This document shows positions 1-64,000 of a stretch of DNA of 64,000 nucleotides, piece after piece. The notes beneath the pieces were generated by a model, which worked only from the letters and a program-made list of their open reading frames with translations, had not been told where the DNA came from and made no database searches. Origin of the DNA: Candidatus Eiseniibacteriota bacterium (GTDB taxonomy: Bacteria > Eisenbacteria > RBG-16-71-46 > JABDJR01); assembly GCA_963783375.1 (NCBI GenBank), contig CAWANH010000028.1, positions 384,001 through 448,000 of the forward strand, read 5' to 3'. The translations under genes and the position numbers were made by a program. Numbering within the stretch: position 1 is the stretch's first letter; the number at the start of each line of letters is the position of its first letter.

Positions 1-38
1 TCCCCCGCCGCCCGCCGTGATTTGCGACAATGCGAACC

Positions 39-2099
<2,061 letters not shown>

Positions 2100-2215
2100 C
2101 CGGCCACCGCCCCGCCGAGGCAATGAGACGGCCGGCCCGCGTGACGGACCGGCCGATTTGAATCCTCCGCCGCCTTCAAGGCTACGCGGCGGCGCAACGA
2201 ATCCCGGGATGATCC

Positions 2216-3163
2216 TCAGTCCGGAACGATCCAGGTCCCGGTCTTGCCCTCCAACGCCTTCACGATCGTCTCGGGCTTGGTGACCAGGCCCTTCCCCTTG
2301 GGGTTGGCCTCGAGGAACGCGATCAGGGCCTCGATCTTCGGCCCCATGCTCCCGGCCAGGAAGTGCCCTTCGGCCTGGAGCTTCCTGGCCTCGCTGAGGG
2401 TCATCCGGTCGAGCCACTTCTGATCCGGCTTGTTGAAGTTCACCGCCACCTTCTCCACCGCGGTGGAGATGAGGAACAGGTCGGCCTTGAGGTCGGCGGC
2501 CAGGAGGCTCGAGGCGCGGTCCTTGTCGATCACCGCGTAGACCCCCTTGAGGATTCCCTTTTCGTCCTCGACCACCGGAACCCCGCCCCCGCCGACCGCG
2601 ACCACGATGAACCCGTCGTCGATCAGGCGCTGGATCGCATCGCCTTCCACGATCTTCCGCGGAATGGGCGAGGCGATCATGCGCCGCCAGCCTCGGCCGG
2701 CGTCCTCGGTGACCGACCACCCCTGCTTCACGAAGACCTCGGCGTTCTCCTTGGTGGTGAACCCGCCGATCCCCTTGGTGGGGTTCTTGAAGCCGGGATC
2801 GTCCCGGTCAACCAGGACCTGGGTGACCAGCGAGACGACCTGGCGATGGATCCCCCGCTCCTTGAACTCGTTCAACAGCGCCTGGGAGATCATGTAGCCG
2901 ATCGCCCCCTGGGTATCGGCGCTGATCACGTCGAGCGGGGTCGAGTGGACCTCGGGATAGGCGAGCTCGTTCCGCCGCAGAATGAAACCCACCTGGGGAC
3001 CGTTCCCGTGGGTGACCACCACGTTCCAGCCTTGCTCGATCATGGCCGCGATGTGGTTGCAGGTCTCCACCACCGCGTGAACCTGGGACCCCACGTCCTC
3101 GTGCTGCTTGTCGTGAATCAGGGAATTGCCGCCGACGGCCACGACGGCCAGTTTGTCGCTCAT
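2216..3163 (-). CDS. arcC: Carbamate kinase
   Basis: VAVGGNSL, THGNGPQVG, NPTKGIG, GGGGVPV, AVIDKD, GSMGPKIEA motifs. Confidence 0.95.
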   Translation of the reverse strand: MSDKLAVVAVGGNSLIHDKQHEDVGSQVHAVVETCNHIAAMIEQGWNVVVTHGNGPQVGFILRRNELAYPEVHSTPLDVISADTQGAIGYMISQALLNEFKERGIHRQVVSLVTQVLVDRDDPGFKNPTKGIGGFTTKENAEVFVKQGWSVTEDAGRGWRRMIASPIPRKIVEGDAIQRLIDDGFIVVAVGGGGVPVVEDEKGILKGVYAVIDKDRASSLLAADLKADLFLISTAVEKVAVNFNKPDQKWLDRMTLSEARKLQAEGHFLAGSMGPKIEALIAFLEANPKGKGLVTKPETIVKALEGKTGTWIVPD

Positions 3164-3232
3164 ATAACCGCTCCTTCCACCCGGAGCCGGGACCGAAGCG
3201 GAGGCGCCCGCGCGCCCCCGCCGGCCGCGGTC

Positions 3233-4210
3233 CTACATCGTCAACGCCATGACCGCCTTCTGAGCGTGCATCCGGTTCTCGGCCTCGTCGTAGACCACCG
3301 AGTGCGGTCCGTCCATCACCCCGTCGGTGACCTCGACGTTCCGGTCGGCGGGAAGCGGGTGCATGTAGATCGCATCCGGCTTGGCCAGGGCCATCCGCCG
3401 CTCGTCGGTGATCCAGCTCGAGTACTTCTTGATGATCTTCGCGCCTTCGTCGGCGTCCGGGGTATGCACCATGGCGCCCCAGGACTTCGCATAGACGATG
3501 TCCGCGTCCTTGAACGCGGCGTCCATGTCGTCCACCACCTCGAAACCGGCGCCGAACTTGCGCGCCTGCTCCCGGGCCTGTTCCATGATCCCGGGCATGA
3601 GCTTGAACTCCGGCGGGTGGGCCAGAACCACGTCCATGCCGAAGCGGGGCATCTGGAGGATCAGGGACTGGGGGACCGACATCGGCTTCTGATAGGACGA
3701 GGCGTAGGCCCACGACACCACCATCTTCTTCCGGCGGAGGTCCCGGCCCTTCTTCTCGACGATGGTCATGAGATCGGCCAGGCACTGGAAGGGATGGTAG
3801 ATGTCGCACTGCATGTTGAGCACCGGCACCCGGGAGTGCTCGGCCACCGCGTTCAGGTAGCCGTTCCCCGCCCCCCAGTCCACCTGGCGAATGGCGATCC
3901 CGTCGTAGTAGCGGCCGAATATCTGGCCGATCTCCTTGGGGGTGTCGCCGTGGGCGATCTGGGTGCTCTTGCTCTCGATGAACGCGGCGTGGCCGCCGAG
4001 CTGGGCCATCCCCGCCTCGAAGGAGCCGCGGGTGCGGGTGCTGGAGAAGAAGAAGAGCATGGCCAGGACCTTGTCGCGCAGGTAGGGATGAGCCTCCCCC
4101 AGGGCGCGCTTCCGCTTCAGGTCGAAGGCCACGTCGAGAACGGTCTCGACCTCTTCCTTCGTGAAATCGAGGTCGCCGATCAGGTCGCGACCATGGAGCC
4201 AGGTCTGCAT
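3233..4210 (-). CDS. Ornithine-carbamoyltransferase-family enzyme, YgeW-like
   Basis: SSTRTRGSF carbamoyl-phosphate motif, HPFQ, HPLP; the segment WAYASSYQKPMSVPQ resembles YgeW. Confidence 0.85.
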   Translation of the reverse strand: MQTWLHGRDLIGDLDFTKEEVETVLDVAFDLKRKRALGEAHPYLRDKVLAMLFFFSSTRTRGSFEAGMAQLGGHAAFIESKSTQIAHGDTPKEIGQIFGRYYDGIAIRQVDWGAGNGYLNAVAEHSRVPVLNMQCDIYHPFQCLADLMTIVEKKGRDLRRKKMVVSWAYASSYQKPMSVPQSLILQMPRFGMDVVLAHPPEFKLMPGIMEQAREQARKFGAGFEVVDDMDAAFKDADIVYAKSWGAMVHTPDADEGAKIIKKYSSWITDERRMALAKPDAIYMHPLPADRNVEVTDGVMDGPHSVVYDEAENRMHAQKAVMALTM

Positions 4211-4253
4211 TGGAGCCTCCTCTGCTGTCGTGCTGACGGGAGCGGGCGGGAAG

Positions 4254-5207
4254 TTACTCCATCGCCCCGAGGATGAGGGCGAGGAGCGACATCCGCATCA
4301 CCACGCCGTTGAAAGCCTCCTGCCAGTAGCGCGACCAGCGGGTCATGTCCACGTCGGGCGGGATCTCGTCCATGCGCGGGAGGGAATGGAGGAGGATCGC
4401 GTCGGACTTCGCCTTGGTGGCCAGGAGCTCCCGGGTGATCTTGTAGTTGGCCGGGGTGAGGCCGGCGTCGCCGGTCCGCTCGTCGCGGGCCTTGGTGTAG
4501 TCGGGCTGGACCACCGGCTCGACCAGGATCACGTCGGCGTCGCCGATCGCCTGCTCCACGTGCTCCGCTTCCTTGAAGTTCAGGCTGTACCCTTCGAGCT
4601 CCTCCTTGAACTCGGGGGTGAGGCTCATCTCGGGGGGAGAGACGAAGGTGACGGGGCAGTCGAACTGGGTGAGGGCATGGCCCAGCGAGTGCATGGTGCG
4701 CATGCGCATGTCCCCCACCGCCAGCCACTTGAGCCCGTCGAGCCGGCCCTTCTCCTGGAGAACGGTGTAGAGGTCGGTGAGGACCTGGGTGGGGTGTTCT
4801 CCCCAGCCGTCCCCGCCGTTGATGATCGGGATCGAGGCCCACTTGGCCGCCTCGTGGGGCGCGCCCTGCTGGAAGTGGCGCATCACGATGACGTCGCCGT
4901 AGTACTCCAGCATCTTGACCGTGTCCTTGATCGTCTCCTGGTAGAAGTCGCCGGCCCGGGTCATCTTGGCGTCGGCGAACCCGGTCACATGACCACCCAG
5001 GCGGTGCATGGCCGCCTCGTGGGCCAGCCGGGTGCGGGTGGACGGCTGGTAGAACGCCGTCACCATGGTCTTTTCCTTCAAGATGTCGCTGTTCCGGCGG
5101 CTGCGCGCGATCGGCTCCAGCTCCTTGGCCACATCGAAAACCCGCATGAACTCATTGCGCTCAAAATCCTTGAGCGAAAGAATGTCGCGTCCTGAAAAGC
5201 TCTTCAT
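4254..5207 (-). CDS. Aspartate-carbamoyltransferase-family enzyme (divergent, probably catabolic)
   Basis: FYQPSTRT, INGGDGWGEHPTQ, HSLPR motifs; first gene of the operon with the YgeW-like enzyme and carbamate kinase. Confidence 0.8.
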   Translation of the reverse strand: MKSFSGRDILSLKDFERNEFMRVFDVAKELEPIARSRRNSDILKEKTMVTAFYQPSTRTRLAHEAAMHRLGGHVTGFADAKMTRAGDFYQETIKDTVKMLEYYGDVIVMRHFQQGAPHEAAKWASIPIINGGDGWGEHPTQVLTDLYTVLQEKGRLDGLKWLAVGDMRMRTMHSLGHALTQFDCPVTFVSPPEMSLTPEFKEELEGYSLNFKEAEHVEQAIGDADVILVEPVVQPDYTKARDERTGDAGLTPANYKITRELLATKAKSDAILLHSLPRMDEIPPDVDMTRWSRYWQEAFNGVVMRMSLLALILGAME

Positions 5208-5561
5208 TGCCGTTCTCCTGAGAATTCAGTCCCGCCGCACCGCACGTCACCGCGCAGCCGGTCATCCGGCCCTTCCCGCCCCGAGCGCGGTAATGCGCTC
5301 CGCGAGCCGTCCGGGCCAATCACGAGCCCCATTTGAGCTCAACCTTTCGCAAGCTGCGAATAGCCGACCATCATACCGAATCCCGCGGCCCGGAACCATA
5401 TGGGGAATGCGGACACTTCGGCGCCAATCCCGGCCGACCGCCGTGAGGGGGACTACCGCCTCATTGAAAAATGACTTAACTTGTCGCTATTGTCGCGCCA
5501 CCTCCACCGTCGGCCCGGATCCGGTCGCACCCAGGCGTCCGGTCTCGGGTACCATGGCCGG

Positions 5562-6020
5562 ATGGACGTACAAATCGCGCATCTCAAGGACCACCCCGAG
5601 CACTTTCCCACCGTGGCCCGGTGGATTCACGAGGAGTTCTGGACGGGCCGGGAGGGGCACAGCCCGGAGCGGATGGAGGCGCGGCTACGCACCGCCTCGG
5701 ACCCGGACCGGATCCCCCTCTCGCTCCTGGCCCTGGTGGACGGCGAGCCGGCGGGCACGGTGAACCTGGTGGAGAACGACGACGAGGAGCGGGAGCACCT
5801 CACGCCGTGGCTGGCCGCGCTGCTGGTGATCCCCGAGCGCCGGGGACAGGGGATCGGGTCGCGCCTGGTCCGGGAGCTGGGCGCCCACGCCCGGCGCCTG
5901 GGGGTGGAGCGGATGTACCTGGGGACGGACATCCCGGCGTATTACGAGCGGCTGGGGGCGCGCGTTCACGAGCAGGTGACCGAGGCGTTCTGCGTGATGG
6001 TGATCGAGGTCTCGGGGTGA
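5562..6020 (+). CDS. GNAT family N-acetyltransferase
   Basis: PWLAALLV-PERRGQGIGSRLV acetyl-CoA motif A; ATG at 5562. Confidence 0.9.
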   Translation: MDVQIAHLKDHPEHFPTVARWIHEEFWTGREGHSPERMEARLRTASDPDRIPLSLLALVDGEPAGTVNLVENDDEEREHLTPWLAALLVIPERRGQGIGSRLVRELGAHARRLGVERMYLGTDIPAYYERLGARVHEQVTEAFCVMVIEVSG

Positions 6021-6087
6021 CGCGCGCAGGGGCGCGGGATGCCCGCGGGGCCTGGAACGGCCGGCGCGGCTCCGGCCGCCAGTTTCC

Positions 6088-6945
6088 CTACCGCTCCGCG
6101 GCCAGCTCGGCGAACCGGCCGGACTGAAGCTCCTTCAGGGTCTCGGCGATCTCCTCCCGGGTGTTCATGACGAAGGGGCCGTACCGGGCGACCGGCTCCC
6201 CGATCGGCTGGCCCGACACCAGGAGGAAACTCGCGGGGCCGTCCACCGGGTTCACGGCCACGGCGTCGCCGTCCCCGAAGACCACCAGCCGGAGCGCGTC
6301 GGCCCGGGCCCGGTCGTCGCCGAACTCCGCCGTGCCGTCGTAGAGGTAGGCGAAGGCGGTATGGCCCCGGGGGACGGGATGCACGAAGCGGTTCCCCTCG
6401 GGTACGTGCACGTCGAGGTAGGTCGGCCGGGCGGCGATGTCGGTGACCGCGCCCTTCACCCCGTCCACCTCGCCGGCCACGATCTTCACCCGGGTGCCGT
6501 CGGGAAGGGTGGACTCGGGGATGCCGTTCGCCGGGAACTCCTGGTAGCGGGGTCGCATCATCTTGAGGCCGGAGGGCAGGTTCACCCAGAGCTGGAACCC
6601 GAAGTTCCCCTCCGGGGCCACCTGGGGCATCTCCTCGTGGAGGATCGCCCGCCCGGCGGTCATCCACTGGACGTCGCCCTCCTTGATCACCCCTTCCCGG
6701 CCGGTCGAATCCTTGTGGCGCACCGAGCCGCGGAGCATGTAGGTCACGGTCTCGATCCCGCGATGCGGATGCATGGGGAACCCGGCACGATAGTCGTCGG
6801 GGTTCTCGGAGCCGAAATGATCCAGCAGCAGGAACGGGTCCAGGTAGTCCAGCGCCCGGGAGGCGATGCTCCGGCGAAGGCGCACCCCGGCGCCGTCCTG
6901 GGTGACCTCGGGGGTGATCTGGGTGGCGACCTCTCGCGTCTTCAT
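6088..6945 (-). CDS. Pirin family protein
   Basis: DPFLLLDHF, GFPMHPHRGIETVTY, QWMTAGRAILHEE, GPFVMNT. Confidence 0.95.
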   Translation of the reverse strand: MKTREVATQITPEVTQDGAGVRLRRSIASRALDYLDPFLLLDHFGSENPDDYRAGFPMHPHRGIETVTYMLRGSVRHKDSTGREGVIKEGDVQWMTAGRAILHEEMPQVAPEGNFGFQLWVNLPSGLKMMRPRYQEFPANGIPESTLPDGTRVKIVAGEVDGVKGAVTDIAARPTYLDVHVPEGNRFVHPVPRGHTAFAYLYDGTAEFGDDRARADALRLVVFGDGDAVAVNPVDGPASFLLVSGQPIGEPVARYGPFVMNTREEIAETLKELQSGRFAELAAER

Positions 6946-7177
6946 GGGATGGCTCCTTTCAAACCGAACCGAAATGATCGCATGTCGAGGCGCCGTGGTG
7001 GAGATCGTCTTGAGGGCCGGCTCGGGTTGTACCCGGGTATCTTGGCTTTACGTAATGACTTAATGGTCTTGATTATTGTAACGTACCGCTCGCGGCGAGC
7101 CGGTCGGCCCGGGCCAGGACCGACCCGCCCCGACCACCTTCGATTGACGATGAGCCCCAGAGCCGATCGGCCGGCGG

Positions 7178-9904
7178 CTACTTCATCAGGAGCGCCTTCC
7201 GCACCTGGCTCTGCTCCCCCGCTCGGAGCCGGATCAGGTAGAACCCCGCGGCGGCACGGCCGCCGGTCGCCAGCCGGCCGTCCCATGATGCCTCGTGCGC
7301 CCCCGCCGGTTCCGTCCCCTCCACCAGCATCGCCACGCGGCGCCCCTGCACGTCGAACACGTCCACGCGGACCTGGGTCGCACGCGGCAGGGTGTAGGCG
7401 ATCCGCGTCGCTTCCCGGAACGGGTTCGGGCTGGCCGGCGCCATGGCGAACGCGAACCGAGCCGCCGCCGCCGGGAGCGTCACCGGCCCCAGCCACCTCG
7501 TCCCCCCGCTTCGCGCCCGCTCGGCCAGCCAGTAGTCGGCGGCGGTGGCCGGAGCTTCGGCGTCCACGAACTCGTAGTGGGTGGAACCGGAGACCAGCCC
7601 GTCGTTCAGCTTCACCCGCTCCCCCGCTCCCACCTGGCGGTACACGTCGAACCCGGCGTGGTCCGTCGCCTCGGCCACCGACCACCGGAGCGCCGCGCCT
7701 TCCGGCGCGCGGGTGACGGTGAAGCTCGACAGCCTCACCGGGATGGGCTGCTCCGCGGAGCGGAACCAGTCGATGCTCCGGTTGAACACCTCCTGGGCCT
7801 GGGCGGGCTTCATCCAGTAGAGATCGAAGCCGAACCACTGGACCGCCCCCTGGGAGGGATTCGGGTTCATGTCGTGCCAGCGGATCGCGGTAAGCTTCAG
7901 GTCGTAGTGTGAGTTCAGCGCCTTGGCCCGGTAGACATAGAGCGAGTCGAGTACCCCGGTGAACCCCGGGATGTCCCCGGCTTCGATCGGGTCGAACACC
8001 GCGTCCGCGAACGGGATCGACTGCCGGAAGGGATTCCAGCGGTCGGGATCCTGTTGGAGGCCCGGATAAATGACCGGCTTCCCGGGGAAGGGATCCGCCC
8101 CTACCATGTTGTCGGTCGAACGGGTGCCCAGCCGGTTCCCGGCCAGGGCGTTCTCGATCCGACCCGAGGCCAGCTTCATGAAATCGTAGGCGAAGTCCCC
8201 GGGCGCGGGGGCCAAGGGATAATTGGTGGGCGCGCTGGTCACGCCCCGCATCATGCCGGCGACGGTCTGGCTACCCACCACCCACAACTGTCCTCCGGCG
8301 GCCATGTACGCCTGCAGGTTACGGTTCCGGTACCCGGTCGACTGGTAGAGCGCGCTCAGCCCGTTGTAGCCGAGGTCCGCGTACCAGATGAGGAGCCGGT
8401 AACGTCCCAAGACACTTAGATCCGGGGGCAGCGGCGGGAGATACTGCGAGTCGTTCAACCCGTAACAATCATAGCTCCACACGCTGTCGGAGGGGGTGCC
8501 GCCGAAGCGCCCCGAGTTGTCGAAGAGCTGCTGCCAGAAGGCGTCCACCGTCTGGTCGGTCGGCTCGACGGTCCCGCCCAGACTCTTCAGGTCGTCCACC
8601 CACAGCGTGCTGCGGTCGAAGGGCATGGGGACCACGTGCAGAACCACGGCCAGCCGGCTGATCGAGCCCTGGCTGTCCCGCGCCTCCACGTACAGGGTGT
8701 GGTCGCCCGGGTCGGGGAACCGGATCTCGGGGAGGGCGTTGCGATCGGCCCACGCCGACCAGCCCGTCTCACCGTTCGGATCGGTAAGATCGATACCCCA
8801 ACGATTCTCCGCGCATACTCCGCCGTACGTTTCCGCGCTGCAGAACACCCGGACGTGTAGAGGGGTGGCCTGGGGAACGTCCCGCTCCACCAGGGTGTCG
8901 GACCCGCTTCCCTCGATGAGACCCAGAATCGGGTCGTCCAGGAGAATCGTGGGGCTGGGCGGGACGGCGAGCGCTTTGATCTTGACGACGTTTCTGGCGA
9001 TATCCAGGAACGGCTCGGCGGCGCCGTCGGCGTCCACCGCCCGCACGCCAAGGAGATACTCCCCGCCCGGCTCCAGGCTCAGCTGGACGGGGAAGGCGTC
9101 CGTGCTCTCGTAGATCCACGGCCCGCCCCGCGTGAACAGGAAGCTGATGGGCACCAGATAGAGGGGCGGTGGGGGATACAGCGTGTCGACGCGCAGGAGC
9201 TTGTAGAGGTAGCCCGCGGGGGAATCGGGGGTGTCGGCGTCCGTCCCGGCCGGTACCACCTGCAGGTTGGGCCCGGCGTAGATGTAGCTGGAGCTGGTCT
9301 GGCCGGAGAGGTCGGGGCTCGCGATCACCGACTGCGGGGTATGGTTGAGAGCCTTGAAGCTCGATCCTGTCCCGCCGTAGGCCCCGTTACCGTCCAGCGC
9401 CCGGACGTAGAGCTCGTGCAGGCCGTAGTAGTCGCCCGACGGGGCAGGACAGCACCCCACGACGGCGGAGTCCGGATAAGGAGCGGTGAACACGAAGTTC
9501 CGGCTCGTGTCCGGGGTCTCGATCCAGTCGAAGGTGTAGACGGTGCCGCCGTCGTCCTTGGAGACCCGCAGGGTGTCGCTATCCGGCCCCGGCCCCGGAA
9601 CGACCTGGATCGTGATCCCCGGGTAGTCCTCGGGGTGCAGCACTTCGTCCTCGGTGAACGCGGCGGGCGGATCCAGCGCGTACTCGGACCGGACGATCCC
9701 CACGCCGCCGCCATCGACGCTCCAGATCGCATCGCTTCGATAGGGCACGGAGGTGCCCGCCGCAGGAGCCAGAAGGGTCACGACTGGCTCGGCAAGTACC
9801 CCCGGCACCGATCCCGGTCCGATCAAGCCCAGGATCAGAAGGCACGCGGAGAGAATCAAGCGATCCGGGTTCTTCCAAGAGGAAGTCGAGTCCGTCCTGC
9901 GCAT
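7178..9904 (-). CDS. Large secreted multi-domain protein with PVxLSSF linker and C-terminal FlgD-Ig/T9SS-like sorting domain
   Basis: Hydrophobic signal-like N-terminus after ATG 9904; Ig-like repeats (YVRALD, LYVEARD); C-terminus PNPF...FDVQGRRV...WDGR...AGFYLIRL. Confidence 0.75.
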   Translation of the reverse strand: MRRTDSTSSWKNPDRLILSACLLILGLIGPGSVPGVLAEPVVTLLAPAAGTSVPYRSDAIWSVDGGGVGIVRSEYALDPPAAFTEDEVLHPEDYPGITIQVVPGPGPDSDTLRVSKDDGGTVYTFDWIETPDTSRNFVFTAPYPDSAVVGCCPAPSGDYYGLHELYVRALDGNGAYGGTGSSFKALNHTPQSVIASPDLSGQTSSSYIYAGPNLQVVPAGTDADTPDSPAGYLYKLLRVDTLYPPPPLYLVPISFLFTRGGPWIYESTDAFPVQLSLEPGGEYLLGVRAVDADGAAEPFLDIARNVVKIKALAVPPSPTILLDDPILGLIEGSGSDTLVERDVPQATPLHVRVFCSAETYGGVCAENRWGIDLTDPNGETGWSAWADRNALPEIRFPDPGDHTLYVEARDSQGSISRLAVVLHVVPMPFDRSTLWVDDLKSLGGTVEPTDQTVDAFWQQLFDNSGRFGGTPSDSVWSYDCYGLNDSQYLPPLPPDLSVLGRYRLLIWYADLGYNGLSALYQSTGYRNRNLQAYMAAGGQLWVVGSQTVAGMMRGVTSAPTNYPLAPAPGDFAYDFMKLASGRIENALAGNRLGTRSTDNMVGADPFPGKPVIYPGLQQDPDRWNPFRQSIPFADAVFDPIEAGDIPGFTGVLDSLYVYRAKALNSHYDLKLTAIRWHDMNPNPSQGAVQWFGFDLYWMKPAQAQEVFNRSIDWFRSAEQPIPVRLSSFTVTRAPEGAALRWSVAEATDHAGFDVYRQVGAGERVKLNDGLVSGSTHYEFVDAEAPATAADYWLAERARSGGTRWLGPVTLPAAAARFAFAMAPASPNPFREATRIAYTLPRATQVRVDVFDVQGRRVAMLVEGTEPAGAHEASWDGRLATGGRAAAGFYLIRLRAGEQSQVRKALLMK

Positions 9905-10222
9905 GGCGCCCCCGATTCGTTTCAAACCCTGGATCATTGCGGCCGCGGGGGATCGCGGGGCGCCGGTGGGGGGAATTCCTCGGGCGCCGGGATGCGAATC
10001 CATTCTATAGCACAAGCCCGGACTTGTGATGCGGAAACAGGACACGGCGCGAGCCCGCCTTCCCGCCCCCGGGCAGAAACCGGACACCGGTGCTACACTC
10101 CGCCCCCGAATCGCCGGTCCCGGAACCGGCCCAAGCCCAAGGAGGTTCGTCCGTTGCTCTCCGGCTCCTTCACGCCCGTCGATACCCGACCGCATCGCTC
10201 GGTTTTCCGGCCGGCCGTCGCC

Positions 10223-11356
10223 ATGCTGCTCCTCGCGGCGGCCGGTTTGCTCGGGAACTCCCTGGCTCCGGCGCCGGTTCACGCCCGGCCCCTGAACGAT
10301 CCCCCCGACACCCTGGCCTTCATGCTCGGCGCCGACCTGTCGTATCTGGCCCAGCTCGAGGCCTCGGGGGCGGCGTACACCGAGAAGGGGGAGACCCGCG
10401 ACCCGATTCGTCTCCTGCGCGCGAACGGGATCGACACCATCAGACTTCGCCTCTGGCACACCCCGGCCTCCGGGCACGACGACCTGGCCGAGACCATCCG
10501 GATGGCCCAGCGCGCCCGCGCCGCCGGGCTCCGCATCCTCCTCGACATCCAGTACTCCGATACCTGGGCCGATCCCGGCCACCAGACCAAACCGGCGGCG
10601 TGGAAGAACCTGGATTTCGAGGAACTCCAGAAGAGCGTCCGTTCCTATACCGCCACCGCGGTCGGCGCCCTGCGCATGGCCAACGCCCTGCCGGAGGTAG
10701 TCCAGGTCGGAAACGAGATCACCGGCGGGTTCCTCTGGGACGACGGACGGGTGGACGGCGCCCACGGGGACGACCAACAATGGCGCCGGTTCGCCGCGCT
10801 CCTGAACGCGGCCATCGCCGGGGTGCATGACCCGCTGGACAGGAACGACCACGTACAGGTCATGATCCACATCGACCGTGGCGGAGACCCGGCCGGGGCC
10901 CGGGCCTTTTTCGACCGGCTCCAGGACGAGAAGGTCTCCTTCGACGTGATCGGCCTTTCCTACTACCCCTGGTGGCAGGGATCGATGGACGATCTGTCCC
11001 GGACCATGAACGTCCTTGCCGACCGGTACGGGAAGCCGATCGTGGTGGCCGAGACCGCCTACCCATGGACCCTGTCCTGGTTCGACGACGTGCACAACGT
11101 GGTGGGAGAGCCGGACCAGATTCTTCCCGCCTACGAAGCCACCCCCGAGGGGCAGGCCGCGTTCCTCCGCGACCTCCTGAAGACGGTCGCCGCGGTTCCC
11201 GGGGGCCTCGGCCGGGGGGTCGTCTACTGGTCCCCCGAAGACGTCTCCGTTCCCAACGTCGGCTCGAGCTGGGAGAACCTGACCCTCTTCGACTACAACG
11301 GCGATATCCTCCCCGCGGCCGGCGCGTTCAAGGAGTTCCGCGCGGCGCGGCCCTAG
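10223..11356 (+). CDS. Arabinogalactan endo-beta-1,4-galactanase (GH53)
   Basis: GADLSY, IRLRLW, YSDTWADPGHQ, VQVGNEI, GLSYYPWW, VAETAYP; signal peptide; start uncertain. Confidence 0.9.
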   Translation: MLLLAAAGLLGNSLAPAPVHARPLNDPPDTLAFMLGADLSYLAQLEASGAAYTEKGETRDPIRLLRANGIDTIRLRLWHTPASGHDDLAETIRMAQRARAAGLRILLDIQYSDTWADPGHQTKPAAWKNLDFEELQKSVRSYTATAVGALRMANALPEVVQVGNEITGGFLWDDGRVDGAHGDDQQWRRFAALLNAAIAGVHDPLDRNDHVQVMIHIDRGGDPAGARAFFDRLQDEKVSFDVIGLSYYPWWQGSMDDLSRTMNVLADRYGKPIVVAETAYPWTLSWFDDVHNVVGEPDQILPAYEATPEGQAAFLRDLLKTVAAVPGGLGRGVVYWSPEDVSVPNVGSSWENLTLFDYNGDILPAAGAFKEFRAARP

Positions 11357-11393
11357 ACTCCGCGGCCCACCCGCCCACCACCGAGGAGGCGTC

Positions 11394-11828
11394 ATGGCTC
11401 CCGAAAACGATCCCGTCCTCGACACCGCCCGCCGCTTCGCCGAGGCTCTCGACCGCGAGGATTACGTCGCGGCGGCGGCCCTACTCACCCCCGACACCCG
11501 GTATCGGATCGGCGACGATGAGTTCGTGGGCGCCGAGGCCATCGTCGCCTCGTACCGAGAGAACGGCGAGTGGGCGCTGGCCACCCTGGACGCGGTGAGC
11601 TACGAAAGTCGCGTGGAGGCCGCGGGCCCCGGGCGGGCGGCGATCACCTTCGTGGACCACCTGGAACATGCGTTGCGCCGGCACACCCACACCTGCCGCC
11701 AGGAGATCACGGTGGGCCCGGACGGCCGGATCACCGGGATCGAGCACCACGATCTTCCCGGCGAGCCGGAGCGCCTCGACGCGTTCTTCCGCGAAACCGG
11801 GGTCAAGCGGTCCGGGGACCACCCGTGA
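11394..11828 (+). CDS. NTF2/SnoaL-like fold protein
   Basis: ARRFAEALDREDY...GAEAIVASY pattern; RBS GAGGAGG. Confidence 0.7.
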   Translation: MAPENDPVLDTARRFAEALDREDYVAAAALLTPDTRYRIGDDEFVGAEAIVASYRENGEWALATLDAVSYESRVEAAGPGRAAITFVDHLEHALRRHTHTCRQEITVGPDGRITGIEHHDLPGEPERLDAFFRETGVKRSGDHP

Positions 11829-11886
11829 GCCCCACCGCACTCCCCGAACGGAGCCCGGCAACGCGGTAATCCCCGCGGAGGATCCC

Positions 11887-12342
11887 ATGCCCGATTCCCT
11901 CAGCCAGCTCATCCCCGACATCCAGGCCGCGATCGGCCCGGTGATCCTCATCTCCGGGGTGGGGCTCCTCCTCCTCACCATGACCAACCGGTACGGCCGG
12001 ATCATCGACCGCTGCCGTCACCTCGCGGCGGAGGCGCCCACCGCCCACGGCGCCGGCCGGGCGAAGAAGCTCACCCAGCTCACCATTCTCTCCCGGCGGC
12101 TCCGCATCATGCGATCTTCCATCTTCCTGGCCACGCTCTGCGTGCTCTTCGTGAGCCTCCTCATCATCGTTCTCTTCCTGGCCTCGATGCTGAGGACCCA
12201 GGCGACCTGGCTGGTAGTGTCGTTCTTCGTGGCCGCGCTGATCTGCCTGATCCTCTCCCTGATCGCCTTCATGCGGGACATCCACATCTCCCTGGTGGCG
12301 GTGGAACTGGAGCTGCGGCAGGAGGACGCCGGCCCGGAGTGA
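11887..12342 (+). CDS. DUF2721-family membrane protein
   Basis: AIGPVILISGVGLLLLTMTNRYGRIIDR signature and 3 TM segments. Confidence 0.85.
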   Translation: MPDSLSQLIPDIQAAIGPVILISGVGLLLLTMTNRYGRIIDRCRHLAAEAPTAHGAGRAKKLTQLTILSRRLRIMRSSIFLATLCVLFVSLLIIVLFLASMLRTQATWLVVSFFVAALICLILSLIAFMRDIHISLVAVELELRQEDAGPE

Positions 12343-12423
12343 CTCCGGGCGCCCGCACCGCCCGCCGAGGCCTCGGCGGGCGCGCACCGGGGCCGGGGCC
12401 GCCGCCGGCCGGCCGAGAAGACC

Positions 12424-12978
12424 CTACCCGGCTACCCGCACCAGCAACGCCTTCAGCGAATCGTAGTTGGCGGGGACGGAGAGGTCGTGCTCGGTGAGGT
12501 TGTAGACCGCGGCGACGCGGTTCTCGGGGTCGAGCACCACGACGTCCCGGTAGGTCACCTTCCAGTCGCTCCAGACGTGCTCGGAGTCGGTGTCCTGGAG
12601 CCAGGGGATGGTCCTTCCGGACACGATGAGGGAGTTTCCCGACTCCTGCCCGGCTTCGTTGATCCCCAGGATCCGGATCGGGTGTGCGGTGTTGACGCTG
12701 TCGATCTCGCCCTGCATCCGGTTCAGGAAGCCGAACTGGCTCCGGCAGTAGCCTCAGGTCGAGTGTCCGAAGTACCAGGCCGAGACGTCGCCCAGCTCGT
12801 CGCGGGGGGAGACCGTGGAGTCGTGGGTGGCGGAGTTGGGGTTGACGTCGGTGAGGGCGAAATCGGGAACCTCGTCCCCGACCGGCACCCGGGGTTTGGT
12901 CGGGGTGTCGTCGCCGCATCCCGCGGCCAGGATCAGGGCAGCAAACAGGATCGGGAGCAGGTGTCTGAGTCGGAACAT
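12424..12978 (-). CDS. Thioredoxin-fold (redoxin/AhpC-TSA-like) lipoprotein, predicted selenoprotein with UGYC motif (Sec at TGA 12754-12756)
   Basis: Two same-frame ORFs are joined across TGA: ...YFGHST-U-GYCRSQFGFLNRMQ...; lipobox LAAGC; VGDEVPDFALTDVN redoxin start; hairpin 10 nt after TGA. Confidence 0.85.
12726..12743 (-). promoter_or_regulatory. Putative bacterial SECIS element
   Basis: mRNA GGAGCC-AGUUC-GGCUUC(C) stem-loop starting 10 nt 3' of the UGA, with GU in the apical loop. Confidence 0.65.
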
Positions 12979-13215
12979 GGTCTCCCCTCGGGCGGACGGT
13001 GCGGCGAAGCGGCGGGGATCGGGCGGTTGAGCGCCGGTCCGGGCGCGTCCGTTCATGCTACCAGATCGCTCCGGGCCCACCTTCCCGGACGCGGCGGGAA
13101 ACTTTTGAACCTTTCCGGTCCGGGACTCGTCCTACCTAGTGGCCGACGAGGTGCGGCCGCCCCTCAGCTTACCCATAACCTGTTTGCAAACAAGCAGTTG
13201 GAAAGCGGAGTCGCC

Positions 13216-15921
13216 ATGCCCCACTCGCCCCGGTGTGTCCCCGGGACGGGCCCCCTGCGCCTGCCCCTGCTCGTCGCTTGCTTCGCGCTCGCGGTTCTGG
13301 GGGCGGACGGCCGTGCCGTGACCCCGGCCGCCGCCGCTCCCCCACCCGAGGCCCCAAAGCGCTACGAGGCGCACCGCCTCACCACCCCCGTCCGCGTCGA
13401 CGGGGTGCTGGACGAAGCGGCCTGGCAGGGTCCCGGGAACGAGGGCCTCATCCAGAACGAACCTCTGAACGGGGTCGCCCCGGCGCAGAAGAGCGTGTGG
13501 TGGATCGCCTACGACCAGGACGCGCTCTACGCCGCGTTCCGGTTCTACGACGCGGCCCCTGAGTCCATCGACACCTCGATCGCCCGGCGGGACGGCGACC
13601 TCAACACCGACATGGCGATCCTGGAGCTGGACCCCTACAACGACGACCGGAACGGGTACCTCTTCCTGGTCGGGGCCGGGGGCTACGTCTACGACTCGGC
13701 CATGTACAACGACGGCTCCGAGGACCCGTCGTGGGACGGCGTCTGGGACTCCGCAGCGCGGGTGGACTCCCTGGGCTGGACTGCCGAGTTGCGGATCCCC
13801 CTGAACCAGATCCGCTTCCCCAACCGGGAGGACCAGGTCTGGGGGGTCAACGTGAGCCGGCGGATCAAGCGCACCCACGGGCGGGACGACCTCTTCCTGC
13901 GTCCCCGAAACGAGTCCGGCCACATCAGCCGCTTCCCCGACCTGGCCGGGCTTCACGGGATCCGGAACCGGGCGGACCGCGAAGCCATCCTCTACGGGGT
14001 GGGAAAGGGCGAGTACCTCCAGCACCCGGCCGGGGACCCCTTCAACGACGGCTCGGCCTATCGCTACCAGATGGGCGGGGACCTCAAGTGGGGTCTCACC
14101 AGCAACCTGAACCTGAACGCCACCCTGAACCCCGACTTCGGCCAGGTGGAGGTGGACCCCGCGGTGGTGAACCTGTCCGACTCCGAGACGTTTTTCAACG
14201 AGAAGCGGCCGTTCTTCGTCGAGGACAGCAACATCTTCTCGTTCGGAAACGGCGGCACCTCCAGCAACTGGAACTTCAACTGGAGCGATCCCCAGCTCTT
14301 CTATTCGCGGCGGATCGGGCGGAACCCGCAGCTCGGGCCGACGGGGAACCCGGAGTTCACCGACCGGCCCGACGGCACCACCATTCTCGGCGCGGCCAAG
14401 GCCACCGGGAAGATCGGCGGGGCGGAGATCGGCGCCCTGGGCGCGCTCACCGACAAGGAGACCTTCCGGCTCTCCGACGGCGCCCGGGAGTGGAGCCAGC
14501 TCGCCGAGCCCATGACCGGGTACACCGCCCTCCGGGTGAACCGGAACGCCCACGACCGTCGCTCCGCGGTGGGGGCCATGTTCACCGCGGTCCGGCGGGA
14601 CCTGAGCGATAGCTTGAGCCGGGCCACCCTGGTGCGCGGGGCCTACGCCGGGGGCATCGACGGCTGGACGAAGTTCGGGGCCAACGACGCGTGGGCGGTG
14701 CGGGGATACCTGGCCGGAAGCCTCGTGGAGGGCGATGCGGCCGCCCTGGCCGGCGAACAGACCAGCTCGCGACGCTACTATCAGCGGCCCGACGCGTCCC
14801 ATCTTCACTACGACTCGTTGCGAACCTCGCTCTCCGGATGGATCTCCCGGGTCCTGGTGAACCGCGAGAAGGGGAACCTCATGTTCAACGCGTCCCTCGG
14901 CGCGTCCTCTCCCGGCTTCGAGATCAACGACCTGGGGTACAACTCCCGGAGCGACCTCATCAACACCAGCGTGGTGGCGGGGCACCAGTGGACCGAGCCG
15001 GACCGGTTCTTCCGGGACAAGTGGATCGCCATGACCACCTACTGGACGTGGGATTTCGGGGGAACCCGGAACGGCGGCGGCCTGGGGCCCTTCTTCGGCG
15101 CCGACTTCGCGAACTACTGGTCGATGGACGGCCACCTGTTCCTGAACCCCCGGGCGGACAACACCCGGGCGACCCGGGGCGGGCCCATCATGCGATCGCC
15201 GGTGAACCGGGAGATCGAACTCGCCCTCTCCACCGATTCACGGAAGGCGTACCAGGTGAACTTTTCCGGCTTCGTCTTCGGCGACGGGGCCGGGAGCAAC
15301 GGGCAGAGCGGGGAAATCACCCTCTCGGTCCGGCCCACCCCGGCCCTGAAGTTGAGCTTCGGGCCCTATTACGAACGGACCCACGATACCTACCATTACG
15401 TCACCACGGTGGCCGACGCCGCGGCTACCGGAACCTACGGCCACCGCTACGTCTTCGCCGACCTCATGTACCGCGAGATCACCATGAGCACCCGGGTGGA
15501 CTGGGCGTTCACCCCGCGTCTCACCCTTCAGACCTACGTCCAGCCCCTGATCGCGGTCGGGGACTACAGCGGGTTGAAGGAGTTCTCGGACCCGGGTGGG
15601 TTCGCCTTCCGGAAGTACGGGGAAGACGGGGGGGCGATCTCGCGGGACCCGGCTTCGGGCGACTACGCGGTGGACCCCGGAGACGGCGGGCAGAGCTTCA
15701 AGGTCGGAAACCCCGACTTCAACTTCAAGTCGCTCCGGCTGAACCTGGTGCTCCGGTGGGAGTACCGGCCCGGCTCCACCCTCTTCCTGGCCTGGACCCG
15801 GAACGGGACCGACACCGGGCACCCCGGGGACCTGGCCTTCGGGCGGGACCTGGACGCGCTCTTCTCCGCCCGGACCGACGACGTGGTTCTGGTCAAGGTG
15901 ACGCGGTGGCTGGATTTCTAG
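13216..15921 (+). CDS. CBM9-like domain plus DUF5916 outer-membrane-type protein
   Basis: VDGVLDEAAW, WTAELRIP, TLNPDFGQVEVD, EKRPFF, FYSRRIG, NLVLRWEYRPGSTLFL; signal peptide. Confidence 0.85.
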   Translation: MPHSPRCVPGTGPLRLPLLVACFALAVLGADGRAVTPAAAAPPPEAPKRYEAHRLTTPVRVDGVLDEAAWQGPGNEGLIQNEPLNGVAPAQKSVWWIAYDQDALYAAFRFYDAAPESIDTSIARRDGDLNTDMAILELDPYNDDRNGYLFLVGAGGYVYDSAMYNDGSEDPSWDGVWDSAARVDSLGWTAELRIPLNQIRFPNREDQVWGVNVSRRIKRTHGRDDLFLRPRNESGHISRFPDLAGLHGIRNRADREAILYGVGKGEYLQHPAGDPFNDGSAYRYQMGGDLKWGLTSNLNLNATLNPDFGQVEVDPAVVNLSDSETFFNEKRPFFVEDSNIFSFGNGGTSSNWNFNWSDPQLFYSRRIGRNPQLGPTGNPEFTDRPDGTTILGAAKATGKIGGAEIGALGALTDKETFRLSDGAREWSQLAEPMTGYTALRVNRNAHDRRSAVGAMFTAVRRDLSDSLSRATLVRGAYAGGIDGWTKFGANDAWAVRGYLAGSLVEGDAAALAGEQTSSRRYYQRPDASHLHYDSLRTSLSGWISRVLVNREKGNLMFNASLGASSPGFEINDLGYNSRSDLINTSVVAGHQWTEPDRFFRDKWIAMTTYWTWDFGGTRNGGGLGPFFGADFANYWSMDGHLFLNPRADNTRATRGGPIMRSPVNREIELALSTDSRKAYQVNFSGFVFGDGAGSNGQSGEITLSVRPTPALKLSFGPYYERTHDTYHYVTTVADAAATGTYGHRYVFADLMYREITMSTRVDWAFTPRLTLQTYVQPLIAVGDYSGLKEFSDPGGFAFRKYGEDGGAISRDPASGDYAVDPGDGGQSFKVGNPDFNFKSLRLNLVLRWEYRPGSTLFLAWTRNGTDTGHPGDLAFGRDLDALFSARTDDVVLVKVTRWLDF

Positions 15922-15922
15922 G

Positions 15923-17542
15923 TCAACCGAGCTGCTCGAAGAAGTCGTTCCCCTTGTCGTCCACCAGGATGAACGCGGGGAAGTTCTCGACCTCGATCCG
16001 GTAGATCGCCTCCATCCCCAGCTCGGGGTACTCCAGGAGGTCCACTTTCCGGATGTTGTCCTGGGCCAGGATCGCGGCGGGGCCGCCGATCGAGCCCAGG
16101 TAGAACCCGCCGTGCTCCTTGCAGGCGTCGGTGACCTGCTTCGAGCGGTTCCCCTTGGCGATCATGACCATCGAGCCGCCGTGGGACTGGAAGAGGTCCA
16201 CGTAGGAGTCCATGCGCCCGGCGGTGGTGGGGCCGAAGGATCCCGAGGGGAGCCCTTCCGGCTTCTTGGCCGGGCCCGCGTAGTAGACCGGATGGTCCTT
16301 CATGTACTGGGGGAGGTCCTCGCCCCGGTCGAGCCGCTCCTTGAGCTTGGCGTGGGCGATGTCCCGCGCCACCACCATCGGCCCGGTCAAGGAGAGCTGG
16401 GTCTTGATCGGGTACTTGGCCAGCTCGGCCAGGATCTCCGGCATGGGACGGTTGAGGTCGATCTTCACCACCCCGTGCTCGTGCTTCCCGCGGTACGTCT
16501 CGGGAATGAACCGGCCGGGGTTTCGCTCCATGGCCTCGATCCAGATGCCGTCGCGGTTGATCCGGGCGCGGACGTTCCGGTGCGCCGAGCACGACACCCC
16601 CATCCCCACCGGACACGAGGCCCCGTGGCGCGGAAGGCGCACCACCCGGACGTCGAGCGCGAAGTACTTCCCGCCGAACTGGGCCCCGATCCCGGTGCCC
16701 TGGGCGGCGACGAGGAGCTTCTGCTCCAGCTCCACGTCGCGGAAGGCGCGGCCCTGGTCGTTTCCGGTGGTGGGGAGGCCGTCCAGGTAGTGGGTGCTGG
16801 CAAGCTTCACGGTCTTCAGTGTGCTCTCGGCCGAGGTGCCGCCGATCACGAAGGCCACGTGGTAGGGCGGGCAGGCCGCGGTCCCCAGGGTCTTCATCTT
16901 CTCGACCAGGAACTTCTCGAGGCTCTCCGGGTTCAGGAGCGCCTTGGTTTCCTGGAAGAGGTAGGTCTTGTTGGCCGAGCCGCCGCCCTTGGCCACGAAG
17001 AGGAAGGTGTACTCGTTCCCGTCGGTGGCCAGGATGTCGATCTGGGCGGGGAGGTTGTTGCCGGAGTTCTTCTCCTCGTACATGGTGAGCGGCACGGTCT
17101 GGGAGTAGCGGAGGTTCTCGCGCTCGTAGGTTTGGCGGATGCCCTCGGTCAGGTAGGCTTCGTCCTTCACCCCGGTCCAGACCCGCTGGCCCTTCTTCCC
17201 CATCACGATCGCCGTCCCGGTGTCCTGGCACATGGGAAGGGTGCCGCGGGCGGCGACCTCGGCGTTCTTGAGCATGGCCAGGGCCACCCCGCGGTCGTTG
17301 GGGCTCGCCTCGGGGTCGTCGAGGATGGCCGCCACCTGCTCCAGGTGCGCGGTGCGATGGAGGAACGAGGCGTCGCGCAGGGCCTCGGCGGCGAGGAGCG
17401 TGAGCGCCTCGGGCTCGATCTTGAGGATCTCCTCGCCCTCGAACCGCGCCACCGACACGTGGTCCTTGGTGAGGAGCCGGTACGGAGTCGTGTCCTTGGC
17501 CAGGGGAAAGGGATCCTGATAGGGGATCGCCACGTCGGTCAT
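15923..17542 (-). CDS. fumA: Class I (Fe-S) fumarate hydratase
   Basis: [49 protein letters not shown]; ATG 17542 after AAGGAG. Confidence 0.95.
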
Positions 17543-17734
17543 CGCTCGCTCCTTCCGAGGTTCCAAAGGTCCGGACCTACTCGTCATCCGATGCCGCCGG
17601 CCCCGTAGGGCCGGAGGCGGGCCGGGACCGGATGATTCTTGCACGGACCTATTCCATGATCCACCATTCCCCCGGGGAAGGATCCGCCGAAGGCCTTCCC
17701 GGGCCTTACCTTTTTTGGAAGAGAGGTTTCAGCC

Positions 17735-18301
17735 ATGGCTCAGAAACGTCATACGACCGCGTTCAGCCTCCTGGTCGCCGCCGTCCTGATGGGCGTGGTG
17801 GGCGCCGACCCGGCCCGCGCCGCGGACCCCCCGGCTGGAGCCGGGGAGGGGTTCGGGGCCCGGGCCGCGTTCGCCATGCTCAGTAATCTGGCCGGCGACT
17901 GGGTGGGGACCGCCGGCGGCGAGGGGGAGGAGGGACAGGCGACCGCCGCGGCGTGGCGCGTCACCTCCGGCGGCCACACCGTCATGGAGACCCAGTTTCC
18001 GGGGACCGGCCACGAGATGATCTCGATGTACTACCTGGACGGAGAGGATCTGGCCCTCAAGCATTTCTGCGCGGTGGGGAACCAGCCGGAGATGCGGCTC
18101 GATCCCAAAGCCTCATCCTCCCAAAGGCTGGTGTTCACCTTCACCGGCGGCTCCAACCTGGACCCCGCGGTCGACGGCCACATTCACGGCGGCGTGATCG
18201 ACCTCGAGGGGCCGGACACCATGCACGCCGCGTGGTCCTTCTACCGGGAGGGCAAGGAGGAGGGGAAGAACGTCTTCACGCTGGCGCGGAAGAAACCCTG
18301 A
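17735..18301 (+). CDS. Secreted hypothetical beta-barrel protein
   Basis: Signal peptide; LAGDWVG, EMISMYY, HFCAVGNQP motifs typical of a widespread uncharacterised family. Confidence 0.65.
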   Translation: MAQKRHTTAFSLLVAAVLMGVVGADPARAADPPAGAGEGFGARAAFAMLSNLAGDWVGTAGGEGEEGQATAAAWRVTSGGHTVMETQFPGTGHEMISMYYLDGEDLALKHFCAVGNQPEMRLDPKASSSQRLVFTFTGGSNLDPAVDGHIHGGVIDLEGPDTMHAAWSFYREGKEEGKNVFTLARKKP

Positions 18302-18319
18302 AACCTCAGGTCGACCGGG

Positions 18320-18742
18320 CTACTCCACCACCGCGCGAAAGCGCTCCGGGGTCGCGCCCACCCGCTTCGCGGCGTAGTCGTAGAACAGCAACCCGGTCCT
18401 GGCGAGGGCGACGATCTCGTCGCTGGCGCGGTCGCGCACACGGTAGAACAGCTCCGCGCCGCGCGAGCCGACCTCGCCCGCCGCGACGTCGATGGAGAGC
18501 ACCTGGCCGTGGAACGCCTCGCGCCGGTAGCTCACCGCGAGGTCGACCAGGATGATCCCCAGGCCGTCCACGTCCCACTCCTCCATCCCTCGGGCGTGGA
18601 GGAACGCGACCCGCGCCTCGTGAAGCATGGAGACGAGCTTGTCGTGGGCGAGGTGCTTCCCGTAGTTCACGTCGGTGATGCGGACCGCGATGTCTTCGGT
18701 GTGGAGGGTGCGTTCGGGGTAGTCGATGCGGATGCGTTCCAT
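18320..18742 (-). CDS. Acyl-CoA thioesterase (4HBT/YbgC hotdog fold)
   Basis: VRITDVNYGKHLAHDKLVSMLHEAR. Confidence 0.85.
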   Translation of the reverse strand: MERIRIDYPERTLHTEDIAVRITDVNYGKHLAHDKLVSMLHEARVAFLHARGMEEWDVDGLGIILVDLAVSYRREAFHGQVLSIDVAAGEVGSRGAELFYRVRDRASDEIVALARTGLLFYDYAAKRVGATPERFRAVVE

Positions 18743-18744
18743 CC

Positions 18745-20220
18745 CTACCTCGTCCGGCCGGTGAAGAGCACCGCCGCGCGCTCCCCGTGCGCGATCTCCC
18801 CGCGGCGGGCCAGGTCCACCAGCCCCGCGAACCCCGCCGAGCCGGTGGGGTCCACCGGGATCCCGGTCCCCTCGCGCCCGAGCCGGTTGGCCTCGGACAG
18901 CACCTCCTCGGAGACCACGAGCGGATGGCCGCCGGTCAACAGCATCCCCCACACCACCGTCGCCCAATCATAGGTCTCGTCGTCCAGGATTCCGTGGGCG
19001 ATGCTCCTGGGTTCGCTCTCCCACGGCCACATGAACCCGCTCCGGTGACGCATGGCGTGGTGAAGCTCCTCCTCGACCCACTCCCGCGGGACGCGGTCGC
19101 GGATGAAGAGCGCGCGGCCCTCGTCGTCGTCGGGCGGAGCGTCGCCGGACCCGTCCCGGCCCCAGCGGGCCAGCACCGCCGCCACCACCCGGTCGTAGGC
19201 GCGCTTCAAGGGCCAGGCTCCCTCGGTCTGCACGGTGTGGACCCGGGGAAGCACATCCAGCGCCCCCAGGGCGCGCGCCTCGAAGAGCCCCTGGATGCAC
19301 GCGCTGGCCAGGGCCCCGCCCCCGACCTGGACGAACAGCCGATCGATACCGGCCCCGGCCGCGGCCAGGTCCGAAGCCAGCTCCCAGATGAGCGTCATCC
19401 CGCCCTCGACGGTGAGCCCGTTCTCGTTTCCCTGGACGGTGAAGGGCAGGGCGCCCGCGGCCACCGCCTTCCGGAACCGGTGATAGCACGGGTCGCCGGG
19501 GGTGCGGCCGTCGCGGGGGCACGAAACCAGCGAAGCCCCCAAGGCGCTCAATCGCTCCATCACCGGAACCTCGGCGTCGGGGGGGACGTAGACCTGGATC
19601 GGCCACGCCGCCGCCCGGGCCACCACCGCCGCGGCCAGGGCCGCGTTCCCGCAGCTCGCGATGGCCAGGGGCGGCGCGCCCGCTGATGCGCCGGCCGGGC
19701 CCTCGGCGGAGCGCACGCCGGAGCCGGGCGCCAGCCCCACCCGCCGGGCCACTTCCAGCCAGAGCATGATCCCCATCAAATGCCGGCCCTTGTGGGAGCC
19801 GGAGACGTTCCCCGTCTCGTCCTTCACCCAGAGCGTTCCCAACCCCAGCTCGGCGGCCAGAGCGTCGGCCCGGACCAGCGGCGTGGCCCGAAAGCCGTGA
19901 CCGTCCACCTCCGCCACCCGCCGGTCCAGGTCCCGGACCAGGGTGACGAACCCGTCGTCGGTGAGCCCGCGCTCGGTCCCGGTGTGCCAGGCATGGAAGA
20001 GCTTCCGGTAGCGGACGAAGGGGTTGGGCTCGGGGTCGGCGAAGAGCGCCTTGGTGTCGATCGCCGCCCGCAGACGGTCCACGTCGATCGCCCGCCGGAG
20101 CACGTGGTCGACGTCGTCCCCTTCCCGGGCGGCGGGGCAACGGAAGGGATACGGCTCATCGTCGGCGACGACGGCTCCACACCCCTCGCAACGCATGGAG
20201 GTGACCGGCGGGGCGGTCAT
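18745..20220 (-). CDS. PLP-dependent fold-type II enzyme (threonine-synthase-like)
   Basis: N-terminal CxxC...[17 protein letters not shown] Schiff-base Lys, [22 protein letters not shown]; ATGA overlap with upstream gene. Confidence 0.8.
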
Positions 20221-21716
20221 AGGGAGTTCAGCACCCCCGTCCGCTCGTTGAACTCGTCGATCATCCGGTCCCAGGCGGGAATCAGGTCGCGAAGGCCCCG
20301 CCAGAACCCCTGGTCCCGCCGGGAGGTGAAGTCGGCGATCGAGATCCCCTGCTGCTCCACCCAGGTGAAGTAGCCGAGGTTGAAGATCCGCTGGCGGTCC
20401 TGGTGGGTGAGCTCCAGCAGGTGATCCACCCCCGTCCCCAGCATGTGGCGACCGAAGGTCTCGCCCGCCGCCACCTGATCGAACGAGCCCCCGAACTCCT
20501 GGGCCAGGGTCTTGTCCCGCTCGGTCTCGTACATGGCGGCTCCGTCGGTGGCCACGGTGACGATCACGTCGTCCGGACCCATCCCGTAGTACTTCGCGGT
20601 CTTGATCGCCGAGAGCACGTTGCAGATCGAGGACACCCCCATGAAGCCGAGCTGCTCGACCAGGCCCGCGGGGACGTCGCGCCGCTGGGCCAGGTACTCG
20701 CGGCCGGCCGGAGTGTTGAACACCACGTTCAGCCCGTCGGTGCTCTCGTCGGAGATCGCGGCCACCAGGTCGGTGTTCATGACGTTGTGGATGTAGGGAA
20801 CGTGCTTGTCCCCGATCCCCTGGATGTTGTGCTCGCCGAACCCGTTCATGAGGAGGGTCGGGCATTCCAACGCCTCGGCGGCCACGATCATGGCCCCGAG
20901 CCGCTCTTTCAGGTAGTCGCCGGTCCCCAGGGTTCCCGCCGAACCGGTGGCGGAGACGAAGGCCCGGAGCCGGAGCCCCTTTCCCCCGCCCCCCATCGAC
21001 TCGAACACCCGCTCCAGCGCCTTCCCGGTGCAGAGGTAGTGGGCCAGGTAGTTACCGAACTCGCTGAACTGGTTGAAGATGATGTTCTCGGGATCTTGGT
21101 CCAGCTCCGCGCACCTGTCGTAGATCTCCTTGACGTTGCTCTCGGTTCCCGGGGTGCGGATGATGTCCGAGGGATCGGCCACCCACTTCTCCAGCCACCG
21201 GAAACGCTCCTGGCTCATGCCCTCGGGGAGAACCGCCACCCCGCGGCAGCCCATGATGCGCGAGATGGCCACCCCGCCGCGGCAGTAGTTCCCGGTGGAG
21301 GGCCAGATCGCCTTGTGCCCGGTGGGATCGAACTGCCCGGTGATGATCCGGGGGGCGAGGCACCCGTAGGCGGCCAGAACCTTGTGGGCGTGGATCATGG
21401 GGAAGCGGTCGCCGCGGGCGACCACGATCTTCGCCTTCACCCCGGTCAACGACTCCGGCAGCACGAAGTGCTCGGGCACCGAGGTCCACTCGTTCGACCC
21501 GCCGGTGTTGTACCAGTGGACGCGGAAGAGGTTCAAGGGGTGGGGGCCGTCGCGGTCCACGCCCGCCACCGCCTCCTTCACCTTGGCCGGAATCCGCTCC
21601 GGCTCGCAGAGCTGAGCGAAGGTGGGAAGGGCGATCTTCGCCTCGCGGAAGCGCTTCACGCTGTTTTCATAGACCGACCGATCGACGACGTGCTTTTCCA
21701 GTCCGAGTTCAGGCAA
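20217..21716 (-). CDS. PLP-dependent fold-type II (TrpB/cysteine-synthase-like) enzyme
   Basis: [40 protein letters not shown]; TTG start. Confidence 0.85.
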
Positions 21717-21809
21717 GTTGCTAACCCCTCTTCATCGAGCCCGTGGGCCCGTCCCTCTGTTCGCTCCCGCGAACCGTGAATGCCGCTCCCGGCAAATTGA
21801 CCGATTATT

Positions 21810-22601
21810 CTACAGGTTTTGCGAACCGGCCAGGCGGCCAAAGTAGGCCGGCGGATCCGCGGTGAACGTGAGCCGCTCCCCGGTGAAGGGGTGGGTGAAC
21901 GTGATCGATCTCGCGTGAAGGGCCAGCCCGGCCGCCCGCTCCCCGGTCTTCCCGTACTTCCGGTCCCCGACCACCGGGTGGCCCAGACCGGCCAGGTGCA
22001 CCCGGATCTGGTGCTTCCGCCCGGTCAGGAGATCGATCTCCAGCAGGCTGACCTTCCCCCGGGCGGCGAGCACCCGGTAGGCGGTCCGGGAGAGCTTTCC
22101 CTTGGCGGGATCGGCGGTGGCGTAGACCACGTGCGCCCGGTTCTCGGCCAGGTAGCCGGTGATCGTCCCCTCGGGCGGATCGGGCCGGCCGTGTACGACC
22201 GCAAGGTACTGCTTCGCCGTCTCCTCCCACCCGTCCTGCAACCGCCGCTTGGCGTCCCCGGTCCGGGCGAACACCAGCACGCCGGAGGTCTCCCGGTCCA
22301 GCCGATGCACGATGAAGACCCGGTTCCGCGATCGGACCGTGCCCCGGCGAACGTAGTCGGTCAGGATCGAGTACGCGGTCCGCGCCTTCTCCCGTTCGGT
22401 GGCGATGGTGAGGAGCCCGGCCGGCTTGGCCACCACCAGGACGTGGTCGTCCTCGAACAGGATCACCAGCCCCTGCCGAAGCGCGAGCGTCTTCCCCCCC
22501 CGCGTTCCGCCGGCCCCCGCCCGGCGCGCCGGTCGGGGCTTGCCCTGCTTCGGCCTCTGCGTCCCCCGACCCTCCGGTCGCGGGCCCCGTCCGGCAGGCA
22601 C
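21810..22601 (-). CDS. RluA/RluD-family pseudouridine synthase
   Basis: KPAGL, VHRLDRETSGV, TGRKHQIRVH, GDRKYG, LHA. Confidence 0.92.
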   Translation of the reverse strand: MPAGRGPRPEGRGTQRPKQGKPRPARRAGAGGTRGGKTLALRQGLVILFEDDHVLVVAKPAGLLTIATEREKARTAYSILTDYVRRGTVRSRNRVFIVHRLDRETSGVLVFARTGDAKRRLQDGWEETAKQYLAVVHGRPDPPEGTITGYLAENRAHVVYATADPAKGKLSRTAYRVLAARGKVSLLEIDLLTGRKHQIRVHLAGLGHPVVGDRKYGKTGERAAGLALHARSITFTHPFTGERLTFTADPPAYFGRLAGSQNL

Positions 22602-22607
22602 GGCCGG

Positions 22608-23972
22608 CTACAATCGCTTCAGCCGCTCCCACACCTTGGGAGCCTCGGCCGAGGCCTCGGCGCGGATCGCCTCGGGGTCGGCGGTGAGCAGTCGCCCATC
22701 CCGCACCACCAGGCGCCCCGCCACCAGTACGTGCTCCACGTTCCTCGCTTCGCCCTGACCGCTCGCCGGCGCTTCGAACTCCAACCCGTCGCGGGCCGCG
22801 GCGTCGAACACCGCCGCGTCGGCGGCGACGTCGGCTCCCAGGGGCGCGAAGGGGAGGCCGAAGCGTTCGGCGGCCAGTTCCCCACCGGCCTCGAGCCGTT
22901 CCCGGAGCGTCGCCGGGGGTTCGCCCGCTTCCCCGCCCGGGCCGCCGGCCGCGCCCGCGCCCGCGCCCCCCGGCGCGAACGCCGTCACTTCCTTCCACAT
23001 CTCGGCCGGATACCCGTCGGTCCCGAGCGCCACCCGCCCGCTCGCCCCGAGCGCGCCCGGGTAGCCCACCCGGTTCCCGATATTCGACCGCGGGTTCTGC
23101 ACCAGCCAGAGCCCCCGGTCCGCGGCCCGGCGCACCAGTTCGGCGTCCAGATGCACCCCATGGGCCAGAATGGAGCCGGGGGGCAACGCGTCCAGCGCGA
23201 GCAACCGCTCCAAGGGCCCGGGATATCCCCGTTCCGCCGCGTCGCGGACGTCGGCCGCGTCCTCGGCGAGGTGGACGTGCATCACCGTGTCCAGCTCGCG
23301 GCAGAGGTTCCCGGCCTCGCGGATCGTCTCGTCCGAAACGGTGAACGAGGCGTGGAGCCCGACCACCCCGCGAACCGTCCTCTTCCGGTTCCCCCGGATG
23401 AAGCGACGGCACTCGGCCAGGCCCCGCCGGGCCTCCTCGCGGCCGCCGTTTCGCTCGGTGGCCCCGTAGCAGAGGACGGCCCGGATTCCCATCTCGTCGC
23501 AGACGTCGGCGATCACCTCCAGCGAACCCTCGATGAAACCGGGGGATTCGTGGTGGTCGAAGAGGGTGGTGGTTCCGGCCAGAAGCGCCTCGGCCGCGTA
23601 GAGCCGCGCCGAAACCCGCAAGGACGCTTCATCCAGCGCCCGGTCCAGCCGCCACCAGACCCGCTCCAGGATCTGGAGAAAGTTCCCGGGGGGCGGTTCC
23701 GGCGGGGGCATGCCGAAGGGGGCGAGCGCGCTGTAGATGTGGGTGTGGGCGTTCACCCGGCCGGGGACGATCCGCGCGCCCGCGCAGTCCACCGGAACCG
23801 GGGCGGCAAAGGCGGGACCGCCGACGGGGTCGCTTGCCGGCGGGAGGTCGGTGAACTCCGCGGGACCGGTCGCCGCCGGGCGCGAGCCCGGGCCGAACCA
23901 GAGGACCCGGTCCCCGCCGCTCAAGAGGACGTTCCCGGAGGCGTCGGGGCCGAGCTCGACCGGAGGGTTCAC
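22608..23972 (-). CDS. ssnA: SsnA-like metal-dependent amidohydrolase/aminohydrolase
   Basis: [52 protein letters not shown]; the true start may be ATG 23998 with an indel. Confidence 0.8.
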
Positions 23973-23994
23973 GCGCGGGCCGCCGGCGACGCCG

Positions 23995-26629
<2,635 letters not shown>

Positions 26630-26637
<8 letters not shown>

Positions 26638-27499
26638 TTCCGTTTTTCCTCGCGCCGAGCACCATCCGGCGAACCGCCCGTCCCAGGACGTGGAGGCGGT
26701 AGGCCGCGGTGGAACGTACGTCGTCGATGGGAACCACCTCGCCCATGGCCGCTCGCGCGGCGCCGTCGGCCAGGCTCTCGTCGGGCACCATGCCCTCGCA
26801 GATCCGCTCGACGGCGGTGAGGCGAACCGGGGTCGCGGCCACGCTCCCCGCCCCGAAGCGGACGAGAGAGAGCCGTCCCCCATGCTCCCGCGCGCTCATG
26901 GCCAGGACCACCTTGCTGATGGACTGGGCTTCGCGGGTCCCGATCTTCCAGAACTGCTGGATCGACCCCGCCGGCGGATCGGGGATCCAGATCCAGGCGA
27001 TCAACTCTCCGGCCCCGAGCGCGGTCTTCCGGTAGCCGGTGTGAAACTTGTCGTAGTGAACCTCCCGCTCCCCCTGGGGACCGGCCAGGGTCACCGAGGC
27101 GTCCAGCGCCAACAGCACCGGAAGCGAGTCCCCGGCGGGGCTCGCGTTGGCCATGTTCCCCCCCAGGGTGGCTCGATTCTGGATCTGCCACCCCCCCACC
27201 TGGGAGGCGGCTTCGGCCAGGATCGGAAGCGCGTTCCGAAGCCCCTCGTGCCGCTGGATCTCGGTGAAGGTGGTGGCGGCGCCGATCCGCCAACCCCCGT
27301 CGTGGCGGGTGATGCCGCGAAGCTCCGGGATGGACATGAGGTTCAGGATCGGTCCGTAGTTCGCGCGCTCCTCCAGGGTCCGCACCATGAGATCGGTGCA
27401 CCCGGCCACCGGTCGGAGACCGGGCTCCCGCCGGAGGGCGTCGATCGCTTCGGCCAAGGACCTGGGGGTGACGGCGGCCGGCGCCGCGGCCCGGGTCAC
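26630..27499 (-). CDS. Xanthine dehydrogenase family FAD-binding subunit
   Basis: VAGCTDL, QIQNRATLGGNMANASPAGD, PIDDVRSTAAYR; GTGA overlap. Confidence 0.9.
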
Positions 27500-27951
27500 T
27501 TCGCCGCCTCCCCTTCGAGGCCCCGGAGGATGGCCTCGTAGCCCGTGCACCGGCAGAGGTTCCCGGCCAGGGCGGTCCGGATCTCCTCGCGCTCCAGCCG
27601 GTCCTTCCCCTGGGCCAGCCGCCACGCGGTCACGATGATCCCGGGGGTGCAGGCGCCGCACTGGGTGCCGCCCTCCCGGATGAACCGGTCGAGGAACGCC
27701 CGCGCCTCGGGGATGGCCGCCACCCCCTCCACGCTCAGGATCTCCTTCCCCTCGCACTGCACCAGCGGCACCAGGCAGGAGAGCACCGGCTCCCCGTCCA
27801 TGAGCACGGTGCAGGCCCCGCATTCGCCCTCGCCGCAGCCTTCCTTGGTGCCGGTGAGACCGAGATCCTCCCGGAGCACGTCCAGGAGGCGGTCCATGGG
27901 AGCGCCGTCCACCGAGACCGGTTTGCCGTTCAGCCGGAACGCGACCTTCAT
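27496..27951 (-). CDS. Xanthine dehydrogenase family 2Fe-2S subunit
   Basis: GTKEGCGEGECGAC, QCGACTPG, GNLCRCTGY; ATGA overlap. Confidence 0.92.
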   Translation of the reverse strand: MKVAFRLNGKPVSVDGAPMDRLLDVLREDLGLTGTKEGCGEGECGACTVLMDGEPVLSCLVPLVQCEGKEILSVEGVAAIPEARAFLDRFIREGGTQCGACTPGIIVTAWRLAQGKDRLEREEIRTALAGNLCRCTGYEAILRGLEGEAAK

Positions 27952-30220
27952 CGCGTCGCCTCCTTCTCCGCCGCCTCCGCCGCGGTGAGCCCGGCCTCGC
28001 GCCAGGCGTGGAGCCGCTCCGGAGTGGCCGGGATGTCCGGGGCCACGATGCCGGTGGCGTTTTCCACCGCCTGGACGAAGGCGGGGGCGCCGCCGTCCAT
28101 GGGAAGCTCCCCCACCCCCTTGGCCCCCGAGGGGCCCCCTTCCCACGGCCGTTCCAGGAGCTCCACATCCATCCGCGGGGTGTCCTTGATGGTGGGGATG
28201 ATGTAGGTGGCGAGGCGGTCGTTCAGGTAGCGGCCGTTCTCGAGCTTCATCTCCTCGAGGTAGGCCCACCCGATGGCCTGGAGGGTGCCGCCCTCGATCT
28301 GCCCGCGGCAGAGCGCGGGATGCACCACCTTCCCCACCTCGGTCACCACCGTGGCGGTCACCGGTCTCACCTCCAGGGTGTCGGGATCCACCTCCACCTC
28401 GATCACGTCCGCCCCCCAGCCGTAGGTGGCGTAGGCCGTCCCCTGATAGGTCGTCTCGTCGAAGGTCTGCCAGGCCGGGGGCTCGTGGAGAATCGTGCGC
28501 TCCAGGTTCCCGTGGCCGGCGAACACGTCCTTGGCGCGGTCGCGAAAGCTCCCGAGGGCGCCGTCGCCCCCGATCACCCGGCCGCCCTCGATCCGCAGCC
28601 CCTCGCCGAGCTTGGCCAGCACGTCGTCCCGGAGCCCGGCCACCGCCCGGGCGATGGTTCCCCCCACCACCATGGTGGTCCGCGACGCCACCGTGGGCCC
28701 GGAGTCGGGCACCTTGCCGGTGTCGGCGTCGGGAAAGACCACGTCGTCGAGTTCGACCCCGGCGGCGTCGGCGGCGATCAGCGGGAGCACGGTCATCGCC
28801 CCCTGCCCCATGTCGGTCATGGCGGTCAGCACCTCGATCCGCCCGTCGGCGGTGAGCCGCACGGTGACCGGGGAGCGCATGCGGTGCTCCCCCTGGCCGG
28901 TGAACCCGGCCCCGTGGAAGTACAGGCTGAGGCCGATCCCGCGTAGCGGCTCGCCGTCGGTCCGGCGGGCCCGCGCCTCCTCCAGCTCCAGCCAGCGCCG
29001 TCGGAAGCCGGTCTTCGCTTCCACCCCCTCCAGGCACAACCGGCCCGAGGCGTCGTCCTTCAGCACCTGCCCGGTGGCCAGGCTGTCTCCGGGCCCGAGC
29101 ACGTTCCGCTCGCGGACGGTGTAGGGATCGATTCCCAGCGCGCGCCCGATCCGGTCCATGTGCCGCTCGGCGGCGAAGATCACCTGGGGGGCGCCGAAGC
29201 CCCGGAAGGCGGCGTTGGGGGCGGTGTTGGTGCGGAGCGCCCTCCCCCGGATACGAACGTGGGGACAGCGGTAGGCGCCGGTGGCGTGGAGCACCGCGCG
29301 CGACAGCACCACCGGCGACAGGGTCCGGTAGGCGCCCCCGTCCAGGTCCACCAGGACGTCCATGGCGTTCAGGCGGCCGTCCTTCATGACCCCGGTCTTG
29401 ATGCGAACCCGGCCGGGATGGCGCTTGGTGGTGGCCACGATGTCCTCGTGGCGATCGTAGACCAGCTTCACCGGGCGCCCGGCGGCCCGGGCCAGGAGCG
29501 CGGCGTGGATGGCGATGAGGCTCGGGTAGTCCTCTTTCCCTCCGAAGCCGCCGCCGATGGCCGCGGGGCGGACGTGGAGCTGGTTCTCGCCCAGATCGAA
29601 GACGTGCAGCAGCGCGTTGTGCACGTAGAACGGGCACTGCATCGATCCGATCATGATCCAGGGCGCCGTCCGGCTCGAACCAGGCCAGCATCCCCTGGGG
29701 CTCGATGTAGATGTGCTCCTGGTGGCCGGTCCGGTACTCCCCCTCCACGATCGCGTCGGACCCGGCCAGGCCGCGCTCCACGTCGCCGTGGTTCATGGCC
29801 GAGCTCGTTCAGGGGCTCGACCGCTTCGGCCTCCTCCCAGGTGAGGACCGGGGGGAGCGGCTCGTACTCGACTTCGATGGCCTGAAGCGCGAGGCGGGCG
29901 TCCAGGCGGGTGGGCGCGGCGACCAGGGCCACCGCCTCGCCCACGTGGCGGACGACATCCGAGGCCAGGACCGGCCAGGTGTCGTCGAGGAGCTGGACGC
30001 CGTTCGCCCCGGGAAGGTCGCGGGCGGTCACGCAGACCGAGCCTTCCGGCGCCCGGTCGGGGCGCCACTTCAGGCTCTTGATCCGTGCGTGCGGATGGGG
30101 GGAGCGCAGGGTCGCTCCAAAGACCATGCCGGGGACGGTGAGGTCGTCGGTGTACCGGGCGCCGCCGGTGACCTTGGCCAGGCCGTCCGGCCTTGGGGGG
30201 CTTTCGCCGATCTTGATCAT
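27948..30220 (-). CDS. Xanthine dehydrogenase family molybdopterin-binding subunit, interrupted by two +1 frameshifts (~29800, ~29659) that are probably sequencing errors
   Basis: KVTGGARYTDD in one frame, QEHIYIEP in a second, GGGFGGK/AFRGFG/DMGQG/GAKGVGE in a third. Confidence 0.85.
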
Positions 30221-30570
30221 TCAGGCACTCCAACCCGCCCATTTCGGTACGGGGGATAAGAATACGGAATCGAGGGGCCGGGACGCCACTCCCAATGCCG
30301 GTGCGCCCCTCCGGAGCCGGAACGGCTCTGACGACGGCGCGGAGGCCGTTTCGAGGTCGCGATGCGCCGCCCGGCCCGCTCCGGGCTACCGTGGGAAGTC
30401 GATCGACAACCGTACCACTTCATCCGCGCCGGTTCAGGAAAATGGGGATATCCACGGGCGCGCAAGACGGGGGCGGGGAGGACCACCGCCTCGATCGCTG
30501 CCGGATCGGCGGTGCGACGGGGCCGCCCGGGTCCGGAGGTAATCCGGAGCCGAAAAAGCCATCGGGAGGG

Positions 30571-30607
30571 TTGACTCGGCCTGGTTATGGGCATATGCTT
30601 ATAACCA
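30571..30607 (+). promoter_or_regulatory. Sigma70 promoter overlapped by a 26-bp palindromic operator
   Basis: TTGACT(30571)-17 bp-TATGCT(30594); palindrome TGGTTATGGGCAT/ATGCTTATAACCA at 30582-30607. Confidence 0.7.
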
Positions 30608-30621
30608 CGAAAGGAGAGGCG

Positions 30622-31206
30622 ATGCCCCGACCCCACAAGTGCCGGTTCGTCGGCCTCGATCCCACGGTCACCGTGTTCAAACCGCGCGGCGTGCCCTCGG
30701 GCGAGCTGACCGCGGTGGAACTCCCCCGGGACGAGCTGGAGGCGATTCGCCTCGCCGATCTCGAGGGCCTCTACCAGGATGAGGCGGCGGAGCGGATGGG
30801 CGTCTCCCGGGCCACCCTCGGCCGGCTGGTCCGTTCGGGCCGGGCCAAGGTGGCCGATGCCCTCGTGAACGGAAAGATGATCAGTTTCAAAGGTGGAGTG
30901 ATTGCCATGACGACAGAAAGACGTTTCGAATGCGAAGTCTGCGGGGAGGCCTTCGAGGTCCCCCAGGGAACGGGAAGGCCGGCGGCCTGCCCCGCCTGCG
31001 GATCCGGCCGCTTTCACCGAACCGACGACGCCCCCGGGCGGGGTGCGCGCGGCCCCGGTCGAGGCGGCATGGGAGCCTCCGGGGGGGAGGAGGAGGAGGG
31101 CGGCGGATCCAGGCCCGCCGCCGGCGTCGCGACGGCACCGGCCGAAAGACCCGGGTCGCCGCCGTGGAAAAGGAGAAACCGTGAGAATTGCCGTGGCCTC
31201 GGATGA
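30622..31206 (+). CDS. DUF134 HTH protein with Zn-ribbon and Gly/Arg-rich tail
   Basis: MPRPHKCR, ELEAIRLADLEGLYQDEAAERMGVSRATL, CxxC...CPAC. One extra G in the run at 31081-31087 would end it at 31184, overlapping the next start. Confidence 0.85.
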   Translation: MPRPHKCRFVGLDPTVTVFKPRGVPSGELTAVELPRDELEAIRLADLEGLYQDEAAERMGVSRATLGRLVRSGRAKVADALVNGKMISFKGGVIAMTTERRFECEVCGEAFEVPQGTGRPAACPACGSGRFHRTDDAPGRGARGPGRGGMGASGGEEEEGGGSRPAAGVATAPAERPGSPPWKRRNRENCRGLG

Positions 31207-31570
31207 CGAACGCGGAGTGGCCGGGCATCCCGGACGGGTGAGGGGATTCGTGATCCTGGCCCGCGAAGAAGGAGTCTTCCGCCGGGTCGAGTACCGGCTG
31301 AACCCCATGGCCCACCATCACGCGGAGCGGATGGCGGGGGGCGGGGACGATCACCACGGCCACCACGACCATGGGAGCCTGATCGGCGCCCTCGGCGACT
31401 GCGAGGCGCTGATCGTGGGGGGGATCGGCCCGCGGCTGGTCGACGACCTGAACGCCCACCGGATCGGGGTCTACGTGAGCGACGCGCTCACCGTCGAGGA
31501 GGCGGCGGGCCGGCTGGCCGCCGGGCGGATCCAGCCCTTGCGTTCAGGCGGTGCCTGCCACGAACATTGA
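31181..31570 (+). CDS. NifB/NifX-family (dinitrogenase Fe-Mo cofactor domain) metal-cluster-binding protein
   Basis: RIAVASDD...GHPGR, His-rich loop, DCEALIVGGIG; GTG after AGGAG. Confidence 0.85.
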   Translation: MRIAVASDDERGVAGHPGRVRGFVILAREEGVFRRVEYRLNPMAHHHAERMAGGGDDHHGHHDHGSLIGALGDCEALIVGGIGPRLVDDLNAHRIGVYVSDALTVEEAAGRLAAGRIQPLRSGGACHEH

Positions 31571-31573
31571 ACC

Positions 31574-32062
31574 ATGACGCGGGACGTGGCCCCGAACACT
31601 TCGGGATTGTCCGACAGCGACGCCGAGGAACACCTCGCGGGGGAGACGATCGACTTTGCCCGGTCGTGTCACCCCGCCTGCTTCGCGTGCCGTGAGCCGG
31701 GCCGCGGGGGGCTGGGGCTCCGGTTCCGGACCCGGGCCGACGGCTCGGTGACCGCGCGGTTCCCGGACCCGTCGGGTTACCAGGGGTACCCGGAGCGCAT
31801 GCACGGCGGCATCGTGGCCATGCTGGTCGATGCCGCCATGACCCATTGCCTGTTCGCCCGCCGCGTCCAGGCGGTGACTGCCCGCCTGGACATCCGCTAC
31901 CGCCGCCCGGTGAGTACCGAGTGCCCCATCCGGGTGACCGCGCGGTTGCTTCGCCGGCGGAAGCGTCTCTACGTCCTCGTCGCGGAGATCATCCAGGAAG
32001 GCGTGGTGCGCGCGAGCGCCGAGGGCCGGTTCCTGGAGCCGCCCGGGGAGAGCCCGGCCTGA
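31574..32062 (+). CDS. PaaI-family thioesterase
   Basis: CFAC, QGYPERMHGGIVAMLVDAAM, TARLDIRYRRPV. Confidence 0.85.
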   Translation: MTRDVAPNTSGLSDSDAEEHLAGETIDFARSCHPACFACREPGRGGLGLRFRTRADGSVTARFPDPSGYQGYPERMHGGIVAMLVDAAMTHCLFARRVQAVTARLDIRYRRPVSTECPIRVTARLLRRRKRLYVLVAEIIQEGVVRASAEGRFLEPPGESPA

Positions 32063-32141
32063 CCCGTCGCGCCGCGGACGCGCCCCGGATCCGGCCTGCC
32101 CGTGGGTCGGACGCGACCGGATTCGGGGTCCGCCCGAACCT

Positions 32142-33080
32142 CTACCGGTTGAGCAGCACCTTCCGGGTGGTGCGGACATCGCCGGCCCGGAGCTCCACGA
32201 AGTAGATCCCCGAAGGCGCGGCACCTCCTCCCGTGTCCCGCCCGTCCCAGCTCAGGGCGTGGGTCCCGGCGGAGAACTCCCGGTCGGCCAAGACGGCCAC
32301 CCGGCGCCCGTCGATCCCGTACACCGTCACCGCGGCCGGACCGTCCGCGGCCAGGAAGAACTGGACCGAGGTGGCGCCGGCGAAGGGGTTCGGTTCGGGG
32401 TTCATGAGGAAGGCGGGAACGTTCGCGGCGATCTGGGGATCTCCGACCCCGGTCTGTCCGCAGTCGGTCCTCCGGTAGATCACGTAGAAGATCCAGTCCC
32501 CGCCCAGGCCCTGGGAGCAGATGTCCTGCCAGCCGCCGGGGATGGCCTTGATCACGTTCTTTCCGCCCCCGGTGCAGCCGTTTCCGTCGTGGACCACGCT
32601 CCCCGCGTTCAGATCGTTGGCGTTGTCCGAGGCGAATTCCAGGGTCACGGTGAAGGGCCCCGAGTTCAGGATCACGTTTCCGACCTGGGATTCCAGGTTG
32701 AACTCGTTGATGGCCCCGTCGGTGAGGACCGGGCCGAGGAGGTCGTAGAGCCTCGCTCCGGGATTGGGGAGCCCGGCGCCGTAGACGTTGATGGCCTGTT
32801 CCAGGGTCTGGCCGGAGACGCCGAAATAGGATGCCCAGCCTACCCCGACCTTCAGGATCTCGATCGGATAGTCGCCGGCGGGGGCGTCCAGCACCACCCC
32901 GGCCTCCTCCCCGGCCACGAAGCAGGGGCAGACGACCTGGCCCCCACCCGAGTACCACTGAAGCGGCGCTTCGGGGGGGCAGGTCTGGGCCGAAGCGCCG
33001 GAAGCGGCGCCCAGGAAACCCAGGAGGCAGGGAAGAAGGAGGGCGGACGAGAGCCGGAGACCCGAGCGCAAGGAAGTCAT
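32142..33080 (-). CDS. Secreted Cys-containing protein with C-terminal FlgD-Ig/T9SS-like domain
   Basis: Signal peptide; PNPF...YGIDGRRV...WDGRD...SGIYFVEL. Confidence 0.75.
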   Translation of the reverse strand: MTSLRSGLRLSSALLLPCLLGFLGAASGASAQTCPPEAPLQWYSGGGQVVCPCFVAGEEAGVVLDAPAGDYPIEILKVGVGWASYFGVSGQTLEQAINVYGAGLPNPGARLYDLLGPVLTDGAINEFNLESQVGNVILNSGPFTVTLEFASDNANDLNAGSVVHDGNGCTGGGKNVIKAIPGGWQDICSQGLGGDWIFYVIYRRTDCGQTGVGDPQIAANVPAFLMNPEPNPFAGATSVQFFLAADGPAAVTVYGIDGRRVAVLADREFSAGTHALSWDGRDTGGGAAPSGIYFVELRAGDVRTTRKVLLNR

Positions 33081-33282
33081 GGGGGGACCTCGCTTTCGGG
33101 ACGGGTTGGGTTGTCGATGGTCGCGACGAGGTTTGATTGTAGCGATTTCAGGACCCTCGAACAAGAATCCCGTGTCCAATTCCATCCCCGCGGGCCAAAT
33201 GCCCCATTCCGTCGACCCTGGCGCGCCGGGAAGCGGCCTCGTACACTGGAGGCGGTCCCCGAACCACAAGGAGCGGCCCGTC

Positions 33283-34422
33283 ATGACCCCATCCGTTCCC
33301 CCCTCCGAGCCGGATCCCGGCGTCCGGCCCGAAAACGGCGCCGGCGCCCAGGACGCGATGAGCCTCCTGGACGCGGCCTCGTCCCAGACCCCGATCATCG
33401 ACCCCCGACTCGACGCCCAGCGCCGGACCGCCGCCGATCCGAGCCTCCCCCTGGAGGACCGCCTGGAGGCCTACGAGGACATCATGGAGTCCGAGGTCGG
33501 GGACACCGTGCTCACCCGGGCCCGGAACATCGAGCGTGAGGTGGGCCTCCGCCAGATCTTCCTCAAGTTCGAGGGAGGAAACCCCACCGGGAGCCAGAAG
33601 GACCGCATCGCCTTCGCCCAGGTCCTCGACGCGATGCGCCGGGGCTTCGACGCCATCACCGTGGCCACCTGCGGAAACTTCGGCGCCGCGATGGCGGTGG
33701 CCGCCGCCTTCGCCAACCTGCGCTGCATCATCCACATTCCGGTGAGCTACCACTCCCGGCGGGTGAAGGAGATCACCGACCAGGGAGCGGAAATCGTGCG
33801 GGTGGAGGGCGACTACGAGGCGGCGGTGCAGAAATCCCAGCGCGAGGCCGAGGAACACGATTACTACGACGCCAACCCCGGCGGGCCGAACACGCCGCTC
33901 CAGCTTCGCGGCTACGGCGAGATCGCCTACGAGATCTACGACGACCTCCGCGACGCCCCCGCCGCGGTGGCCGTCCCGGTGTCCAACGGCACCACCCTGG
34001 CCGGAATCTACCGGGGCTTCGTGAGCCTCCATCGCCGCGGGAAGACCTCGCGCATTCCGCGCATGATCGCCGGGTCCTCCTACAACAAGAACCCCATCAT
34101 CCAGGCCTGGCTGAAGAACCTCCCCGCCTGTGAGGACCTGAAGCCGGAATCGGTGAAGGAAACCCCGGTGAACGAACCCCTCATCAACTGGCACTCCATC
34201 GACGGGGACTACGCCCTGGAAGCGGTGCGGGGGACCGGGGGGTGGGCATCCTACGGGAGCGACAAGGCCATGCTCGCCGAGGCCCGCCGGATCCGGGACA
34301 GCGAGGGGCTGAACGTGCTCCCCGCCTCCACCGCCGGGCTCCTGGGCCTCCTCGACCGTCACGCCCGCGAACCCCTGGCCCCCGACCGTTACGTGGTCGT
34401 CCTCACCGGGAGAAAACAATGA
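33283..34422 (+). CDS. Threonine-synthase-like PLP-dependent enzyme
   Basis: LKFEGGNPTGSQKDR, ATCGNFG, VPVSNGTT, PASTAG. Confidence 0.85.
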   Translation: MTPSVPPSEPDPGVRPENGAGAQDAMSLLDAASSQTPIIDPRLDAQRRTAADPSLPLEDRLEAYEDIMESEVGDTVLTRARNIEREVGLRQIFLKFEGGNPTGSQKDRIAFAQVLDAMRRGFDAITVATCGNFGAAMAVAAAFANLRCIIHIPVSYHSRRVKEITDQGAEIVRVEGDYEAAVQKSQREAEEHDYYDANPGGPNTPLQLRGYGEIAYEIYDDLRDAPAAVAVPVSNGTTLAGIYRGFVSLHRRGKTSRIPRMIAGSSYNKNPIIQAWLKNLPACEDLKPESVKETPVNEPLINWHSIDGDYALEAVRGTGGWASYGSDKAMLAEARRIRDSEGLNVLPASTAGLLGLLDRHAREPLAPDRYVVVLTGRKQ

Positions 34423-35513
34423 GCGGCTTCCCCGAGGGAAACGCGATCGTCTATTGCGAGGGGTCCTTCGGGACCCCCAACGGCAAGACCGCCCACGGGC
34501 TGGTCCGCCGCACCCGCCGCTACCGGGTGCTGTCGGTGGTGGACTCGGGGAACGCGGGGCGGGACGCCGGGGAGATCCTCGACGGTCGCCCGAACCGCGT
34601 CCCGGTCCTCGCATCGATCCCCGAGGCCGTCGCGCGCGCGGCGGAGGCCGGCCGGCCGGCCACCCACCTCGTGGTGGGCCTCGCTCCCGACGGGGGGCGC
34701 CTGAGCCCGGCCGCCCGGCGCGATGTCCTGGCCGCGCTGGAGCGGGGACTCCATGTGGACTGCGGCCTCCACGACTTCCTGTCCGAGGACCCCGAAGTCG
34801 AGTCGACGGCCATCGCGCACAACGCGCGGATCCGCGACGTCCGAAAGCCTCCGCCCCGGGACGAGCTCCACTTCTTCAGCGGCAGGATCGAGGAGGTGAC
34901 CGCGTTCAAGATCGCGGTCCTCGGCACGGATTCCGCGGTGGGGAAACGCACCACCGCCTGGATCCTGGCCGACGCCTTTCGCGAAGCCGGCCGCTCGGTG
35001 GAGATGGTGGGGACCGGCCAGACCGCCTGGATGCAGGGGGTCGGCTACGGCATCATCCTCGACTCCCTGGTGAACGATTTCGTGGCCGGAGAGATCGAGC
35101 ACGCGGTGTGGTCGGCGTGGAAGGAAACCGGGGCCGACGTGATCCTGATCGAGGGCCAGGGGAGCCTCATGAACCCGGCCTACCCCGGCGGGTACGAGAT
35201 CCTGGCCGCCGGACGCCCCGACGCGGTGGTCCTCCAGCACGCCCCCGCACGTAAGGAATACGACGGGTTCCCGGGGTACCCGCTCCACCCGGTGGACACC
35301 CAGATCCAGGCCATCGAGCTCATCTCCGGAAGGCCGGTGGCCGCGGTGACCGTGAACCACGAGGGGCTGGCCGGCGACGCGATCCCCGCCGCCTGCGCCG
35401 AGATCACCCGGATCACCCACCTCCCCGCGGTGGACGTCCTCATGGACGGGGCCGGCGCGGTGGCGGGGGCCATCATGAACCGGTTCCCGGTTCCTGGAAA
35501 GGAACGTCGATGA
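34419..35513 (+). CDS. DUF1611 family protein (DgcN-like)
   Basis: NGKTAHGLVR, GLHDFLS, GTDSAVGKRTT, GTGQT, IEGQGSL. Confidence 0.9.
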   Translation: MSGFPEGNAIVYCEGSFGTPNGKTAHGLVRRTRRYRVLSVVDSGNAGRDAGEILDGRPNRVPVLASIPEAVARAAEAGRPATHLVVGLAPDGGRLSPAARRDVLAALERGLHVDCGLHDFLSEDPEVESTAIAHNARIRDVRKPPPRDELHFFSGRIEEVTAFKIAVLGTDSAVGKRTTAWILADAFREAGRSVEMVGTGQTAWMQGVGYGIILDSLVNDFVAGEIEHAVWSAWKETGADVILIEGQGSLMNPAYPGGYEILAAGRPDAVVLQHAPARKEYDGFPGYPLHPVDTQIQAIELISGRPVAAVTVNHEGLAGDAIPAACAEITRITHLPAVDVLMDGAGAVAGAIMNRFPVPGKERR

Positions 35514-37939
35514 GCGAGGACCGCCGCCGCGGAACCGAACGCCGGAAGCTCTCCCGGTCCGCCTCCCCGGGGCGGCGGAACTACGATTCGCCCGGCGCCG
35601 AATCCGACCCGCTCAGGACCCTCGTCGTCCTCGATCGCCTCGAGGTAGGTCCCCCCAAGGTGGAGACGCGCCGGGTGGTCACGCCCTATACGGTGCGGGC
35701 GGGAAAGACCGTGGATACCTTCGAGTTCGTCTACCGGTACGAGGAGGACGTGTTCGACCCCTCCGAGGCCGGCTCGGTGAACCTGGCCGCCATGCTCACC
35801 GCCCAGCTCGCCCTCAACTACGGCCTCTTCGCCCGGGAGATCGCCTTCGCCGGCCCCTTCGACCGCCACGACCGGCGCTTCCTCACCGACATGGCCCGGA
35901 ACACCGCCCGCGAGATCTACGTGAAGAAGTTCCTGGAGCCGAACCCCTTCCTGACCGGGGCGGCGGCGGAGCTTCCGGCGGTGGAGCGGGAGAGCTACCT
36001 GGCCGCCGAACTCGAGTTCCCGGACGCCGAGGAGCCCGGGCGGAAAGGCGGCCCGCGAGCGGAGCCGTGGAGGAGCGACCCCGCGCGCCATGCCGTCCTC
36101 TCCAGCGGCGGGAAGGACAGCCTCCTCTCCTTCGGGCTCCTCCGGGAGATGGGGAAGGAACCGCACCCGATCTTCGTGAACGAATCGGGGAAGCACTGGT
36201 TCACCGCCTTGAACGCCTACCAGGCCCAGGCCGCGCGCTATTCGGAAACCGCGCGGGTCTGGACCAACTCCGACCGGCTCTTCGCCTGGATGGCCCGCCG
36301 GCTCCCCTTCATTCGCGAGGACTTCCAGAAGCTCCGCTCCGATGAGTACCCGGTGCGGCTCTGGACAGTGGCGGTGTTCCTGTTCGGTGCGCTCCCGCTG
36401 CTCCGCAAACGCGGGATCGGACGTATCGTTATCGGGGACGAGTACGATACCTCGCGGAAGGTCACCACCCGGGGGATTCCCCACTACGACGGCCTCTACG
36501 ACCAGAGCGCCTACTTCGATCATGCCCTCTCCCGCTACTACCGGCTGAAAGGCTGGGGGCTCTCCCAGTTCTCCATCCTCCGTCCCCTTTCGGAGATGCT
36601 GATCGAGAAGACCCTGGTCGAGCGCTATCCCGACCTGCAGAAGGACCAGGTCTCCTGTCACGCCGCCCACAAGGAGGAAGACCGGGTCCATCCCTGCGGA
36701 CAGTGCGAGAAGTGCCGGCGGATCGTGTCGATGCTCACCGCCTTCGAGGCCGACCCGGGGCGCTGCGGCTACTCCCCGGAACAGATCCAGCGGTGCCTCA
36801 AATGGGTGGCGGAGAAGGGCGTGCACCAGGTCAGCGGCGACGCCGAACACCTGGCCTTTCTCCTGGAATCCAGCGGGAAGATCGGCGGACCATCGCCCGG
36901 TCTCCCCCCGGCCCGCGAACACCCCGAGATCATGCAGCTCCGCTTCGACCCCGACCGCTCACCGGTGACGGCGATCCCGGTGGACCTGCGCGAGCCCCTG
37001 TACCGCATCCTGCTGGAGCATGCCCGGGGCGCGGTGCGAAAGAGCGGCCGGGTGTGGATCGACTACGATCTCCTCGCCGATCCCGCGCTCATGCGGCCCT
37101 ACCGGTTCGAGTCGCCGGGGAAGGGAACCGTGGAGATCTCGGGGAAGGACGCCGGGCCCCGCGCCTATCTCCTGGGCGAGCTCACCTGGCCCCAGGCCGA
37201 AACCCTGCTCAAGACGGTGGACGTGGCGCTCCTCCCGGTGGGCTCCATCGAACAGCACGGACCCCACCTGCCGCTCGACACCGACGCCTTCGACGCGGAC
37301 TACCTCTCGCGGGAGGTGGCCAAGGCCTGCAGCGACCCCAAGCCGCTGGTGCTTCCCCTCATCCCCTACGGGGTCTCCTACCATCACGATGATTTCAAGG
37401 GGACCCTGAGCATCAGTCCCGAGACCCTTTCCCGGCTGGTGTTCGAGATCGGAATGAACGCGGCCCGGAACGGCATCGCCAAGCTGGTGATCGTGAACGG
37501 CCACGGCGGGAACGCCCCCAGCCTCCACTTCGCCGCCCAGATGATCAACCGCGACGCCCACATCTTCACCTGTGTGGATACCGGCGAGTCGAGCGATCAG
37601 GAGCTGGAGGCGATGAGCGAGACCCAGAACGACGTCCATGCCGGGGAGATCGAGACCAGCACCACGCTGGCCGTGCGGCCGGGCCTGGTGGATCTCAAGC
37701 GGGTCAAGAAGTTCATCCCCCGCTTCTCCAACGACTACCTGGAGTTCAGCTCGGGCCGGAGCGTGGGATGGTACGCCCGCACGGCCAAGATCTCCTCCAG
37801 CGGGGTGATGGGCGACCCCACCAAGGCGAGCCGGGAGAAGGGGGAGAAGATGTGGGCGGTCATGATCAAGAACCTGGTCGAGTTGGTGGAGGACATCAAG
37901 GGGATGAGCCTCGACGAGATCTACCACTCCCGGTTGTGA
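35510..37939 (+). CDS. Fusion of PP-loop ATPase (QueC/MurL-like) domain and creatininase-family amidohydrolase
   Basis: VLSSGGKDS, SCH...PCGQCEKC; C-terminal LPVGSIEQHGPHLPLDTD, NGHGGN, HAGEIETS, SGVMGDP. Confidence 0.8.
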   Translation: MSEDRRRGTERRKLSRSASPGRRNYDSPGAESDPLRTLVVLDRLEVGPPKVETRRVVTPYTVRAGKTVDTFEFVYRYEEDVFDPSEAGSVNLAAMLTAQLALNYGLFAREIAFAGPFDRHDRRFLTDMARNTAREIYVKKFLEPNPFLTGAAAELPAVERESYLAAELEFPDAEEPGRKGGPRAEPWRSDPARHAVLSSGGKDSLLSFGLLREMGKEPHPIFVNESGKHWFTALNAYQAQAARYSETARVWTNSDRLFAWMARRLPFIREDFQKLRSDEYPVRLWTVAVFLFGALPLLRKRGIGRIVIGDEYDTSRKVTTRGIPHYDGLYDQSAYFDHALSRYYRLKGWGLSQFSILRPLSEMLIEKTLVERYPDLQKDQVSCHAAHKEEDRVHPCGQCEKCRRIVSMLTAFEADPGRCGYSPEQIQRCLKWVAEKGVHQVSGDAEHLAFLLESSGKIGGPSPGLPPAREHPEIMQLRFDPDRSPVTAIPVDLREPLYRILLEHARGAVRKSGRVWIDYDLLADPALMRPYRFESPGKGTVEISGKDAGPRAYLLGELTWPQAETLLKTVDVALLPVGSIEQHGPHLPLDTDAFDADYLSREVAKACSDPKPLVLPLIPYGVSYHHDDFKGTLSISPETLSRLVFEIGMNAARNGIAKLVIVNGHGGNAPSLHFAAQMINRDAHIFTCVDTGESSDQELEAMSETQNDVHAGEIETSTTLAVRPGLVDLKRVKKFIPRFSNDYLEFSSGRSVGWYARTAKISSSGVMGDPTKASREKGEKMWAVMIKNLVELVEDIKGMSLDEIYHSRL

Positions 37940-37949
37940 GGAGGCGGCG

Positions 37950-39020
37950 GTGAAGATCATCCGGGTGGAGGCCGAGGCGGTCTCCATGCGTCTCTCCGAG
38001 CCCTACTCGATCGCCTACGAATCGGTGGATACCGCGGTCAACGTCATGCTCCGGGTCGAGACCGACACCGGCCTCGTCGGTCTCGGGTGTTCGGCCCCCG
38101 ACCAGCCGGTGACCGGCGAGACCCCGGAGTCGGTGCTCCGGGCGGTGGACGGGATCGCCGCTCCCGCGCTCCGGGGCGAGGATCCCCTGTGCTGGACCCG
38201 GCTCCTCGAGCGTCTGCGGGAACCGATGGCGATCCGGCCCGCGGCCCTGGCCGGGGTGGACATGGCCCTCTTCGACCTCCTGGGGAAGGCGGCGGGGATC
38301 GGGGTATGGAAGATCCTGGGAGGATACCGCGACCGCATCGAGACCTCGGTCACCATCGGGATCCTCCCCGAGGCGGAGACCGTGGCCCGGGCCCGGGCCC
38401 GCGCCGCCGAGGGTTTCCGCCGGATCAAGATGAAGGGAGGCCTCGACGTGGAGCTCGACATCGCCCGGGTGCGGCGGGTCCGCGAGGCCCTGGGGGACGG
38501 GGTGGAGCTCCGGTTCGACGCCAACCAGGGCTACTCGGTGGACCAGGCGCTCCGGTTCGTGGACGGAACCAAGGCGGCCCGGCTGGAGATCCTGGAACAA
38601 CCCACCCCCCGAGGCGAGCCCGACCTCATGGGACGGGTGACCCGCGAGGCCGCGGTCCCGGTCATGGCCGACGAGAGCCTGATGACCCTCCGCGACGTGT
38701 ACAACCTCGCCCGTCGCGAGCTCGCCGACATGGTGAACGTGAAGCTCATGAAGGTGGGGGGGATCGCCGAGGCGCTCCAGATCAACGGGGTGGCCCGTTC
38801 GGCCGGGCTCGAGGTCATGGTGGGCTGCATGGACGAGGCCGCCCTGGGCATCGCGGCGGGTCTTCACTTCGCCCTGTCCCGCCCCAACGTGGAGTACGCC
38901 GACCTGGACGGACACCTGGGGCTCATCGGGGATCCCAGCGAGGGAGCGGTGATCCTCCGTGACGGCACCCTCTACCCGAGCCAGGGTCCCGGGTTCGGCT
39001 GGGAGCCGGCCGGACCCTGA
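37950..39020 (+). CDS. L-Ala-D/L-Glu dipeptide epimerase family (enolase superfamily, DgcA-like)
   Basis: KMK, DANQGY, EQP, ADES, NVKLMKVGG, GCMDE, DLDG. Confidence 0.9.
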   Translation: MKIIRVEAEAVSMRLSEPYSIAYESVDTAVNVMLRVETDTGLVGLGCSAPDQPVTGETPESVLRAVDGIAAPALRGEDPLCWTRLLERLREPMAIRPAALAGVDMALFDLLGKAAGIGVWKILGGYRDRIETSVTIGILPEAETVARARARAAEGFRRIKMKGGLDVELDIARVRRVREALGDGVELRFDANQGYSVDQALRFVDGTKAARLEILEQPTPRGEPDLMGRVTREAAVPVMADESLMTLRDVYNLARRELADMVNVKLMKVGGIAEALQINGVARSAGLEVMVGCMDEAALGIAAGLHFALSRPNVEYADLDGHLGLIGDPSEGAVILRDGTLYPSQGPGFGWEPAGP

Positions 39021-39081
39021 CGCCCTCCACGGGGGCGGTCCGCGCCGTGCCCGGGCGCCGGAGGCCTCGATCGGGCTTCGA

Positions 39082-40122
39082 TCAGGAAGGAACGGAGACC
39101 GTGGCCCCGCTCGGGGTCGCCGGCTGCCGGGCCGCCTTGAACCCCACCATCCGGCCGCTCTTGTCGTCGAAGAGACGCAGCCCCAGGGTGTGAAAGCTCG
39201 ACCGGAAGGTGATGGTCGGCGCCTTCTGAAACTCGGGGTTCTCCCGATGGCAGGCCTCGAGCCGGTAGTTGGGAATCCGGGCGTTCAGATGATGGATGTG
39301 GTGGAACCCGATGTTCCCGGAGAACCACTGCATGATCCGGGGGAGGTGGAAGTAGGAGCTTCCCTCCATGGCCGTCCGCGCGTAGTCCCAATCGTCATGA
39401 TGACGCCAGTAGACCCCGTCGAACTGGTGCTGGACGTAGAAGAGCCAGATCCCCGCGCTCCCGGACATCAGGAACACCGGCAGGTGCACGAGGACGTAGG
39501 CCTTCCATCCGATGGTGAGGCAGAGGGCGGTGACCGCGGCCGCGAGGGCCAGGTTCGTCCAGTGCACGCTCAGCTTCTCCCGCCGGCCGCCCTTGGGATG
39601 TGGAAAGCGGTTCACAATGACGAACATGAGGAACGGGCCTACGAAGAGCATGAAGAACGGGTTCCGGAAGAACCAGTAGGCCAGGCGGGTGAATCGTGGC
39701 GCCGCGCGGTACTCCTCCACGGTCATGGTCCAGACGTCGCCCACCCCCCTCCGGTCGAGATCGCCGGCGGTGGCGTGATGGATGGCGTGCTCGTGCCACC
39801 ACTGATAGTTCGGGGTCAGGGTGAAGACCCCGGCGACGAACCCCATCAGATCGTTGACGCGGCGGGAAGGGAAGAACGATCCGTGGCCGCAATCATGGAA
39901 GATGATGAAGATGCGAACCAGGAAGCCGGCCGCGACCACCGCCAACCCGAGGGTCAGCCAGTAGGAGACCGAGAGGCTCTTCACCATCAGGATCCAGAGG
40001 GCGATATAGGGGATGAAGGAGTTCGCCACCTGCCAGAGGCTCCGGCGGAGATCGGGGCCCTGGTATCGGGCCATGGAGCGGGCGGACAGGTTCTCGGAGA
40101 GCGATGAGCTGGATGATTTCAA
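39082..40122 (-). CDS. Membrane fatty acid desaturase (Bacillus Des-like)
   Basis: His boxes HDCGH, HAIHH, HHIHH; start is TTG 40122 or ATG 40074. Confidence 0.9.
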   Translation of the reverse strand: MKSSSSSLSENLSARSMARYQGPDLRRSLWQVANSFIPYIALWILMVKSLSVSYWLTLGLAVVAAGFLVRIFIIFHDCGHGSFFPSRRVNDLMGFVAGVFTLTPNYQWWHEHAIHHATAGDLDRRGVGDVWTMTVEEYRAAPRFTRLAYWFFRNPFFMLFVGPFLMFVIVNRFPHPKGGRREKLSVHWTNLALAAAVTALCLTIGWKAYVLVHLPVFLMSGSAGIWLFYVQHQFDGVYWRHHDDWDYARTAMEGSSYFHLPRIMQWFSGNIGFHHIHHLNARIPNYRLEACHRENPEFQKAPTITFRSSFHTLGLRLFDDKSGRMVGFKAARQPATPSGATVSVPS

Positions 40123-40308
40123 AATGTGCTGTTCTTTCAGGTGCCCAACCGGGGGGCAAGGTCGAGGCTTTGGTGCTCGCCCTTACACGGAGATACCCGG
40201 AACTCGCACCCGAAGTTCCCTTGGAACGACGGTCGAGACCCGCGGCGCCCGCAGAGGCGACGCAACCCCTCTTCCCGGGGCCCTCCTGACACCCTGGAAC
40301 GGGACTAT

Positions 40309-40350
40309 AAAAAGAAAGGCCGGGGCCGGCGAAACCGCCGGGCCCCGGCC
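40309..40350 (-). terminator. Intrinsic terminator after the RRM gene
   Basis: GC-rich stem GGCCGGGGCC...GCCCCGGCC followed by TTTCTTTTT on the minus strand. Confidence 0.75.
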
Positions 40351-40421
40351 CAAGGTTCCACCCAGATCCGCGCTCCGGTCAAACGCCAATCAGGCGCGAC
40401 CCGGCGCGGCTCGGGTTGGAT

Positions 40422-40709
40422 CTACCAGCGCGAGCGGCCACCGCCGCCGCCGCCACGGTTCGACTCGCGCGGACGAGCCTCGTTCACGGTCAGATTCCGA
40501 CCGCCGAACTCCTTCTGGTCGAGCGCACTGACGGCCGCGTCGGCCCCTTCCGCAGCCATCTCCACGAAACCGAAACCGCGCGGGCGGCCGGTGTCGCGGT
40601 CGGTGATGAGATTCACCGACTCGACGGTGCCGTACTGAGAGAACAGGTCGCGGATGTCTTCCTCGGTCGCATTGAAAGGAAGGTTACCGACGTAGAGCTT
40701 CTTGGACAT
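40422..40709 (-). CDS. RRM RNA-binding protein with Gly-rich tail
   Basis: KLYVGNL (RNP2), RGFGFVEM (RNP1), VNEARPR, GGGGGG. Confidence 0.95.
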
Positions 40710-41134
40710 TTTTCCTCACTTCGCCCGCTCGAATCCGGGCTCACTGACAGCGGCCCCCACGGGGACCTAGCTAGCGTAAGCGCTCACCGTGCACGAGGCA
40801 TGGGTAACGCGCATGGACTTCAACCCAACGGGAACGAAGGGAATTCGGCGGAGACTCGGGAGGATCCGCGGAGACGATCCACGGTACTTCAGAGGAAACC
40901 AACCCAACTACCTCGGTCCACTCCACCCCACACTTCTCCACAAATTTACGGCCGAGAATTGGGAAACACAAGAAATTTCGTCCAGGATCCGGGATCGTGG
41001 GGGGATTCTTTCCCCCCTTGCCGGGCCGGACCGGCTCGGCGCCGGGGGTGCCTTGGAAAACTAACCTGCAACGTGCCAATAGCTTGAAGGCGCACCGGTG
41101 GACGGGAACCCCTGGGGGTGCCCGACATCCGGCC

Positions 41135-41797
41135 CTAGGGCGCGTCTTGCGCTTCGGGCTCCGCCGCCGGGGCCTCGAGCCCCAGGGTCTCCCGCACCCG
41201 GGCCAGGCGCTCCCGGGCGTCCCCGTCCCAGGAAGCGGGATCGGCCACCGGCGAAGGGAGGGTGGGGAGGCGCCCGGCGGGGCGGAAGCCTTCCAGCTCC
41301 AGGAGTGCCTTCACCCGGGTCTCGTTCCAGGTCCCGGTGCGGATCTCCAGGGTCCCGAAACGGTCCAGAAAGAGTTCCACCCCCTCGGTGGGCGAGAACA
41401 CGGCCAGGTCCACCACCCCCCGGCCCCAGAGATCGCGGAGCTGGAGGAGCGCGCCCAGCACGCGGCCTCGGTCCAGCCCCTGGGCGGACCACTCCCGGGA
41501 GGGACCGTGAACCTCGACCAGCACCACCCCGAAAACCCCGGTCAGGGCGCGCACCGTCTCCACCATCACCTGAACCGCCCCGGGCTGATCCCCCCGGGCG
41601 GTGAAGTAGAGCACGCCGTCGGGAGCGGGGCGCACCGAGTAGGAGGGAAACTCGGGGCCCGGCCGCCGGCGCCGCCGGGGCCAGAGCCGCCGGGGCCAGC
41701 TGCGCCAGGCCCCCAGCCGCTTCCGGAGCCGGAGCCGGAGCCCGGGGCAGGGCTCGGGCCGGGGTTCCGGACCGGCGGGCGGACGAACCAGCCTCAC
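41135..41797 (-). CDS. Hypothetical protein
   Basis: GTG overlaps the amylase stop; globular-looking C-terminal region (VELFLDRFGTLEI). Confidence 0.5.
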   Translation of the reverse strand: MRLVRPPAGPEPRPEPCPGLRLRLRKRLGAWRSWPRRLWPRRRRRPGPEFPSYSVRPAPDGVLYFTARGDQPGAVQVMVETVRALTGVFGVVLVEVHGPSREWSAQGLDRGRVLGALLQLRDLWGRGVVDLAVFSPTEGVELFLDRFGTLEIRTGTWNETRVKALLELEGFRPAGRLPTLPSPVADPASWDGDARERLARVRETLGLEAPAAEPEAQDAP

Positions 41798-44700
41798 CGA
41801 AGCACCACCCGGGCCGCGGCCACCGGCCGCTCGTCGACGACCAGGCGCAGGAAGTAGACCCCGCGGGCGATCCCCACCCCGCGAAGATCGATGGAGACGG
41901 TGTCGGTTCCCGCCTCGAGCGGCCCGCTGAAGGGGACCGCGACTTCCCGCCCCTGGAGGTCGTACATCACGAGTCGCGCGGTTCCCCCGCGCTCCAGGTT
42001 CACCTCCACGCGACCGGCGCCGGTGAGCGGGTTGGGAAAGACCCGGAGCCGGACCGTCGGCGGGGGCGGCGTTCCTTCCGTTCCCACCTGGGTGTCGGAA
42101 GCGATGCGGATGATCCTCGCGGTGGCGTTTCCGCCGCTGGTGTCGGTGAAGGGCTCGCCGGAGCCGGTGTCCACCACGAAGAGCGCGCCGTCGGTCCCGA
42201 TCGCCAGGCAGTCGCTGGAGAAGAGGTTCCCGAAGCCCGAGGCAAGCACGCTGATCGCCCCCTGGGGGGTCACCCGGAGCACCCGCTCCAGGGCGATGTC
42301 GGCCACCAGGAGATCTCCCCCGAAGCCCCCGCCGGTGTCCACCAGGAGCGCGGACGCTCCTCCGAGAAGGGCGGCATCCTGGACGAAGGGGCTCAGGGTT
42401 CCGGCGGCGTCCACGGTCAGGATGGCCCCCGGTCCGTCGATGCTCGACGCGTAGGCGGTGAGATCGGGGTCGGCGACCAGGAGCTTCTCGCCCCCACCGA
42501 AGAGCCCCCATCCCGGGGTCACCCCTTCGAACCCGTTCACCGGGGAGGCGAAGGGGACGAAGCCCGTCCCCGGCTCGTAGCGCTCCACCCGGTTCGAGGC
42601 GCTGGTGCCGAGATACGGGTACCCCCCGAAGACCCCGGGGGGAAGCGAGGCCAGCGCCCCGGTGTTGGTGCTGCTCGTCCCGGGGGCGATCTGGCTCACC
42701 GCCCCGGCCGCGGTCACCCGGAGGAGTCCGTTCACGTCGGCCACCAGGAGATCGCCCCCCCACTGTCCGCCGTGGTCGAAGTCCAGCCCCTCGGGTTTCC
42801 CCAGCAGGGCATCGGTGGCGAGCGTCGTCACCCCGCCCACCGGGGTCACGCGAAGGATGCGGTGCCCGCCGGCGTCCCCCACGAAGAAGTCGCTCCCCCA
42901 GGCCCCGCCCTCGCCGAGGGCGATTCCCTCCGGGGTACCGAGGGCGCTCCCCGAGGCCAGAACCTCGGCATGATAGCCGGGGGCCACGGTGAGCCCGGGC
43001 GCTCCCCCCGCGATCACGAAGAACGTCTCGAAGGCGGCGGTGGGGTGGTCGCCGCCCGAAGCGGCGGTGGCGGACGGCGCCAGCCGCACGGTCAACCGGG
43101 TGCCGTCGGCGATGTCGGCGGAGGGGGTGAAGGTCACCGCGGAGTCCGCCTCCCAGGAGAAGCTCCCGGAGACCGGCGGGTCCAGGCCGAGCGCCGCCTC
43201 GACCGACGCGTGATCCATGCTCCGGTTGAAGCCCAGCCGGATGGGCGGGCGGGAGAGGCTCACGGTATCGCCGTGGGCGGGAGACTGGCTCCAGACCACC
43301 GGGGTCTCGGGCACGACCGCCGCGGACCGCACCAGAACCCGCGCCGAGCGGGCGGGCACGCTCACGTTCACCACCCCCGCCGCCTGCGCGTTCCGGCTGA
43401 AGGCCGGGTCGAGGAGATCGGCCAGCGCTTCCCCCGACGACCATCCGGTGGCCAGCGCCCCGCTCGACCGGACCGAGGTCTCGGTGTTGATCACCACCAC
43501 CACGTTCTCGCTCGCGCCGGACCGGCGGAAGGCGTAGATCCCGGGCGAGCCCTCGCTGGCCAGCTCGGTGAACCCCCCGGTCCGGAGCGCGTCGTAGTGG
43601 GCGCGGATGTCCAGCAACCGCCGGGTGGTGAGGTAGAGGGGGTGGGTCATGTTGAAGTTGTCGCCCACGCTGGGGCCGTAGTCCCACTCCCCGTCCCACA
43701 TGTCCTCGCGGTCGTAGGGATCGCCCCCGCCGTCGAACCCCTGCTCCGTCCCCTGGTAGACGCAGGGCACCCCGCGGGTGAGGAGGAGGAAGTCCAGCGC
43801 GGTCCGGAGCTTCGACCAGTCCTGGCTCGCCACCCCCGCACTCAGGAACCGCGACACGTCGTGGTTGTCGAGGAAGCCCACCAGCCGGTCGCGGGCCGCC
43901 GGGTCGTAGTCCCCCAGGTTCGCGTAGCGGTTGGTGATCTCATCGGTCGGCCCCCCCTGCCCGAAGACGTACCTCATGGTGTAGTGCATCGGGAAATAGA
44001 GGACGGAGTTGAGGGCGAAAGCGCCTCCGGCCTCGGTGCCGGTGTAGGAGCCGCACTTGGCGTCGCTCCCGTCGAACACCTCGCCGTAGAAGAAGAAGTT
44101 GCTCTTGCCGAGGCTGTCGGCGTGGGCCCGGACCGCCGGGGTCCAGGTCTGCCAGAACGCCATGTCCACGTGCTTCACGGTGTCGATCCGGAACCCGTCG
44201 CAGTCGGTGACGTCGATCAGCCACCGGGTGGCGTTCACCAGGGCGTTTCGCACCGTGGGGTCCTCGGTCTTCAGGTCGTCGAGGCCGGCCAGCTCCCCCA
44301 GCACCTGGTCGGGATCCACGTAGTTCTGGATCTCCCCGTTGTTGTGGAACCAGGCCAGGTTGTTGAAGGGGGCGGCGGGGCGGGTCGAGCTTCGCCACTT
44401 GAGGACGTAGGGGCTCGGGTTGTCGTGGAAGGTCGGATACCCCGAGGTCGTCGAGTAGATCATGTTCCCCATGTGATTGGTCACGATGTCGATGATGAGA
44501 TACATGCCGCGGGCGTGGAGGGCGTCGGCCAGGGCGCGGAGCTCGATCTGGGTCCCGAAGTGGGGGGCGATGGCCTCGAAGTCGCGGGCGGCGTAGCCGT
44601 GGTACTCCCCGTTGGCGTTCAGGACCACCGGGCTGATCCACACCGCCTTGAACCCCAGGGACTGGATGTAGTCGAGCTTCTGGAGGACCCCGGCGAAATC

Positions 44701-44928
44701 CCCGCCGTGGACGTTTCCCGGGCGCCAGGTGCCGGTGGTGGATCCGGGGTCGTAGCTCCCCTCGGCGTTGTTGTTGGAGGGATCCCCGTCCCAGAACCGG
44801 TCGGTGAAGATCTGGTAGATGGGGACGGCCCGCCAGTCGGCCGGCGACGGGGTGTACTGGGCCAGCGCGGGGCGGGCGACGCCGAGGGTCGCGGCCAGAA
44901 AGACGAGGGCGACGGTGCCGAGGCGCAT
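41794..44928 (-). CDS. Secreted GH13 alpha-amylase with Ig-like (Big_5) domain, beta-propeller and C-terminal sorting domain
   Basis: IYQIFTDRF, GGDFAG, DIVTNH, DGFRIDTVKH, YGEV, FLDNHD, GTEQ; FNRSMD Ig motif; FPNP...YDLQGR...GVYFLRL. Confidence 0.9.
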   Translation of the reverse strand: MRLGTVALVFLAATLGVARPALAQYTPSPADWRAVPIYQIFTDRFWDGDPSNNNAEGSYDPGSTTGTWRPGNVHGGDFAGVLQKLDYIQSLGFKAVWISPVVLNANGEYHGYAARDFEAIAPHFGTQIELRALADALHARGMYLIIDIVTNHMGNMIYSTTSGYPTFHDNPSPYVLKWRSSTRPAAPFNNLAWFHNNGEIQNYVDPDQVLGELAGLDDLKTEDPTVRNALVNATRWLIDVTDCDGFRIDTVKHVDMAFWQTWTPAVRAHADSLGKSNFFFYGEVFDGSDAKCGSYTGTEAGGAFALNSVLYFPMHYTMRYVFGQGGPTDEITNRYANLGDYDPAARDRLVGFLDNHDVSRFLSAGVASQDWSKLRTALDFLLLTRGVPCVYQGTEQGFDGGGDPYDREDMWDGEWDYGPSVGDNFNMTHPLYLTTRRLLDIRAHYDALRTGGFTELASEGSPGIYAFRRSGASENVVVVINTETSVRSSGALATGWSSGEALADLLDPAFSRNAQAAGVVNVSVPARSARVLVRSAAVVPETPVVWSQSPAHGDTVSLSRPPIRLGFNRSMDHASVEAALGLDPPVSGSFSWEADSAVTFTPSADIADGTRLTVRLAPSATAASGGDHPTAAFETFFVIAGGAPGLTVAPGYHAEVLASGSALGTPEGIALGEGGAWGSDFFVGDAGGHRILRVTPVGGVTTLATDALLGKPEGLDFDHGGQWGGDLLVADVNGLLRVTAAGAVSQIAPGTSSTNTGALASLPPGVFGGYPYLGTSASNRVERYEPGTGFVPFASPVNGFEGVTPGWGLFGGGEKLLVADPDLTAYASSIDGPGAILTVDAAGTLSPFVQDAALLGGASALLVDTGGGFGGDLLVADIALERVLRVTPQGAISVLASGFGNLFSSDCLAIGTDGALFVVDTGSGEPFTDTSGGNATARIIRIASDTQVGTEGTPPPPTVRLRVFPNPLTGAGRVEVNLERGGTARLVMYDLQGREVAVPFSGPLEAGTDTVSIDLRGVGIARGVYFLRLVVDERPVAAARVVLR

Positions 44929-45061
44929 GGAGTCTCCGGGGTGAATTTGGGGGATTCCGGGGCCGGGGAAACCCTGATTCTACCACGACGCCGCAGGCTT
45001 GGACCGGTCCAACCGGGGTCGCCGGGAGCGGCATCTCGCCGGTCGAACACCGCGATTCCGG

Positions 45062-46036
45062 TCAGTTCCCGCCCGCGGGGGGATCCACCAGAACCTCGTC
45101 CATGATCCGGCCCTCCGCCGGAATCCGCCCCAGCCCCAGGATGTAAGCCACGGTGACCGCGACATCCTCCTGGCAGTGCGGCCGGTCGCTGACCGTCCCC
45201 GCCCGGATGTCCGGCCCGATGGCCACGAAGGGGAGAGCCCGGCACCCCGGGCAATCGTCCCCATGGTTCGAGAACCCGCCGTGGGCATCGTCGTGCCGGC
45301 CATGATCGGCGGTCACGAAGAGATCGGTGTCTCCGGCCAGGATCGAATCGGATTGAATCGCGATCCATAGCGCGCCGACCAGGGAATCCGCCCCGGCCAG
45401 GGCGCGGAGGTACCGGGCCCAATCTCCGGAGTGGCCGGCCATGTCCACCGACGCGAAGTTGATGCAGGTGAAGACCGGGCGGGGCGTCCGGGTGAGGGCG
45501 CGGATCGCCGCCGCGTAGGTGAGCGTGTCGGCGCGCAGCGTATCGTCCGAGGCCGCCTGGTAGGCCTCCCCGAACCCGGGATCGGTGCTGAAGCAGAGGC
45601 TTCGGAGCTTGTCCTTCCCCCCCACCATCCAGACCGCTCCGCCTTGTAGGCCACGGGCCTTCCGCAGCCGCTCGAAGAGGGTGGGGCGGGTCGGATGCTC
45701 GGAGCCGTTGTTGGCGATGGGTTGGGGGTCGCCGGTCAAAAGCGCGCCGTGGCCGCACATGGTTACGGTTCGATCGCAATTCCGGAACGCGGTGGCGCGG
45801 GCCCCCCGGGGGGCGAGCACCGTGGCCAGGACGCGGGCGTTCGGGGTCCCCGGCTCGTCCAGGAACTCGGTGTGGCGGGGGCCGTCGATCACCACCAGGA
45901 CCACGTGGCCCGCGGCGAGGCCTCGCTGGGGCGATCCGAAGAGCCCGAGCAGGAGAATCAGCGCGGCGAGCCGCGCGCGGCCCCGGCCCCCGCGGAACCA
46001 GGGAGGTTGAAATTGGGTCATCCAGCCCTCCGACAT
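45062..46036 (-). CDS. Alkaline phosphatase/sulfatase superfamily protein
   Basis: VVLVVIDG, DMAGH, VTADHG; signal peptide; start uncertain. Confidence 0.75.
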   Translation of the reverse strand: MSEGWMTQFQPPWFRGGRGRARLAALILLLGLFGSPQRGLAAGHVVLVVIDGPRHTEFLDEPGTPNARVLATVLAPRGARATAFRNCDRTVTMCGHGALLTGDPQPIANNGSEHPTRPTLFERLRKARGLQGGAVWMVGGKDKLRSLCFSTDPGFGEAYQAASDDTLRADTLTYAAAIRALTRTPRPVFTCINFASVDMAGHSGDWARYLRALAGADSLVGALWIAIQSDSILAGDTDLFVTADHGRHDDAHGGFSNHGDDCPGCRALPFVAIGPDIRAGTVSDRPHCQEDVAVTVAYILGLGRIPAEGRIMDEVLVDPPAGGN

Positions 46037-46237
46037 TGCAAAAGCCGAAACTCAACCCTATAGTCGCCGGGATCACACGCCGATCCCAGGGTCGAGGACC
46101 CAGCCTGCGGGGGGGCAGGCGCGAAACGGGTCGGCGTCCCCTCCAAGAGCGACTTCAACATCCCAGACGGCCTCAACATACCCGGGCTCGAGCAGGAAAG
46201 CGAGAAGGTGGCGAGTACAACCCGCAGATCGACGTTC

Positions 46238-47212
46238 ATGACCCGAGGTGCAGGACGCTTCCGCATCTTCACGGGATTGTGCCTGGCCGCAGCCGCCTTC
46301 ACCCTCCTGCTTCCGGTTCCCCTCCGCGCCGACTTCGCGGTCTTCCGCGCCCCCTCTCACATCTTGAGCCTCTTCGCGCTACCGGGAGAGACGGTTCCCT
46401 TCGACCTGGCCACCTACGCGGGGGCCGCCCCCCAGCTCCTCCCCCGCTACCGGATCGAGGCTTCGCCAGGGATCCGCGTCGAGCTGGGGTCCGACATGAA
46501 GTTCCTCCTCACCTCCCCCGACGAGGCGGGAATCTATCCGGTGACGTTCCAGGAAGTGACCGAACCCGGTGTGCCCCAACCGCTTCCCTACCGGGTGCAG
46601 CTCGTGGTCATGCGCCCGGCGGCCGAGGCGACGAACGGGTTGCTCGACGGGTACCCGGTGGGCCGGTACCCCGCCGACGATTCCCACGAGCCCTGGGCGT
46701 TCCAGCGGCCCCGGGGATTCATCGAGGTGACCCCCGAGAACGAGAACACGCTCTTGAGCGACCACATCACCCTGGCCGACCTCCAGTGCCACCTGGCGGC
46801 GCCCTTCCCCCACTTCTTGGCCACCCAGACCTCGCTCCTGGTGAAGCTCGAAGGGATCGCCGACGAGCTGCTTCAGCGCGGGCTTCCCGGGGACCACATC
46901 AAGGTCATGAGCGGGTTCCGGACCCCCGAGTACAATCGGGAGATCGGGAACCGGACCACCTACAGCCGGCACATCGCCGGGGACGCCGCCGACATCTTCA
47001 TCGACAAGGATGGGGACGGGAGGATGGACGACCTCAACCACGACGGCCGCGTGAACAGCCGCGACGCCCGCTTGTTGCTGGCCCTCGTGGAGAGGATGGA
47101 CGAATCCGAGGCCTATGGTCCCCTGGTGGGTGGGGCTTCCGCCTACCGGGCCAACCGCGAGCACGGCCCCTTCGTCCACGTGGACACCCGGGGGTACCCC
47201 GCCCGCTGGTGA
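46238..47212 (+). CDS. Peptidase M15 (D-Ala-D-Ala carboxypeptidase-like) with EF-hand/dockerin-like insertion
   Basis: SGFRTPEYN, SRHIAGDAADI, FVHVDTRG; DKDGDGRMDDLNHDGRVNSRDA. Confidence 0.85.
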   Translation: MTRGAGRFRIFTGLCLAAAAFTLLLPVPLRADFAVFRAPSHILSLFALPGETVPFDLATYAGAAPQLLPRYRIEASPGIRVELGSDMKFLLTSPDEAGIYPVTFQEVTEPGVPQPLPYRVQLVVMRPAAEATNGLLDGYPVGRYPADDSHEPWAFQRPRGFIEVTPENENTLLSDHITLADLQCHLAAPFPHFLATQTSLLVKLEGIADELLQRGLPGDHIKVMSGFRTPEYNREIGNRTTYSRHIAGDAADIFIDKDGDGRMDDLNHDGRVNSRDARLLLALVERMDESEAYGPLVGGASAYRANREHGPFVHVDTRGYPARW

Positions 47213-47394
47213 CCGCTCCGGCCGGGACCGGCCGGCCGACTCTCTGCGCTCCTAACCCACTCTGATCCAACGAGTTGATTCATCCCCGACGACGATCCGT
47301 CGTCCGGTACAACCCCCCGTTCCCCTCAAGGCCGAACGCGTTCCGTCCGATAAGCAAGATGAGGTCGGATTCTCTTGCCTTGGGACGCAGACCC

Positions 47395-48825
47395 GTGAAA
47401 CCCAAAGTCAAATTCATCGTCGGACTGGTCATCGCCGCGGCAATCCTGGTCGCGACGATCCCGGCATTGGCCATGCGTTCCCTGGACCCATGGCAGATCG
47501 TGCTTTGGATGACGGTCTGCATGTTGAGCGAGCTCTTCTGGGTGAAGACTCCGAGCGGGGACTCCGTTCAGAGCCTCTCGCCGACCGCCCAGCTCGCGGC
47601 GGTGATCATCCTCGACCCGCGACTTGCCCTGATCGTCATCCTTGCCAGCACGACGCTCGGGAATCTCCTGTTCAGACGCCCCAAGTGGTATCGCGCCCTC
47701 TACAACGGGTCCCAGTTGATGCTCGCCAGCGCGGGGGCGGCCCTCGTCTACCACTTGATCAGCGGCACCCACGCGCTCGATGCATTCCAACTCTCGGGTC
47801 AGGCACGGGCGTTGGCCGTGGCCGATACGCTGGCGGATCGGCGGTTCGTGCTCGGCTTTCTCGCGGGAGGCATCGCCTACACCGTCGTCAACAGCACGCT
47901 CATGGCCTGGCTCATGAACGCGATGACCGGCCGGAAGATGCTCGTCCTGTGGAAAGAGAACTGTCTCTACCCCGAGGAAATCCAGAGCACCCTGGCCCTC
48001 ATTCTCCTGACCCCGCTCCTGGTGCTTCTCTACGGCACCCTGGGGATCTCGGGTCTTGTGGTTCTCTTCGCCTGTCTGGCCCTGGTGCACCAGGCCAATC
48101 GGCGCTACCGCGCGGTGGTCCGGGCCCAGGACAATCTCATTCGCTCCGAACGGATGGCGGCCATGGGCGAGATGGCCGAGGAGATCGGGCGGAGCCTGGG
48201 CAACTATCTGAACGAGCTCAAGGTGAGCGCCCATCGCCTGTTCCAGAAGGCCCGTCATGCCGAGACCGAGCGCATACTCAAGAGCGCGGAGATCATCCAC
48301 GTCAACGTGGACAACATGTCGGCGCTGGTGGACGGCCTCGCCGCGTTCTCTCACCGGGAGACCAACCGGGTTCCCACCGACCTCAACGAGCTGATGCGCC
48401 GGACCATCGACTTCGTTCGCCCCCAGAACCGGTTCGATGCCATCCGGTTCAAGTTCACCCCGGATCCGATCCTTCCCACCGTGAACGTCGACCCCGCACA
48501 GCTGCAACAGGTGTTCATCAATCTCCTCAGCAACGCGGCCGATGCCCTGGCCGAAGTGGACCGGCGGGTCAAGAAGATCTTCGTGGAGACGATCTACGAT
48601 CCCAACTCCCAGCGGATCCTGATCACCCTGTGCGACAACGGGCCGGGGATCCCCGACGCCAATCTCGAGCGCATCTTCGAGCCGCACTTCACCACCAAGG
48701 TGACCGGCCACGGGTTCGGTCTTTCCACCGTCTTCCGTATCACCGCCAATCACAAGGGGCGCATCCAGGCCGAGAACGTCCCGGGAGGCGGCGCGCGCTT
48801 CGTCCTCGATCTTCCGAACGCCTGA
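47395..48825 (+). CDS. Multi-TM sensor histidine-kinase-like protein lacking the H-box histidine
   Basis: About 7-8 TM segments; H-box reads MGEMAEEIGRSLGNYL; N (INLLSNA), G1 (DNGPGI), F (FEPHFTTK) and G2 (GHGFGL) boxes are intact. Confidence 0.85.
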   Translation: MKPKVKFIVGLVIAAAILVATIPALAMRSLDPWQIVLWMTVCMLSELFWVKTPSGDSVQSLSPTAQLAAVIILDPRLALIVILASTTLGNLLFRRPKWYRALYNGSQLMLASAGAALVYHLISGTHALDAFQLSGQARALAVADTLADRRFVLGFLAGGIAYTVVNSTLMAWLMNAMTGRKMLVLWKENCLYPEEIQSTLALILLTPLLVLLYGTLGISGLVVLFACLALVHQANRRYRAVVRAQDNLIRSERMAAMGEMAEEIGRSLGNYLNELKVSAHRLFQKARHAETERILKSAEIIHVNVDNMSALVDGLAAFSHRETNRVPTDLNELMRRTIDFVRPQNRFDAIRFKFTPDPILPTVNVDPAQLQQVFINLLSNAADALAEVDRRVKKIFVETIYDPNSQRILITLCDNGPGIPDANLERIFEPHFTTKVTGHGFGLSTVFRITANHKGRIQAENVPGGGARFVLDLPNA

Positions 48826-48854
48826 TCCCTCCACCGGTCCAGCTGTCGCCATTC

Positions 48855-48896
48855 ATTGACTGGTATCGTCGTCAATAGATGACATAGAGCTATCTA
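48855..48896. promoter_or_regulatory. Candidate upstream activator (enhancer) sites
   Basis: ATTGAC-N10-GTCAAT (48855-48876) and TAGAT-N11-ATCTA (48876-48896) in an AT-rich patch about 200 bp before the sigma54 promoter start site. Confidence 0.5.
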
Positions 48897-49050
48897 CTTG
48901 TTTCCCAGTTAATTAGGTCGGATCATCCAGGTCTGGTCAAAGATCGTTTACGCCTCGAGGCCTGAGCCCCCCTTCCCCCCAGCCCCGTAGCCAATCTGTA
49001 ACTTGTTGCGGATTCAAGCGTTGAGTCAATTCCCCCGGCCCCATTGCATT

Positions 49051-49066
49051 CGGCACGATGGTTGCG
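49051..49066 (+). promoter_or_regulatory. Sigma54 (-24/-12) promoter
   Basis: CGGCACGATGGTTGCG matches YGGCACG-N4-TTGC with exact GG-N10-GC spacing. Confidence 0.75.
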
Positions 49067-49133
49067 TATTAGGTGGGCGTGGTTGGCGCGAGTCTCTGAA
49101 AACCAACGAAGAACAAGGAAGGGGGAACGCAAC

Positions 49134-49226
49134 ATGTTCAGCATCATCAATCACGCCATGTCGCTCACCGGTGCGTGGGAGTGGCTCGGTGCCTGGGAAT
49201 GGCTTGGCGCCTGGGAGTGGATCTAG
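49134..49226 (+). CDS. 30-aa Trp-rich peptide MFSIINHAMSLT-(GAWEWL)(GAWEWL)(GAWEWI)
   Basis: RBS AAGGAAGGGGG; three 18-nt repeats differing mainly at synonymous sites; stem-loop directly after TAG. Confidence 0.8.
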   Translation: MFSIINHAMSLTGAWEWLGAWEWLGAWEWI

Positions 49227-49233
49227 CCAAGCG

Positions 49234-49256
49234 GGCGGGGGCTCCTAGCCCCCGCC
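49234..49256 (+). terminator. 10-bp stem-loop right after the peptide stop (no U-tract; stabiliser or weak terminator)
   Basis: GGCGGGGGCT-CCT-AGCCCCCGCC. Confidence 0.55.
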
Positions 49257-49383
49257 AGGTTATCTGATCGCTTCGGCCGCTGGAGGGGGAGCTTCCGAGC
49301 CCAACGGAAGCATTGACCGGCGACCGGACCAGTTTGGAGCCTGGGTGGTGCAAGCTTCCGGGAACGCACTGCCCGCGGCTCGT

Positions 49384-49421
49384 CTACGGGGCCAATCCCC
49401 TGTGGCCCCGTAGTTTTTTTT
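49384..49421 (+). terminator. Strong intrinsic terminator
   Basis: CTACGGGGCCA-8 nt-TGGCCCCGTAG followed by T8. Confidence 0.85.
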
Positions 49422-49598
49422 GTATCCCACCTCTTCCCACCCTGCTCCGGGCCGCCTGGAAGTTCAACCCCAGGGCGCCGCACTGGGGGCCAATTCCCAC
49501 GATCCCGCCTCCCGGCCCCTGGCCGCGCAAGCCACCCTGGATCCGGTCGATATAGAGGGTGATATCCGAGAACCCGAATCCCGACCCGAAGGACATTC

Positions 49599-51212
49599 AT
49601 GCCGACGCCGCCGACCCTGGTGGATGAGACCTCCCTCGTAGCCGTCGATCTCACCGCGCCCGCCCCTCTGGCCGCCGCGGCGAACCTGCTCCTGCGCTCG
49701 GCGATGGCCTCGACCCGGATTCGGGAGGTGGAGATACTGGCCGCGGAGGAGATCCCCCGCGAGCGGGCCCGGCGCCTGGCCGAGGTCTTTCGCAAGCTCA
49801 CCGCCGACGAGTCGGTCGAGATGCTGATGGCGGCGGGAAAACTGGCCCTGCGCCAGGAGCCGGCGGGTCTCAGAACCCTGCTGGGATTCCTGGAGGTGAA
49901 GCGGCCCGGGGTGGAAGTGCTCCGCCAGCTTCGCCTCCTCTCCAGCCTCGAGCGCGTCTCGCTCAGGATCGTGGCCGGCAGCTGGACCGAGCCGGACTCC
50001 TCCGGGCAGGTGGAATCGGTCTACCCGATTCTGGAGGCCATCCAGGAGGGAGCGCGCATCGGCGCCCTGGACCTGGGACTGGAACAGCTCCCGCGTTCGG
50101 TTCCGGCCGTGCGCTCGCTCTACGACCACGTCCGTCGCTGGTTCCGGTCCATGGAGACGGAGCTGGAGTCGGGACGGAGGCTCGCCCCCGACAGCCTCAA
50201 CTTCATCGCCCAGCTGGCCATGGTCGAGATCTCCCTCATGGAGAAGCGGGTATCGGGCCTGGCCGGCTCCATCGACCCCTACGACGTTCGCGGGATGGGG
50301 CGCTTGATGCCGATCCTGAGTCGCTACGACCAGGACATCGAGCACATGAAGAGCGTGGTCTCCCGGCTCACCACCTACCAGCCCTTCTTCGACCGCCTCC
50401 TGACCCTGGAACACGCGCTCTCGGGAAGCGAAATGGACAAGATCCAGAAGCTCCTTCTACGCGATCCGGTCGGCTCCCCCGTCGGGTTGATCCTCAAGGG
50501 GATGCGTGAGAACCCGATCCTGGACCGCGAGTTCACGTTCATGGTTTCCCTGGTCCATCAGATCGCGACGCTCCGGAGCCAGGTGATCGAGAACACGCCC
50601 CGCCTCGACCTGCTGTCCGTCCTGCTCCACGTGGTGCGCCACGGACGGGGGGGAACCGGCGTCCGGTTGATCATGGAGGAGGAGGTGACCGACCGGATCT
50701 GGCCCACGGTCCAGAACTGGGGGGTGCTACGCCGGTCCCCAAGCTCGCTCGAGGTGCGCTACCGCGAGGATCGGGCCCTGGACTTCATCCAGGCCGACGG
50801 GACCCCGAACCTCCCCGAGCGCCCCGAGGAACGGAAGGCGCCGGATCTCACCCTGAAGGAGCTGGTGCGGCTGCAGCTCGGGAACGAGCCCTTCATTCTG
50901 GGGGTCCTGGACAACCCCAAGGCCACCTCGGTCCCCGGCCTGGTCCCCATGATCGTGAACTCCACGCGGAGCCTTCGCATCCTGGACCGCATCATGAGAG
51001 ATCGCACGCTCTATACCGGATCCGCCAACAAGGAGGTGCCGAGACTCCTCCTGACCAGCCCGGCCCGCATTCCCCTCAACAGCCTGAAGCGGTTCATCCA
51101 CGTGCGATTCGTGACCAAGATGGATCTGTCCAGGCTCTCCCGGCATGGGGGAGATATCCGGTCCGAGGTGAGGCGGGAGATCGACAAGTACCTGGCCAGC
51201 CTGCGGAAATAG
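49599..51212 (+). CDS. Hypothetical helical protein (537 aa)
   Basis: Long ORF with typical codon usage and RBS AAGGA; Leu/Arg-rich helical pattern; no recognisable catalytic motif. Confidence 0.7.
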   Translation: MPTPPTLVDETSLVAVDLTAPAPLAAAANLLLRSAMASTRIREVEILAAEEIPRERARRLAEVFRKLTADESVEMLMAAGKLALRQEPAGLRTLLGFLEVKRPGVEVLRQLRLLSSLERVSLRIVAGSWTEPDSSGQVESVYPILEAIQEGARIGALDLGLEQLPRSVPAVRSLYDHVRRWFRSMETELESGRRLAPDSLNFIAQLAMVEISLMEKRVSGLAGSIDPYDVRGMGRLMPILSRYDQDIEHMKSVVSRLTTYQPFFDRLLTLEHALSGSEMDKIQKLLLRDPVGSPVGLILKGMRENPILDREFTFMVSLVHQIATLRSQVIENTPRLDLLSVLLHVVRHGRGGTGVRLIMEEEVTDRIWPTVQNWGVLRRSPSSLEVRYREDRALDFIQADGTPNLPERPEERKAPDLTLKELVRLQLGNEPFILGVLDNPKATSVPGLVPMIVNSTRSLRILDRIMRDRTLYTGSANKEVPRLLLTSPARIPLNSLKRFIHVRFVTKMDLSRLSRHGGDIRSEVRREIDKYLASLRK

Positions 51213-51227
51213 ACCCGGGGACCGGTC

Positions 51228-51428
51228 CTAGAGATCGAACCCCTTCGCCTCCTCCTCCTCTTCCTCCCCCATGTACTCGTCGTCGTACATGGCAACCCCG
51301 TATTCTCCGCAATCCGGACACTCGAAGTCTTCGGGGGACTCCACTTCCTCCAGACAAACCTCGCAGACCTCACGCCCGCAGGTCTGGCAGGTACCCACGC
51401 TGACCTCATCGTGGTCGGGGCACTGCAT
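51228..51428 (-). CDS. Small acidic B-box-like zinc-finger protein (66 aa)
   Basis: CxxH...CxxC...CxxC...CxxC plus poly-Glu tail; RBS AGGAGG. Confidence 0.75.
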   Translation of the reverse strand: MQCPDHDEVSVGTCQTCGREVCEVCLEEVESPEDFECPDCGEYGVAMYDDEYMGEEEEEEAKGFDL

Positions 51429-51640
51429 GGTCGTGTCCTCCTCCTGGGTGGTCGGTCCCGGGAACGGGTCGAGGCGCCCTACCACCGCCGCCCCCGAAGA
51501 TCCTGGTCGAAACGGGCGCATTATCCGAATCAGGGCCGCCGGTGGCAAGGGGGTTAGCGAAAGGGCCGGAATTCCAGGGGAATCCCGACCCTCGGGTCGG
51601 CTCGGGGCGGGGACGGAAAACCCGCCCCCATCGCGGCGCT

Positions 51641-52999
51641 CTACCAGTTCAGCACGCCGCTCTTGGCCCCCTGGGTGAAGACCGCGACCTGCTTCTTGGC
51701 AAACCAGAACCAGACGTTGACCTGTTCGTCGCTCTTCTCCACCTGGTAGGTGTACACCTTGTCCGGGCGACCCATCTGGTCGTAGACGGCCTTCTCATCG
51801 GGCTTGGCGCTGGTGATCGCATCGTCCGCCGAGATCTCCTGACCCTGGAGGGACTTGGAGGTCATCAACGCGAGTACCGCGTCCTGCTCGTTTCCCGCCT
51901 TCTGGACCAGGACCTGGGCCATGAACTGCCAGGCCGCCGCATCCGTCGGCTCCAGGGACAGATAGTTCTTGATGCCGGCCAGGGCTTGGTCCCACTCCCG
52001 GGCGTACAGGAGCGACTGCATGCGGTCGAACATGGCGTTCACGTGGAAGTCGCGGTTCTCACCGTCGGCGGGCACCAGATCCGCCGCCTGTTTGAACTGA
52101 TCCGCCGCCTTCAGGAAACGAGCCTTGGCCGCAGAGGATACGGCCTCTCCGGTGTCGGCGCGGGCGACGGCCGAACCGGCCTCCAGATTGGCCAATCCGA
52201 GCTCGAAGTAGACGTTGGGATCCTCCCCGCCGGACTCGGTCTTGCCATGGACCTGGTTGAGGTAAGCGATCGCGCTGTCCGCTTTCGCCACCCCCGCCGC
52301 GGGGTCGACACTCGAGATCTCGCCGATCAGGCTCCGGGCCGCATCCTTGAAGATGCTCTCCTGAAGCGCGTTGAGTTCCTTGTTCTCGGGATCGACCTTG
52401 AGCCCCTCCTGAACCAGGGAGGCCGCATCGGACTTCCGGTCCGACTTGATCAGGACGACCGCGCCCTGAGTGTAGGCCTTGATATCCGAGGGGTCGATGT
52501 CCCGGGCGATGGCCAGCTGCTTGGCCGCCGCATCGTACTTCTCCTCCTTGGCCAGCTTCAGTCCCTGGTTGTAATGGTCCACCCAGTAGTGCTTCCGATT
52601 CTCCCGGACGAATTTCTGGTTCTTCTTGCTGTCGTCCCGGACCAATGAGCTGTCGAACTCGGCCCCGGACTTCTTGTACATGTCGAGGGCCTGGGCCATC
52701 ATGTCCGCCTCCTCCTCCGGGGTTGAGGCCATGGTCCGGGACTGATCCATGAGTTCGGAGGCCCGTTGGGACAGGGCCATCGCGTAGCGGGCGCGATATT
52801 CCCCCTTCTCCGGGCAAGCTTCCACGGAAAGCGCGAAGTGATCGACCGCCTTGTCGAAGACCCCTTGCGAGAAATAGAGCTTTCCGCTCCGGAACTCATT
52901 GGAGCAGTTGATCTTCTGTGCCACGGCGGGGTGAGAAAGGGAAGCCGAAGCCACCAGCGCTGCGACCGCGATCCCGTAGTTTCTGAACCGAGAGTTCAA
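51641..52999 (-). CDS. Secreted tetratricopeptide-repeat protein
   Basis: TTG start after AGGAGGAAGG; signal peptide; TPR-like helices (YNQG...A...DP). Confidence 0.75.
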   Translation of the reverse strand: MNSRFRNYGIAVAALVASASLSHPAVAQKINCSNEFRSGKLYFSQGVFDKAVDHFALSVEACPEKGEYRARYAMALSQRASELMDQSRTMASTPEEEADMMAQALDMYKKSGAEFDSSLVRDDSKKNQKFVRENRKHYWVDHYNQGLKLAKEEKYDAAAKQLAIARDIDPSDIKAYTQGAVVLIKSDRKSDAASLVQEGLKVDPENKELNALQESIFKDAARSLIGEISSVDPAAGVAKADSAIAYLNQVHGKTESGGEDPNVYFELGLANLEAGSAVARADTGEAVSSAAKARFLKAADQFKQAADLVPADGENRDFHVNAMFDRMQSLLYAREWDQALAGIKNYLSLEPTDAAAWQFMAQVLVQKAGNEQDAVLALMTSKSLQGQEISADDAITSAKPDEKAVYDQMGRPDKVYTYQVEKSDEQVNVWFWFAKKQVAVFTQGAKSGVLNW

Positions 53000-53248
53000 T
53001 GTCCTTCCTCCTGTGTCCGTTGCCCCAGAGGGCCGTGTGATCCGCCGCCTTGCAAACGGGGTGGAGTGTATCCCACCCCTGTCGGCACACACAACGACCC
53101 TACCCCCGGCTCGCTTCCCATACCGGCGCGGTCGCCGTTTCCTTCCCGCGGAGCGAAATCAGGGAAGCTCCTCACGGGACCGGTCATCTTTTAACTCGTT
53201 TGGGTCCAATTGATTAAAGCCGCATCGACCGGTCCGGCGCGACACGCC

Positions 53249-54259
53249 TCAACCGACGAAGGAGGAGGTCCGGCCGGTCTCGATCAGGTGATCCACCTCT
53301 TCCTGGGTCAGACCGAAGTTCTCGATGGCCAGGAGGTATTCCGCGGTGAGGGTGGTCGCGGAGACGGTGGGATTGTCGGTGGCCAGGGTGACCGGAATCC
53401 CGGCTTCGAGAAACCGGCGGATGGGATGATGATCGATCCGCTCCACCGCTCCGGTCTGGAGGTTGGAGGAGATGCACACCTCCAGGGTCACGCGATCGGC
53501 GGCCAGGCGCCTCATGAGTTCCTTGTCCTCCACGGCGGAGGTGCCGTGGCCCACCCGCTCGACCCCCAGATCGTCCACCGCCGACCAGACGTTTCGGGGA
53601 CCGGAGTCCTCCCCGGCGTGAGCGGTGAGCCGGAGGCCCATCTGGGCAGCGAGGGCATAGGCCTCCTTGAAGAGCACGGGCGGAAAGGGGCGCTCGGCCC
53701 CCGCGATGTCGAACCCCACCACGCCGGGGCTCTGGTGGTACGCGGCCAACTCTCCCACGACCTCGCGGAGAAGGATCTTGGCCATGTTCCCGCCGTGGCC
53801 TCGGATGGCGATCACCGTGATCCCCAACTCGAGGTCGGGGTATTCGACCAGCGAGTCCTTCATCCCCGCCCGAACCGCGTTCAGGACCTGGCGCGAGGTG
53901 AGGCCGGCCCGGCGGTGGATGATGGGATTGATCCGGAGTTCGAGGGCCCGGACGCCGTCCCGGTAGGCGTCCTCGCAGATCTCGAAGGTGATGGTGCGGA
54001 TGTTGTCGTAGAACTGGGTGTACTGGAGGGGGATGTGGAACTTGTCGAGGTAGTCGAGGAGGCTGCGGTCGTGCGCCTTGTCCCACGAGAGCATCCGCTC
54101 GAAGCCCTCGAAGTCCATGCCCGGGATGGCCGAGTAGTACTTCTGGGAGAGGTTCCAGAGGGTGGTCGGGCGGACCGCGCCGTCGAAGTGGCGGTGGATC
54201 TCCGCCAGGCCTTTGGTCCTCAGGTACTCGATCTTCTCGTCGCGGGTCCAGTCCTTCAA
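53249..54259 (-). CDS. add: Adenosine deaminase
   Basis: EIHRHFDG, GFDIAGAE, TAHAGE, RVGHG, EVCISSN, TDNP. Confidence 0.92.
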   Translation of the reverse strand: MKDWTRDEKIEYLRTKGLAEIHRHFDGAVRPTTLWNLSQKYYSAIPGMDFEGFERMLSWDKAHDRSLLDYLDKFHIPLQYTQFYDNIRTITFEICEDAYRDGVRALELRINPIIHRRAGLTSRQVLNAVRAGMKDSLVEYPDLELGITVIAIRGHGGNMAKILLREVVGELAAYHQSPGVVGFDIAGAERPFPPVLFKEAYALAAQMGLRLTAHAGEDSGPRNVWSAVDDLGVERVGHGTSAVEDKELMRRLAADRVTLEVCISSNLQTGAVERIDHHPIRRFLEAGIPVTLATDNPTVSATTLTAEYLLAIENFGLTQEEVDHLIETGRTSSFVG

Positions 54260-54412
54260 GGGGTCCTCCTCCCGGCCCGGGGGTGGCGGGCGCCGCTTGC
54301 GCCCGGAAACCGATTCGGGGCCTTGGATTTGGGGAGGGAGTCTAGCACGGCCACGACCAGGCCGGTCAGCCGGCCTGGGGGGGCCGTCCCGCTACCCGGT
54401 GGACCCCGATCG

Positions 54413-55770
54413 CTACTCGACCTCGGAATTTCCCGGCGCCAGCGCAACCGCGCGCTTGGGCATGGCCCGCCAGATGCGGGTCATGATGAGCGCTCCCAGG
54501 ATAGAGAACGGGATGATCGAGAACACCCAGACCGGAGCGTTGGTGGCGACATGGCCCGCGGTCGCGGCCCCGCCGTCCCATCCGAAGCGGTCCAGGATCC
54601 ACCCCAAGCCGAACCCGGTGAGGCCGGCGGCGACGTACTGGACGCCGTCCAGCATCCCCGCCGCGGTGGCCGCCGCCTTCGTGCCCCCGAAGTCCATGGA
54701 GGCGGTTCCCGAGAGCATGCCGTGGACTCCGAAGATCCACATGCACGAGAAGCCGATCAGGAAGGTGGCCATGAGCCCCGAGTGGGTGAACCCGAGGGCG
54801 GTGAGCGAGAGGGCCTGGCCGATATAGAAGATGAAGGCCACCGGCGGCCGTCGTGACTGGAATAGCTTGTCGGACATCCATCCGCAGAGGAGACCCCCGA
54901 CGATTCCCCCGATCGTCACCCCCGTCCCCGTCCACCAGTACTGGGTGGATCCCGGGGCGATGTGGTGGACCTCCTTGAGGAACTCGGTGAAGTAGAGGAG
55001 GAGCCCCTGCCTCACGAACCCGGTGCAGAACTCCGCCGCGGCCAGGGTGAGGAGGATGGGGTTTCCGAACACCTTCTTCGCGATGTATCCCAGGTTGACC
55101 GGCGAATTGTCGCCGGCGGAGGCGTCTCCGGTGTCGAAGTCCGGGTGGCCGGCCTGCGAGGGCCGGTCCTTCACGATGAAGATGTCGATCACGAACATCG
55201 TGAAGATGGCGATCGACGGCACGATGAACACCATCTTCCAGCCCAGATGGGCCAGGATCCAGCCGCCGATGGCCAGGGCCAGGAAGTAGCCGCTGGAGAT
55301 CATGATCCCGAAGATGCCGCCGAAGACCCCCCGCTCCCGTACGTGGAACCAGGCGGAGTTCACTTTCACGATGGAGAGCGCGCCGAAGCTCTGGAAGAAC
55401 ATGTTGAGGGAGTAGAGGAGCGACATCGAGACGATGAGCTTGGTCATCATGTCGCCCAGGAACAGGAGTCCCATGGTGAGGTTGAGGAGCGCGGCCCCCG
55501 CCGCCCCGATGAGAATCGCCTTCCGCCCTCCGATCCGGTCGGCCAGGGGGCCGATGAAGATCACGCTGAGGGCGTAGGTCCAGAACCCGGCGGTGGCGAT
55601 GGCTCCCATCTGGGCCTTGTCCAGATGGTAGACATCGCCCATGGTGCCCTTGACCACGTTGAAGTTGTAGCGCCCCATGTAGAACGTGGCGTAGGTGATG
55701 CCCAGGGGAAACCAGTTGGCGATGCGGCGGACTCGGAAGGCACTCGAATGGGGGGAGTTTCGTCGGCCAA
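54413..55770 (-). CDS. MFS transporter (GlpT/UhpT/OPA-like); likely start TTG 55770 with a missing C in the run at 55750-55755
   Basis: YMGRYNF, GPLADRIGGRKA, WFHVRERG, GWMSDKLF; 12-TM pattern. Confidence 0.85.
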
Positions 55771-56009
55771 GCGGACCTCCTGTTCGTCGGTGCGGGCCGC
55801 AGTATACGCAAGGGGGCATCCCCGGACGAGTACGGAATGCCCTCCTCACGGGAAACTAACGAGACCCAGCCCACCGACTCCGCCGACCCCCGGACGGGAA
55901 CACCGGAACCGGTTCCGGGTCAACCCGTTAGCCCGGTCGTGCGCGGGCCGCGGGTCGGGTGGTGATTCGGCGGCGGCGCGCCGGGGACTCCCTCTCCGGC
56001 CCGGCGCCA

Positions 56010-57134
56010 TCATCGCCGGCCGCCGCTCACCACCATCAGGGTGAGGTCATCGTCAAGATCGCCCTTGGGGACGAACTTGCGAACCGCCCCGGTGATGCGA
56101 TCGGCGAGCCCGGGGCCGTCCAGGCGGCGGCCCGCCTCCACCAGCGAGAGGAGGCGTTCCCGACCGAACTCCTCATGCCCGCGGTGGGCCTCGAGCAGGC
56201 CGTCGGTGACCAGGACCAGGCGGTCCCCGGCCGCCCAGGGGAGCCTCGCGGAGGACCACGAAGCGTCGTCGAAGAGGGCGCTCACCATGGGCCCGGTGGA
56301 ATCGAGCGGCGCGGTCCTTCCGTCCGGGGTCTGGCGCACACCCTCCGGATGCCCGGCGTTCACGTACTCCAGCGTTCCTTCGCCCGGGGTCACCCGCGCG
56401 CAGAGCAGGGTGGCGAACAGCGCGGGGGGGAAGCCCTGGAACCCGGCCCGCACCCGACGGACCACGGCCAGCGGATCATATCCCTCGGCGTGGGAAGCGC
56501 CGAAAGCCGCCTTCACGATCCCGGTGAGGAGGGCGGCGGACACCCCGTGACCCACCACGTCGGCGACCAGGAACGAGGCCCCGCCTCCCGCGGCCGCGTA
56601 GTCGTAGAGATCCCCGGCCACCGGATCGTGGGGAAGGAGCCGCGCCGCCACCCGGAGCCCGGCCGCCCCCGCGTCTCCCGGCGGGAGGAGGCTCCGCTGG
56701 AACCGCGCCGCCTCCTCGAGTTCCCGGGTCAGGTCCCTGAGGCGCCGGCGCTTGTCCTCCTCCAGCACGCGGATCTCGTTGCACCGCTCGACCAGGGTCA
56801 GGAGCACCTCCCGGTCGAAGGGTTTCTGGATGAAGTAGAACGCCTTTTCCCGCACCGACCGCACCAGGTCCCGGTCCAGATCGTAGACGCTTCCCGTCAT
56901 CAGGATGACCTGGAGGTGCGGCATGCGTTCCTTCAACCGCTTGAGCAGGGTGAAGCCGTCCACTTCCGGCATGCGGAGATCCAGGATCGCCATGTGCGGG
57001 CGGAAGCTCGAGGCCTCGGATTCCGCGCGCGCGGAGTCGCGGAGCGCGCGCACCTCGTAGTCGGCGGCGAGGACCGACTCCACCGCGAGAAGCATTTCGG
57101 GATCGTCGTCCACGATCAGGATCCGGGGCTTCAT
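56010..57134 (-). CDS. Response regulator receiver plus PP2C/SpoIIE phosphatase (RsbU/RssB-like)
   Basis: ILIVDDD, LDLRMP, QKPF; GDLYD, ADVVGHG, NAGHP, TDGL, DDLT. Confidence 0.92.
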   Translation of the reverse strand: MKPRILIVDDDPEMLLAVESVLAADYEVRALRDSARAESEASSFRPHMAILDLRMPEVDGFTLLKRLKERMPHLQVILMTGSVYDLDRDLVRSVREKAFYFIQKPFDREVLLTLVERCNEIRVLEEDKRRRLRDLTRELEEAARFQRSLLPPGDAGAAGLRVAARLLPHDPVAGDLYDYAAAGGGASFLVADVVGHGVSAALLTGIVKAAFGASHAEGYDPLAVVRRVRAGFQGFPPALFATLLCARVTPGEGTLEYVNAGHPEGVRQTPDGRTAPLDSTGPMVSALFDDASWSSARLPWAAGDRLVLVTDGLLEAHRGHEEFGRERLLSLVEAGRRLDGPGLADRITGAVRKFVPKGDLDDDLTLMVVSGGRR

Positions 57135-58808
57135 GACCCGTCCCCCGGCGCCGCCGAGACCACGGGAATCCACATCGCCACCCGGGTCCCCTCGCCCTCG
57201 CGGCTCCGGATGCGGAGGCGCCCCCCCACGTCGGCGAGAATGGCCTGGCAGATCGAGAGTCCTAGCCCGGTGCCCGAGGTCTTGGTGGTGAAGAAGGGCT
57301 CACCCACCCGGTTCAGGTTGTCCTCCGAGATCCCCGAACCGGTGTCGGTGACCTCCACCGTCACCTCGCCGTCCTTCAGGACCCCGGAGATCTCCATCCC
57401 GCCGCCGCTCGGCATGGCGTCCTTGGCGTTTCCGATCAGGTTCAGGAAGAGCGAGGCGAGATCGTTCTGGCCGCAGCGCACCGCGGGGAGATCGGCGGGA
57501 AGCCGGACCTCGATGACGATCTGCCGCTTCTGGAGGGCCTCGGAGTAGATCCCGAGCGCGCTTTCCACCGCCCGGCGGAGGTTTCCGTGGCCCACCGCCC
57601 GCCGGCCGGAGCCCCTGGCCACGGTGAGCATGCCGTCGAAGATCCGCGGCAGGTCTGCACCGCCTTCTCGCTGCTCCGAAGCCGCTCCGCCAGCGGCGCG
57701 GGCTCGGCGGTTCCCGCCTCGACGTCCGCCTGCATCTGCTGGATGGTCAGGAGCACCGCCCCCAACGCGTTGTTCACGTCGTGGGCGATCCCGCGGGCCA
57801 CGTTCACGATGGTCTGGCGGCGCTGGGCGTCCCGGATCCGCTCGTGATAGGTCTCGCGCTGCACCGAGTACTGGACGGCCAGGGAAACCTGGGGAACGAA
57901 GGCGTCCACCAACCGGGCCTCGTAGGTTCCGAAGGCGCCCGGAGCGAGGCCGGCCACGCGCAATACCGCCACCGTGTCCTCCGGGTGCGGAAGGGGGCGC
58001 AGATCAGGGACCCTTCGGGGGGGATACCTCCGGCGGGGTCGGGGCCGGGGTTCGTCTCGATGGTCTTCGGATCGAACCCCGAGGCCTCGGCGGAGGTCCA
58101 CACCCCGTTCCGGCGATCAAAGAGATGAACATCGCCGTTCCGCCCCGCGGGAATCAGGTTCGCGGGGAGGGGTCGCCGGGTGCCGATCCGGGTGCTCTTT
58201 CCCTTGGTCCACGCGATCTGCTCGGCCACCAGCTCCAGCTCCGTCGCCCCCGGCCGGGCCAGGAGCAACGACGAGGAGTGGTCGTAGCGGATGAGGGAAC
58301 GCAGCCCGTGGAGGATCGTGTACAGGAGGTCCTTGGGCTCGTATTGCTCCATGAGCTTCCGGTCGATCCGCTCCCGCACCTCGTGCACCCGGCGCTCGTC
58401 GGATTCGCCCACGATGTCGGAGACCGCGGAGGCGATGGCCCGCACCGCCTGCCGGCAGTGGCGGACCGGTGACAGCGTCGGGCTCCGAAGGCTCAGGAGG
58501 CCCCAGGGGCGCTCTTTCCGGGTGACGATCCCGATGAACACGTTGGAGGGGATTCCGCGGGGGCCGTGGCGGAGGCACTTCGCCAGCATCTCCACGTCCC
58601 ACGTTCCGGAGGACGGCGCGCGAAAGAGGATCTCGGGAAAGTCCCGTCCCGGCGCGAGCACCGCGAAGCAGCCGTCCTCGCTCCCGGTGAGCTCCATGGC
58701 GGTGCGGAGCGCGTACCGGCCGGCGGCGGGCGGGTCCCGGAGCCCGGAGAGGAGCTTCCGCAGGGAGTCGACGGTGCTCCAAAGGCCCAGCTTGAGATCG
58801 GATTTCAT
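57131..58808 (-). CDS. GAF-domain sensor histidine kinase, with two frameshifts (~57984, ~57646) that are probably sequencing errors
   Basis: GAF-like segments; H-box GIAHDVNNAL; NLIGNA, DTGSGI, PFFTTK, GTGLGL spread over three frames. Confidence 0.8.
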
Positions 58809-59077
58809 GGGTGTCGCTCGACTCCGGGGGTTTCGATCGCGGTCCGGGTCCGTCCTTCCGGACCGGCGGACGGCCGCCGCGGGGATCCGGCCGGCGGGAA
58901 CCGGGGGCCGGGACCGGGTCCCATCCTCTTGCCGGCGCCTACTCTAGCAGAGCCGGCCGGCCGGCGGAGCGAACCGCCGTGGGGGCGAAGCCGGTTTCCA
59001 TGATTGCGATTCACAAGCTCAACCCATAGAATTCCGTCCACCCCTTTGCCCCCATTTCATGCGGGGATCCTGACTCC

Positions 59078-60270
59078 ATGAGACGAATCGTCCTGATCCT
59101 GACCGTTTCGGTCTTCGTTCTCCTGTTGGGGTGGCGCCTGGTCGACCACCTCCGTTCCTCCGGGGGGGATTCCCAGGGGCGCTCGGGCCGGCCCGCGGTC
59201 GCGGTCACCGTGGCCGAGGTCTCGGTGGGGCCGATCCAGGACGTCCGGCTCTTCACCGGCACCGTGTTCCCCCAGTACCGATACCTCGTGGCCACCAAGG
59301 TGCCCGGCCGGGTGGTGGCGCTCGGAAAGCGGATCGGCGACCGCGTGCGGGCGGGCGAGGAGATCGCGCGGCTCGACGACGCCGAGTACCGCCAGGCCGA
59401 GGCCGAGGCCCAGGCCAACCTGGACATCGCCAAGGCCGGCCTGGAAGAGGCCCGGGCGTCCCTGGCCCTGGCCGGGAAGGAGATCGCCCGGACGCGGTCG
59501 CTCCGGGAACGCGATCTCATCTCCGACGCCGACGTGGACAACGCCAGCTCCCGCTTCGACGCCCAGAAGGCGCGCACCCAGCTCGCCGAGGCCCAGGTGA
59601 GCCAGCGCGAGGCCGCCCTGGAGGCCTCCCGGATCCGCTGGGCTACACCCGGCTCAAGGCCGCGGAACCGGGGTACGTGGGCGAACGCCTGGTGGACGAG
59701 GGGGCGCTCCTCCCGGTGAACGCGGCGGTGGTTTCCGTGGTCGGCCTGGACACGGTGTTCGTCCGGGTCTCGGTGATCGAGCGGGACTACGGTTCCATCC
59801 GGCCCGGCCAGACCGCCGAGGTGGAGGTGGACGCCTTCCCCGGCCGGCGCTTCTCCGGCCGCGTGACCCGGCTGGCGCCGGTCCTGAAGGAGGAGTCGCG
59901 GGTGGCCGAGATGGAGGTCGTGGTGCCGAACCTCGGCCACGAGCTCAAGCCCGGCATGTTCTCCCGGGTCCGGGTGGTGATCTCCTCGGAGACCGAGGCC
60001 CGGTCCGTGCCGGCGGCGGCGGTGGTCCGGCGGGACGACCACGACGCGGTGTACATGGCCGACGAGGCCGAGGGGGTGGCGCGTTACGTGCCGGTCACCC
60101 TGGGCATTCACGCCGGGTCCCGGGTGCAGATCCTGGAGCCGAACCTCGAGGGTCGGGTGATCACCCTGGGCCAGCACCTCCTGGAGGATGGGAGCCCCAT
60201 CCTCCTCACCGCGTCCCACGGGCCGGCCTCGGACACCACCCGGGCGCCCGGCGCCGGTGACGCGCCGTGA
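59078..60270 (+). CDS. RND efflux periplasmic adaptor (MFP), frameshift ~59638
   Basis: GDRVRAGE, coiled-coil hairpin, DAFPGRRF, LKPGMF. Confidence 0.88.
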
Positions 60271-63200
60271 GCCTCGCCCGGGGGCCCATCCAGCGCCCGA
60301 TCCTGACCACCATGATCTATCTCATCGTGATCACGGTGGGGTTGGTCTCGTTCTTCCGCCTCTCCATCGATCTCATGCCCGAGATCACCTTCCCCACCAT
60401 CAGCATCCGCGCCCAGTACGGGAACGTGGGGCCGGAGGAGATGGAGGACCTGGTCACCCGGCCCATCGAGGAGGCGGTGGCCGCGGTCCAGGGGGTCGAG
60501 GAGATCAACTCGGTCTCCACCGAGGGGAACAGCTCGGTCCGGGTCTCGTTCGATTGGGGAGCCGATCTGGACGTGGCCGCCAACGACATCCGCGACCGCA
60601 TCGACCGGATCACCGGCCGCCTCCCCGAGGACATGGACCGCCCCACCATCCGGAAGTTCGATCTCTCCGCCTTCCCGGTCATGATCCTCGGGGTGTCGAG
60701 CGACGTGAACCCCCTCGATCTCCGGCAGATCGTGGACGACCAGGTGAAGTACCGCCTGGAGCGGGTGGCCGGGGTGGCCGCGGTGGACATCTGGGGCGGT
60801 CTGACCCGGGAGATCCACGTCGACCTGGACGCCGACCAGGTGAAGTCCCTGGGGCTCTCCACCTCGGACGTCCTGGACGCCCTGAACCGGGAGAACCAGA
60901 ACATCCCCGCCGGCACCGTCCAGACCGGGAACCTCGACGTTCTCATCCGGACCCAGGGCGAGTACCTGAGCCTGGACGAGATCCGGAACACCGTGGTGGC
61001 CATCCGTGAAGGCTCGCCCATCCGCATCTCCGATTTCGCCCGGGTCGAGGATTCCTGGGAGGAGGTCACCCGCCGGGTGCGGGTCAACGGCAAGCCCAGC
61101 CTTCGGCTCTCCATCAACAAGCAGTCCGGCGCCAATACGGTGGAGGTGGCCCAGGCGGTGAAGGCGGAGATGGCCCGGATCAACCGGGACATTCCCCAGA
61201 TCCAGCTCCTCCCCCTGATCGACACCTCCACCTACATCGAGAACTCGATCCGGAACGTGGGGCGGGCCACCGCGGTGGGCGGCATCCTGGCCGTGGTGAT
61301 CCTCCTCCTGTTCCTTCGCAACGTCTCCAGCACGGTGATCATCGCGACCGCCATTCCGGTCTCGATCATCGCCACCTTCGGACTGATCTACTTCGGCGGG
61401 TTCACCCTGAACCTGATGACCTTCGGGGGCCTGGCCCTGGGGATCGGCATGCTCGTGGACAGCGCCATCGTGGTCCTGGAGAACATCTATCGATTGCGGG
61501 AGAGCGGGCTCTCCCCCCGGGACGCCGCGCTCCAGGGGACCGAGGAGGTGGGAAGCGCCATCGTGGCCAGCACGTTGACCACGGTGGTGGTGTTCCTCCG
61601 GTGGTGTTCATGCGGGGGATCTCGGGGATCTACTTCCAGCAGCTCGCCTTCGTGGTGGCGTTCTCTCTCCTCTGCAGCCTGGTGGTGGCGCTGACCCTGG
61701 TGCCGATGTTGAGCGCGCGGTTCCTCCGGTTCCGGGGAGCGGTGGCGGGCGGATCCCGCCGCGGCCCGGGCCGGGTCTACGACGCCAGCGAGGCCGCGTT
61801 CAAGGCGGTGGAGCAGGGTTACGGCCGGGTATTGCGGCGGGCCCTTCGTCACCGCCGCATGGTGATCCTCTCCGCGCTGGCGCTCTTCGTGGGGTCGGTG
61901 TTGCTGCTTCCCACCATCGGGGTGGACTTCATGCCCGCCTCCGACGAGGGCGAGGTGCGAGTGGATCTCGAGATGGCGGTGGGGACGCGCCTGGACGTGA
62001 TGGACCGGATGACCCGCTCGGTGGAGGAGATCGTCCGGGCCCAGGTGCCGGAACTCCAGTCCATCCTGGTGAGCGTGGGAGGCGGGGGATGGCGGGCCTC
62101 CGGCGGACACACCGCCAACATCCGGGCCACCCTGGTTCCCCAATCGGAGCGGCGCCGGAGCAGCGAGGAGATCGCCAACGCGCTCCGTCCCGCGCTCTCG
62201 TCGCTCCCCGGGGTCACCGTCCGCACCCGGGCGGGACAGGGCCTCTGGATCCTCCGGATGGGGCAGGGGGACGGCGACAACCTGAGCCTGGAGATCCGGG
62301 GATACGACCTGGACACCGCCCGGGAGCTGGCCCAGCAGGTACGGGCGGCGGTGGCCGAGGTCCCCGGGGTGAGCGACGCCCGGATCAGCCGGGAGGAGGG
62401 ACGGCCGGAGGAGGTGATCCGGATCGACCGCCAGAAGGCGGCGGACCTGGGGTTGAGCGTGTCGCGGATCGGCGAGGCCCTCCGCACCGCGGTGGGAGGA
62501 ACCTACGCTTCCAACTACCGCGAGGCCGGAAAAGAGTACCGGATCATGGTGCGGCTGAACGAGGACGACCGGCGCGACCTCTCGAACCTGCTCGACCTCA
62601 CCGTGACCAACGACCGGGGCCGTCCGGTGGTGCTCCGGAACGTGCTGGTGTCGGAGCCGCGGACGGGTCCGGTGCGCCTGGAGCGGAAGGACCAGGAGCG
62701 CACGGTGTTCGTCTCCGCCAACTTCACCGGCCGCGACATGGGGTCGGTGGTGGGCGACGTTCGCGAGGCGATCGGCCGGATCCCGGTGCCCAAGGACTTC
62801 TCGGTGATCATCGGCGGCGACTACGAGGAGCAGCAGAAGGCGTTCCGGGAGCTGTTGCTGGGACTGATCCTGGCCCTGGTCCTGGTCTACATGGTCATGG
62901 CCGGCCAGTTCGAGTCCCTGCGCGACCCGTTCGTGGTGCTCTTTTCGGTGCCGATGGCGGTGATCGGGGTCGCGCTGGCCCTGGTCCTGACCGGGATCCC
63001 GTTCAGCCTGAACGCCTACATCGGCTGCATCATGCTGGGCGGAATCATCGTGAACAACGCGATCCTCCTGGTGGACTACACCAACCTGCTCCGGCGCCGC
63101 GACAAGCTCCCCCTCCACGACGCCATCACCGTGGCCGGCTCCCGCCGGCTCCGCCCGATCCTCATGACCACCTTGACCACGGTTCTGGGGCTCCTGCCGT

Positions 63201-63382
63201 TGGCCTTCGGGGCCGGCGAGGGCGGCGAGGCCCAGGCCCCCCTGGCCCGGGTGGTGATCGGCGGCCTCACCACCTCCACCCTGGTCACCCTGGTGCTGAT
63301 CCCGGTGGTCTACTCGCTCTTCGAGGAGGGTTGGCGGGGACGGCGGAGGAAGGCCGCCGAGGACTCGTCCCAGGTGGCATGA
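60267..63382 (+). CDS. RND efflux permease (AcrB/SwrC family), frameshift ~61598
   Basis: [41 protein letters not shown]. Confidence 0.92.
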
Positions 63383-63413
63383 CGGTCCCGGCGGCCCCGT
63401 TCCGAGAAACCCA

Positions 63414-63442
63414 TTGAAGAGGACCGGATCGGTCATTATACT
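63414..63442 (+). promoter_or_regulatory. Sigma70 promoter of the cysK leader
   Basis: TTGAAG(63414)-17 bp-TATACT(63437). Confidence 0.75.
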
Positions 63443-63477
63443 TTGTGCATCAGCACCCAGACGGGAGAATCCGAACC

Positions 63478-63600
63478 GTGATCCGTCCGACCCACCACAT
63501 CAACTGCTGCTGTTGTTGCCCGCATTGCGGGTCGTGGGCCGGTGCGTCCGCCGGATCGAGTGATCGGACGTCTCGAACGGGAGACCGCTCCCGGACGTAG
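63478..63600 (+). CDS. Polycysteine leader peptide (40 aa) MIRPTHHINCCCCCPHCGSWAGASAGSSDRTSRTGDRSRT
   Basis: GTG start after GGGAG; five tandem Cys codons TGC TGC TGT TGT TGC plus a sixth; lies between the promoter and cysK. Confidence 0.78.
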   Translation: MIRPTHHINCCCCCPHCGSWAGASAGSSDRTSRTGDRSRT

Positions 63601-63625
63601 ACGAAGCGAAACTCCCGAGGAAGCC

Positions 63626-63657
63626 AGGCCCGCGGCGAAAGCCGGCGGGCTTTCTTC
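63626..63657 (+). terminator. Attenuator/terminator hairpin before cysK
   Basis: AGGCCCGC-GGC-GAAA-GCC-G-GCGGGCTT followed by a U-rich tail TTTCTT. Confidence 0.65.
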
Positions 63658-63720
63658 GTACCCCCCGCCGGCCTCGCCCATCCCGACTGCCGTTGCGGCA
63701 GCCCCCAAGGAGAACCAGAC

Positions 63721-64000
63721 ATGGCGAACATCCGACGCAATATCACCGAAGCCGTGGGGCGAACGCCCCTGATCGAGCTCTCCCGTTTCGCCCCCGATGC
63801 CGGCGCGCGCATCCTGGGCAAGGCGGAGTTCATGAACCCCCTGTCCAGCGTGAAGGACCGGATCGGGGTGGCCATGGTCGAGGCGGCCGAGCGCGAGGGC
63901 CGCATCCAACCCGGAACGAACGTCCTGGTCGAACCCACCAGCGGCAACACCGGGATCGCCCTGGCCTTCGTGGCCGCGGCCCGGGGCTATCGCCTCGTCC
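63721..64000 (+). CDS. cysK: Cysteine synthase A (5' part, truncated by window end)
   Basis: Manual translation: [17 protein letters not shown]...[16 protein letters not shown]...[20 protein letters not shown]; RBS AAGGAG. Confidence 0.95.

Follow-up and report, generated by a model that had tools for sequence, protein, structure and literature searches.

Terminator attenuators governed by a leader peptide are exemplified by trpL of E. coli and hisL of Salmonella, with the thr, leu, phe and ilv leaders as further classical cases, and cysteine is a gap in this textbook list. Two other modes of control are relevant to cysteine genes: the T-box, which reads tRNA charging, and Rrf2-family (CymR-like) proteins, which are repressors acting at initiation. 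The classical attenuator scheme, comprising a leader ORF, codons for the product and competing hairpins, is outlined in the introduction of a 2020 mycobacterial study (10.1101/834739), which presents attenuation by cysteine uORFs as previously undescribed. The mycobacterial polycysteine short ORFs (Ms5788A, Rv2334A before cysK1-cysE; the 'Cys ribulon') are leaderless; according to the same study, Ms5788A acts translationally by hiding the next ribosome-binding site, and the mechanism at other loci is left open. Cys leaders have also been predicted for Mycobacterium, Propionibacterium and Bifidobacterium, where no conserved terminators accompanied them (PMC1262725), and PMC13236596 and PMC13096801 cite the mycobacterial case only. 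Our literature search, conducted mostly outside subscription journals, returned no published Cys leader with a terminator and an antiterminator, nor any Cys leader from Eisenbacteria.

The locus described here lies at the 3′ end of the window, the whole 64,000-nucleotide stretch of a Candidatus Eiseniibacteriota contig that was analysed, and all of its features are on the forward strand. As in trpL and hisL, the leader ORF is preceded by a ribosome-binding site of its own and contains consecutive codons for the end product, the predicted layout is protector/antiterminator/terminator, and the biosynthetic operon (cysK-cysE) lies directly behind. The locus differs from them in its amino acid, cysteine, and its host, a member of an uncultured phylum, as well as in a leader ORF that spans most of the antiterminator, with its stop 26 nt short of the terminator, and in a predicted antiterminator made of a single long nested hairpin (~105 nt). 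The attenuation mechanism itself is familiar. With the mycobacterial type the locus shares a Cys-codon run in a short first ORF before cysK-cysE, and the occurrence of several cysteine/sulfur operons each with its own leader. Unlike that leaderless type, its start codon lies 36 nt past the −10 box of a predicted promoter and has a ribosome-binding site, the run is located at codons 10-14 of 40, and a conserved intrinsic terminator and antiterminator are predicted, with only short pairings at the cysK start. The T-box and S-box RNAs of Firmicutes cysteine genes likewise place a terminator/antiterminator switch before amino-acid genes, whereas sensing here is predicted to occur via a translated ORF, and 63300-63800 matched no Rfam family at threshold (two microRNA matches fell far below their cut-offs, with none other to E 10). 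Rrf2-family repressors have the same target gene, cysK, which is predicted here to be controlled by a ribosome-driven RNA switch instead.

An earlier note on this DNA had proposed a sigma70 promoter, a 40-codon ORF with mixed TGC/TGT Cys codons and a GAAA-tetraloop hairpin with a U-rich tail ahead of cysK, and at the level of sequence all of these parts were recovered. The only sigma-70-type promoter-like site within 62000-64000, against 0.1 expected from shuffles, was found at 63414-63442 (−35 at 63414-63419, 17-nt spacer, −10 at 63437-63442), with a predicted transcript start at ~63449. Hexamer pairs with 17-18 nt spacing were also identified by eye 5′ of the leaders in five related genomes (G001, G002, G020, G033 and G068). 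A purine-rich ribosome-binding site (63463-63469), which has a purine-rich counterpart at comparable distance before the leader start in G001, G002, G020 and G033, precedes the leader ORF (63478-63600; GTG start at 63478, 40 codons, TAG stop). The automatic ORF list gives this frame as 51 aa from GTG 63445, a start that we rejected because it precedes the predicted transcript start, lies 2 nt past the −10 box and is absent in G002. Codons 10-14 (63505-63519) are five consecutive Cys codons (TGC, TGC, TGT, TGT, TGC) and represent the predicted control codons; a sixth Cys codon (codon 17, 63526-63528) is predicted to be a non-control codon. At the fifth position of the run (63517), G002 and contigs of runs X3 and X4 have an Arg codon. 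The putative terminator hairpin (63627-63651) consists of segment 3 (63627-63636), the GAAA loop (63637-63640) and segment 4 (63641-63651); it is G+C-rich with one bulged base, has a predicted energy of −19.4 kcal/mol and was not among the calls of a simple terminator scan. Its U-rich tail (63651-63660) is imperfect, being broken by C, and is purer in G002, G001, G033, G068 and G020. The cysK ribosome-binding site (63708-63713) and the 5′ part of cysK, encoding cysteine synthase A (63721-64000), complete the locus, with cysE (serine O-acetyltransferase) next, outside the window.

The same region is represented on contig C18, which duplicates ~13 kb at 98.4% identity and carries an intact 334-aa cysK copy (TIGR01139, 449 bits versus a cut-off of 351); cysE behind cysK was identified via its G001 counterpart (TIGR01172, above cut-off). 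The window's contig contains frameshifts in cysK (just past the window) and cysE, none of them present in C18, and the RND efflux genes 5′ of the leader (59078-63382) are split over several frames. These frameshifts and split genes are probably assembly errors or strain mixture. A long-read artefact as the origin of the leader was rejected, because contigs from two public sequencing runs, which may be the source sample, match letter for letter (zero mismatches over 63453-63641 and 63300-63617), and the C18 duplicate carries the Cys run too. Across both strands of the 4.7-Mb assembly, runs of five Cys codons occurred only in the leader and its C18 duplicate. Eight control codon pairs reached 0 to 9 five-codon runs each in the same assembly, so the Cys run alone is rare, not impossible, and the weight lies on its position before cysK. 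No second Cys leader was found by rule in this genome (five short-ORF candidates, with only the leader and its C18 duplicate passing); trpE and sat are internal to operons that have no leader, no second attenuator was found there, and the genome, 97% complete, gave no match to the acetolactate synthase large subunit (ilvB, TIGR00118).

Alternative structures, whose folding the earlier note had suggested, were predicted at equilibrium for truncated RNAs left free by a ribosome of assumed footprint, moved codon by codon. Folding yielded both a 10-bp antiterminator and a protector. Segment 2, the predicted antiterminator 5′ strand (63531-63544), pairs through 63531-63540 with 63627-63636 in a duplex of −19.5 kcal/mol, which was equalled in 0/60 shuffles, and nested inner stems (63542-63625) close the long antiterminator hairpin. 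Segment 1, the predicted protector strand (63484-63495), pairs with 63534-63544 when the leader is untranslated (duplex −16.3 kcal/mol), and with this pairing in ribosome-free RNA the terminator probability was 1.00. With the ribosomal A site on codons 3-15 the terminator probability fell below 0.1, and it was ≥0.9 from codon 16 onward. This switch point shifted by at most two codons when the footprint was varied from 10 to 18 nt and the temperature set to 20 or 37 °C. The fifth Cys codon fell outside the antitermination range only with the 18-nt footprint. The sixth did so in every setting, as a ribosome there covers the antiterminator strand, and it is missing in L219 (a metagenomic copy described below) and G068; it is probably not a control codon. 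Binding of upstream RNA to segment 3 amounted to −15.5 to −16.7 kcal/mol with the ribosome on the Cys codons, in comparison to −4.4 kcal/mol with the ribosome at the stop and −5.5 kcal/mol without a ribosome, and dinucleotide shuffles gave −6.9 ± 2.4 kcal/mol (0/60 as strong as observed). These predictions support a ribosome on the five Cys codons leaving the antiterminator strand free. In read-through RNA, a strand 3′ of the tail (63664-63672) can pair with segment 4 (63641-63649), a pairing with the terminator 3′ arm that may hold the switch in its open state or make the start of cysK accessible. Similar bases occur at 63664-63672 in G001, G002 and L219, and the strand is kept in the genus.

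Taken with the recurrence described below, the locus is real and conserved and very probably a cysteine-sensing transcription attenuator, and we assign a probability of roughly 85% to a classical trp-type element that reads charged Cys-tRNA. When cysteine is plentiful, the ribosome would clear codons 10-14 and both cover and unzip segment 2 (63531-63540) en route to the stop at 63598; the terminator segments 3 and 4 would then pair and transcription would stop near 63655-63660. When cysteine is short, the ribosome would wait on codons 10-14 with segment 2 just beyond its footprint, such that segment 2 could pair with segment 3 before segment 4 exists and polymerase would continue into cysK-cysE. 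If the leader were untranslated, segment 1 would sequester segment 2 and the terminator would form. Within this scheme, we infer transcription-translation coupling, leader translation, the stall and termination at the imperfect U tail. The earlier note had read the locus as cysteine-sensing transcription attenuation, and that reading gains from the predicted antiterminator/terminator fold and the conserved Cys runs; its sixth Cys codon (63526) probably plays no part in control.

The same note had pointed to Cys-run uORFs before cysK in relatives as a further check. To determine their occurrence in the phylum, 206 genomes, all from one class, were searched with CysK as the query and the upstream regions were read. 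Leaders with a Cys run and a predicted terminator were found before cysteine/sulfur genes at 26 loci in 24/206 genomes from 7 of the phylum's 18 families; 30 loci had been tried by rule, four of which gave no terminator or no start, and the leader start codons are the analyst's choice among candidate starts. Among the best-scoring matches, which represent 67 distinct cysteine-synthase-like places, 18 had a Cys leader (17 genomes). Paralogues of 451-458 aa had none (0/14). The window's design is common to six loci (the window's own, in genome G000, and those of G001, G002, G033, G068 and G020). A second design was observed in family f10 (12 loci: L131, L132, L133, L136, L139, L147, L149, L153, L154, L155, L159 and L190), whose cysK genes were assigned by 37-57% N-terminal identity plus length, with no family model. 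The f10 leaders have no ribosome-binding site, an ATG that by eye lies 9-10 nt past a −10-like hexamer, a Cys run followed by Arg codons, and a different, longer terminator; from their sequences, they look leaderless yet carry a terminator.

Searching the phylum by pattern gave 72 matches in 44/206 genomes; reversing the pattern as a control gave 42, so by itself the pattern has weak specificity. A rule that ignored the downstream gene passed 19/58 Cys-codon runs in loci L162-L211. The genes behind these 19 were cysK (9), cysM-like (2, both below the family cut-off), sat (2), cysG (2), an ssuE-like reductase (1, then an sfnG-like monooxygenase, below cut-offs) and beta-carbonic anhydrase (3, two called by Pfam and one by translation likeness). 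Six loci (L177, L181, L193, L198, L210 and L211) were omitted from the fold test, none of which passed the gene-blind rule; L211 narrowly missed it, at −14.6. A metagenome pattern scan returned two matches, of which L219 is a true copy before cysK; the other, L220, was rejected as a chance match. Ten of the named cysK relatives from other phyla (the best 80 of 597, a sample and no survey) were flagged by script, with two true Cys leaders among them. Both are mycobacterial (L082 and L098) and belong to the published leader type, with the Cys run at the ORF end.

Conservation of the switch itself was more varied. Binding of the segment 3 type was matched by at most 3/60 shuffles in 20/26 loci, in a test that takes the best Cys codon and is biased toward the observed value; the remaining six failed against shuffles, with G070 the worst (47/60). 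Median binding over the 26 loci was −11 to −12 kcal/mol on the last four run positions and ~−5 kcal/mol three to four codons later, which on this folding places the antiterminator strand directly behind the Cys run in otherwise unlike sequences. An equilibrium switch on the full leader was predicted for about 6/26 loci (G000, G001, G033, G020 and G070, and G068 at one codon). In most other loci the terminator prevails at all ribosome positions at equilibrium, and the model therefore relies on folding order, antiterminator first. Three loci, G002 (the nearest relative), G067a and G157, show a weak terminator even in ribosome-free RNA, and in G002 it is weak at the stop too. A protector restoring termination without translation, predicted in the window, was not predicted in these three. 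Covariation was thin over the six aligned loci: the terminator core is invariant, and terminator and protector each show one two-sided change. The protector core is kept in most of the six, with its two-sided change in G020, and G068 disrupts several aligned pairs. The distance from leader stop to hairpin was 16-41 nt across the 26 loci of unlike sequence.

The alternative that survives best, which we nevertheless consider improbable, is that the leader senses cysteine and the main control is exerted on cysK translation, by hiding of the ribosome-binding site as in mycobacteria, or through Rho, the hairpin being a weak or secondary terminator. The broken U tail of the window would fit this, as would the capture of 63664-63672 by segment 4 in read-through RNA and the ability of 63666-63670 to pair with the first cysK codons and of 63681-63683 to pair with its ribosome-binding site; the proven mycobacterial case is also translational (10.1101/834739). 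However, 26 loci retain a G+C-rich hairpin followed by a U-rich tail, and the predicted antiterminator strand aims at the terminator 5′ arm, not at the cysK start. Furthermore, pairing around the start of cysK involves only short stretches, and the spacing between leader stop and cysK ranges from 104 to 221 nt.

The make-up of the leaders bears on a second alternative, in which the ribosome controls the terminator and its stall comes from the Cys-rich nascent peptide (through metal, sulfide or an oxidant in the exit tunnel) or from Arg codons, not from Cys-tRNA. The run begins at codon 9-13 in 24/26 loci, a depth that suits tunnel contact, and many leaders have an Arg codon just after the run, with relatives reading Arg at 63517. 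We rate this reading slightly below the previous one, as the residues flanking the run vary widely between families, the run itself ranges from 2 to 7 codons and the predicted switch point comes directly after it. In addition, the leaders favour the rare codon TGT, a bias that points to decoding rather than to the peptide: TGT makes up 21/34 Cys codons in the six leaders identified via cysK alone, versus 876/7301 (12%) in the long ORFs of the window's own genome. Rare codons sharpen attenuators. The corresponding count over all 26 loci (90/120) is biased, since the search pattern demands TGT, and was set aside.

The least probable alternative is that the ORF encodes a small protein binding metals or thiols, with the hairpin serving as an ordinary fixed terminator that only lowers cysK expression. 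It could draw on the six Cys with Cys-x-x-Cys spacing at the end and on Canestrari et al. (10.1101/834739), who leave a small-protein role open for some mycobacterial leaders. However, the peptide had zero Pfam or NCBIfam matches and was absent from the protein collection by exact look-up, leader length (22-41 aa) and tail sequence are variable, and L219 and G068 have no sixth Cys. The residues that differ in G002 are encoded in an RNA loop (63584-63587) that varies among relatives while its stem is kept, and a fixed terminator needs no antiterminator stronger than shuffles.

Read as a trp-type attenuator, the locus provides a clean, short test case with sharp predictions as to which codons count and which ten base pairs switch, and the leaders serve as labels assigning genes of an uncultured phylum to sulfur supply. 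At a wider level, we see evenly balanced odds that Eisenbacteria run a multi-operon cysteine regulon by classical terminator attenuators, built to two or more unrelated RNA designs and used in place of an Rrf2 repressor, and that the leader-linked beta-carbonic anhydrases are COS-hydrolysing enzymes feeding cysteine synthesis; this reading draws on gene context, one protein's likeness and an abstract on a fungus. A Cys leader with a terminator precedes a beta-carbonic anhydrase gene in L204:585-1352 (G070), L205 (G071) and L196:2555-3325 (G144). Among the matches of the G144 protein is a group with solved COS and CS2 hydrolases as members (E 7e-33), although this group ranks sixth of nine and is outscored by ordinary carbonic anhydrases. 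In the abstract of PMC10880591, a fungus uses COS as a sulfur source through such enzymes. The sequences thus hint at sulfur scavenging by the leader-linked enzymes, and if the regulon reading is true, membership would mark the beta-carbonic anhydrases behind the three leaders as sulfur-scavenging.

Two tandem Cys leaders were observed within a single sulfate-assimilation cluster in G065 (L192:906 and 3739) and in G067 (L203:1389 and 3942), and in both genomes one leader precedes the siroheme genes while the other precedes sat. The second G065 leader has seven Cys codons and no start codon within 25 codons by rule. At cysK loci without a leader, Rrf2 was present in 5/9 scanned upstream ORFs, from five genomes. 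In these (L007, L009, L010, L014 and L015), the Rrf2-family gene adjoins cysK either directly upstream or divergently.
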